Positions 1 to 43,559 of a DNA stretch of 43,559 nucleotides are shown here, in pieces; within the stretch, counting starts at the first letter, position 1; each line of letters begins with the position of its first letter. Made by a program: the position numbers and the translations under genes. The DNA comes from Chloroflexota bacterium (GTDB lineage: Bacteria; Chloroflexota; Dehalococcoidia; Lucifugimonadales; UBA3495). The notes under the pieces are model-generated. The model ran no database searches, was not told the DNA's origin, and saw only the letters and a program-made list of their open reading frames with translations. The stretch lies in assembly GCA_009840135.1 (NCBI GenBank), contig VXOH01000011.1:6559-50117 (forward strand), read 5' to 3'.

Positions 1-32
1 AACCCATCATTTCAAAGTTGTTGGACCATTAG
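1..32. repeat. Partial end (terminal inverted repeat) of the CTAG-bounded MITE-like element
   Basis: AACCCATCATTTCAAAGTTGTTGGACCATTAG resembles the element end at 33997-34028 (AACCCATCACTTCAATTCCGATCGACTACTAG) and the reverse complement of 39103-39134. It is truncated by the window start. Confidence 0.6.
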
Positions 33-158
33 TCGCAGCAGCAAACCGCCTGAGCGAGAACGCTCCGGGCAAAAATTGCCGGGTCTGACCCTTGCGGCTG
101 CCCTGGCATCAGGAAGGGGAAATCTCCGGCTTGCGCTCTCGAGGTCTCCCGGCAGTCG

Positions 159-187
159 TTGACCCTAAAGGCCGGGATACATATACT
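159..187 (+). promoter_or_regulatory. Sigma70-type promoter for the DUF59-mrp genes
   Basis: TTGACC (159-164), 17-nt spacer, TATACT (182-187), then a GAGGAGG RBS before the ATG at 218. Confidence 0.6.
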
Positions 188-217
188 GAAATCAGTTCAA
201 GACTTCGAGGAGGCGCC

Positions 218-526
218 ATGCCGACCGACGTATCGCAAGAAGAGGTTTACCAGGCTCTGAAGACCGTTTACGACCCGGAGATTCCCGTAAATGTCGTTGA
301 CCTGGGTCTGATTTATGATGTCCAGGTTACCGACGAGAATAACGTCTTTGTCCAAATGACGCTCACGTTCCCCGGCTGCGGTATGGGGCCGCATATCGCC
401 CAACAGGCAGAGTGGGCGATCCAGGACCTGGATGGCGTGGAGGAAGTGGAAATCGAGCTGACCTTCGACCCGCCCTGGTCCCCGGAGATGATCAGCGAAG
501 AAGCCCGAATGATGCTTGGCATTTAG
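218..526 (+). CDS. DUF59/SufT-like metal-sulfur cluster assembly factor
   Basis: Motifs VYDPEIPVNVVDLGLIY, MTLTFPGCGMG and FDPPWSPEM. Start placed at ATG 218 after the GAGGAGG RBS. Confidence 0.92.
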   Translation: MPTDVSQEEVYQALKTVYDPEIPVNVVDLGLIYDVQVTDENNVFVQMTLTFPGCGMGPHIAQQAEWAIQDLDGVEEVEIELTFDPPWSPEMISEEARMMLGI

Positions 527-606
527 TACTTGCCAATCCCCGTTCTTGGCAACCCCGGGAAACCGCAAGACCACGAATAACAGATCGGCCCAAGCCGGGA
601 GGAAAT

Positions 607-1416
607 ATGGCCTCGCCCCAGGATAACGCCAGGCTCGAGCAAATAAAGCGCAGCTGGCAGCAGAAACGACAGATTACGGAACGCTTGTCCGCCATCAAGA
701 CCAAGGTGGGCGTTTACAGCGGCAAGGGAGGGGTCGGCAAGACCACGGTAGCGGTAAACCTGGCGGCAACCCTGGCCCAGGAAGGCAACAAGGTTGGCCT
801 TCTTGACGTGGACATTGATTGTCCCAACGTGACCAAGGTCCTGGGCCTCACCGACAAAGCCGACTACGTAAACGGCCAGATAATTCCCGCTGAAAAGTGG
901 GGCGTAAAGGTCATCTCCATGTCCTTCTTCCAGGAGAACGAGGACGAGGCCATTATCTGGCGGGGTCCCATGATCCACAACGCCATCAACCAGTTCCTGC
1001 AGTCCACCGATTGGGGCGAACTGGACTACCTGATAGTGGACATGCCCCCCGGAACCTCCGACTCGCCTCTGACGGTTATGCAGACCCTCCCCATGGACGG
1101 GTTCGTGGTTGTGAGCACGCCCCAGGAGCTGGCCAACATTGACGCCAAGCGGTGCATTAATATGATCCGCAAGCTCAATTTGAACGTGGTTGGCATAGTG
1201 GAAAACTATACCGGCGATGTGTTCGGCCAGGGAGGCGGCGAAAACCTGGCCCGGGAAGTGGATGCACCCTACCTGGGGGCACTGGAGTTACGTTCCGCGT
1301 ACCGGGACAGCAGCAGTCCCACATCACTGGTGGACTCGGAGGTCGGCGAGGAATATGCCAACCTGGCGAGTGGCGTTAAGGAGAGTCTCAAGGCTCTGGG
1401 CCGCGACCCCGCCTAG
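607..1416 (+). CDS. mrp: Mrp/ApbC/NBP35 family P-loop ATPase (Fe-S carrier)
   Basis: Deviant Walker A SGKGGVGKTT, IIWRGPM and DYLIVDMPPGTSD. ATG 607 follows a GGAGG RBS. The stop TAG is part of the CTAG at the element boundary. Confidence 0.92.
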   Translation: MASPQDNARLEQIKRSWQQKRQITERLSAIKTKVGVYSGKGGVGKTTVAVNLAATLAQEGNKVGLLDVDIDCPNVTKVLGLTDKADYVNGQIIPAEKWGVKVISMSFFQENEDEAIIWRGPMIHNAINQFLQSTDWGELDYLIVDMPPGTSDSPLTVMQTLPMDGFVVVSTPQELANIDAKRCINMIRKLNLNVVGIVENYTGDVFGQGGGENLAREVDAPYLGALELRSAYRDSSSPTSLVDSEVGEEYANLASGVKESLKALGRDPA

Positions 1417-1563
1417 TGAACCATCCGCTTTGATATGGTGGGTGGCAACGGCGTTTCGCCTTTCCTGCATGGACCAAAGATCAAGAACTCTCACGAGGTT
1501 CCCGCCTTCGCGGGAACGACAGTTAAATCCCAATCCATGATTCCAGTAGCAACCGCCTACTAG
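1413..1563 (+). mobile_element. CTAG-bounded MITE-like element, copy A (151 bp)
   Basis: CTAG at both ends. Colinear with 33878-34028 and the same length. Internal REP-like palindrome TTCCCGCCTTCGCGGGAA. Confidence 0.75.
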
Positions 1564-1633
1564 CGAAGGAATCGGAAACGAACGAAGATTGACCGACGCG
1601 GAGCTAATGCCCTGCGGACCCAAGCAGAAACGA

Positions 1634-3481
1634 TCAGTCAACCTCCAGGGTAACAGTGGGGGCTTCGGGAACATTTTCCGAAGCCTTTTCCTTTCTTGGC
1701 ACAGGAGCCTGGCTGGGGCGCCTCGAACCGGACGTAATTCTCAGCAACAGCTCAACTTCCCGGTCCATCGCTTCCTGCGAGTATGCGCTGGTTTCTCCCA
1801 TCTGCCGGAATTTCCTGTAGCGGGCCTCGAGCATCTTGCTTTCCGACCTTCTGGAAACCTCCCTTAAGCGACGAAAAAGTTCGTTCCTCAAAATAGCCGC
1901 AGCCTGCTTTGGGTCATGGTGGGCTCCTTCGGCAGGCTCCGCCACTACGGCATCAATTATTCCCAATTCCCCGCAGTCGCGGGCGGTCAGCATCAATGCT
2001 TCGGCCGCTTCCCGGTCAAGATTCGGGTCACCATAAGGGCCGCCCGGTGTCCGGTTCAGGGAAATAGGAGAGAAGATGGCATATTGCTGCATAACAATGC
2101 GGTCTGCCAGCCCCAGGGCCAGGGCGCCCTCATTGCCGCCTTCACCAATTATTGCCGAAACTATGGGTACGGGCGCCTCCAGCATCATGGATATGGTCGT
2201 AGCGATGGCGTTGCCAATTCCGTGCTCTTCAGCTTCAAGGCCTGGGTCGGCCCCGTGGGTATCAATGAAGGAAACTATGGGCAACTGGAACCTGACCGCC
2301 AGTCTTATGAGTTTCTGGGCCTTCCGAAGCCCATCCGGATTGAGGTGATACTTGCCCCCATCCAGCGAATAGGGCCGCTGTTGGCCAATCACGGCCACCG
2401 GCTGGTCGCACAAATAACCCACGCCCGTGACAATGGAGCCGGAGTCCCCGCTCAGGCGATCTCCGTGCAATTCGAAGAACTGGCCCAGAATATTCCTTAT
2501 GTAGAAGGTGGCTGAAGGCCGTTCACCATTCCGGGTAATGGCAACCGCTTCCCACACCTCTGACTCGGGACCAACCGGCACCCGGTTGCGGGAAGGCATA
2601 ACATATTCACCCTTGCCAAGTTTCTGGGCGCCCAGCATCTTAAGCAGGACGGACAGGCGGGCCTTCAGGGACTCCCGGTCCACCACGTTGTCCAGCAACC
2701 CGTGTTCCAGGTGGGACTCCGCTGTATGGGCATCTACTGGCACCGGCCCCCTGGAGAGTTCCCGCAGGGCGCGCAGGGGAGACAGGCCGATTAGAGAACC
2801 GGGTTCCGCCAGGATTACATCAGCCAGGTTGGCGAAGCTGGCGTAGGCCTGGCCGGTGGAAGGGTTGGCAAGGACTACGACGAAGGGCAGCCCCTTTTCC
2901 TTGAACCGGTTAGCCGCAGTGACCGTCTTGGCCATCTGCATCAGGGAGAGCACTCCCTCCTGGATGCGGGCGCCCCCGCCGGTTACCACCGCAATCAAGG
3001 GCAATTCCTGCTTGGCCGCAGCCTCCAGCCCGAGGGCAATCTTCTCGCCAACAACGCTGCCCATGCTGCCGCCCATGAACCCGAAGTCCAATACCACCAG
3101 CATGGCCCGCACGCCGTCAATGCGGCAGGTACCCGTCACGGTAGCTTCGGTAAGCCCGGTTCGACTCTGGTCCTTGCTGACCAGGTTGCGGTAGGAGCCT
3201 CTTTGAGAAAAAGATATGGGCGCAACCGAACTGAGGTACTTGTGCGATTCCTTGAAGCTTCGCCGGTCGGCCAGCAATTGAATCCTCTGCCTGGCGGACA
3301 GGGAATAATGAAATCGGCAATAGGGGCAAACCCGGTAGTTCTGGTAGGCCGTAGTTGCGCTGATGTCTTCCTCGCAATAGAGGCAACGGTCATGGACCGA
3401 CGAAGGAAAGATCCTGTCCATCCTTCCATGTCGGCCAAATAAGTGGACCAGAAGATTGCCGAGGTTTCTCAACTCTTCCAC
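1634..3481 (-). CDS. accDA: Fused acetyl-CoA carboxylase carboxyltransferase beta+alpha (AccD-AccA)
   Basis: N-terminal zinc finger CLYC...CPYC with FMGGSMGSVVGEK and GGARIQEG (AccD). C-terminal half has FELHGDR, IDTHGADPG and IIGEGGNEGALAL (AccA). Confidence 0.9.
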   Translation of the reverse strand: MEELRNLGNLLVHLFGRHGRMDRIFPSSVHDRCLYCEEDISATTAYQNYRVCPYCRFHYSLSARQRIQLLADRRSFKESHKYLSSVAPISFSQRGSYRNLVSKDQSRTGLTEATVTGTCRIDGVRAMLVVLDFGFMGGSMGSVVGEKIALGLEAAAKQELPLIAVVTGGGARIQEGVLSLMQMAKTVTAANRFKEKGLPFVVVLANPSTGQAYASFANLADVILAEPGSLIGLSPLRALRELSRGPVPVDAHTAESHLEHGLLDNVVDRESLKARLSVLLKMLGAQKLGKGEYVMPSRNRVPVGPESEVWEAVAITRNGERPSATFYIRNILGQFFELHGDRLSGDSGSIVTGVGYLCDQPVAVIGQQRPYSLDGGKYHLNPDGLRKAQKLIRLAVRFQLPIVSFIDTHGADPGLEAEEHGIGNAIATTISMMLEAPVPIVSAIIGEGGNEGALALGLADRIVMQQYAIFSPISLNRTPGGPYGDPNLDREAAEALMLTARDCGELGIIDAVVAEPAEGAHHDPKQAAAILRNELFRRLREVSRRSESKMLEARYRKFRQMGETSAYSQEAMDREVELLLRITSGSRRPSQAPVPRKEKASENVPEAPTVTLEVD

Positions 3482-3910
3482 CCCGCCGGAATGATTCGGA
3501 TTCCCCGATCAGCCAGTACGAAAAGCCTGGCCCTCGCCGACGCTCGTGGTGAGCGCTCATGCGGGAAGCGCCAGTCAAAGGCGCCCTACAGTTAAATGAT
3601 ACAACCTGGCAGCGCTGAAAGGGAATACAATGCCGGTTCGCTTCGTCCCAGGACTCAAGGCTGCGTTTGACCGACGAGCCCTTTATTTCTTTCGACGGAT
3701 GGGCGCTTAACTTGCAGCAAATACAGGCCCACCACTTCCAGGCGATGTTCCGTATCAAATGGTCGCCTTGCCTGTATCCTCAAAGACTGTCCCAAAAGCA
3801 AACGTCCCAGATTGGAAACAGAGCCTCAGGACTACCGGGTGTTTCCCAATCATTGTATAATGGGCCAACCTTCGCTCCTCGGAGGAACAGCGGGATATGC
3901 CTGTCCTCTG

Positions 3911-4005
3911 GGGGTAAGAGCCTGTACCGGAAGTCCCATTCAACTAGGCGGCGGAACCGCCCTGTGCGCGACTGCCGAATCCTGTGAAACTCATTTGCTC
4001 AGGAG
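3911..4005 (+). ncRNA. Putative structured cis-regulatory leader of icd (possibly icd-II-like motif)
   Basis: Nested pairings GAGC/GCTC, CGGAAGTC/GACTGCCG, TAGG/CCTG and GCGG/CCGC. The outer stem abuts the AGGAG RBS. TATAAT lies upstream at 3856-3861. Family assignment not verified. Confidence 0.4.
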
Positions 4006-4011
4006 ACAAAT

Positions 4012-6240
4012 ATGCCAGAAGAAGCCAGGATAATTTATACCGAAACGGACGAAGCGCCGGCGTTAGCCACGCACTCACTCTTGCCGATTCTCCAGGCCTT
4101 TACCAAGAGTTCAGGAATTGCGCTGGAGACCTGGGATATCTCGCTATCGGGGCGTATCATTGCCAATTTCCCCGACAACCTGACCGAAGCGCAGCGCATG
4201 CCTGACTACCTCCGCATGTGCGGGGAGCTTTGCCTCGAGCCCTCGGCGAACCTCGTAAAGCTGCCCAACATCAGCGCATCCATTCCCCAGCTTAAGTCAG
4301 CCATCGCGGAACTCCAGTCCAAGGGCTATGACGTTCCCGACTATCCCGACCAGCCAGCCAATGACCAGGAACGCGAAATCCAGGTGCGCTACTCCCGCGT
4401 GCTGGGCAGCGCGGTAAATCCCGTAATCAGGGAAGGCAACTCCGACCGCCGTTCTTCCACCGCCGTTAAGGAACACGGACGGCGCAATCCTCACCGGATG
4501 ATGCAGGACTGGCCGGAAGTTTCCAACTCCCGAGTGGGGCACATGTCCGGCAGCGACTTCTTTGGCAGCGAGCAGGCCGTTACCACTACCGAGGCAGGCA
4601 CGGCGACCATCGAGTTCGTCTCCGCCGATGGAACCGTAACCCCGCTGAAATACGATATGCCCCTGCAGGCGGGCGAAATAATTGACTGCGCCGTGATGAA
4701 CGTGGCAGCCCTGCGCGGGTTCTACGCCCGTGAACTGGACCAGGCAAAGGCCGAAGACCTGTTGATAGGCCTCCACGTCAAGACCACCATGATGCGCGTT
4801 TCGGACCCCATCATCTTCGGCCATTTCGTGTCCGTCTTTTTCCAGGAGATATTCGACAAGTATGCTTCGGAACTGGCCGAAGTGGCAGTGGACCCGGACA
4901 ATGGGGTAGCGGAACTCCTTACCAAGATTCAAGGGCTGCCCGATGACAAGCGGGCCGCCATCGAGGCCGACATTCAGGCCGTGTATGACCGTCGCCCCGG
5001 GTTGACCATGGTGAATTCGAACCGGGGAATCACCAACCTTCACGTCTCCAGCGATACCATTATTGACGCCTCCATGCCCGTTATCATTCGCGACGGCGGT
5101 CGGAGCTGGGGCCCGGACAACGAACTCCACGACACGGTAGCCCTGATACCGGACCGGTCCTACGCCACCATTTACCAGGCCGTCGTTGAAGACTGCAAGA
5201 TCAACGGGGCGCTGGACCCCGCCAGTATCGGCAGCGTCGCCAACGTGGGCCTGATGGCCCAGGCGGCGGAAGAATACGGTTCCCACGACAAGACCTTTGA
5301 AGCCCCGGGAAACGGGCGGATTCGCGTCGTGGACGCTTCGGGCAACGCTTTGATGGACCAGAGCGTAGAAGAGGGCGATATTTTCCGGATGTGCCAGACC
5401 AAGGACGCCCCTATCCAGGACTGGGTAAGGCTCGGCGTTGCACGCTCCCGGCTTACCGGCCAGGCTGCAATTTTCTGGCTTGACCCGACCCGGGCCCATG
5501 ATGCCGAGCTGATAAAGAAGGTGGACCAGTACCTGCCGGACCACGATACCACCGGACTGGACATCAGCACGCAGACGCCCCTTGAAGCGATGCAGACCAC
5601 GCTGGCTCGCAGCCGCGCGGGACAGGACACCATCGCCGTCACCGGCAACGTATTGCGCGACTATTTGACAGACCTCTTCCCCATTCTTGAGCTGGGAACC
5701 AGCGCCAAGATGCTCTCGGTCGTCCCGCTGCTCAACGGCGGGGGACTGTTCGAGACGGGCGCCGGCGGTTCCGCGCCCAGGCACGTACAACAGTTCGTCG
5801 AGGAGGGACACCTGCGCTGGGACTCTCTGGGCGAGTTTTGCGCCATGGTGGCGTCCTTTGAGCACTGCGGTGAAGTTTTCGATAACGACCAGGCCAGGCT
5901 CATGGCCGAAACCCTGGACCAGGGCATTGGCGAGCACCTGGAGAACAACAGGTCACCCTCCCGTAGGGTCAATGAGCTGGACACCCGGGGCAGCCACTAC
6001 TACCTGGCCCTTTACTGGGCCGAAGCGCTGGCGAAGCAGGACAAGGATGCTGCCATGCGGGCCCGATTTGCCGACGTTGCGCGCCAACTCCGGGAAAATG
6101 AGGATACCATCGTCCAAGAACTGAACGAAGCCCAGGGGCAAACCGTGGATATCGGAGGCTATTACCGCCCGGATAACGACATGGCCGCCAGGGCCATGCG
6201 TCCCAGCGCTACCCTGAACTCGATAATTGATGCGATTTAG
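4012..6240 (+). CDS. icd: Monomeric NADP-dependent isocitrate dehydrogenase
   Basis: 742 aa with [42 protein letters not shown] and [15 protein letters not shown], typical of monomeric IDH. Confidence 0.97.
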
Positions 6241-6429
6241 CCGGCGGCGAGTCAGAGTCGCTGTGGTCGCAGGACTTCGCGCTCGTGTCTTCCGGACGGC
6301 CCAAAACCTTGGGACCGATAGTCTTGAGTATGAAAACCTGAGGCGCCGCCGTGCGAATCGCATGTCTCTGCCCGGTTTCGATACGGCTGTTTCGTGGGCC
6401 GGCGATTTAGATAGAGGAGTATTTACCAG

Positions 6430-7374
6430 ATGAGGAGCAAAGTAACCGTAGTAGGCGCCGGAAACGTCGGCGCGACTGCCGTTCAGAGAATTCACCAATT
6501 GGGCTACGCCGATACCGTGCTGGTTGACGTGGTTGAGGACCTGCCCCAGGGAAAGGCCCTGGACATGCTGGAATCCGGCCCCGTCATCGGGTCCGACGCC
6601 ATGGTGACCGGAAGCAACAGCTACGAGGAAACGGCCGGTTCCGACGTGGTGGTAATTACCGCGGGAATCGCCCGCCGGCCTGGAATGAGCCGGGACGACT
6701 TGTTGCTTACGAACATGAACATAACCAGCGCGGTCACCGAGCAGGTGGTCAAGTATTCTCCCGACTGCATTATTCTTGCGGTGACCAACCCACTGGATGC
6801 CATGTGCCAGAACATCCTGGAGTCCAGCGGCTTTCCCCGCAACCGGGTTTTCGGAATGGCGGGGGTGCTGGATACGGCCAGGTTCCGGACCTTTATCGCC
6901 CAGGAGTTGAACGTTTCCGTTGAGGACGTTCAGGCGTACGTGCTGGGCGGCCACGGCGACGACATGGTGCCGCTGGTGCGCTATACCACCGTAGGCGGCA
7001 TTCCCATCAGCGAGATGATGTCCGAGGAGACGGTGGACGCCCTGGTGCAGCGAACTCGCCAGGGTGGAGGCGAAATCGTAGCCCTGCTTAAGGCGGGCAG
7101 CGCCTACTATGCTCCCTCAGCGTCCATTACCCAGATGGTTGAAGCAATTTTGCTGGACAAGAAGCGCATTCTGCCCGGTTGCGCCTACCTGGAGGGTGAA
7201 TTTGGCATCAACGGCCTCTGCGTCGGCGTTCCGGTGAAGGTGGGCGCCGGGGGGATGGAGCAGGTAATCGAGATTAAGCTGACCGATGACGAACAGAAAG
7301 CGCTGGAAGCCTCGGCGGCCAGCGTGCAGGAACTGGTGGAAGTTATGAAGAACGCCAAGGAAGGAGCCCAATAG
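6430..7374 (+). CDS. mdh: Malate dehydrogenase (LDH-like)
   Basis: [38 protein letters not shown] and GSAYYAP. Lies next to icd. Confidence 0.96.
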
Positions 7375-7619
7375 TCGGAATTTTCATATTGGCCCAAACG
7401 TGGCGGATGGCCGAACCCCGGGGTGTAATTTCCGAAGAATGGGGATAACATAAGCCCTCCGGGAAAGGCAAGATAGCGGTCAGCCACTCCTGAGCACCCA
7501 GATTCTGTAGCGGCTCTATGCATTAAATTGCCTGGAGCCGCTATTGATTTACGTAAAAATCTGGTACAAATATAGTAGAATACTAATTAGAGGGTAATTT
7601 CAGGTGGGAGGGTTGAGAA

Positions 7620-8912
7620 GTGGCCGGTCGAAGCTTGCAGGAAAAGGAACTGCTGGAAAAGGCAGCCAGATATCTGCCGGGCGGTGGTTCAGGGAATACC
7701 AACTTCCCTGAATCCGTGAATTTCCTGGTGCGGGAAGGCCGCGGCTCCCACATTTGGGACGTCAGCGGCAATGAATACGTGGACTGGCTTATGGGTTCGG
7801 GCCCCATGGTGTTGGGCCATGCTCACCCGGCGGTGGTGGACGCCGTGACCGAAGCGGTTGCCCAGGGCAGCACCTTCTTTACCACCAACGAAAAAGCGGT
7901 GCTGCTGGCGGAAGAGCTCGTAAATTCCGTACCCTGCGCCGACAAGGTCCGGTTCACAACCAGCGGGACCGATGCTTGCTTCCAGGCAATGCGAGCAGCC
8001 CGGGCCTATCGCAAGCGGGAAAAGGTGCTGAAGTTCGAAGGCGGCTTTCATGGCACCAGCGACTATGCGCTGATGAGCGTAACTCCGACCTCGGCGGAGG
8101 AGTATCCGGTGGCCGTACCCAACAGCGGCGGAATACCCCGGGCCATCCAGGAATTGATGCTTATCGCTCCTTTCAATGATTTAGAGACCACTTCCTCGAT
8201 TATTGGAGCCCACCATGATGAACTGGCTGCCGTAATCGTGGAACCCTTGCAGCGAATAATTGCCCCCCGGCCTGGTTTCTTGCAGGGCTTGAGAGACATT
8301 ACCAGGCGGTACGGCATTCCCCTCATATTTGACGAGGTGGTAACGGGTTTCCGGCTGGCGTACGGCGGAGCCCAGGTCTATTACGGGGTTACGCCGGACC
8401 TTTGCTCCATGGGAAAGATAATGGGCGGGGGATACCCTCTGGCGGCGGTCATGGGTCGAGACGACATAATGTCCGTTTACGACCAGGCCCTGGTTGATTC
8501 CGACGACTATATCAACCAGATTGGCACGTTGAACGGGAACCCGGTCGCATGCGCCGCGGGACTGGCCACGCTGGCTGAAATGAGGAAGGAAGGTGCATAC
8601 GAGCGTTTGTGGAGCGTTGGCAGGAGAGTCCGGCAGGGGTTGGTGGACATTTGCACCGAGAACGGTCTCCCGGTACAGAGCAGCGGAGAAGACGCCATTT
8701 TTGACATCTATTTCACCGAAACGCCGGTGAACAACTATCGTGACGGACTGGCGGCGGACGGAGGTTTGATGGCCCGTCTGAACCAGGGCTTGCTGGAACG
8801 GGGCATATTGAAAAGCTGGCCCCAGAAGTATTACCCGTCCCTGGTCCATACCGACGAGGACGTGGACCGCACCCTCACCGCAGTACGTGAGGTAGTTCCG
8901 ACGCTGGTATAG
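7620..8912 (+). CDS. Class III PLP aminotransferase (glutamate-1-semialdehyde aminomutase-like)
   Basis: FEGGFHG, LIFDEVVTGFR, PLP lysine in MGKIMGGGYP, and GTLNGNP. Confidence 0.88.
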   Translation: MAGRSLQEKELLEKAARYLPGGGSGNTNFPESVNFLVREGRGSHIWDVSGNEYVDWLMGSGPMVLGHAHPAVVDAVTEAVAQGSTFFTTNEKAVLLAEELVNSVPCADKVRFTTSGTDACFQAMRAARAYRKREKVLKFEGGFHGTSDYALMSVTPTSAEEYPVAVPNSGGIPRAIQELMLIAPFNDLETTSSIIGAHHDELAAVIVEPLQRIIAPRPGFLQGLRDITRRYGIPLIFDEVVTGFRLAYGGAQVYYGVTPDLCSMGKIMGGGYPLAAVMGRDDIMSVYDQALVDSDDYINQIGTLNGNPVACAAGLATLAEMRKEGAYERLWSVGRRVRQGLVDICTENGLPVQSSGEDAIFDIYFTETPVNNYRDGLAADGGLMARLNQGLLERGILKSWPQKYYPSLVHTDEDVDRTLTAVREVVPTLV

Positions 8913-9128
8913 GCGGCGTCCGGGGAGCGCTCGATTCGTCGCTTGCCGGCATAGGAGAGGAAGCTCGAGAGCAGGGTCGGTCCAGTTTGGCGCCACTGGG
9001 TCAGACCTATCGAAATGCAGAAGAGTTGGCAATCAATGGTCTGCGCAGGTTTAATCATCAGGCCGAATCGTTCTAAATGGTTCAAAGGGGACCGCGGCCG
9101 TAAGTGAGGGACGAAAGCCCAAAAAGCG

Positions 9129-10382
9129 ATGAGTACCCTGAACGACAATTCTCCGGAAGCTGGCGACTCCGCACGTTCACAGGCGGGCGCTGATGTACGC
9201 AGTGACCCAGGCAACGAATTGGTTGTGCCGGGCATGTACGTGCCGGGCTATGCCAGGGCCCGCGAAATAAACCCCCAACTGGCCGACAATTACATTCGAC
9301 ACACCACCATCGGGGACCCCCTGGCGGATGCCATGGTGGCTGATATATCCGTGCTTTCTCCCAGCGAAAGGCAGCGTCTGATTCATGCGGTGATGGAAAG
9401 TGAAGAGGACGTATTGGCGAGTGCGCCCGAGTCCGTGAGGGCCCTGTACAACGACGCAAACACCAAGCCAAAATGGGTGAATGAGGCAGGCTTCCGCCCC
9501 GGCATTCGAAGCTTTCATGCCAATGCGCCGGAGATTCTCGGTGGAATGGTCGGGGGCGTTCTGGTCGAGGGCTTTTCCACCGCAATCTGCGAATCATTCC
9601 TCATAACCGGGCGGCTACGGGAACAGGGCGTCCGTCGCCTCAAACAGAACAATCGCCACATGCTGGAGATTTTTCTGCCGGGCGGGCTGGAGCGGTTTGG
9701 CGATGGCTGGAAGCTGTCAGTAAGGATCCGAATTGTTCATGCCAGGATTCGTCACCTTCTTAACAACTCTCCCGCAGACTGGGACCTGAGCGAGATGGGG
9801 ACTCCCATCAGCGCGGCTCACGTGGGATTCGCCATCTCTTCCTTTTCCGCGAGGCTGCTCACCCATGCCCGATCCCTGGGCGCCTCCTTCAGCGCGGAGG
9901 AACGGGCCAGTTTCATGCAGGTCTGGCGCTATTCCGGGCATCTAATGGGCATTCCCGACACGATTCTCTTCACCACCGAGGAGGACGCGTTGAAACTCAG
10001 GGAGGTAGCCGTAGCGTCCGAGCCTGAGCCCACCTTCAGCTCCATCATCATGGCAAACGCATTGATAAACTCGGCGCCCCTGGTGATCGGAATTCAAGAC
10101 CCGGAGGCCAGGCGCGACCTGGTGAAGTACGTTTATACCGTTTCGACTGCATTGATTGGAAAGAAGATGGCCGGTCAGCTCCGATATCCCAAGACGACCA
10201 CTTTCGGCGTTTTGCCGGTGTACCGAATGCGGGTGCGTGCCAAGCGGCTTATCAGTCAACTCAGCCCCAAACGCAACCGCTCATCCAATTTCGAAGCGCT
10301 CATCAACGCTTCCATGTTCGATCATCAAATCTCCTACGACCTTCCGGACCACGCCCACGCCGAGGAGTCACAGCGGTGGTAG
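9129..10382 (+). CDS. MpaB/DUF2236 (Lcp-like) oxygenase family protein
   Basis: GDPLADA N-terminus, VRIRIVHARIR (conserved His), W...GTPIS and WRYSGHLMGIP, typical of this heme oxygenase fold. Confidence 0.75.
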   Translation: MSTLNDNSPEAGDSARSQAGADVRSDPGNELVVPGMYVPGYARAREINPQLADNYIRHTTIGDPLADAMVADISVLSPSERQRLIHAVMESEEDVLASAPESVRALYNDANTKPKWVNEAGFRPGIRSFHANAPEILGGMVGGVLVEGFSTAICESFLITGRLREQGVRRLKQNNRHMLEIFLPGGLERFGDGWKLSVRIRIVHARIRHLLNNSPADWDLSEMGTPISAAHVGFAISSFSARLLTHARSLGASFSAEERASFMQVWRYSGHLMGIPDTILFTTEEDALKLREVAVASEPEPTFSSIIMANALINSAPLVIGIQDPEARRDLVKYVYTVSTALIGKKMAGQLRYPKTTTFGVLPVYRMRVRAKRLISQLSPKRNRSSNFEALINASMFDHQISYDLPDHAHAEESQRW

Positions 10383-10490
10383 GCGTCCCTGCCGGCCACC
10401 CAAGAGCGGGAAGGGTAAGAGAATTATCGCCCTATTACATTTGCTCCGTGGGAACCACCGGAATGGCAATCCCGGGTCCGGCAGGGAAAG

Positions 10491-11252
10491 CTATTCCCAG
10501 GGCTCGTTAATCAGAACAAGTTCGGTAAGCAACCCGTGGTCGCAACCCAACACTTCTCCGGAACGGCGGGCGAAATCCGTCAGTATCCCGAAAGTGCCCG
10601 CAGCGGCAGGCCCCAGGTTTTCCAGGTAAGCCTTGTGGCGCTTTAGAGATTCCAGGCCCTGCTCCCAATAGCCCGACACATCGATTCCATGGGTGGCGGT
10701 CTGCTGGTCCACTCCCAGGACAGCGGCAAATCGAACTCCGTTCCACGGAGCTAACCCTTCTTCCAGCAGCTCCGGGAAAATCCACCGGTTGCCGGCATCA
10801 CGGGCGGCGTCCAGCACCGCCAGCCCGACGTTCCGGTGGTCGGCCATGTTCAGGTGCCCGGAAGCAAACTTGAGATGGTAGCTAAGGGTTACCAGGGCGT
10901 CCGGGCGGTGTTTTCGCATTGCCCTGCTCAAGTCCCGGCGGAGGGGCAGGCCATACTCAATAATGCCGTCGGGATAGCCCAGGAACTCCACCGTTTCCAC
11001 TCCCACCACCTCAGCCGCCTCTATTTCTTCCCGGGACCGCAGCGGCCCCACGTCGGCAGGGTGCATTCCATCTATTCCTGCTTCACCGCTGGAAACCATC
11101 AGGTATATTACCTTCTTCCCCTGGGCGGTCCATTTGGCCACCGCGCTGGCTCCGCCGTATTCCATGTCATCAGGATGGGCAACAATGGCCAATGCGGTTT
11201 GCCAGTCTTCAGGCATCTTGGGGATAGGTTCCGGCGATGGTTGTAGCTGCAT
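10491..11252 (-). CDS. PIG-L/LmbE family deacetylase
   Basis: AIVAHPDD, SSGEAG, R..E...AA and ADHR. Start placed at ATG 11252 after a GGAGGAG RBS. Confidence 0.9.
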   Translation of the reverse strand: MQLQPSPEPIPKMPEDWQTALAIVAHPDDMEYGGASAVAKWTAQGKKVIYLMVSSGEAGIDGMHPADVGPLRSREEIEAAEVVGVETVEFLGYPDGIIEYGLPLRRDLSRAMRKHRPDALVTLSYHLKFASGHLNMADHRNVGLAVLDAARDAGNRWIFPELLEEGLAPWNGVRFAAVLGVDQQTATHGIDVSGYWEQGLESLKRHKAYLENLGPAAAGTFGILTDFARRSGEVLGCDHGLLTELVLINEPWE

Positions 11253-11373
11253 TCTCTCCTCCCATTTCGCGATTGTCCATGAAACTCGGTACCAGGAAAA
11301 GACGATGCGGCGCGTACTAATGCGCCGCATTCGAGCCGACAGGTTTGAGAGGCTAACGGAACCAAAGAGACTG

Positions 11374-12258
11374 CTAGCTTCTTGACCCCAGTTTTACCGC
11401 CAGGGGCTGGGTGCTGACTATGTGCTTCTGGAGGCCCAATTCCTGGGCCGGTATGCCCATGGCCAGGCCAATAGCCTGGGGCAGGTGCAGAATAGGAAGG
11501 TCCACGCTGCGCTTCAGTTGCGCTGAAGCCTTGGGCTGATAGCCGTCAAGGTTCAGGTGGCACAGCGGGCAGGGAGTTACCATGACATCGGCGCCCAGGT
11601 CCTTGGCTTCCGAAGTGTGCTTGCCCACCATGGCCATGGAGTTCTTCTCATTGATGGTCAGAATGGGGAAGCCACAGCAGCGCGTCTTTCCCTCGAAATC
11701 CACTACCGTAGCGCCAAGCGTCTCAATCAGGGTCTCCAGCGACGTCTGGCGTTCCGGGTGGTCTTCAATGTCCAGGGCTTCGGTGGGACGCACAATATAG
11801 CATCCGTAGAAGGGAGCCATGCGTACACCCGCCAGCGGACGGGTCACCAGCTCGGTTACCTTGTCCAGCCCGATATCCTCAATCAGAATCCAGAGAAGGT
11901 GCTTGGGCTCGGCGGTGCCTTTGTATTCCAGCCCCTCTTCCGCCAGGTAATCGTTAATCTGGGCCAGATACTCCGGATCTTTGGTCAGGCGCTTGTTGGC
12001 CTGGCTCATCACTCCCTGGCAGGTGCTGCAGATAGTCAGAATGGGCAGTCCCATCTGCTCGGCCTTGGCAAAATTGCGAGCGTTCAGGGTGTCACCGAAA
12101 AGCTGGTTCTTCTCCTGCATAACTCCGGCGCCGGTGCATGTCCAGCCCGGAATTTCCTCCAGATCAATGCCGATGCGCTCACAAATGAGCATGGCCGCCG
12201 GATACAGTTCCGGCGCGGCTCCCTGGGAGACGCAGCCGGGGAAAAAAGCGTACTTCAC
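11374..12258 (-). CDS. CCG-domain HdrB-like subunit (SdhE-type anchor of succinate dehydrogenase)
   Basis: FFPGC, CTGAG, ICSTC, FYGC, RCCG and TPCPLCHLNLD. Follows sdhAB. GTG 12258 follows an AGGAGG RBS. Confidence 0.88.
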   Translation of the reverse strand: MKYAFFPGCVSQGAAPELYPAAMLICERIGIDLEEIPGWTCTGAGVMQEKNQLFGDTLNARNFAKAEQMGLPILTICSTCQGVMSQANKRLTKDPEYLAQINDYLAEEGLEYKGTAEPKHLLWILIEDIGLDKVTELVTRPLAGVRMAPFYGCYIVRPTEALDIEDHPERQTSLETLIETLGATVVDFEGKTRCCGFPILTINEKNSMAMVGKHTSEAKDLGADVMVTPCPLCHLNLDGYQPKASAQLKRSVDLPILHLPQAIGLAMGIPAQELGLQKHIVSTQPLAVKLGSRS

Positions 12259-12381
12259 TATCTGGTTCCTCCTGTAGTTGGGCCCCGTCACACGGGGAAA
12301 TGGGCTGCCAGTCCTACGTGTTCAGCCCCCATCATCGTGGAGCATCGGGGGTGGGCTTCCATACTCAGTTGCTTCAACCAC

Positions 12382-13386
12382 CTAGCCGAAGGGGGAATTC
12401 CTGCCGATCTGGGGGCCGGCGAGGTCCGGCTCCAGCTTGCGAAACAAGCGCCGAACGTTCTCCACGTTTTCAACGTTCTTGTGCCGGATGGGGGGCATTT
12501 TGCCGTGGGTGAGGGCCCGCCAGCCCACCGGAGCGTAGCTGAGCATCGCGCCGATATTGGTAATTCCGCCCACCGACTTGATGGGCAGGCGCAGCTCGTC
12601 CAGACGGCCGCTGTGGCCCACGGACTCCGTGAAAGCGCTGGTATGCCTGGCGCCATTGTTGTTGGTAAAGCCGGCGCTTACGGCCTGTTCCCGCAGCGCC
12701 ATAATGCGGTCCATGGGAGCCACGCCCTTGGGGCAGGCCTGGACACACTCATTGCAGCGGGTGCAGTCCCACATGCCGGTGGCCTCACTCAGGTTGCGGA
12801 GCCTATCGCGGGAAACGCCCTCCCGGTCTCCATCCCGCGGGTCGGCGGTGAAACGGTAAGCCTTGGCCAATGCCGCGGGGCCCAGGAAGGTGGGGTCCAC
12901 CTCCAGGACCGTGCAGTCGGAAACGCAGGCGCCGCACATAATGCAGGCCGTAACTCCCGAAAGGTGCAGCATGGACTCGTTGGAAGCGATATATTCGCCT
13001 TCGGGTTCGGCTCCCTGCGGCTGCAAGTAGGGTTCGACCTCACGGATCTTGTCCCAGAAAAGGTCGAAGTCCACCGTCAAATCCTTGATGACCTTCATCA
13101 CGCCGGCCGGCTCCACCGTAACGCAATTGTCCTCGTCTATGGCGCGGGACAGGGACGTCTTGCAGGCCAGTCCCGCATGCCCATTGATGCGAACGGCGCA
13201 GGAACCGCAAATTGCGCTGCGGCACGAACACCGCAAGGTAAGGGTGCCGTCAATTTCCTCACGAATCTTGATGAGGGCATCCAGGACGGTGGCATTATCG
13301 GGGACCGATACCGAAAAGTCTTCCCAATAGCTGTGCGGCTGGTCCGCTTCCGGATCAAATCTCTTAATTTTGATGGTTACGTCCAT
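12382..13386 (-). CDS. sdhB: Succinate dehydrogenase/fumarate reductase iron-sulfur subunit
   Basis: SCRSAICGSC...LAC ([2Fe-2S]), CIMCGACVSDC and CTRCNECVQACP. Confidence 0.95.
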   Translation of the reverse strand: MDVTIKIKRFDPEADQPHSYWEDFSVSVPDNATVLDALIKIREEIDGTLTLRCSCRSAICGSCAVRINGHAGLACKTSLSRAIDEDNCVTVEPAGVMKVIKDLTVDFDLFWDKIREVEPYLQPQGAEPEGEYIASNESMLHLSGVTACIMCGACVSDCTVLEVDPTFLGPAALAKAYRFTADPRDGDREGVSRDRLRNLSEATGMWDCTRCNECVQACPKGVAPMDRIMALREQAVSAGFTNNNGARHTSAFTESVGHSGRLDELRLPIKSVGGITNIGAMLSYAPVGWRALTHGKMPPIRHKNVENVENVRRLFRKLEPDLAGPQIGRNSPFG

Positions 13387-13389
13387 TGA

Positions 13390-15069
13390 CTAATACTTCC
13401 TCTCTTCGGGCTGCCACTTGGTAATGGTGACGGGCAGGTAGGAAAGCTCAGGTCCGACCTCGCCCTTCCGGGCAACGATATGCTTCAGCCAATTGTCGTC
13501 GTCCCGCTCCGGGAAGTCGGTGCGGGCATTCGCGCCCCGGCTTTCCCTGCGTTCCAGCGCGCTGAAGGCAATGGTATCGGCAACATCCAGCATGTAACCC
13601 AGTTCCAGGGCGAACACCAGGTCTGTGTTGAAGATCCGGTTCTTATTCTGTACCGGTACCTGGTTATACCGGTCGCGCAGGTCGGAGAAATCGCGAATGG
13701 CCTCACTGATGCTTTGCTCATCGCGGAACACGGCCACATTGCGCACCATGGACTCGCCCATGGCCTGGCGGATAGCGCCCCACCGGTCGCCGTTGTCCGG
13801 CCGTTCCAGCATCTCATTGATGCGCCGCTCCTCCCGGGCCACTGCCTCTCCTTCGTCAAAATCAACGAACTCCACGCCTCGGCAGAACTCCGCTGCGTGA
13901 TTGCCGGACCGCTCACCGAAAACGATGGTGTCCAGCAGGGAGTTGGCGCCCAATCGGTTGCCGCCGTGGACGCTGACGTTGGCGCACTCGCCGGCCGCAT
14001 AAACCCCGGGAATGCTGGTCAGGCCGTTAATGTCGGTCTTTATTCCGCCCATGATGTAGTGCATGCCGGGGCGGATGGGCACCGGTTCCCGGATCATGTC
14101 AACGCCGGCCAGGTCAATGCCTATCTCGCGGATCTGGCTCAGCTTCTCCATGATCAGGGCCTCACCCAGGTGGGTGCAATCGAGAAATACGCAGCCGTTG
14201 ACGCCGTTTCCGGCGTTTATTTCGGTCTGTTCAGCCCGGGAAACCACGTCGCGAGAAGCCAGTTCCATCATGTTGGGAGCGTATTTCTCCATGAAACGGT
14301 GGCCGTTCTTGTCCCGCAGGTAGGCGCCCTCGCCGCGGGCTGCTTCTGACAGCAGTACTCCGCTGCCGGCCAGGGTCGTGGGATGGTACTGGACCATTTC
14401 CATGTCCATCAGGCCGACACCAGCGTTGTAAGCAAGCGCCATGCCGTCGCCGGTTACGATCAGGGCATTGGTGGAGGGTTCAAAAATGCGCCCGCAGCCG
14501 CCGGTGCAGAAAATGACTGTTTTGGCGCGTATGGCATGAATTTGACCCGTGCGTATTTCGAGGGCCATTACACCGGCAACCTGGCCGTCTTCCTCAATCA
14601 GGGAAGTAACGAACCACTCCTCGTAACTGCGCACGCCCGACTTGATAAGCTGCTCGAACATCACGTGAAGCAGGGCCTGACCGGTGAAGTCGCCCACAAA
14701 GAAAGTACGGGCCCGGCGCTGACCTCCGAAAGCCCTGGTGCCGAGCTTCCCTTCGTCGTCCCGGTTGAAGGTCACGCCCATGTGTTCCATATCAATGAGA
14801 GCGCGACCGGCGGAACTGCACATCACCTCGATGGCGTCCTGATCACCCAGGAAATCGCTGCCTTTAATGGTGTCGTAGGCGTGGTCTTCCCAATCGTCGC
14901 CCCGGTCCAGCAGGGCGGCGTTGATCCCCCCTTGCGCGGCGTTAGAATGGCTGCGCACCGGATGGACCTTGCTGATTATGGCCGTATTGGCCCCGTTGGC
15001 GCTGGCGGCAATGGCAGCTCGCATTCCCGCCAGGCCGGCGCCTATGACCAGAACATCATGCTCCAGCAT
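13390..15069 (-). CDS. sdhA: Succinate dehydrogenase/fumarate reductase flavoprotein
   Basis: IGAGLAG, RSHSNAAQGG (covalent FAD His), QYHPT, HYIMGG and VHGGNRLGANSL. Confidence 0.96.
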   Translation of the reverse strand: MLEHDVLVIGAGLAGMRAAIAASANGANTAIISKVHPVRSHSNAAQGGINAALLDRGDDWEDHAYDTIKGSDFLGDQDAIEVMCSSAGRALIDMEHMGVTFNRDDEGKLGTRAFGGQRRARTFFVGDFTGQALLHVMFEQLIKSGVRSYEEWFVTSLIEEDGQVAGVMALEIRTGQIHAIRAKTVIFCTGGCGRIFEPSTNALIVTGDGMALAYNAGVGLMDMEMVQYHPTTLAGSGVLLSEAARGEGAYLRDKNGHRFMEKYAPNMMELASRDVVSRAEQTEINAGNGVNGCVFLDCTHLGEALIMEKLSQIREIGIDLAGVDMIREPVPIRPGMHYIMGGIKTDINGLTSIPGVYAAGECANVSVHGGNRLGANSLLDTIVFGERSGNHAAEFCRGVEFVDFDEGEAVAREERRINEMLERPDNGDRWGAIRQAMGESMVRNVAVFRDEQSISEAIRDFSDLRDRYNQVPVQNKNRIFNTDLVFALELGYMLDVADTIAFSALERRESRGANARTDFPERDDDNWLKHIVARKGEVGPELSYLPVTITKWQPEERKY

Positions 15070-15095
15070 ATTTCTTGCTTTCTCCCCTCAATATC

Positions 15096-15118
15096 GGCAA
15101 TGGCTTTTTGCCATTGCC
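15096..15118. other. Perfect hairpin between nudF and sdhA
   Basis: GGCAATGGC-TTTTT-GCCATTGCC (9-bp stem) just upstream of the sdhA RBS. No U-tract follows on the minus strand. Confidence 0.5.
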
Positions 15119-15132
15119 TTATCGTCGCCTAA

Positions 15133-15726
15133 TTATCCAACAGAACCGGCATCGCCAACAACCCGAAGGGCTTGCAGCAGGGCGGCTATGCTCTTGGCGT
15201 CCCTGATTTCTCCTCTCTCTATGAGTTCCAGGGTCTGAGGCAGCGGCACCCTGACGGTATCCACTATCTCATCGTAGTCCTGTTCCAGATCCGAAGGTTT
15301 CAGGTCTGTGGCCAGGAATGCGTACATATACTCGTCGCACCAGCCGGGGGCCAGCCAGAAGCCCGGAAGGGCGCGCAATTCACCCGCAACGTGGGAAACC
15401 TCCTCCTGAAGTTCCCGCATGGCCGCTTCCTCCGGAGTCTCCCCCTCTTCAATACCGCCGGCCGGAACTTCCAGCAGCACCGACTCCGTCGGCTTGCGAT
15501 ACTGGCGCACAAGGAGGACGTTGCCCTCGGCGTCCAGGGGAACCATGCAAACCGAATCCGAGTGCTCCAATACCTCCCGGACGGTCAGCCTTCCGTTGGG
15601 CATCCGCACCCGGTCCTTTCGCAGGGCAAGAATGGCGCCCTGGTAGATCCGGGCAGATGCAACCGTTGCTTCCGTGAAATCCCTGTCCGGGGAACCGTTG
15701 CTCCGGGTGGAACCGTCTTCGACCAC
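15133..15726 (-). CDS. nudF: NUDIX hydrolase, ADP-ribose pyrophosphatase-like
   Basis: LVRQYRKP, Nudix box PAGGIEEGETPEEAAMRELQEE, and IRDAKS. Confidence 0.88.
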   Translation of the reverse strand: MVEDGSTRSNGSPDRDFTEATVASARIYQGAILALRKDRVRMPNGRLTVREVLEHSDSVCMVPLDAEGNVLLVRQYRKPTESVLLEVPAGGIEEGETPEEAAMRELQEEVSHVAGELRALPGFWLAPGWCDEYMYAFLATDLKPSDLEQDYDEIVDTVRVPLPQTLELIERGEIRDAKSIAALLQALRVVGDAGSVG

Positions 15727-15757
15727 GCTGAATTCCTTTCGTCTCGTCCGGCGGCTT

Positions 15758-16621
15758 CTATTGGCCCCGAATGCTGAAGCCGAGGCGGCGCGTCAACGTC
15801 GAGTAAAAGTGACTTGGGGGTTGAGCCCGCAGGAATCGGGCCTTATGGGGGCTTTGTTCAATCTCTACCCGGTCCCCGGGATGAAGGGGACGCTCAAAGT
15901 AGCCGTCCACACTCAGCACAGCGCCCTGGGCTCCCTCCAAATGGAGGCCTACCCTGGCTTCCGGGGCCAGAACCAGGGATGCCGAGAGTCCCACGTGGGC
16001 GGCCACAGGTTTCAGCACCAGGCTTTCGGACAGGGGGTCCAATATAGGGCCGCCCACCGCCAGACTGTAGCCGGTACTGCCGGTGGCAGTTGCCAGGATA
16101 ATGCCGTCCGCCCGCAAAGAGGCCACCTCCGCTCCGTCAACAGTCGTGCGGATAGTGACCACGCGAGACACGGCGCCCCGAGACATAACAACGTCATTAA
16201 GGGCATGGAAGGGACCCTCTTCGCCGGGAAGGCTGGTATGTGATCCGCGAATAATTCGCGCCGTTATCATGTTGTGAGAATCAATGCGAACACTGCCGTT
16301 ATAGTAGGTGGGAAGTTTCTCCAGCGCATCGTGGACCTGGAGTTCAGTCATGAAACCCAGCCGTCCCATGTTTATTCCCACCATGGGCACCTTTAGCGGA
16401 GCGGTCAACTGGACTGCCCGCAGCATGGTCCCGTCGCCGCCGGCGGTGACAACCAGGTCGGTGCTGGTTACCTGTTCCCTGAGCTCTTCCAGGTTTTCAG
16501 CCGGCGAAATCCAACTGCTCTGCTCCAGAGAAAGCTCATTAACGATGGCCGTGCTGACATCCAGAGCCTCGGGTATGCGGGAGTTGTAGATGATGCCGAC
16601 AGTTCTAATCTGGCTGGACAA
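15758..16621 (-). CDS. nadK: NAD(+) kinase
   Basis: GGDGTML, GINMGRLGFM, ALND and ADGIILATATGSTGYSLAVGGP. Confidence 0.95.
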   Translation of the reverse strand: MSSQIRTVGIIYNSRIPEALDVSTAIVNELSLEQSSWISPAENLEELREQVTSTDLVVTAGGDGTMLRAVQLTAPLKVPMVGINMGRLGFMTELQVHDALEKLPTYYNGSVRIDSHNMITARIIRGSHTSLPGEEGPFHALNDVVMSRGAVSRVVTIRTTVDGAEVASLRADGIILATATGSTGYSLAVGGPILDPLSESLVLKPVAAHVGLSASLVLAPEARVGLHLEGAQGAVLSVDGYFERPLHPGDRVEIEQSPHKARFLRAQPPSHFYSTLTRRLGFSIRGQ

Positions 16622-16844
16622 TTCGACAGACCCTTCAATTCAATGTGGATTACGGGCCCCGGACACAGCAGTCTAGCATCCCATAAATTTGAGTGTCAAT
16701 TAAAGGCGAAATCGCAAACAAACGCTACGATTTACGCCGCCCCTCTTGGCCCATCGCAAACCGCAAGCGGAGGTAACATCCGGAGTCCCTTCAGTCTTCG
16801 CCGCATTCTTGTCAAGTTTGTGAAGGCAGAGAAGGCCATGTTCG

Positions 16845-18428
16845 TCACGGAGCCAGGATGCCCGGCAAAGAGGTTACCGCACCCTCGGCGCCCTGAATCA
16901 CGGGGCCAAAGACTATGCCCAGCAACACCGTGCATATTGCCGTAATGGTGAGGGCAAGCATTCCATATTTGGATATTCCCTGCGGCTGGAGAGTTACCTC
17001 ATCGGGTTGCAAGGTGTTTTCCGAGCCTTTCACCGCCTCAGATTCGGGATCAAGGAACATGGTCCGAATAACCCGAATGTAATAATAGGCGGAAACTACA
17101 CTGTTTATAGCGCCCAGCACCGCCAACCAGACCAGTTCGCTCTTTACCGCCGCTGCGAACAAATATATCTTGCCCACGAAAATTCCCGTAGGCGGCACAC
17201 CGATCAGGGCCACCAGGGCCAGGGCCAGGGCCAGGGCCGGCAATCTGTATTTCCGGAACACGCCGCCATAGTCTTCAATCAAATCGCTGCCTATCTTGCT
17301 GTTGATGACCAGGATGGCGAAGAAGGCCGTCAAGTTCGCGGCAGCATAGGCAACCAGGTAGAACAGGACACTGCTGGGGCCGAAGGTGGTAAACGCGCCG
17401 GAGTCGCTCGTACCGCTGCCGTCCCGGGCCACCGCGGCAACGCCTACCAGGATATACCCGGCGTGGGCTATGGTGCTGTAGCCGAGAAGCCGCCGGATAT
17501 TGCTCTGGGCGATGGCCACCAGGTTGCCAACGGTCATGGATACGGCCGCCAGTACCGCCAGCAACATACCCCAGTTGGCGTCAAAGGGCAGAAAGCCGCT
17601 GTAGAGGAACCGGAGAAGCAGCGCGAAGGCCACGGCCTTGCTGGCAACCGACAGTAAAGCCACCATCGGAATGGGAGCGCCTTCATACACGTCGGGTACC
17701 CACATTTGAGACGGTACAGCCGAAAGCTTGAAGGCTATGCCCACGGTCAGGACAACCACGCCCACCAAGACCGCATAACTGCCAAAGGCCAGGCCCTGTT
17801 CGGATGGGCCGCCCAGGGCCAGCGCAATTCCAGCCAGGGTAGTTGACCCGCTGAATCCGTACAGAAGGGCCATGCCATAAAGGGTCAGCGCCGAACTGAT
17901 GGCCCCTATCACCATGAATTTCATCCCAGCTTCGCTGGAGGAAGAGTTGGGAAGAAATGCCGCGATGGCTACCAAAGGCAGCGTGGTCAATTCCAGGGCA
18001 ACGTAAATGGTAATCAATTCGGTGGCTGATGCCATCAGCATCATGCCGGTGGCGGAGAGCAGCATCAGGCCATAGAACTCTCCTTTCAACCTGGGCAGAG
18101 CCCTGACGTAATCCACCGAGGCGAGAAACACCAGGGCCAGGGAGACTACCACCAAGAGGTTGAAGAAAACGCCAAACCGGTCAACTGCCAGGCTGTCCGA
18201 AAGGATGCTGTCGGACGGGACCAGGTTTTCTGCGCCGCTGCCGAACAGAAGCCCCGGGAACTCGGTGAGCTGAGCCCAGGCGAAGGAAAGTGGAAGGATG
18301 AGTCCTACAAGCGCAACCGCGCCCACCAGACCCTTTCTGTTCAGGACAAGATCGGCCAGTATTACCAGGATACCCAGTCCTGCCATGGACAGCTGCGGCG
18401 ATATAAGAAACAGGTCGTTAAGCGACAT
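16845..18428 (-). CDS. nuoN: NADH-quinone oxidoreductase subunit N
   Basis: Polytopic protein with EAGMKF, FKLSAVP..W.PDVYEGAP and RLLGYSTIAHAGY. Confidence 0.95.
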   Translation of the reverse strand: MSLNDLFLISPQLSMAGLGILVILADLVLNRKGLVGAVALVGLILPLSFAWAQLTEFPGLLFGSGAENLVPSDSILSDSLAVDRFGVFFNLLVVVSLALVFLASVDYVRALPRLKGEFYGLMLLSATGMMLMASATELITIYVALELTTLPLVAIAAFLPNSSSSEAGMKFMVIGAISSALTLYGMALLYGFSGSTTLAGIALALGGPSEQGLAFGSYAVLVGVVVLTVGIAFKLSAVPSQMWVPDVYEGAPIPMVALLSVASKAVAFALLLRFLYSGFLPFDANWGMLLAVLAAVSMTVGNLVAIAQSNIRRLLGYSTIAHAGYILVGVAAVARDGSGTSDSGAFTTFGPSSVLFYLVAYAAANLTAFFAILVINSKIGSDLIEDYGGVFRKYRLPALALALALVALIGVPPTGIFVGKIYLFAAAVKSELVWLAVLGAINSVVSAYYYIRVIRTMFLDPESEAVKGSENTLQPDEVTLQPQGISKYGMLALTITAICTVLLGIVFGPVIQGAEGAVTSLPGILAP

Positions 18429-18442
18429 ATCGTTCTTGCTCG

Positions 18443-19987
18443 CTACCTGGCCGTCGCGATGGGTGACTGGGCAGCATTGATCATATCCACCATGGGCGCG
18501 ACTGCCGTGTCAAAAACGTCGGTCAAGACGGCCGGATAAACGCCCACCACAACTATGCTGATAACCAGGAGCGCCAGGGGTATGGCTTCCAGCGGGGAGG
18601 CGTCGGTTAGTCCGTCAAAGCGTTCGCGGCGCGGGCCGAAAAGTGACCGCTCCAGCATCCACAGAATGTAGCCCGCCGCCAGGATTATCCCCAGCACGGA
18701 CAGGGCGGTCATCAGCGGATATGCCCGAAATGCACCGAAAAAGACGAGCACTTCAGAAACGAACCCGCTCAGCCCCGGAAGCCCAAGGGAAGCAAACCCG
18801 GCTATGGCCAGCGCTGCCGCCGCCATGGGCATTCGGGAGGCCAGACCACCCAGGTCCGGAATATACCGGGTGTGGGCCTTGTCGTAAATCAGGCCCACTC
18901 CCACGAACAGCAGTCCGGTGATGGTCCCGTGGGTGAACAGCTGCATCGCCGCTCCGCTCAACCCCGTTCCGTTCAACTGTCCGGCAGCGGCTCCCACCGA
19001 CCCGATTCCCACCAGAACCAGCCCCATGTGGCTGACGCTGGAATTGGCAATCAGGCGCTTCAGGTCCGTCTGGCGAATCGTCACTACTGCGCCATAGAGA
19101 ACGCTGATCACGCCCAGCGTTATCAGCGCCCAAGCGAAGGCGTTCACCTCGTTGGGAAACATGCCGACGTTAACTCTCAGGAGGCCGTATCCTCCCATCT
19201 TCAGCATCACGCCGGCCAGCATGACACTGGCTGCCGTAGGAGCGTCGGTGTGAGCGTCCGGGAGCCAGGTATGCACCGGCCAGGTGGGGAGCTTCACCGC
19301 AAAGGCGGCGAAAAACAGCCAGAACAACACGCCCATCGGCAGAACCGCTGAGCCGGAGTTCAGCATCGAACCGGCCTCCAGCAGCGAGGTCATATCAAAG
19401 GAACCGGACGGCTGGCTAAGGAATATGGCCACGATGGCGACCAGCATGAACGCGCTGCCCAATATCGTGAAGATAAGGAACTTCATCGCCGAATACGCCC
19501 GGCGACCGGTGCCCCAGCCGGCGATGAGCATGTACATGGGCAATAGCTCCAGCTCCCAATACAGGAAGAACAGGAGGAAGTCCAGCGAGGTAAAGACTCC
19601 CATCACTGCCGTTTGCAATAGAAGGAGCCATATGAAATACTCCCTCACCCGTTCACCGATAGACCAGGAAGCGATAATGGCGCAAAAACCGAGGAGACCC
19701 GTAAGGAGGACCATCGGCGCGCTGAGACCATCCACTCCGAGCAGGTAGCTGGCGTTGAATGTCTCGGTGGAAATCCACGTAATGCGGTCAATCAACTGGA
19801 AACGGTCGGCCCCCATCCCCCGGTCAAAGCTGACAAACACGGCGGCGGCCAGCAGCAGGTCGGCCAGGCCCACGGCAAAGGCGAAGGCTCGAATCGCCCG
19901 GTCACCCCGGACTAACGCCAGGATCAACAACGCCCCCAGCGCCGGGAGAAACACCGTCAGTGTCAGCATTCCGGGGAAGTGGAACAT
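18443..19987 (-). CDS. nuoM: NADH-quinone oxidoreductase subunit M
   Basis: GVDGLS, WELELLP, HTWLPDAHTDAPT and LKMGGYG. Start placed at ATG 19987 after GGAGG. Confidence 0.95.
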   Translation of the reverse strand: MFHFPGMLTLTVFLPALGALLILALVRGDRAIRAFAFAVGLADLLLAAAVFVSFDRGMGADRFQLIDRITWISTETFNASYLLGVDGLSAPMVLLTGLLGFCAIIASWSIGERVREYFIWLLLLQTAVMGVFTSLDFLLFFLYWELELLPMYMLIAGWGTGRRAYSAMKFLIFTILGSAFMLVAIVAIFLSQPSGSFDMTSLLEAGSMLNSGSAVLPMGVLFWLFFAAFAVKLPTWPVHTWLPDAHTDAPTAASVMLAGVMLKMGGYGLLRVNVGMFPNEVNAFAWALITLGVISVLYGAVVTIRQTDLKRLIANSSVSHMGLVLVGIGSVGAAAGQLNGTGLSGAAMQLFTHGTITGLLFVGVGLIYDKAHTRYIPDLGGLASRMPMAAAALAIAGFASLGLPGLSGFVSEVLVFFGAFRAYPLMTALSVLGIILAAGYILWMLERSLFGPRRERFDGLTDASPLEAIPLALLVISIVVVGVYPAVLTDVFDTAVAPMVDMINAAQSPIATAR

Positions 19988-19991
19988 CCCG

Positions 19992-22175
19992 CTATCCTCC
20001 CAGCCCCGCGCTGTAGGCCAGGTATCCGACAAGAATCAATACGGCTCCCAGGACAATTACGGCCCCGTAAAACTGGACCTGACCGGTCTGCAGCTGGGCA
20101 ACAACTCGACCACCATTTCGGCACACGCTGCCCGCCAGGTCCACCAATCCGTCCACCAGGGTCCGGTCGAACCAGTCGGTCAGGGCGGCAAAGGAACGGT
20201 AGAAAACCCGCCGGACTAACAGACCTTCGTACAACTCGTCCATGAAATACTTGCGGGACAACAGGGCGTAAATGGGCCCTCCCCTTTCCAGCGGTTCGGG
20301 ACGCTGTGGAGCAACCGGTACCGGTTCATGCCCATGAAGAGGCGAAGGTCCATCAGCACCTTCGGCAGCCAGCGTCGGCTCTGCGACGCCCGCACCTTCC
20401 GGCTCCCCGATTTCCACCGGCACCTCCAAGGTTTGTGTCCGCTTCCTTCCCATGAACTGGTAAAGAAGGTAAGCCAGGACGATGCCAGCCAGCGCGACGG
20501 CGGTGGAAATCAGGGCCACCTCCCAGTTGAACGCCGGAGTCTTGGGATGGTCAAAGGGAACGGCCGCTTCCACGTAGTAAGAAAACCAATGTCCGGGAAT
20601 CAGAAGGAAACTCTTGACCCATTGCGGGTTGGCAACATAACCGGCCAGAATAGCTGCTACGCCGAGTACGGCCATGGGCAAGACCATAACCCGAGGCGAC
20701 TCGCCCAGATGGACCTCTTCCGATACGGACGAGGGTCGCGGCAGACCACTCTCCTCTGCGTCCTCCAGTTCCCTGGCACCGCCGCCGCGGAAATCACCGT
20801 GAAATGTGAGAATTATCATCCTGAAGGTATAAAAGGCGGTAAGAAGCACTCCCGCTATCAAGAGCCCAAACACGGCCTGGTAAACCCACGGATCCACGGT
20901 ACTGCCCGAAACCCAGGCCGAGGTAAGAATTTCATCCTTGCTCCAAAAGCCGGCCAGGGGAATTATGCCCACCAGGCTCAGGCCGGCAATCAACACCAGG
21001 GCGTAGGTCCAGGGCATGTGCTTTCTCAAGCCGCCCATGTAGCGCATATTAAAGGTTCCCGAGGCGTGATTGACGCTGCCGGCCCCCAGGAAGAGCAGGG
21101 CCTTGAAGAATGCATGGGTGAAAAGATGGAAGAGAGCCGGACCGAAAGCCCCGATGCCCAGGGCAGCCATCATGTAACCCAACTGGCTCACGGTGGAATA
21201 GGCCATTACCCGCTTGATGTCGTCCATAACCAGGCCAAGGGTTGCGGCGCCCAACGCCGTAAACCCTCCGATAAGCGCCACCACCGTCATGGCTTCCTGA
21301 GTCTGTTGGAAGAGGGGGAAGAAACGGGCAACCAGGAAAACACCGGCCGCCACCATCGTGGCCGCATGAATCAGCGCACTGACCGGGGTGGGACCCTCCA
21401 TGGCGTCGGGCAGCCAGGTGTGCAAGGGGAACTGGCCCGACTTGCCGGCGGCGCCGGCAAAAATCCCCAGGGCAATCAGGGTCAACGCGCCGCCCCCGAG
21501 AACGGCACCGCCGGTAGCCAGGGGCTGGGCAGCCTGCCAGATATCCGGGATGTGCAGGGGGTTGAGGCCCTGTGCCGCAAATTCCGGACCGTGGAAAGCC
21601 AGGTAGATAATCGCCAGCAGGAATCCCACGTCGCCGATTCGAGTAACTATAAAAGCCTTCTTGGCCGCAGCCGCAGCCGAAGGCCGATCGTGCCAGAAGC
21701 CAATCAAAAGGTAGGAAGATACACCTACAAGCTCCCAGAAAGCGTAGAGTTGCACCACGTTGACGGACAAGACCAAGCCAAGCATGGCCGCAGTAAAGAG
21801 GGACATGTAAGCGAAATACCTGGCAACGCCCGGGTCTCCCCGCATGTAGCCCAGGGAGTAAATCTGGATCAGCAGACTTACCCCGCTCACTACCACCAGC
21901 ATAATGCTGGTAACCGGGTCCAGCAGGAGTCCCATTTGGATTACTACGTCGCCGAGATTCAGCCAGGTATGGGGTTCAAAGTCCAGTTCCGCGCCACCGT
22001 AATGCTGGCGCAGGACAACCAGCGAAAGCGCCAACGATACCGCGAGGGCAAGTATGAGCAGATAGCCGCTCACCACCGCATAGCGGTTGAAGAAGGGCCT
22101 GATAACGAGGGTAATCAGGAGGAATGAAAGCAGGGGCAGGAAGAATATTGCCCAGACCAGTGGTTCGGTGACCAT
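19992..22175 (-). CDS. nuoL: NADH-quinone oxidoreductase subunit L
   Basis: WELVGVSSYLLIGFW, GKSGQFPLHTWLPDAMEGPTPVSALIHAATMV and HAFFKALLFL. Confidence 0.96.
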   Translation of the reverse strand: MVTEPLVWAIFFLPLLSFLLITLVIRPFFNRYAVVSGYLLILALAVSLALSLVVLRQHYGGAELDFEPHTWLNLGDVVIQMGLLLDPVTSIMLVVVSGVSLLIQIYSLGYMRGDPGVARYFAYMSLFTAAMLGLVLSVNVVQLYAFWELVGVSSYLLIGFWHDRPSAAAAAKKAFIVTRIGDVGFLLAIIYLAFHGPEFAAQGLNPLHIPDIWQAAQPLATGGAVLGGGALTLIALGIFAGAAGKSGQFPLHTWLPDAMEGPTPVSALIHAATMVAAGVFLVARFFPLFQQTQEAMTVVALIGGFTALGAATLGLVMDDIKRVMAYSTVSQLGYMMAALGIGAFGPALFHLFTHAFFKALLFLGAGSVNHASGTFNMRYMGGLRKHMPWTYALVLIAGLSLVGIIPLAGFWSKDEILTSAWVSGSTVDPWVYQAVFGLLIAGVLLTAFYTFRMIILTFHGDFRGGGARELEDAEESGLPRPSSVSEEVHLGESPRVMVLPMAVLGVAAILAGYVANPQWVKSFLLIPGHWFSYYVEAAVPFDHPKTPAFNWEVALISTAVALAGIVLAYLLYQFMGRKRTQTLEVPVEIGEPEGAGVAEPTLAAEGADGPSPLHGHEPVPVAPQRPEPLERGGPIYALLSRKYFMDELYEGLLVRRVFYRSFAALTDWFDRTLVDGLVDLAGSVCRNGGRVVAQLQTGQVQFYGAVIVLGAVLILVGYLAYSAGLGG

Positions 22176-22370
22176 CTACAGTTTCCTCAGAATCTCGTCG
22201 GCCACGTGCTCACGGCCCTTGGGAACGTAAATCACGAAAGGGACTCTCTCGCTCCAGCTCAAAATATCCCCTTCGGGCAAAATGCGGGTCGGGAGTCCCT
22301 CGCCTTCGAGGACTTCCTTCCACATTTCGGCCATCATCAGGTTTGGCGCTCTCTTGAATTCAATCCACAT
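22176..22370 (-). CDS. Small DUF2007-like (PII-like fold) protein inside the nuo operon
   Basis: 64 aa. APNLMMAEMWKEVLEGEGLP...IYVP...A.EIL fits the DUF2007 pattern. Its stop abuts the nuoL ATG. Confidence 0.65.
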   Translation of the reverse strand: MWIEFKRAPNLMMAEMWKEVLEGEGLPTRILPEGDILSWSERVPFVIYVPKGREHVADEILRKL

Positions 22371-22391
22371 CAGGTATAGAAGTCCACGCCG

Positions 22392-22721
22392 TCAGTTTCG
22401 CAGCTGGCTGGCTTCGGTCAGATTCACCGTTTCGGTATTCCGGTACATGGCAAAAACAATGCCCAGACCCAGGGCAATCTCCGCCGCCGCCACGGTTATG
22501 ATGAAGATGGCAAACACCTGCCCGGTCAAAACGCTGCTGATGCTTTCCCGCAGAGCCAACGGGGCCACGTACCTGGCGAAGGCTACAACGGTGAGGTTTA
22601 CGGCGTTGAACATAATCTCGATGGACATCAGCACGGCAATGACGTTGCTCCTGGCCAAAGCGCCGTAAAGGCCTATGGCAAAAAGCACGGCGGCAACTAT
22701 GAGCATAGCTTCCAGGGACAT
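22392..22721 (-). CDS. nuoK: NADH-quinone oxidoreductase subunit K
   Basis: LMSIEIMFNAVNL and GQVFAIFIITVAAAEIALGL. Confidence 0.95.
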   Translation of the reverse strand: MSLEAMLIVAAVLFAIGLYGALARSNVIAVLMSIEIMFNAVNLTVVAFARYVAPLALRESISSVLTGQVFAIFIITVAAAEIALGLGIVFAMYRNTETVNLTEASQLRN

Positions 22722-22726
22722 GCCGA

Positions 22727-23314
22727 CTAGCTCCCCCGAGACCTGGCCAGCGCCAGTCCGCCTATCAGGGCGGCCAGCAGCAGCAGCGATACCGCTTCGA
22801 AGGGAAGCACGTAGCGGCCAATCAGCAGGTCTGCCAGGCCCGACTGCCGGGCCTCTTCCCTGGCCTGGCTCGAATCGAAACCTCCGGACTCCAGCGCTCC
22901 TTCCGTAAGCACGGTAACGGACTGGGTCTGGGCCAGTTCAACCATGTCCGTCGCAGCCTCTGGAATAGGACGCCAGTCCGTTGCCACCGCTGCGATAACC
23001 ATGCCAACCAACAACAGCGCCGGAAATAATACGGCCGGTATCTGAAGGTGGTTGGGCAAATTGCCTTCCCGTACATTGCGGGTCAGCATAATTCCGAAAA
23101 TGAACAGGACGGAAATTGCCCCCACGTAAATCAAGACCTGGACTACGGCCAGGAATTCGGCGCTGAGGAGAACAAAAAACCCGGCAACCGCGATGAACAC
23201 CACCGCCAGCAGCAACGCCGCCCTGAACAAGTCCCTGACCAGGACAACGCCGAGGGCCGCCACTATGGCCACAACGGAAAGAACCCAGAATGCCAAATCC
23301 TGGATTGCTAGCAT
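22727..23314 (-). CDS. nuoJ: NADH-quinone oxidoreductase subunit J
   Basis: AEFLAVVQVLIYVGAISVL and YVLPFE. Confidence 0.95.
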   Translation of the reverse strand: MLAIQDLAFWVLSVVAIVAALGVVLVRDLFRAALLLAVVFIAVAGFFVLLSAEFLAVVQVLIYVGAISVLFIFGIMLTRNVREGNLPNHLQIPAVLFPALLLVGMVIAAVATDWRPIPEAATDMVELAQTQSVTVLTEGALESGGFDSSQAREEARQSGLADLLIGRYVLPFEAVSLLLLAALIGGLALARSRGS

Positions 23315-23392
23315 GCCGTCTCCAAAACGACCGAGGACTGGAAAGCTTCATCTGCTTCCGAAGCCGTTGCCCCATTCCATGCAGTAGCCCAG

Positions 23393-24037
23393 CTACTCAT
23401 CGCCGGCTCCCGCCTGTTCCGCACTTTCAGTGTCCAGCCGCATGCCGGCTTTCTCGCGCTGGTGCCAGCGCCAACCCTCGCGACCAACCTCTCGCCATCC
23501 CAGGGGCGGGCCGCCCCTGGGGTCATACGTAAACCTGGAATCGCCCTGGGCTATGCTTCGACTTCCCCGGCCGCTGCTGGGTTCACCCTCGTATCCTTCC
23601 AGTTGAGGGCGGAACCAGGTGCTCGGATGTTTTTCAGCGTTGCGGAGCTGGTCTATGGTAATGACCATGTTCTTGCGGCTGTATTGTCCCTGTTCAAAAC
23701 CACTGCCCATGAACAGGGCATCGTAAGGGCAGGCCTCCACGCACAGGCCACAGAACATGCACCGCTGCAGCTCGATGTCGAAAACCTCAAGGCGGTACTT
23801 GTCCCCCTGGGGAATGGCGCTTTCGCTGGGTGACGTAACAATCTTGATGATGCCCAGCGGACAATACTTGGCACAGGAGGCACAACCGGTACAGCGTTCC
23901 TCGTACCACACGAACTCTTCCCCCCGAAAGCGCGGGTGCTGTCTGGCCCTTTCCTCGGGATACTGGATGGTAAACGGTTTCCTGGTCAGATTCTTCAACG
24001 TGACCAGCAGGCCCTTAACCATGGCGAAACCGTACAT
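23393..24037 (-). CDS. nuoI: NADH-quinone oxidoreductase subunit I
   Basis: TIQYPEE, RFRG, CTGCASCAKYCP and CMFCGLCVEACP. Confidence 0.95.
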   Translation of the reverse strand: MYGFAMVKGLLVTLKNLTRKPFTIQYPEERARQHPRFRGEEFVWYEERCTGCASCAKYCPLGIIKIVTSPSESAIPQGDKYRLEVFDIELQRCMFCGLCVEACPYDALFMGSGFEQGQYSRKNMVITIDQLRNAEKHPSTWFRPQLEGYEGEPSSGRGSRSIAQGDSRFTYDPRGGPPLGWREVGREGWRWHQREKAGMRLDTESAEQAGAGDE

Positions 24038-24038
24038 G

Positions 24039-25262
24039 TCAGTGCACCTCTATGGTGGTTACTCCGGGCACCACCACGTCCGACGGCTGGCGAGCCTGGA
24101 ATTTCACCCGGTCCCGGATCAGGTTCCCGAATACCCAGATTGCCACAACGGTTACAACCACGTTAATCACCGCCATAATTCCCAGGTCGCCCGTAGTCAG
24201 GACTCCCTCGGGGCCCCGGAGCAAAAAAACCTCGAGCGTGACGGCCGCCAGGTTAACCAGGCTCAGCGGCAGGAGGAATTTCCACGACACCGCCATTATC
24301 TGGTCAATCCGGAGGCGGGGATACGTGGCCCTGAACCAAATAAACAGAAAAACTATTGCGCCGGTCTTGATGAGGAACCACAGCCAGCCAAGGTACTCGG
24401 ACCACGGACCGGACCAGCCGCCCAGGAACAGGGTGGCTGCTATGGCGGACACCACTCCCACTCCGCCGAACTCTGCGGCCTGGATCAGGGCGAACTTTAC
24501 GCCGCTGTATTCGGTATGGTACCCGGCGATGATTTCCGATTCCGCCTCGGCCACGTCGAAGGGAGAGCGATTCAGTTCGGCGGACATGCCGGCCATGAAC
24601 ACAAAGAAAGCCAGCGGCTGGACCAGGAAAAAGGGCAGTACCTGCGCTTCTACAATGCTGCCTAGCGACATGGATGCCGCCACCATCACAACGCCGAGAA
24701 GCGACAGCACTACCGGCACCTCATAGCTGATCAACACCGCCACGGAACGGGCGGCCCCAAACATGGCATACCGGTTGTTGGACGACCAGCCTGCCATGAA
24801 AATGGCTATTGAAGTAATGGAACTGACAGCCAGGATGTAGAGCACACCCACGTTCAGCGCAGCCAGGCTGGTATTCTCGGCAAAGGGAATTACCGCCGTC
24901 ATCATCACCAGCGGCGCCACCATCAAAATGGGTACCAGCGCAAACACCGGCTTGTCGGCGCCATCAGGCGTCAGGTCCTCCTTGGTAAGGAGCTTCAGCA
25001 AGTCGGCCAGGGGCTGGAAGAGCCCGAAGGGTCCCCACCGATTGGGACCCACCCGGTTCTGGAACCTTCCCAGGAGACGTCGTTCGGCCCAGGTGATCAC
25101 CGCCGCTCCGAGAAGCACGGCGTTCACCAGGACAAAAATCATCACCAGTCCCGCGATAACGTAGGAAAGCCAGCAGGGCAAAATAGTACCGACCAGGTCA
25201 TAGACCAGACGATAAAGCCCGTTGGCGTACAGCACATTGTCGGCGGCCAGTTGGCAGCTCAA
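24039..25262 (-). CDS. nuoH: NADH-quinone oxidoreductase subunit H
   Basis: ERRLLGRFQNRVGP, QPLADLLKLL.KE, NRSPFDVAEAESE and PRLRIDQ. Exact start uncertain. Confidence 0.95.
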   Translation of the reverse strand: MSCQLAADNVLYANGLYRLVYDLVGTILPCWLSYVIAGLVMIFVLVNAVLLGAAVITWAERRLLGRFQNRVGPNRWGPFGLFQPLADLLKLLTKEDLTPDGADKPVFALVPILMVAPLVMMTAVIPFAENTSLAALNVGVLYILAVSSITSIAIFMAGWSSNNRYAMFGAARSVAVLISYEVPVVLSLLGVVMVAASMSLGSIVEAQVLPFFLVQPLAFFVFMAGMSAELNRSPFDVAEAESEIIAGYHTEYSGVKFALIQAAEFGGVGVVSAIAATLFLGGWSGPWSEYLGWLWFLIKTGAIVFLFIWFRATYPRLRIDQIMAVSWKFLLPLSLVNLAAVTLEVFLLRGPEGVLTTGDLGIMAVINVVVTVVAIWVFGNLIRDRVKFQARQPSDVVVPGVTTIEVH

Positions 25263-26365
25263 CGGTCAACCTCGCCCATGTTAATGTCTATACTGCCGAG
25301 AGATACGATCATGTCGGCCAGCTTCCAGCCGACCAGTAATTCTTCGATTATGGTCAGATTTATCAGAGATGGAGACCTTATCTTGCACCGGTAAGGAGCG
25401 ATGCCTCCGTCACTTACCAGATAGAAGGCCAGTTCGCCCTTGGAGGCTTCAACCCTGCCATAGGCTTCCCTGCCCGGGTCCGGCCGAAGCACAAGAGGAA
25501 GCTCGAGGCGTGCTGGCCCCGGCTCTATCTGTTCAATGCACTGCCGGATAATACGCAGGCTCTGGTGGACCTCCTGAATCCGCACCCAGAACCGGTCGTA
25601 GTTGTCCCAATGGGAACCAACGGGCACGTCAAACTCCACCTGGTCGTAAGCATCGTAGGGGTCCTGCTTTCTCCAGTCCCAGTTGACGCCGCTGGCCCGT
25701 AATACCGGTCCGCTTACCGAGTTGTTGACGGCTACTTCCGGAGGAATCGGGCTGACTCCGCGGGTCCTGATCATCAGGATCTCGTTTTCCAGGAGCAGTT
25801 GCTCCATCTCCGCGAATTCAACCTCGAAATCCTCCAGGAATCGGTCCAGCGCAGGCCAGAACTCCCGGGGAGCATCGGCAAATACGCCGCCGGGCCGCAT
25901 GTAGCTTACGGTTATGCGGGCTCCGCAAAGCATCTCGAAAAGTTCCAGTATCCTCTCCCTGCTGCGGAATGCGTACATCAGCGGAGTGCCAAAGGCGCCA
26001 AGCTCCTGCACAAAAAACCCGACGGCAATCAAGTGGGCCGCGATCCGCTGGAGTTCGGCAGTCAGGGTCCTCAGGTACTTGGCCCTGGGCGGAGGCTCCA
26101 CCCCCAGCAAACGCTCCACCGCTATGCAGTAGGCCTGGTTGTTAATCATGGACGAGGTGTAGTCCAGGCGGTCGGTAAGGGTTACCACCTGGACGTAGTT
26201 TCGTTCCTCGGCCAGTTTCTCGGTGCCCCGGTGAAGGTAGCCGAAAACCGGCTCCACCTCTACGATGTCCTCACCATCAAAGGTAATCCGAACCCGAAAC
26301 ACCCCGTGGGTGCTGGGGTGCTGGGGACCCACATTGACGGTCATCGGTTCGGTGCGAATTGTCAT
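25259..26365 (-). CDS. nuoD: NADH-quinone oxidoreductase subunit D
   Basis: NVGPQHPSTHGV, GYLHRGTEK, DRLDY and C-terminal GEVDR. No NiFe CxxC motifs. Confidence 0.96.
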   Translation of the reverse strand: MTIRTEPMTVNVGPQHPSTHGVFRVRITFDGEDIVEVEPVFGYLHRGTEKLAEERNYVQVVTLTDRLDYTSSMINNQAYCIAVERLLGVEPPPRAKYLRTLTAELQRIAAHLIAVGFFVQELGAFGTPLMYAFRSRERILELFEMLCGARITVSYMRPGGVFADAPREFWPALDRFLEDFEVEFAEMEQLLLENEILMIRTRGVSPIPPEVAVNNSVSGPVLRASGVNWDWRKQDPYDAYDQVEFDVPVGSHWDNYDRFWVRIQEVHQSLRIIRQCIEQIEPGPARLELPLVLRPDPGREAYGRVEASKGELAFYLVSDGGIAPYRCKIRSPSLINLTIIEELLVGWKLADMIVSLGSIDINMGEVDR

Positions 26366-26464
26366 ACTTGACCTGGTTGAAATGCCCGCAATCTAAAGAC
26401 TCCCGGCAGGACCGGTGGAGGCATAAGCCATCGCTCGGCTGAAACTGAACTTTTACAAGGTCCT

Positions 26465-26908
26465 CTACAAAAAATCCTTGCGGAGAGGATGTCCTTCAAA
26501 CCCTTCCCACAGCATGATTCTCTTCATATTGGGATGACCCTCAAAGTAAACACCCATCAGGTCCCAGATCTCCCGTTCCTGGTAATCCGCCCCCTTCCAG
26601 ACCTGGTAAACGGACGGCAGCGAAAGGTCCTGCCTGCCGTAAAGGCGAGTCTTGAAGACGGCGCACCACTGCTGCTTCAGGGAGGTCAGGTGATAGACCA
26701 CGTCGAAATACTCGACATAATCTATGGCGGTGATGGAATTGAGAAATCGAAAGTCCAGGGAAGGCTCGTCCCGAAGGAAAATGGCTGCGGCGCCAACCTG
26801 GGAAGGGTTCACCCAGGCTGCGGTTTCGTCAAAACCCTCCACCGCCTCCGGCAACTCCCGCCGGAGCGCCTCCGAGAGTTCCTGGCCTGCCCATTCCCTT
26901 ACCGCCAT
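26465..26908 (-). CDS. nuoC: NADH-quinone oxidoreductase subunit C
   Basis: EREIWDLMGVYFEGHP and GHPLRKDF. Confidence 0.95.
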   Translation of the reverse strand: MAVREWAGQELSEALRRELPEAVEGFDETAAWVNPSQVGAAAIFLRDEPSLDFRFLNSITAIDYVEYFDVVYHLTSLKQQWCAVFKTRLYGRQDLSLPSVYQVWKGADYQEREIWDLMGVYFEGHPNMKRIMLWEGFEGHPLRKDFL

Positions 26909-27555
26909 CAGTCTGCGTCCGCCTCGGCTGGACCAACTTCGGGCAATTCTGATGGGGACTTGCGCAGGTGATGGTATTTCTTGATTTTTTCGTGCAGTTC
27001 CATTATTCCGTACAGGAGGGCGTCAGGACGGGGTGGGCAACCAGGCACTTAAACGTCCACAGGGATGATATGGTCAACACCCGGAACTACGCTGTAGGAA
27101 CCAAAATAGGGACCACCGCTGGTGGCGCAGACACCCATGGAGATAACCCATTTGGGGTCCGCCATCTGGTCGTAAATGCGGCGTATAGGAGGCGCCATCT
27201 TCCAGGTCACCGTGCCCGCCACTATCATCAGGTCGGCCTGCCTGGGTGAGGCGCGGAAAGCTTCCATGCCGAATCGGGCAATGTCAAACCTTCCCATGGC
27301 CGTAGCCATCATTTCAAAGGCGCAGCAGGCCAGCCCAAAGGAAACGGGCCACAGGGCGGACTTTCGCCCCCAGTTGACCAACGCGTCCACCGAGGTAACC
27401 AGCAGGTTGCTCTTCAGGTCGTCGGGGACTTCAATAAACGGAACTTCTATAGGTTCTGAGGAGATGGAAATCAGGTCATTTACCATCTGACCTTCTTCTC
27501 GGTCAATACCCCAGGTACGTTCATGCAGCGGCCCATTTCCCGTCGGCAATTGCAT
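26908..27555 (-). CDS. nuoB: NADH-quinone oxidoreductase subunit B, with an in-frame TAA at 27049-27051
   Basis: [17 protein letters not shown] and MGVCATSGG. After the TAA the same frame continues [23 protein letters not shown] to a TGA at 26908-26910 that overlaps the nuoC ATG. Confidence 0.93.
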
Positions 27556-27558
27556 GGC

Positions 27559-27945
27559 TTAGTTGCTCCACTCCAGGTCTCGCTTGCGCCAGGCATAGGC
27601 CCAGCCGGCCAGCAGAATTGCCACAAATACGCCCATCTCGATCAGGGCGAAAAGTTCCAACGTGATGAACTTGGTAGCCCACGGGTAAAGGAAGATCACC
27701 TCTACATCGAATATGACGAAAAGAATGGCGTAAAGGTAATAGCGGAAATTAAACTGGTTCCACGAACCGCCAATGGTTTGCACCCCACATTCGTAGGGCT
27801 CCAGCTTGACGGGAGTGGGGTTCCGGGGACGCAGTCCCAGGCGAGAGGTGAGCCAGGATGCTATGAGCAGGCTGGTGGGCACTGCAACAGCTACCAATCC
27901 GAAGAGGGCTAACAGCCCGTATTGCCGAAAGTAATCTTCAAGCAT
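27559..27945 (-). CDS. nuoA: NADH-quinone oxidoreductase subunit A
   Basis: KLEPYECG, YYLYAILFVIFDVEVIFLYPWA and YAWRKRDLEW. Confidence 0.95.
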   Translation of the reverse strand: MLEDYFRQYGLLALFGLVAVAVPTSLLIASWLTSRLGLRPRNPTPVKLEPYECGVQTIGGSWNQFNFRYYLYAILFVIFDVEVIFLYPWATKFITLELFALIEMGVFVAILLAGWAYAWRKRDLEWSN

Positions 27946-27983
27946 TATTGCAGGTAATGCCCCTTTGGTAACTATCGCCCGAA

Positions 27984-28028
27984 ATTATAACATAACGTAT
28001 TGCACACCGATAGTGAAATTTAGCACAA
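27984..28028 (-). promoter_or_regulatory. nuo promoter (extended -10) with a Rex-like operator
   Basis: Minus-strand TGTTATAAT at 27992-27984. The 18-bp TTGTGCTAAATTTCACTA at 28028-28011 resembles the Rex consensus TTGTGAAnnnnTTCACAA. Confidence 0.55.
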
Positions 28029-28433
28029 TCTCCCTTCTTTGTAGGGAGAGCCCAGAATACCAAAGGGATGGTCCAACCAGTACCCTCGGAAGTGGGTTGC
28101 CCTTTCGCTAATACAAGCGCTCGACACCCAGTTTCGAAGCTCGCCACGGCCCGCGAATCAGCCCAGTTACAGGGATTGTCGTAACTGTACATCCAACGAG
28201 CAGCAAACCGCACCATTTCCGTTTGCATGGAATGCGGAGCTGCCAAGGACAGCCCCAATTGGTCCCCCGTCCCTATTAGCCGGTATTCACCACCAGCCGC
28301 CCTGTCCCCACCAGGTAGGTGTGGCTAAGGTCGGTCTGTGCAGTTAGAATAGTCAACGGTCGCCCATTGGGGCTCCATGTCCGTTGAAGCATGAATCATT
28401 CGGCAAGTCCGGAAATTTACGCCGCTGTCAGCA

Positions 28434-29315
28434 ATGTCACAACCACAAATGTCACAATCCAGCAGTTTTGTAGTTGCCAATGGGATTAAGCACCACATCC
28501 TGGAAATGGGAGAGCGGTCAAGACCGCCGGTGATGATGGTCCACGCTACGGGATTGTGCGCTTACTCATGGCTGCCCATCGCAAGGAACCTTGCCAGGGA
28601 TTACTTTGTTATGGCCCTGGACCAGAGAGGCCACGGAGACACTGAGCCTTCCGAATGCGGATACAGTTTCGAAATGGTGGGCAATGACCTCAAGGCAATA
28701 ATTGAAACCCTGGACCTGAAGGGTCTCAGGGTGGTTGGTCATTCCTCCGGTGGGCTCGCGTCCTTAATGGCCGCCTCACAGCTGTCGGCACGCATTGTTC
28801 AAACCTGCCTTGTGGAGACCCGGGTGGGAGAAAGTCCCGCCAATGCGCCGCCGGGAGAGCTATATGAAAGGGCCCGCCGTACCCGAATGAAGCGGGCCAT
28901 CTGGGAAAGTAGGCAGGCGATGTACGAGGCTTACCGCAAGCGCCCGGCTTTCCGAAACTGGACGGAAGAAGCGTTCGGAGCCTTCATCAACGGAGGCGCC
29001 CGCGCGTTGGCCGATGGCCGCGTCGAGTTGAAATGCCACCCCGATGTGGAAGCAACCTTTTACGAACAACGCGATTCCCTTCAGGTTTCTCATTATTTTG
29101 ATGGCCTGCAGGGTGGCTTCCTCTTGCTGCTGGGGGACTACCCGGAGGCGCAGACCCTGCAGGATGTGGGAGTAAAGCGGTTCCTCGAAGGTGTCCCAGG
29201 CGCCAGGGTCAAACCGATGGGAATGGGCTCTCATTTCCTGCCCATGGAACACCCCGGGGAAGTAACAGCGGAAGTAAGCCAATTCTTCGGATCAGGGGAG
29301 AACATTGCAAGCTGA
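28434..29315 (+). CDS. Alpha/beta hydrolase
   Basis: VHATG, DQRGHGD, nucleophile elbow GHSSG and catalytic His in SHFLPMEHP. Confidence 0.9.
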   Translation: MSQPQMSQSSSFVVANGIKHHILEMGERSRPPVMMVHATGLCAYSWLPIARNLARDYFVMALDQRGHGDTEPSECGYSFEMVGNDLKAIIETLDLKGLRVVGHSSGGLASLMAASQLSARIVQTCLVETRVGESPANAPPGELYERARRTRMKRAIWESRQAMYEAYRKRPAFRNWTEEAFGAFINGGARALADGRVELKCHPDVEATFYEQRDSLQVSHYFDGLQGGFLLLLGDYPEAQTLQDVGVKRFLEGVPGARVKPMGMGSHFLPMEHPGEVTAEVSQFFGSGENIAS

Positions 29316-30636
29316 AGCAAGGGAAGACAACCGGGAACGGGCCGCAGCCGGCGGAATACCCTTCGGCCCGCTGCAAGGCCTCAAGGTCCTGGATTTGTCC
29401 ATAATCGTGGCCGGCGGCACCGCCAGCAGCCTGTTGGCGGACTTCGGGGCCGACGTTGTCAAGGTTGAACGCCCCGGCAGCGGCGACCCCCTGCGTAACT
29501 GGGGACCCTTCGCCAACGGAGTCTCCCTCTGGTGGAAGGTCCATTCCCGAAACAAAAAATCCTTGACCCTTGATCTGGGCAAGAGGGAAGGTCAAGCCCT
29601 GCTGCTGGAACTGGCCGCCCAGGCGGACGTGCTTATCGAGGGCTTTCGACCCGGGACCCTGGAAAGGTGGAACCTGGGGCCTCAGCAGCTCCACGAAGCA
29701 AACCCCGGCCTGGTCATACTGCGCTTCTCCGGTTTTGGCCAGAGCGGCCCTTACCGCGATCGGCCAGGATTCGGGACCATCGCCGAGTGCATGAGCGGCT
29801 ACATCGCCATGACCGGTTTTCCCGAAACCCCGCCGGTCTTGCCCCCCATACCGCTGGCCGACGAAATCGCGGGTGTCTTCGGGGCCATGGCTGGCATGAT
29901 GGCTCTTTATCGCCGCGAAACGGCGCCGAGTGAAATGGCAGCAGGCGAATCGGTAGCAGGCGATACGGAGCAAGGTGACACGGACGGCGATACGGCCATA
30001 CCAAAAAGGCGTGCTGGTGGCCAGGTAATTGACCTCAGCCTATTCGAGCCACTCTTCAGGCTGTGCATCCCGCACTTGCCCATGTATGACCTGCTGGGAA
30101 TCGTCCGGGAGCGGGTAGGCAACGACTTTCCTGATGCCGCTCCTCGAAGCCTGTATCGAACGGGCGACCAGCGCTGGCTGGGCCTGTCCGCCACCTCCCA
30201 AAGTACCTGGGAAGCCCTGGCCCAGGCCATGGGCCTGTCCCATCTTCTCGATGATGACCGGTTCGGGAACAATGCCGCACGGCTGGAAAACAAGGATGCG
30301 CTCAACGAGGAACTGCAGGGTTGGCTGGGCGACCGGCCGCTGGACCAAATCCTGGAGAAGCTGGTGCCGGCCGGCGGCGTGGTCGGGCCGGTTTACGACA
30401 GTTCTCAAATAATCAACGACCCTCATTACCGTGAGCGCGAGGACGTGCTGGAGATAGACGACCCGGACTTGGGCCGCACCATAATGCCCGGTGTGGTTCC
30501 CAAGTTCACTGCAACTCCAGGCGCCGTGGAATATGGTGGTCCCCGACTTGGGGAGCACAACTCGCAGGTGCTCGGAAATTGGCTGGACTACGACCAGGAA
30601 AGGATTCAGGCACTGGAAGACTCGGGTGTCATTTAG
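29305..30636 (+). CDS. CaiB/BaiF family III CoA-transferase
   Basis: PLQGLKVLDL, LADFGADVVKVE, RNKKSLTLDL, FRPGTLE and GFGQSGPY. Confidence 0.92.
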   Translation: MQAEAREDNRERAAAGGIPFGPLQGLKVLDLSIIVAGGTASSLLADFGADVVKVERPGSGDPLRNWGPFANGVSLWWKVHSRNKKSLTLDLGKREGQALLLELAAQADVLIEGFRPGTLERWNLGPQQLHEANPGLVILRFSGFGQSGPYRDRPGFGTIAECMSGYIAMTGFPETPPVLPPIPLADEIAGVFGAMAGMMALYRRETAPSEMAAGESVAGDTEQGDTDGDTAIPKRRAGGQVIDLSLFEPLFRLCIPHLPMYDLLGIVRERVGNDFPDAAPRSLYRTGDQRWLGLSATSQSTWEALAQAMGLSHLLDDDRFGNNAARLENKDALNEELQGWLGDRPLDQILEKLVPAGGVVGPVYDSSQIINDPHYREREDVLEIDDPDLGRTIMPGVVPKFTATPGAVEYGGPRLGEHNSQVLGNWLDYDQERIQALEDSGVI

Positions 30637-30711
30637 GAAAGTTCCGAAAATTCTCGTTTCCGCTCAGTCCGGAACCGGGGGTTGCAACCGTAACAGAAGG
30701 AGTGGGAACCC

Positions 30712-31323
30712 TTGCCATCCACGAGGCTGCTCATTGCTACCCACAACCAGGGAAAGGTGCAGGAGTTCCGACACTTGCTCGATGACTTACCCCTGGAGTT
30801 GGTCTCCCTGAACGACCTGGGAATCTCCGAGGACGTTGAGGAAACCGGCAGCACCTTTTTGGAAAACGCCTGGCTCAAGGCTCGCACTTATTCCAGAATT
30901 GGGGGCATCCTGACCTTGTCCGATGATTCCGGCCTGGAGGTGGATGCCCTGGGCGGACAGCCGGGCATTCATTCCGCCCGTTACGGCGGCGAGGCCTGCA
31001 GGAACGATGAAGACCGGCTTTCCCTGCTGCTGTCCAACATGAAAGACGTACCCTGGCCCCGCAGGACGGCGCGATTCCGGTGCTGCATCGCAATTTGTCA
31101 ACCGGAGGGCGCGGAGCTTTCGGTGGTAGGCTCAGTGGCCGGAATGATACAATACGAACCGAAGGGATCCGAAGGGTTTGGCTACGATCCGGTGTTTTAT
31201 CTGCCTTCCTTTGCACGGACGATGTCGGAACTTTCAATGGAAATCAAGAACCGGATCAGTCACCGGGGCGACGCGACCGTTCGGGCAGTCAGGGCGCTGG
31301 ACAGGCTAATGGCACGGTCTTAG
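30712..31323 (+). CDS. rdgB: Non-canonical purine NTP pyrophosphatase (HAM1/RdgB)
   Basis: ATHNQGKVQE, DDSGLEVDAL, PGIHSARY, GFGYDPVF and KNRISHRG. Confidence 0.95.
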   Translation: MPSTRLLIATHNQGKVQEFRHLLDDLPLELVSLNDLGISEDVEETGSTFLENAWLKARTYSRIGGILTLSDDSGLEVDALGGQPGIHSARYGGEACRNDEDRLSLLLSNMKDVPWPRRTARFRCCIAICQPEGAELSVVGSVAGMIQYEPKGSEGFGYDPVFYLPSFARTMSELSMEIKNRISHRGDATVRAVRALDRLMARS

Positions 31324-31358
31324 CGACCCGCACAAGTCCCAATTCTTAGCGCTGAATT

Positions 31359-32381
31359 TTGCAAGTGGCAATAACCGATTTACTGGGACGTTCCCTGAAA
31401 GACTTGAGAATTTCGGTCACCGACCGGTGCAATTTCCGTTGCACCTATTGCATGCCGGCTGAAATTTTTGGCGAGAGTTACCAGTTCCTTCCCAAGGACG
31501 AGATACTCACTTTTGAAGAGATAGCCCGGTTAGCCAGGCTTTTCGTTTCCCTGGGAGTCAATAAGCTTCGAATAACCGGCGGTGAGCCGCTGCTGCGCAC
31601 GGATCTACCAAACCTTGTGTCAATGCTCTCAAGCATTGATCCATCCCTAGACCTCACCTTAACCACTAACGCCTACCTGCTGCCGCAGCAGGCCGTGTCC
31701 TTGAGGGAAGCTGGCCTGAAGCGGGTTACGGTGAGCCTCGATGCCCTGGACGACGAAGTTTTCAAGCAAATGAACGGTCGGGGATTCCCGGTGCAGCGGG
31801 TGTTGGATGGAATAGAAAAGGCGGCCGAGGTCGGGCTGACACCCATCAAGATTAATGCGGTAGTCCAGAAGGGCGTCAATGACCACTGCGTCGTTGACCT
31901 GGCCCGATACTTCAAGGAAGCCGGTCATATTGTCCGCTTCATTGAGTACATGGATGTGGGCAACCGCAACGGATGGAAATGGGACCACGTGGTATCGGCG
32001 GCAGAAATCGTCGAATCCATTGGCGCCGAGCTGCCCCTGGAGCCGGTGGACAGCAACTATGCGGGTGAGGTGGCCAACCGCTACCGGTACCTGGACGGCA
32101 GCGGCGAGATTGGCGTGATTGCCTCCGTTACCAAGCCTTTCTGCGGAGATTGTACTCGCGCCAGGCTTTCCACCGATGGAAAACTTTACACTTGCCTGTT
32201 TGCATCCGGTGGCCTGGACTTGAGGGATGCAATGCGTTCGGGAGCAACCGACGACGAGCTGGTCGAGCGCATAACCGGTATCTGGAACCGCAGAGCCGAC
32301 CGTTATTCGGAAGAACGTACCGAATTGGCCCCTCTCCAGAACCGCCGTCAAAAGGTAGAAATGTACCATATCGGCGGATAG
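31359..32381 (+). CDS. moaA: GTP 3',8-cyclase (radical SAM)
   Basis: LRISVTDRCNFRCTYCMP, FCGDCTRARL...TCLF and C-terminal IGG. Confidence 0.97.
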   Translation: MQVAITDLLGRSLKDLRISVTDRCNFRCTYCMPAEIFGESYQFLPKDEILTFEEIARLARLFVSLGVNKLRITGGEPLLRTDLPNLVSMLSSIDPSLDLTLTTNAYLLPQQAVSLREAGLKRVTVSLDALDDEVFKQMNGRGFPVQRVLDGIEKAAEVGLTPIKINAVVQKGVNDHCVVDLARYFKEAGHIVRFIEYMDVGNRNGWKWDHVVSAAEIVESIGAELPLEPVDSNYAGEVANRYRYLDGSGEIGVIASVTKPFCGDCTRARLSTDGKLYTCLFASGGLDLRDAMRSGATDDELVERITGIWNRRADRYSEERTELAPLQNRRQKVEMYHIGG

Positions 32382-32495
32382 CTGCATCGGCGATGACGGC
32401 TCCTGGCCCGCCGAATGGCAATGGAGCCCTGGCGCCACCATTAGATTTCAGGAATACTCGTCGGACACATTCTTACTTACGCCGGGGGGCAACCC

Positions 32496-32777
32496 ATGAT
32501 AAAGGACTCGACCATGCAGGAGTTGTGGGCGGCGGTTGAGGAGATCCGGCAAAGGATTGAAACCCTGGAGCAGGGTGACAATTCCCTGGGGGAAGTAGCC
32601 GGGGAGATAAAGCTGGATCTTGTAGCCAGCGTGACATCGAACCGCAAGACCTTTCACTTGCGGGGCTGCAAGTTCACCAAGGGATTCATGGCGATAGAAG
32701 GCGGTTACAGGGAGTTTGGGACTCACGATGAAGCGGTGAGCGCTGGCCTCGTGCCCTGCAAAATCTGCTGGTCTTGA
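32496..32777 (+). CDS. Small protein: N-terminal coiled coil plus Ada-type metal-binding-like domain
   Basis: FHLRGC...F.THDEAVSAGLVPCKIC resembles the Ada Zn-binding-like motif. Same strand, between moaA and moaC. Confidence 0.6.
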   Translation: MIKDSTMQELWAAVEEIRQRIETLEQGDNSLGEVAGEIKLDLVASVTSNRKTFHLRGCKFTKGFMAIEGGYREFGTHDEAVSAGLVPCKICWS

Positions 32778-32863
32778 ACTCCGAGATTTTACGCCCTGCC
32801 GGGCTCCCTGATTCCCACTAATCGCAAGTTACTTTTCCGGTTCACCGGATTAGGAGACACCTA

Positions 32864-33376
32864 ATGACCATTTCCAGCGACCAGCAAATTCCCGGGGTAT
32901 CCCCTGCTTTGACGCACCTGGACGAGCAGGGCAGAGCAAAGATGGTGGACGTGGGCTGGAAGCCCGTCACCGACCGGGAGGCGGTTGCCCGGGGTCATGT
33001 GCAGATGCTGCCTGAAACCCTGCGTCTCATCATGGAAGGCCAGGTCAAGAAAGGGGATGTCTTCACCATTGCGCAACTGGCGGGGATCATGGGAGCCAAG
33101 CGGACCTCCGAATTGATCCCCTTGTGCCATCCGTTGCCCTTGAACAAGGTTGATGTGGAACTCGAGGCCGACGAGGCCAACTGTCGCGTAAACATAACCG
33201 CCACCGCCAGCACTTCGGGCAAGACCGGGGTGGAAATGGAGGCCCTGACCGCGGTTTCCATAGCGGCACTGTCGGTTTACGATATGTGCAAGGCGGTTGA
33301 CCGGGGTATGCAGATTGGATCAGTCCGTTTGGCCAGCAAACGCGGGGGCCAAAGCGGCGACATTGACCTGGAATAA
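32864..33376 (+). CDS. moaC: Cyclic pyranopterin monophosphate synthase
   Basis: [25 protein letters not shown] and YDMCKAVD. Confidence 0.97.
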
Positions 33377-33404
33377 GCCAGGCTCAGTCTTACTGGAAGG
33401 CTCT

Positions 33405-33797
33405 TCACCTCCCTCGTCTCCTTAGCTCCTCTGACAGCAGAGCTATCGCCGTATCTGCATAGACCAAGTACTCCAGGGGCGTCAGTTCCAGGGGTTGGAA
33501 TACCTCGACCTGGTCCGCCTCAATAACGCCCGCCAGACCACCTACCGACGTTACATCCAGTTGGCATATCTGGCCTTCCGGGTCCACCACTACGCAGCCC
33601 AGGTCTCGTAACGGCTTGAAGGGCGGTTCCAGTTCGATAGCCTGCACCGACACCATGCCCATGAAGGCGGGAAAGGGGCGAAGGCTTCGGGCCAACGCCA
33701 CCAGCGCCGCTTCCAGTCGAGCTCCGGCGTCGCCAAGTGCTTCGGGCGCCTCTCTCTCCAGGTGTTCGGCAGTTGTTTCGTTTATGTCCTGGTTCAA
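33405..33797 (-). CDS. Hypothetical protein
   Basis: The C-terminal part looks protein-like (FPAFMGMVSVQAIELEP...GCVVV). The ORF-track N-terminus runs through the MITE-like element, so a TTG start at 33797 is suggested. Confidence 0.6.
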   Translation of the reverse strand: MNQDINETTAEHLEREAPEALGDAGARLEAALVALARSLRPFPAFMGMVSVQAIELEPPFKPLRDLGCVVVDPEGQICQLDVTSVGGLAGVIEADQVEVFQPLELTPLEYLVYADTAIALLSEELRRRGR

Positions 33798-33877
33798 ATT
33801 CCGAGTTAAACCCCTGAAAGAATTCAGGATATCTCCGTCTAATTTTTGACAGGGCGGTAAAGTAGTCCATTGGGCCG

Positions 33878-34028
33878 CTAGTGGACCGTCCGCTTTGAAA
33901 TTATGGGTGGAAAAGGTACTTCGCCTTTCCAGCTTGGAATGGAGGTCAAGAAGTCTCGCGAACTTCCCGCCTGCGCGGGAACGACGGTTAAACCCCAACC
34001 CATCACTTCAATTCCGATCGACTACTAG
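33878..34028 (+). mobile_element. CTAG-bounded MITE-like element, copy B (151 bp)
   Basis: CTAG at both ends. Imperfect terminal inverted repeats CTAGTGGACCGTCCGCTTTGAAATTATGGGT / ACCCATCACTTCAATTCCGATCGACTACTAG. Internal TTCCCGCCTGCGCGGGAA. Colinear with 1413-1563. Confidence 0.75.
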
Positions 34029-34250
34029 CGGCTAAACTTTCCATTGCCTCCGGGGACATTTTTTCAACGGGTTCAGGATGATAGAATTTGTGACGCTCGG
34101 CCAAACTTCGCTTTTCGTCCCATTTGTTTGCAGGCGGCTTTTCGTATCAGATGGTCCAGTGGGGAAATTGCCAGGGGCAGGCCATGTGTATCCTGCCTGA
34201 GCCGACGGCAATTCACCCTCAACAGAACCCTGGCAAGCTGGCAATCCCAA

Positions 34251-34280
34251 TTGACAGCTTTGGACTGGCCCGTTTACTAT
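34251..34280 (+). promoter_or_regulatory. Sigma70 promoter for the tRNA
   Basis: TTGACA (34251-34256), 18-nt spacer, TACTAT (34275-34280). Confidence 0.65.
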
Positions 34281-34327
34281 ATTTGTCCGAGGCGACACTT
34301 GGCGGCTGGTCGGTGCGTCTCCCAGGT

Positions 34328-34402
34328 GGCGACGTAGCTCAGTGGCAGAGCGGGCGCTTCATAAGCGCTAGGTCGTTGGTTCGAATCCATCCGTCGCCAC
34401 CA
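34328..34402 (+). tRNA. tRNA-Met (CAT), probably elongator
   Basis: Acceptor stem GGCGACG/CGTCGCC with encoded ACCA, D-arm GCTC/GAGC, anticodon loop TTCATAA and T-loop TTCGAAT. G1-C72 is paired, so it is not an initiator. Ile2 is not fully excluded. Confidence 0.93.
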
Positions 34403-34498
34403 GCCTCATGCTCCGCCGTTCCCACCCCTTGATTTCCGGTTGATCTCATTCACAATCAACCTGCCCTGATTAGACCTCTCATTAAGGAAACCGTCGCA

Positions 34499-34837
34499 AT
34501 GGCTTCATATTTGCGCCCGGGCTTGACTATATCCGAAGCCAGTCACATCTGCATGAATGTGTGCCGCGCCATGTGTTGCCGGGGGCCGCTGCTGCTAGAA
34601 CTCCTTCCCCAGGAATTGCGGGCTTTTGAAGAGCACGCCCGCAGGCTCGACGTTAGCTTGGAAGTCCACAGGGCCGATGACGGCAGGGGCTGGCTCAGGT
34701 TCGCCGACCATCCAGGTGAAAAATGCCCTATGCTGAATCCCGTGACTTTCCGATGCAGCATCTACGATGACCGGCCCGCGAGATGCCGGGAATTTCCTGA
34801 AAAGGAAACCCCAGGCTGCCAGATCTCCGGCGGATAG
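34499..34837 (+). CDS. YkgJ family cysteine-cluster protein
   Basis: CMNVCRAMCC, CPML...CSIYDDRPARCREFP. Confidence 0.85.
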   Translation: MASYLRPGLTISEASHICMNVCRAMCCRGPLLLELLPQELRAFEEHARRLDVSLEVHRADDGRGWLRFADHPGEKCPMLNPVTFRCSIYDDRPARCREFPEKETPGCQISGG

Positions 34838-34923
34838 CCTGGGGTAAGACCGCTTTCCTGTTTCTCCGGGTTGAGCAGGACTGAGCCCACCCATTGCGGG
34901 GGCATGGGGGCGAAGAAAGTGAG

Positions 34924-35832
34924 CTATTGCCCCTCTTCGTCATCCATCTGCTGGCCCAGTTCGTCGAGGAACCTTTCAATCTCCGGGGAAAGGCTGACTT
35001 CCGACGGGGCCGCCTCGTCCTTCGAATCTTCCTCGTCCTGCTGGGCATCGTAGTAGGCTTCCATCTGCTGAATCAGGGACTTTAGCTCTGAGTTCCGCTC
35101 TACGGCAGAGGTCAACTCGCGGTACTGGCGTTGACCCCGGCGCACGGGCGCCAGGTCGGCCGGGATATTTGGGTACACGGAAGACAGGCATTCGATCATG
35201 CGCGAGGCGCCTGTAAAGTCCTCTTCCAACTGCAGGTATTGGGGCAAATGGACCATAAAGTTGATGGTCTCGATGCCCAGCCGGTCAATGCCCTCGGACA
35301 CCAGGTTCATTATGGTTGTGGGGCCCTGGTAGTTGCTGCTCCGCAGTTTGAGGTTTGGAACCGACTTGTTCTGGGTGACGTTGCCCAGGGAGCCCGTAAC
35401 CAGCAGAGGACGCGTATGAGGCACCGCGTCGTACATGGCGCCCAGCCTGCAATAGCGCTTCACGCCGAAGTATTCGACCACCTGGAGAATGGAGTCGGTA
35501 TAGTCTTCGCTGCTGGCGTGGGGTTCCATCATGTGGAGAAACAGGTAGTCGGGGCCCTCTTCCGAGCTGGCATACCTGAGGTTGCTGTTGGGAATGGTGA
35601 CTCTTCGTTCACCTTGGACCAGGCGAATGTTGGGCCTGTACCTGGTGAAGTCGAAAAAATTGCCTGGGCGGGCCAGTTTTCCCAGTTCTTTTGACCCGAG
35701 AAAACGCTCCAGGCGGCTCAGGGTCAAGGTGCCCACGCTGCCCACATCCACCCAGGGCCGAATCATGGCAAAAGCATGAGGGTCTTTCAGTTCGGGGACC
35801 GGTTCCGTTATTTCAAAAGCGCCTATCTTCAT
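34924..35832 (-). CDS. PAC2 family (proteasome assembly chaperone-like) protein
   Basis: WVDVGSVG, FFDFTRYRP, LGA..DAVPHTRP, YQGPT and HLPQY, plus an acidic tail with EIERFL. Start placed at ATG 35832. Confidence 0.85.
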   Translation of the reverse strand: MKIGAFEITEPVPELKDPHAFAMIRPWVDVGSVGTLTLSRLERFLGSKELGKLARPGNFFDFTRYRPNIRLVQGERRVTIPNSNLRYASSEEGPDYLFLHMMEPHASSEDYTDSILQVVEYFGVKRYCRLGAMYDAVPHTRPLLVTGSLGNVTQNKSVPNLKLRSSNYQGPTTIMNLVSEGIDRLGIETINFMVHLPQYLQLEEDFTGASRMIECLSSVYPNIPADLAPVRRGQRQYRELTSAVERNSELKSLIQQMEAYYDAQQDEEDSKDEAAPSEVSLSPEIERFLDELGQQMDDEEGQ

Positions 35833-36015
35833 ACCCACATATTGCCAGAAATACCAGGGCGATTCAACCCGCCTCGCAAGACAAGCAAATCCTGGCGACA
35901 AGACTTGGCCACAATCCAAACAGCCATTCTTACATACGTCCCAGACCTGGACAGTTCGCCCCGGAGAGGAAGAGGCGGGCGCTTAACTGGCGATTCCATA
36001 GGGAGCCAGGCTCCG

Positions 36016-36313
36016 CTTGTGGACCATCCGGATTGCATTGATGGGTGGCCACGGTGTTTCGCCTTTTCAGCCTGGAACACAGTTAAGGCAGGAATAAGGG
36101 GTTGCACGATGTTCCGTTCGTGGTGAGCTTGTCGAACCACAGTACGGTGGCCCTTCGACAGGCTCAGGGCGAACGGGTCTTTTCCTGTCATTACGAGCTT
36201 GACTGAGTACCGGACCAGAAATCAAGAAGTCTCGCGATCCGCCTGAGGCGGACGCCTTCGCAGGAACGTCGGTTATATCACAAGCAGTCACATCAATAGC
36301 GACTGACTACCAG
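36016..36313 (+). mobile_element. Expanded, degenerate MITE-like copy C with nested repeats
   Basis: The left part (CTTGTGGACCATCCG...TTCGCCTTTTCAGCCTGGAA) and right part (TCAAGAAGTCTCGCG...GACTACCAG) align with copies A and B. The extra interior contains the 36113-36176 hairpin. Confidence 0.7.
36113..36176 (+). repeat. REP-like hairpin (CCCTTCGACAGGCTCAGG type)
   Basis: CGTTCGTGGTGAGCTTGTCGAA...TTCGACAGGCTCAGGGCGAACG is self-complementary. A closely similar inverted copy lies at 39141-39203. Confidence 0.85.
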
Positions 36314-36534
36314 GACATCGTTACATCCAGCCTCCCCTATGACAGGAAAACTGTGCTCCGTTATCTGCCGGCATGACCGACAACGTGGGTTTTCCCTCGG
36401 CCTGTTCTTAACTGGCCCCTTAAACTCCGCTCTGCTTGCGCCTTCGTTACGGCAAAGAGTATTCTTGGCGCCAGCAGCCGAACTTTCCAATAACCCAACT
36501 AAGAGACCAACGGCAGGGAAATTCCTTACCTTCA

Positions 36535-37791
36535 ATGTCCAGCCCCTCTTCTTTCAACCTTCTACGCCGCAGCAGGCTCCGCTATCCGCTGGTCCGGATG
36601 GGCATCGCTTTACGCTACCCCGACTTTCGCGTCCTCTGGCTTTCTACCGTATCCAACCAACTGGGCTGGGGCATGCAGCAGGTGTTATTGGGCTGGCTGG
36701 TCTTCGAAATGACGGGCAACGCCGGCATGGTAGGGGCGATTTTCGCGGCTCGCTCGGCGCCAAACCTGGTGGTGGGACTGGTGGCCGGCTCCATCACTGA
36801 CCGCTTCGACCGGCGCGTGATAATGCGCATCTCCTGTATCGTCATGCTCCTTCTTTCGCTTCTGGCATCCTGGCTGGTTTACCAGGAAAACCTGTCTATA
36901 GTCCTTTTGCTCACGGCGGCGTTTCTGCTGGGCGCCGCCCAGGCCTTCTATATGACGGCCAGGCAGGTTTACGTTTACGACATCGTGGGCGGACACCGCG
37001 CCATAAACGGGATCGCCCTTGTTTCGCTGGCCCAGTGGATCGGCGGTATTATCGGTTCCCTGGCCACCGGGGCCCTCATTGCCTGGCAGGGTCCGGCAGC
37101 AGCCTTCCTGTTGATGGGCATCACCTACGGCGTTGGCACCGCGATTATGGGGCGGCTGCGTCATGCCGGTACCTCGGCCCCTGTCGAAAGGGAACCTATA
37201 TTCGAGAACCTTCTTAACTACTTCCGTGCGCTGAAGAACAACAGGGCGATGCTCAGCCTCATCATTTCCACGGCCGGCGCTGAAGTCCTGGGATTTTCCC
37301 ACCAGGTTATGCTGCCAATCCTGGCCAAGGAGGTCCTGGGCGTCGGCGCCTTCGGGCTGGGGCTCCTGACCGCTTTCCGGTTCCTCGGCAGCGCCGTCGG
37401 GGTATTTACCGTGGCTGCCATGGAACGCTTCCATCGCAAGGGTCTCATGCTGCTCTGCATCATAGGCGCTTTCGGAATTGGCGAAATACTGCTGGGCCAG
37501 TCTCCCTTTTTTTGGGTAGCGGTGGTCTGCGTCATGTTCATAAATATGCTGGCCTCCGCCACAGATATCCTGCACCACACTTTGCTTCAGCTCAGCGTAT
37601 CCAACGAGCAGAGAGGGAGGGCCATGGGTTCCTGGATATTCGGAATTGGCATGGCCCCGGTGGGACAGCTGGAAGTGGGCTACCTGGCCGGGGAGACCAA
37701 CGCCCGGACAGCCTTGCTGGTGAATGGGGCCGCCTTGATAGTCCTGGCGGTGGTGATGGGCTTCGCCCTGCCCCGGCTGCGTCGGCTCTAA
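36535..37791 (+). CDS. MFS transporter
   Basis: About 12 hydrophobic segments, motif A-like GSITDRFDRR, and EQRGRAMG. Start uncertain (ATG 36535 chosen). Confidence 0.9.
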   Translation: MSSPSSFNLLRRSRLRYPLVRMGIALRYPDFRVLWLSTVSNQLGWGMQQVLLGWLVFEMTGNAGMVGAIFAARSAPNLVVGLVAGSITDRFDRRVIMRISCIVMLLLSLLASWLVYQENLSIVLLLTAAFLLGAAQAFYMTARQVYVYDIVGGHRAINGIALVSLAQWIGGIIGSLATGALIAWQGPAAAFLLMGITYGVGTAIMGRLRHAGTSAPVEREPIFENLLNYFRALKNNRAMLSLIISTAGAEVLGFSHQVMLPILAKEVLGVGAFGLGLLTAFRFLGSAVGVFTVAAMERFHRKGLMLLCIIGAFGIGEILLGQSPFFWVAVVCVMFINMLASATDILHHTLLQLSVSNEQRGRAMGSWIFGIGMAPVGQLEVGYLAGETNARTALLVNGAALIVLAVVMGFALPRLRRL

Positions 37792-37827
37792 GTCTTCCCC
37801 CGCCTTTTCCATTCCCGCCCGATAAAC

Positions 37828-37880
37828 TATAATCCGCCCAGGAACCATCTACCCACAGACAATTTGTCACCCACAGACAA
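37828..37880 (+). promoter_or_regulatory. Putative -10 box and operator-like repeats upstream of the LLM gene
   Basis: TATAAT at 37828-37833. Direct repeat ACCCACAGACAA at 37851-37862 and 37869-37880. Palindrome GACAATTTGTC at 37858-37868. Confidence 0.4.
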
Positions 37881-37912
37881 CCTGCCCAGGAAAAATCCAA
37901 AGGAGGCGCGAC

Positions 37913-39106
37913 GTGATAACCAAGTTTGACAGTCTATATGCGGGCCACGTGGACATGGATGACGTCGGATACGGCGGCACCGCGGTTAATGACCGCTCCT
38001 TTACGGACGAATACCTGGCCACCGCATTCGACAAGGCCCAGGCTGTTGCCCAGACTATGGACCGCCTGGGCTACGACACCATGTGGATGGCCGAGCACCA
38101 CTTCCAGCCCGAGGGCTACGAGTGCATTCCCAACCTGTTGATGCTGAACGTCCACCTGGCCCATCTCACCAAGACCCTGAAGTTTGGATGCGGTTTCAAT
38201 ATCGCTCCAATGTGGAACCCCCTTCGGCTGGCGGAGGATTTTGCCACCGCCGACATCTTAACCAACGGCCGGGTTATTTTTGGCGTCGGCAGGGGTTACC
38301 ACACCCGCGAAGTTGAGACCTTCGGTTCGCCCCTCCTGGACCAGCCCGCTAATCGCGACCTCTTTGAGGAGCAGGTCGAGATTATTCTCAAGTCCTTCAA
38401 CGAGCGTTCCTTTTCCCACCGGGGCAAGAATTACACCATTCCACCGCGTGTCCCATATCGGGGCTACGAACTGGAAGAAATAACCCTGGTTCCCCGGCCC
38501 AAGTACCTGCCCGTAGAGACCTGGCAGCCCATCCAGAGCGCGACGCCCAGGGCGCTGGACTTCATGGCGAAACACGGCATCAAGGGCATGATCGGCGGTG
38601 GGGTTTCCGAGGGTGGCGCCATCTACGATGTAATCGCCGCCTACCGCGATGCCCTGGTGCGGGCCGGCAGGGAAAACGTGCAACTGGGCGAGGACCTGGC
38701 CATCGGTTTCCACTTCTTTCTGGCAGACACCCAGGAAGCCGCCATCAGGCAGGCCGCCAGCTATTACGAAGAAAATCTCAAGATGTTCGGCCCGCTGCGG
38801 CTGGTACGTTCGCTAAGCGACGAGCATATTGAGGCCATGGGCGACCCAAAGAGGGCTCCCACCGCAGGACTGCCCACCATAGAGCGCGCGGTGGAAAGGC
38901 AAGGCTTCCTGTGCGGACCGCCGGAGCTGATCGTGGAGCAACTGAAGGAACTGGAGGAGCAATATCCGGGGCTGGACCGCGTGGGCATGAGTCATCCCGT
39001 CGGCACGCCCGAGAAAGTGATCCTGGAGCAACTGGAATGGTTGGCCCGCGACGTAATGCCCTCCTTCAGCGCCAACGTTGCTGAACCCGTCCCTGCCGAT
39101 GACTAG
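37913..39106 (+). CDS. Luciferase-like (LLM) flavin-dependent oxidoreductase
   Basis: LGYDTMWMAEHHF, WNPLRLAEDFATADILTNGRVIFGVGRGY and GPPE. AGGAGG RBS before the GTG. Confidence 0.92.
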   Translation: MITKFDSLYAGHVDMDDVGYGGTAVNDRSFTDEYLATAFDKAQAVAQTMDRLGYDTMWMAEHHFQPEGYECIPNLLMLNVHLAHLTKTLKFGCGFNIAPMWNPLRLAEDFATADILTNGRVIFGVGRGYHTREVETFGSPLLDQPANRDLFEEQVEIILKSFNERSFSHRGKNYTIPPRVPYRGYELEEITLVPRPKYLPVETWQPIQSATPRALDFMAKHGIKGMIGGGVSEGGAIYDVIAAYRDALVRAGRENVQLGEDLAIGFHFFLADTQEAAIRQAASYYEENLKMFGPLRLVRSLSDEHIEAMGDPKRAPTAGLPTIERAVERQGFLCGPPELIVEQLKELEEQYPGLDRVGMSHPVGTPEKVILEQLEWLARDVMPSFSANVAEPVPADD

Positions 39107-39244
39107 TAGTCTAGGAACTTTGGAATGATAGGTTATGCTTCGCTCACCCTGAGCCTGTCGAAGGGCCGCCGATTCATGATTCGACAAGCTCACCACGAAC
39201 GGACTCCCGTTCTAACCGTCAAACCAATGTTGTTGGCCTGCTAG
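39103..39244 (-). mobile_element. CTAG-bounded MITE-like copy D (142 bp, inverted) carrying the REP-like hairpin
   Basis: CTAG at 39103 and 39241. CTAGTAGTCTAGGAACTTTGGAATGATAGGTT is the reverse complement of the family right end. The interior 39141-39203 is an inverted copy of 36113-36176. Confidence 0.7.
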
Positions 39245-39382
39245 TTTGCTCTTGAAGTATCGGGCATAACCGGCCGATTCCAGGGAAGAGAGACCTTGCA
39301 CACATCCAGGGTTTCCCTTCCCTTCGTATTTTGATTGATCCGGGCAAGAATCCAGGAAGAGAGGGCTGAGCAAACCCTACCG

Positions 39383-40096
39383 ATGGCGTCGCGTGGCGAA
39401 TTGAGAATTCCGGGTTGGCTTCCCCTGGTGGGCGCAGTGGCGGTCATCGCGGTGCTGGTCGGCTTGCTTTGGGTTAACCTGTCCAACTCCGGTCAACCGG
39501 CAGAAAACCCGGCAGCAGAGTTGGCGCCGCAAAAGAAGGTTCAGACGCCTCCGACAACCGTAGCCATGCCCGAGCCCACGCCATCTGTAGTCACGCCGGC
39601 GGGCACGACTCCCGCTCCCGACTTTCAGGGAATTGTCAAGTGGTTGAACAGTGAACCTCTCTCCATGGAGGAGCAGCGGGGCAAGGTTGTCCTGATAGAC
39701 TTCTGGACTTACTCTTGAATCAACTGCAAGCGTACCCTGCCGTATGTAAGGGACTGGTTCAGCAAATACTCGGAAAGCGGCCTTGTGGTTGTGGGAGTTC
39801 ACTCTCCCGAGTTCGAGTTTGAGAAGGACGAGGAAAACGTGCGGGAGGCACTGCCCCGGCTGGAAGTTTCCTGGCCAGTGGCGATGGACAACGACTTTAG
39901 AACCTGGCGGGCCTACGGCAACCGGTGGTGGCCCCGCAAGTACCTGATTGACCAGGATGGCACCATACGCTACGACCGTATCGGCGAGGGCGCATACCTC
40001 GAAACCGAGCTTCACATCCGAAATTTGCTGGCCGAAACAGGCGCGGATGTGACCGGCATACCGGTGGGAGGCGTGGTTTCCCCTTATTCCCGTTAA
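39383..40096 (+). CDS. Membrane-anchored TlpA/DipZ-like thioredoxin, probable selenoprotein (UxxC)
   Basis: ORFs 39335..39718 and 39785..40096 share a frame and are joined across TGA 39716-39718, reading [23 protein letters not shown]...[13 protein letters not shown]...WPRKYLID. N-terminal TM helix followed by a Pro/Thr linker. Confidence 0.88.
39732..39754 (+). promoter_or_regulatory. Putative bacterial SECIS hairpin
   Basis: GTACCCTGC-CGTAT-GTAAGGGAC forms a bulged stem. The apical loop starts 22 nt after the UGA and has G at its second position. Confidence 0.55.
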
Positions 40097-40189
40097 CTCT
40101 GACGTCGGGTTACCCATTGTCTCCTCTCCCAAAAAATTGAACAGCGATTTCAAGGCAATTTCAAATACAAACAAGCTAAAGGAAACCAT

Positions 40190-42151
40190 ATGCCTCAACC
40201 CTCTTCGGCACAGGAAACACCCATGATTCCCCGGCGGTTGCTATTCGGTAACCCGGATAAGGCCTCCCCACAAATAAGTCCTGACGGGTCACAGCTCGGG
40301 TTTTTGGCCCCGGTTAATGGTGTCCTCAACGTGTGGGTTGCCCCAGCGGAAGACCCGTCGGCGGCCACCCCGGTCACCCAGGACACCGGCAGGGGAGTAC
40401 GCCTTTTCGGCTGGACATACCGGAGTGACCAGATCGTTTATCTGCAGGACAGCGAAGGGGATGAAAACTGGCACATTTACGGGGTAAACCTCAGCAGCGG
40501 CGACATAAGGGACCTGACGCCCCTGGAGGGTGTCCAGGCCCAGATTCAGCGCGACAGTCATAAGCACCCGGACCGGATTCTGGTCGGACTGAATGACCGC
40601 GATCCCCAACTGCATGACCTCTACCTCATTGATTTGGAGACCGGAGACCGGGAACTGGTCCAACACAATGAAGGTTTCGCCTGGTTCGTCGCCGACGACG
40701 AGTTCAATGTTCGTTTTGCTGCCCGGCTAACCGGCGACGGCGGATCTGAGTATCTTCGCCAATCCGCTGATGGAGAATGGGAGAACGCCTTCACTATCAG
40801 CATGGAGGACGCAGTCACCACATCCCCACTGGAATTCAACAAGTCCGGCGAAGTGCTGTACATGGAAGACAGCCGGGGCAGGGACACGGCCGTCCTAAAG
40901 GCCATTAACCTGGCGAGCGGCGCCGAAACGGTCCTGGCCTCCCACGATCGGGCAGATGTTTCCGGTACGATGATTCACCCAACCGAAAAGACAATCCAGG
41001 CCGTCTCTTTCAATTACGACCGGAAGACCTGGCAGATATTGGACGAATCGGTGGCCGGCGACCTGGAATTCCTGGCAACCGTGTGTCCCGGCGATGTTGA
41101 GGTGGTAAGCCGCACCCTGGACGACGGCTGCTGGATAGTGGCCTATTTGAGGGATGACGGCCCCGTCCGTTATTACCGGTACTTGCGGGAGACAAAGGAG
41201 GCAACTTTTCTGTTCACTAACCGGGAAGCCCTGGAGGGTATGCCCCTGGTAAAGGTCCACCCGGTGGTAATTCGCGCCCGCGATGGGCTGGACCTGGTCT
41301 GCTACTATTCATTGCCCCTGGATGCAGACCCCCAACAAACCGGGGAGTTAACGTCACCGCTGCCAATGGCGCTTCTCGTCCACGGCGGGCCCTGGGCCCG
41401 GGACTCATGGGGATACAATCCGGTCTTTCAGCTGCTGGCCAACCGGGGCTACGCGGTCTTGAGCGTGAATTTCCGGGGTTCCACGGGATTCGGCAAGAAC
41501 TTCGTAAATGCCGGCAACCTGGAATGGGGTGCAAAAATGCACGACGACCTGGTGGATGCCGTGCAATGGGCGATCGGGCAGGGAATGGCCGACGACGGTA
41601 GAGTGGCCATTCTTGGCGGCAGCTACGGCGGCTATGCCACCCTGGCAGGCATGACTTTCACGCCCGATGTATTCGCCTGTGGCGTTGACATAGTGGGCCC
41701 ATCAAACCTGGTGACCTTGATGGAAACACTGCCACCTTACTGGCAGCCCACTATTGACCTTTTTACCAGCCGGGTTGGTGACTTTCGTACCGAGGAAGGC
41801 AAGAAGTTTCTGCTGGAGCGCTCGCCGCTCAGCCACGTGGACAACATCAAACGACCGCTGCTCATCGGCCAGGGAGCCAACGACCCCCGCGTTAAGCAGT
41901 CCGAGTCCGACCAGATAGTAAGGGCCATGCAGGATAAAGAGATTCCCGTGACTTACGTTCTCTACCCGGACGAGGGCCACGGTTTCGCCCGCCCTGAAAA
42001 CAGTCTTTCCTTCTTCGCCATAGCCGAAGCGTTTCTCTCAGAATGCCTGGGCGGCCGCTACGAACCGCTGGGTCAGGACCTGGAGGGCGCATCCATTACC
42101 GTTCCCGAAGGTGCCCAGCACATTCCGGGCCTGCTGGAGGCTCTGAACTAA
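40190..42151 (+). CDS. S9 family prolyl oligopeptidase/acylaminoacyl peptidase
   Basis: Beta-propeller N-terminus, VHGGPW, NFRGSTGFG, GGSYGG (Ser), GANDPRV (Asp) and DEGHGF (His). Confidence 0.94.
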   Translation: MPQPSSAQETPMIPRRLLFGNPDKASPQISPDGSQLGFLAPVNGVLNVWVAPAEDPSAATPVTQDTGRGVRLFGWTYRSDQIVYLQDSEGDENWHIYGVNLSSGDIRDLTPLEGVQAQIQRDSHKHPDRILVGLNDRDPQLHDLYLIDLETGDRELVQHNEGFAWFVADDEFNVRFAARLTGDGGSEYLRQSADGEWENAFTISMEDAVTTSPLEFNKSGEVLYMEDSRGRDTAVLKAINLASGAETVLASHDRADVSGTMIHPTEKTIQAVSFNYDRKTWQILDESVAGDLEFLATVCPGDVEVVSRTLDDGCWIVAYLRDDGPVRYYRYLRETKEATFLFTNREALEGMPLVKVHPVVIRARDGLDLVCYYSLPLDADPQQTGELTSPLPMALLVHGGPWARDSWGYNPVFQLLANRGYAVLSVNFRGSTGFGKNFVNAGNLEWGAKMHDDLVDAVQWAIGQGMADDGRVAILGGSYGGYATLAGMTFTPDVFACGVDIVGPSNLVTLMETLPPYWQPTIDLFTSRVGDFRTEEGKKFLLERSPLSHVDNIKRPLLIGQGANDPRVKQSESDQIVRAMQDKEIPVTYVLYPDEGHGFARPENSLSFFAIAEAFLSECLGGRYEPLGQDLEGASITVPEGAQHIPGLLEALN

Positions 42152-42360
42152 GGGTACGACTTCCGCCTGGCCCTAAGCTGGAGAGGTGAGTGTCCCGGGC
42201 AGGAGGGACCATTGACGCCAGGCGGGCAGAGCCCGGACTCCCGAAATGTTCATCTGCGGCAAGATCAAATCCTGCAATAGACTTCCCGAAGTGTAATTAG
42301 TACACCCGGCTGTCTGCATCTATGGAAACGGCCGATACCTTGCCGTGGATCAGCAAGAAA

Positions 42361-42391
42361 GGGCGGGTTTTTCCCCGCCCCTGCTTCTTTT
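42361..42391. terminator. Probable intrinsic terminator between convergent genes
   Basis: GGGCGGG-TTTTTC-CCCGCCC stem-loop with T-rich sequence downstream and AAGAAA upstream. Confidence 0.5.
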
Positions 42392-42420
42392 ACCGATTTT
42401 CCCTGAGGTATGCATCTCTT

Positions 42421-43419
42421 TCAGAGGTTGATGGCAGCCTCAGCGTATTCTTTTTCCTTGGTATAGACCTGGATTCGATGGCGCACCGCTTCAGCAACGT
42501 AAAGGCGATTCTCGTCATCAAGCTTGACTGAAATAGGCCGGTTAAACCGCCATTCGACTTCCATGTTTGTCCGCCGGCGAGCCTTGGCCACGTCGGGGTT
42601 GGCGTCTATGTAGTCCTGCACCCAGGGCGAAGGAGTCTCCGCATCGCCCACCAGCGAACAGATGAACTTGCCGTCGGGCTCGTAGATTTTGACCTGGTGA
42701 TTGCCCCAGTCTGCAACGTAAACGTCTCCGTCCGAATCCACGGCAACGCCGGTGGGACGATTCAGGTCGCCTACGCCGTCGGAGGTTTCCTTGAACTCTG
42801 CGACAAACCGGCCATCGGCAGAAAACTTCTGCACCCGATCGTTCTTCCAATCCGCGACATAAACGCTGCCGTTCCCATCCAGGCAGATTCCCCAGGGCTT
42901 GCAGAACTGGCCGGGTCCGCTTCCTTCTGAGCCCCAGCCACCCAACAACTGGCCCTCACCAGTGAACTTCTGCACCCGGTGGTTCATGCTGTCCACGACA
43001 TACAGGTTGTCGTCTGAATCCACGGCAAGCCCCGACGGCCCCCGCAATTGGCCGGCATCTGACCCGGAATCGCCCCACTTGTTCAGAAACTGGCCGTCCT
43101 TGTCCATGACGGTGATGCGGTTTAGATTCTCGTCGGAAACGTAGAGGTTTTCGTTGCTGTCCAGGGCAATAGCCATGGGCCAGACAAACTGACCGTCGGC
43201 CACACCGTATCGGCCGATGTCGGAGATAAACTCGTGCTCCAGGGTACACTTGCTGATTCGGAGGGTGATCTCGTCAACACCCCGATTCAGGACATAAACA
43301 GTGCCGTTGCTGCCCAGGGCGAAATCCATGGGCGCCAGGAATCCCACGCCGGAAGTTGAGTACATTCCGATGCAATGGCTGTAATCAAAGACTCGCCCGG
43401 CGGCGATGGTGGTTAGCAT
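42421..43419 (-). CDS. NHL-repeat beta-propeller protein
   Basis: Repeated GQF..P.GIA.D.DGNLYV.D..N.RVQKF units. GGAGG RBS. Confidence 0.92.
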   Translation of the reverse strand: MLTTIAAGRVFDYSHCIGMYSTSGVGFLAPMDFALGSNGTVYVLNRGVDEITLRISKCTLEHEFISDIGRYGVADGQFVWPMAIALDSNENLYVSDENLNRITVMDKDGQFLNKWGDSGSDAGQLRGPSGLAVDSDDNLYVVDSMNHRVQKFTGEGQLLGGWGSEGSGPGQFCKPWGICLDGNGSVYVADWKNDRVQKFSADGRFVAEFKETSDGVGDLNRPTGVAVDSDGDVYVADWGNHQVKIYEPDGKFICSLVGDAETPSPWVQDYIDANPDVAKARRRTNMEVEWRFNRPISVKLDDENRLYVAEAVRHRIQVYTKEKEYAEAAINL

Positions 43420-43480
43420 TCCAGCCTCCTTGTGAACTTCAATGGCATGTCGCCAGGGTCGAATGCACCGCTACCCGGTA

Positions 43481-43505
43481 GGGGGGGGGGGGGGGGGGGG
43501 GGGGG
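43481..43505. other. Poly-G run at the contig end, likely a sequencing/assembly artefact
   Basis: 25 consecutive G followed by a low-complexity A-rich tail. Confidence 0.75.
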
Positions 43506-43559
43506 CGGGCAGGTGGGGCCGCAAAGTGAGAAAACAGGAAAAAAACAAAGAACAAGAAA

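Follow-up and report, generated by a model that had tools for sequence, protein, structure and literature searches.

Described relatives of the protein considered here include DipZ, ResA and TlpA, thioredoxin-fold proteins that act outside the cytoplasm. DipZ carries an N-terminal multi-pass membrane domain of the CcdA type, and the C-terminal thioredoxin domain of the Mycobacterium tuberculosis protein is available as a solved fragment (2hyx/5cyy). In thioredoxin-fold chemistry, the residue at the first position of the CxxC motif makes the mixed bond with the substrate.

Selenoproteins with selenocysteine (Sec) in the first position of this motif are familiar in bacteria. In the literature (PMC1794560, PMC2398784, PMC13188914, PMC13326102), UxxC Prx-like selenoproteins (PF00578, PF08534) and thiol:disulfide interchange selenoproteins are described as catalogued since 2006-2008 and as abundant in marine metagenomes (PMC1794560, PMC2398784, PMC13188914). 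The family "Prx-like thiol:disulfide oxidoreductase" is defined there by a PF00578 domain combined with a UxxC motif (PMC13188914), and a 2026 database paper gives Dehalococcoidia genomes with 46-49 selenoproteins.

The window is a stretch of 43,559 nucleotides of a Chloroflexota genome of 3.45 Mb (190 contigs, 93.3% complete, 2.25% contamination). The lineage is an uncultured member of the Dehalococcoidia that comes from runs labelled sponge metagenome. Under translation table 11, the region of interest falls into two in-frame pieces, 39335..39718, which ends in TGA, and 39785..40096. Reading the TGA as U joins both pieces and places U112 within the sequence DFWTYS-U-INC. The earlier note had described one frame with a lone TGA as its only interruption, placed where a DipZ/TlpA-type motif has its first Cys, and this description is borne out, the frame comprising 237 codons. 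We propose that the region very probably encodes a genuine selenoprotein, a type II membrane-anchored protein with the active site Sec112-Ile-Asn-Cys115, and that its UGA would be decoded via a compact hairpin. The predicted features, all on the forward strand, are as follows.

39383..40096, + strand: predicted selenoprotein coding sequence, 237 residues (ATG 39383, Sec codon 39716-39718, TAA 40094-40096)
39407..39475, + strand: putative membrane anchor at the N-terminus (residues 9-31), a hydrophobic stretch free of charged residues, recognised by eye
39476..39610, + strand: Pro/Thr/Ala-rich linker, residues 32-76, delimited from the protein sequence and the ortholog alignment
39611..40042, + strand: thioredoxin-fold (Redoxin/AhpC-TSA) domain, residues 77-220, delimited by Pfam and the 2hyx alignment
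39716..39718, + strand: predicted Sec codon UGA (U112), first position of UxxC, TGA in 17/17 genus orthologs
39725..39727, + strand: predicted resolving Cys115 of UxxC, codon TGC, invariant in 17 orthologs
39732..39754, + strand: SECIS-like hairpin, stem 39735-39740 with 39746-39752, drawn fold of -5.7 kcal/mol
39734..39751, + strand: six frozen codons (Thr-Leu-Pro-Tyr-Val-Arg), defined by nucleotide-level invariance in 17 species

The ATG at 39383 is the presumed start codon, being the only ATG available. No good match to a Shine-Dalgarno sequence or to a sigma-70 promoter was found for the start of the gene, and a promoter/terminator scan returned no promoter-like sites near it and one terminator-like site, which lies within the gene on its minus strand and is fewer than the shuffle mean. 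The segment of residues 9-31 stays hydrophobic in all 17 orthologs and is flanked by R4 and R8 ahead and by E41 and E46 behind. It is followed by the linker, with 11 Pro and 7 Thr between residues 38 and 79, which differs in length between orthologs and has a 12-nt insertion behind 39497 in the strain of run X3. In the domain that follows, the Pfam models AhpC-TSA (2.6e-13), Redoxin (1.2e-12) and Thioredoxin_8 (6.1e-9) all exceed their cut-offs, with 50.4 and 48.3 bits for PF08534 and PF00578 against cut-offs of 26 and 26.6, and the protein ends about 17 residues past this domain.

The DipZ fragment 2hyx aligns with residues 77-220 (E = 1.5e-48); the active-site motifs coincide, and the TGA falls opposite the first Cys of the YSCINC motif of DipZ. 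This match to 2hyx settles the thioredoxin fold of the predicted selenoprotein. The two proteins thus have the same thioredoxin domain but differ at the active site, YSCINC in DipZ and YS-U-INC in the window protein, i.e., Cys as opposed to Sec. They also differ in architecture. The window protein has one putative helix and no match to PF02683, the CcdA-type domain, and, in contrast to the DipZ-like paralogs, which have a C-terminal Thioredoxin_10 domain, it has no match to PF17991. To judge by its predicted domains, the window protein is not a DipZ, having neither the CcdA-type nor the Thioredoxin_10 domain.

With ResA, TlpA and CcmG (DsbE) the window protein shares an N-terminal anchor, a predicted outward thioredoxin-fold domain and a CxxC-type motif, but it falls far below the curated cut-offs of the respective NCBIfam models (67.5 against 170 for ResA, 26.9 against 123 for DsbE, 18.3 against 230 for TlpA and 22.5 against 300 for WAxxUGC_long). 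No NCBIfam model scored above its cut-off for the window protein, for an NHL paralog encoded in the same genome or for a second Sec clade described below. A further difference is that ResA, TlpA and DsbE are reduced by CcdA/DsbD, which is undetected in the genus.

By domain and motif, the window protein fits the definition of the Prx-like thiol:disulfide oxidoreductases, next to which we place it by description. The Prx-like and Trx-like UxxC families of Zhang and Gladyshev likewise combine a thioredoxin fold, Sec as the first residue of UxxC and many Cys homologs; the related family labels ("Prx-like 1/3", "thiol:disulfide interchange protein") are compared here by description. The window clade differs from these families in being DipZ-like by sequence and in its single membrane anchor. 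It is undescribed in the literature searched (on selenoproteins of sponge Chloroflexi symbionts, and on DipZ together with selenocysteine), but supplementary tables or BSepDB may list it. Because UxxC Prx-like and Trx-like selenoproteins and selenoprotein-rich Dehalococcoidia have already been described, the type is not new, and the gene appears to add one more case to a familiar class of bacterial selenoproteins.

The TGA is conserved far beyond the window. Orthologs with the internal TGA are present in 16/16 congeners at 66-73% protein identity (17/17 counting the source genome), several of which have single-contig genomes, and the motif DFWTY[ST]...[YF]VR[DE]W is found in every one of these 17. 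Scanning genomes that represent species yielded 80 public loci, with TGA at the Sec site in 29, TGC or TGT at exactly the same position in 39 and no match to the motif pattern in 12. The 29 TGA loci comprise 20 of the short form, eight of a longer Dehalococcoidia form and one from an Actinomycetota MAG. Short Cys forms with the same architecture, 238-258 residues long and 58-72% identical, are found in the protein database (P0002-P0012), in a search confined to lengths of 130-415 residues. The earlier note had looked to homologs for either TGA or Cys at this site, and both exist.

Other sequence data bear the codon out as well: it is kept in four independent assemblies, with positions 39716-39718 unchanged in contigs from runs X2, X3, X4 and X8. 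One of these contigs comes from a separate study and is about 95% identical to the window (40 differences in 887 nt), with a depth of 39. Another of the four comes from an RNA library and spans 39671-39843; it is no proof of transcription. Of the 2176 stop-to-stop frames in the source genome that are 300 codons or longer, 758 are closed by TGA, which is, therefore, an ordinary stop there.

Both halves of the frame evolve as coding sequence. Among the 17 orthologs, in comparisons made at dS near 1, the median dN/dS is 0.087 upstream of the TGA (35 codons, 122/136 pairs usable) and 0.074 downstream of it (108 codons, 134/136 pairs usable). In these orthologs, the stretch from the TGA to the next possible start, at 39785, is conserved more strongly than any other part of the protein. 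The purifying selection downstream, taken together with the conservation of this stretch, practically rules out a pseudogene as well as the separate translation of a C-terminal fragment.

The source genome encodes the complete set of components for Sec insertion that the earlier note took to be implied: a tRNA-Sec (66.2 bits, gathering score 47; anticodon tca by ARAGORN), selA (537.7 bits), selB (351.7 bits) and selD (386.2 bits), the three protein genes all exceeding their curated cut-offs. The selD gene carries an in-frame TGA of its own, at HCAG-U-AAK. SelA passes the cut-off in 39/41 related genomes, all 16 congeners among them, and in the complete genomes G002, G008, G012 and G014 selA and the ortholog share one chromosome. 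The selD gene and the NHL paralog, two other Sec genes of this genome, each have a hairpin with a 7-pair stem, a loop of GUU and AGUU, respectively, and a slightly larger spacing. On this reading, the genus uses selenium in several redox proteins. The 237-aa Sec-containing thioredoxin-fold product proposed in the earlier note is supported by the conserved TGA, the Sec and Cys homologs and this machinery, and none of the findings that the note had named as refuting turned up. A regular-expression scan of the genome for UxxC and CxxU motifs gave 444 strict hits, mostly noise, and recurrent motifs alone were retained, as leads.

The hairpin downstream of the UGA has, besides the stem listed above, a bulged A at 39748, an apical loop CGUAU (39741-39745) that begins 22 nt past the UGA, and two weak outer pairs. 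The bacterial SECIS (bSECIS) model combines a loop of 3-9 nt, a G in the first two loop positions, a distance of 16-37 nt from the UGA and an MFE at or below -7.5 kcal/mol (PMC13188914). Three of these four constraints fit the hairpin, with a spacing of 22 nt and a loop of 5 nt that has G in its second position and U next to it, but at -5.7 kcal/mol it is weaker than the threshold. It resembles the bSECIS consensus in its place within the coding sequence, directly downstream of the UGA, and in its loop, G-U and spacing, and differs from it in the lower stability and in a stem of 4 + 2 pairs split by the bulge. No Rfam match was found in 39600-39900 at E up to 10. The window's own 60 nt at this site fold with an MFE of -12.1 kcal/mol, z = -0.05, and 91 of 200 shuffles were at least as stable, so that folding energy alone leaves the hairpin at the level of chance. 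We rejected this MFE fold as evidence: it is a different structure, unconserved in other species, with an energy like that of the shuffles.

What sets the element apart is the conservation of its synonymous sites. Codons +6 to +11 after the UGA (18-35 nt in numbering that starts at the UGA) are frozen: five of the six are identical in 17 species, and the sixth has one Tyr-to-Phe change in one species, even though the Thr, Leu, Pro, Val and Arg codons have four- to sixfold degeneracy. Among codons for invariant residues with at least fourfold degeneracy, five of the six that lie no more than 13 codons from the UGA show no diversity at all, compared to 0/45 elsewhere. For all degenerate codons the Mann-Whitney test gives p = 3.7e-4, and a run of five zero-diversity codons was matched in 5 of 20000 permutations. 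Because the species are related, a Cys paralog was used as a matched control; in 16 of the same genomes (DFWTYTCVNCIRTFPYLKLW) it has synonymous variation at all six codons, with a diversity of 0.12-0.49. The hairpin is thus above chance, since its core is invariant in 17 species while the Cys paralog varies there.

The RNAalifold consensus is a four-pair hairpin core. The hairpin is invariant inside the genus and shows no covariation there. In a set of 28 distinct Sec-form sequences that represent three clades, pairing is retained in 87.5% of cells, compared to at most 47.6% with slid partners. Two stem pairs have double changes (CG to GC in four sequences and CG to UA in one), and further changes keep the pair (GU to AU and CG to UG, in one sequence each). 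The covariation score of 0.140, against a shuffle mean of 0.064, was equalled in 0/500 shuffles, but this evidence is weak because the sequences are few and related, the covariation comes from a small number of them in two other clades, and the structure was derived from the set itself. The inner two stem pairs fail in the second Sec clade, with 6-7 of the 28 sequences unpaired. Of the SECIS-like hairpin that the earlier note had described, the drawing stands, the loop and spacing fit, and it covers the only stretch with frozen synonymous sites; on the other side, it is small, misses the -7.5 kcal/mol criterion and has slight covariation. In our reading, a functional RNA element is certainly present over the frozen stretch, and this element would most likely be a SECIS in a compact form.

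We propose the following mechanism. The compact hairpin inside the coding sequence would recruit SelB with Sec-tRNA(Sec) to the UGA, its G-U-containing apical loop beginning 22 nt past the UGA. Sec would substitute for the attacking, N-terminal cysteine of CxxC in a protein predicted to start with a single helix, continue with a Pro/Thr-rich tether and end in a thioredoxin-fold domain of the DipZ type. The mature domain would lie outside the membrane and act as a thiol:disulfide oxidoreductase on exported proteins or on small oxidised substrates, and its oxidised state would be a selenenylsulfide between Sec112 and Cys115. What the sequence data do show are the reading frame, the UGA and its conservation, Cys opposite Sec in homologs, purifying selection on either side, the machinery for Sec, the constraint on nucleotides in the hairpin and the family of the fold. 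We infer that the hairpin is what SelB binds, that the domain faces outward and that the enzyme works in the reductase direction, and likewise its substrates.

The charges around the helix, Arg on its N-terminal and Glu on its C-terminal side, suggest an N-in, C-out orientation, and the thioredoxin domain is most likely outside the cytoplasmic membrane. The usual membrane partners of such a domain are missing from the searches: CcdA/DsbD (PF02683) was detected in 0/17 genomes of the genus, and the source genome, which is 93% complete, gave no match to DsbD_2, VKOR or DsbB. The gene order around the locus is an MFS transporter, a luciferase-like monooxygenase, the selenoprotein gene, an S9 peptidase and, on the opposite strand, an NHL-repeat gene. 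Among 20 related loci, 18-20 share this arrangement and 19 have the NHL-repeat gene nearby, which says little on function because the loci belong to close relatives. The neighbouring NHL-repeat protein has no signal sequence. It was considered as a binding partner, and we make no such claim, given the lack of a signal sequence and the opposite strand.

Several other readings of the locus have to be weighed against the proposed one. That the TGA marks a pseudogene or results from an assembly or sequencing error is suggested by nothing but the splitting of the frame by standard gene calling, and its probability is practically negligible in view of the TGA in 17/17 genus genomes and 29 public loci, its presence in four other assemblies, one of them at depth 39 and from a separate study, and the purifying selection on both halves. 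It is very improbable, too, that selenium plays no part at the UGA and that the codon is read by a near-cognate tRNA (for Trp, Cys or Arg) or ends translation. In the case of termination, the product would be a 111-residue membrane peptide, with the downstream part separately translated or not, and a GTG at 39785 does start a 103-residue frame; the hairpin is weak, and selenium incorporation is read here from sequence alone. However, the codons from the TGA to 39785 encode residues that vary hardly or not at all, and, together with the downstream dN/dS of 0.074, this points to in-frame translation with an intact xxC, whereas a product of the downstream part only would have no redox motif. Replacement of the nucleophile by Trp or Arg is incompatible with thioredoxin-fold activity, so readthrough with either would kill the active site. 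The complete Sec machinery and the other Sec genes of the genome, which share the trait, also argue for Sec. A less remote, though still unlikely, alternative is that Sec is inserted but the element bound by SelB differs from the drawn hairpin, being in another register or part of a larger fold that includes the frozen bases. The drawn hairpin misses the energy criterion, its inner pairs fail in the second Sec clade, where an alternative six-pair stem is possible in two members, and the strong SECIS of the NHL paralog uses an equivalent CCG/CGG pairing of Pro and Arg codons. The alternative register (columns 23-28 with 33-38) was nevertheless rejected as without support: it has no covariation and 70.8% pairing, and 22/28 sequences break two of its pairs, while the frozen bases match the drawn stem and loop exactly.

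The remaining alternative concerns topology, namely, a real selenoprotein with an N-out, C-in arrangement and a cytoplasmic thioredoxin domain served by cytoplasmic reductants, perhaps by the NHL neighbour. Such an arrangement would be in line with the failure to find CcdA/DsbD, DsbB or VKOR for an outward domain, with the signal-less NHL-repeat gene close to 19/20 related loci, and with the existence of thioredoxin-NHL fusions, including a cytoplasmic Sec paralog in the same genome. The conserved neighbourhood, however, comes from close relatives, with the NHL gene on the opposite strand, and the protein itself speaks for export: Arg ahead of the helix and Glu behind it, a Pro/Thr tether typical of exported domains, lipobox-like signals in the closest paralogs, and DipZ, ResA and TlpA relatives that work outside the cytoplasm. 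We consider the cytoplasmic arrangement distinctly unlikely and retain the membrane-anchored, outward-facing selenoprotein as the preferred reading.

The paralogs place this protein in a broader family. Those in the same genome and class bear lipobox-like signals (LALAC, LAGC), from which it follows that the family is exported, and a Thioredoxin_10 domain is present in one of them (L149:884-2437) and in the second Sec clade (L080:2791-4008). The window protein would then be a minimal, anchored version of this exported family. In a quick tree built from 126 loci (L023-L148), 12 of which lacked a clean motif or had stops, leaving 114 domains and, after removal of 16 duplicates, 98 distinct rows, the short Sec form makes one clade (SH-aLRT 98, 23 rows). 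The longer Sec form makes a separate clade (SH-aLRT 99, 8 rows) that adjoins Dehalococcoidia Cys forms, and the Actinomycetota Sec sequence sits by itself at the end of a long branch; the genus has a third paralog group, which is absent from the tree. Parsimony gives three Sec/Cys changes, of which the well-supported branches force only one, and no claim is drawn from the weakly supported forks.

The motif Thr-Leu-Pro-Tyr-x-Arg-Asp is conserved throughout the thioredoxin family, its codons can pair together, and some Cys forms allow the same CCC/GGG stem. One might speculate that a proto-SECIS is built into the family, that the hairpin represents a compact, sub-threshold bSECIS class, and that the enzyme is extracellular without the known relays and with a recycling route that is unknown. 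We give this combined reading a small chance of being right. If true, a built-in proto-SECIS would explain switches from Cys to Sec two or three times at one site.

Gene callers that treat TGA as a stop would split or truncate this selenoprotein gene. The Sec reading would restore the active-site residue and add a DipZ-type, membrane-anchored form to the UxxC selenoproteins. The frozen 18-nt stretch would be a clean example of a very small SECIS missed by energy-threshold searches, and, with none of the known membrane redox relays found, one may ask by what route exported thiol and selenol enzymes are recycled, although both points leave the general picture of bacterial selenoproteomes unchanged. 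For the organism, the use of selenium at the outer face of the membrane may be a plausible trait against oxidative conditions in its habitat.

The TGA in the active site of the window's Sec gene, which encodes the membrane-anchored thioredoxin-fold selenoprotein, recurs at the same position in other lineages, namely in eight loci from a second Dehalococcoidia clade and in an Actinomycetota metagenome-assembled genome whose sequence forms a long branch separate from the Dehalococcoidia Sec clades. The second-clade form (L080) has 405 residues and is lipoprotein-like, with an LAGC signal and a C-terminal Thioredoxin_10 domain.

L080:2791-4008, second-clade Sec locus; seven similar loci are L074, L077, L078 and L081-L084
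L119:3103-3105, Actinomycetota Sec codon, TGA within DFWTYS-U-INC

Within the Sec gene, the Pro/Thr linker of a related strain (sequencing run X3) is longer by 12 nt, inserted in frame at window position 39497, and contains many substitutions; between 39689 and 39786 this strain has none. The gene order of window 36436-43419 (MFS transporter, luciferase-like monooxygenase, Sec gene, S9 peptidase and, on the minus strand, an NHL-repeat protein) is retained in 18 to 20 of 20 related loci; two related loci lack the S9 peptidase, and their NHL gene directly adjoins the Sec gene. In the single-contig genomes (G002, G008, G012 and G014), selA lies ~40-46 kb from the Sec gene ortholog on the same chromosome.

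Judging from their sequences, two other genes of the window's genome encode selenoproteins:

G000:C175 (L150:346-1848), thioredoxin-NHL gene, TGA at contig position 5998
G000:C118:9898-10821 (L018), minus strand, selD, in-frame TGA

The former is predicted to encode a second thioredoxin-fold selenoprotein of 500 residues (active-site motif DFWTYC-U-INC), with a Thioredoxin_8 domain followed by NHL repeats and no signal sequence; in its predicted SECIS, a clean stem of seven pairs carries an AGUU loop. Among 41 related genomes, at least 26 contain copies of this gene with one TGA. The predicted SelD selenoprotein has the motif HCAG-U-AAK, and a hairpin of seven pairs with a GUU loop lies ~30 nt 3' of the UGA.

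Several exported DipZ-like thioredoxin proteins are encoded in the genus, although the CcdA/DsbD membrane domain (PF02683) was found in none of its 17 genomes; DsbD_2, VKOR and DsbB were not found in the window's genome either.

A crude motif scan of this genome for TGA contexts yielded ~430 matches that look like noise, apart from the recurrent contexts, which, by their motifs, look like further candidate selenoproteins:

C1:26799, C2 (minus strand), C4:1719 and C114:7789, four candidates with U-GSC
C187:37732 and 38462, two tandem genes with FFxATx-U-xVC
C61 (minus strand) and C49:1667, two genes with TNPG-U-xxC
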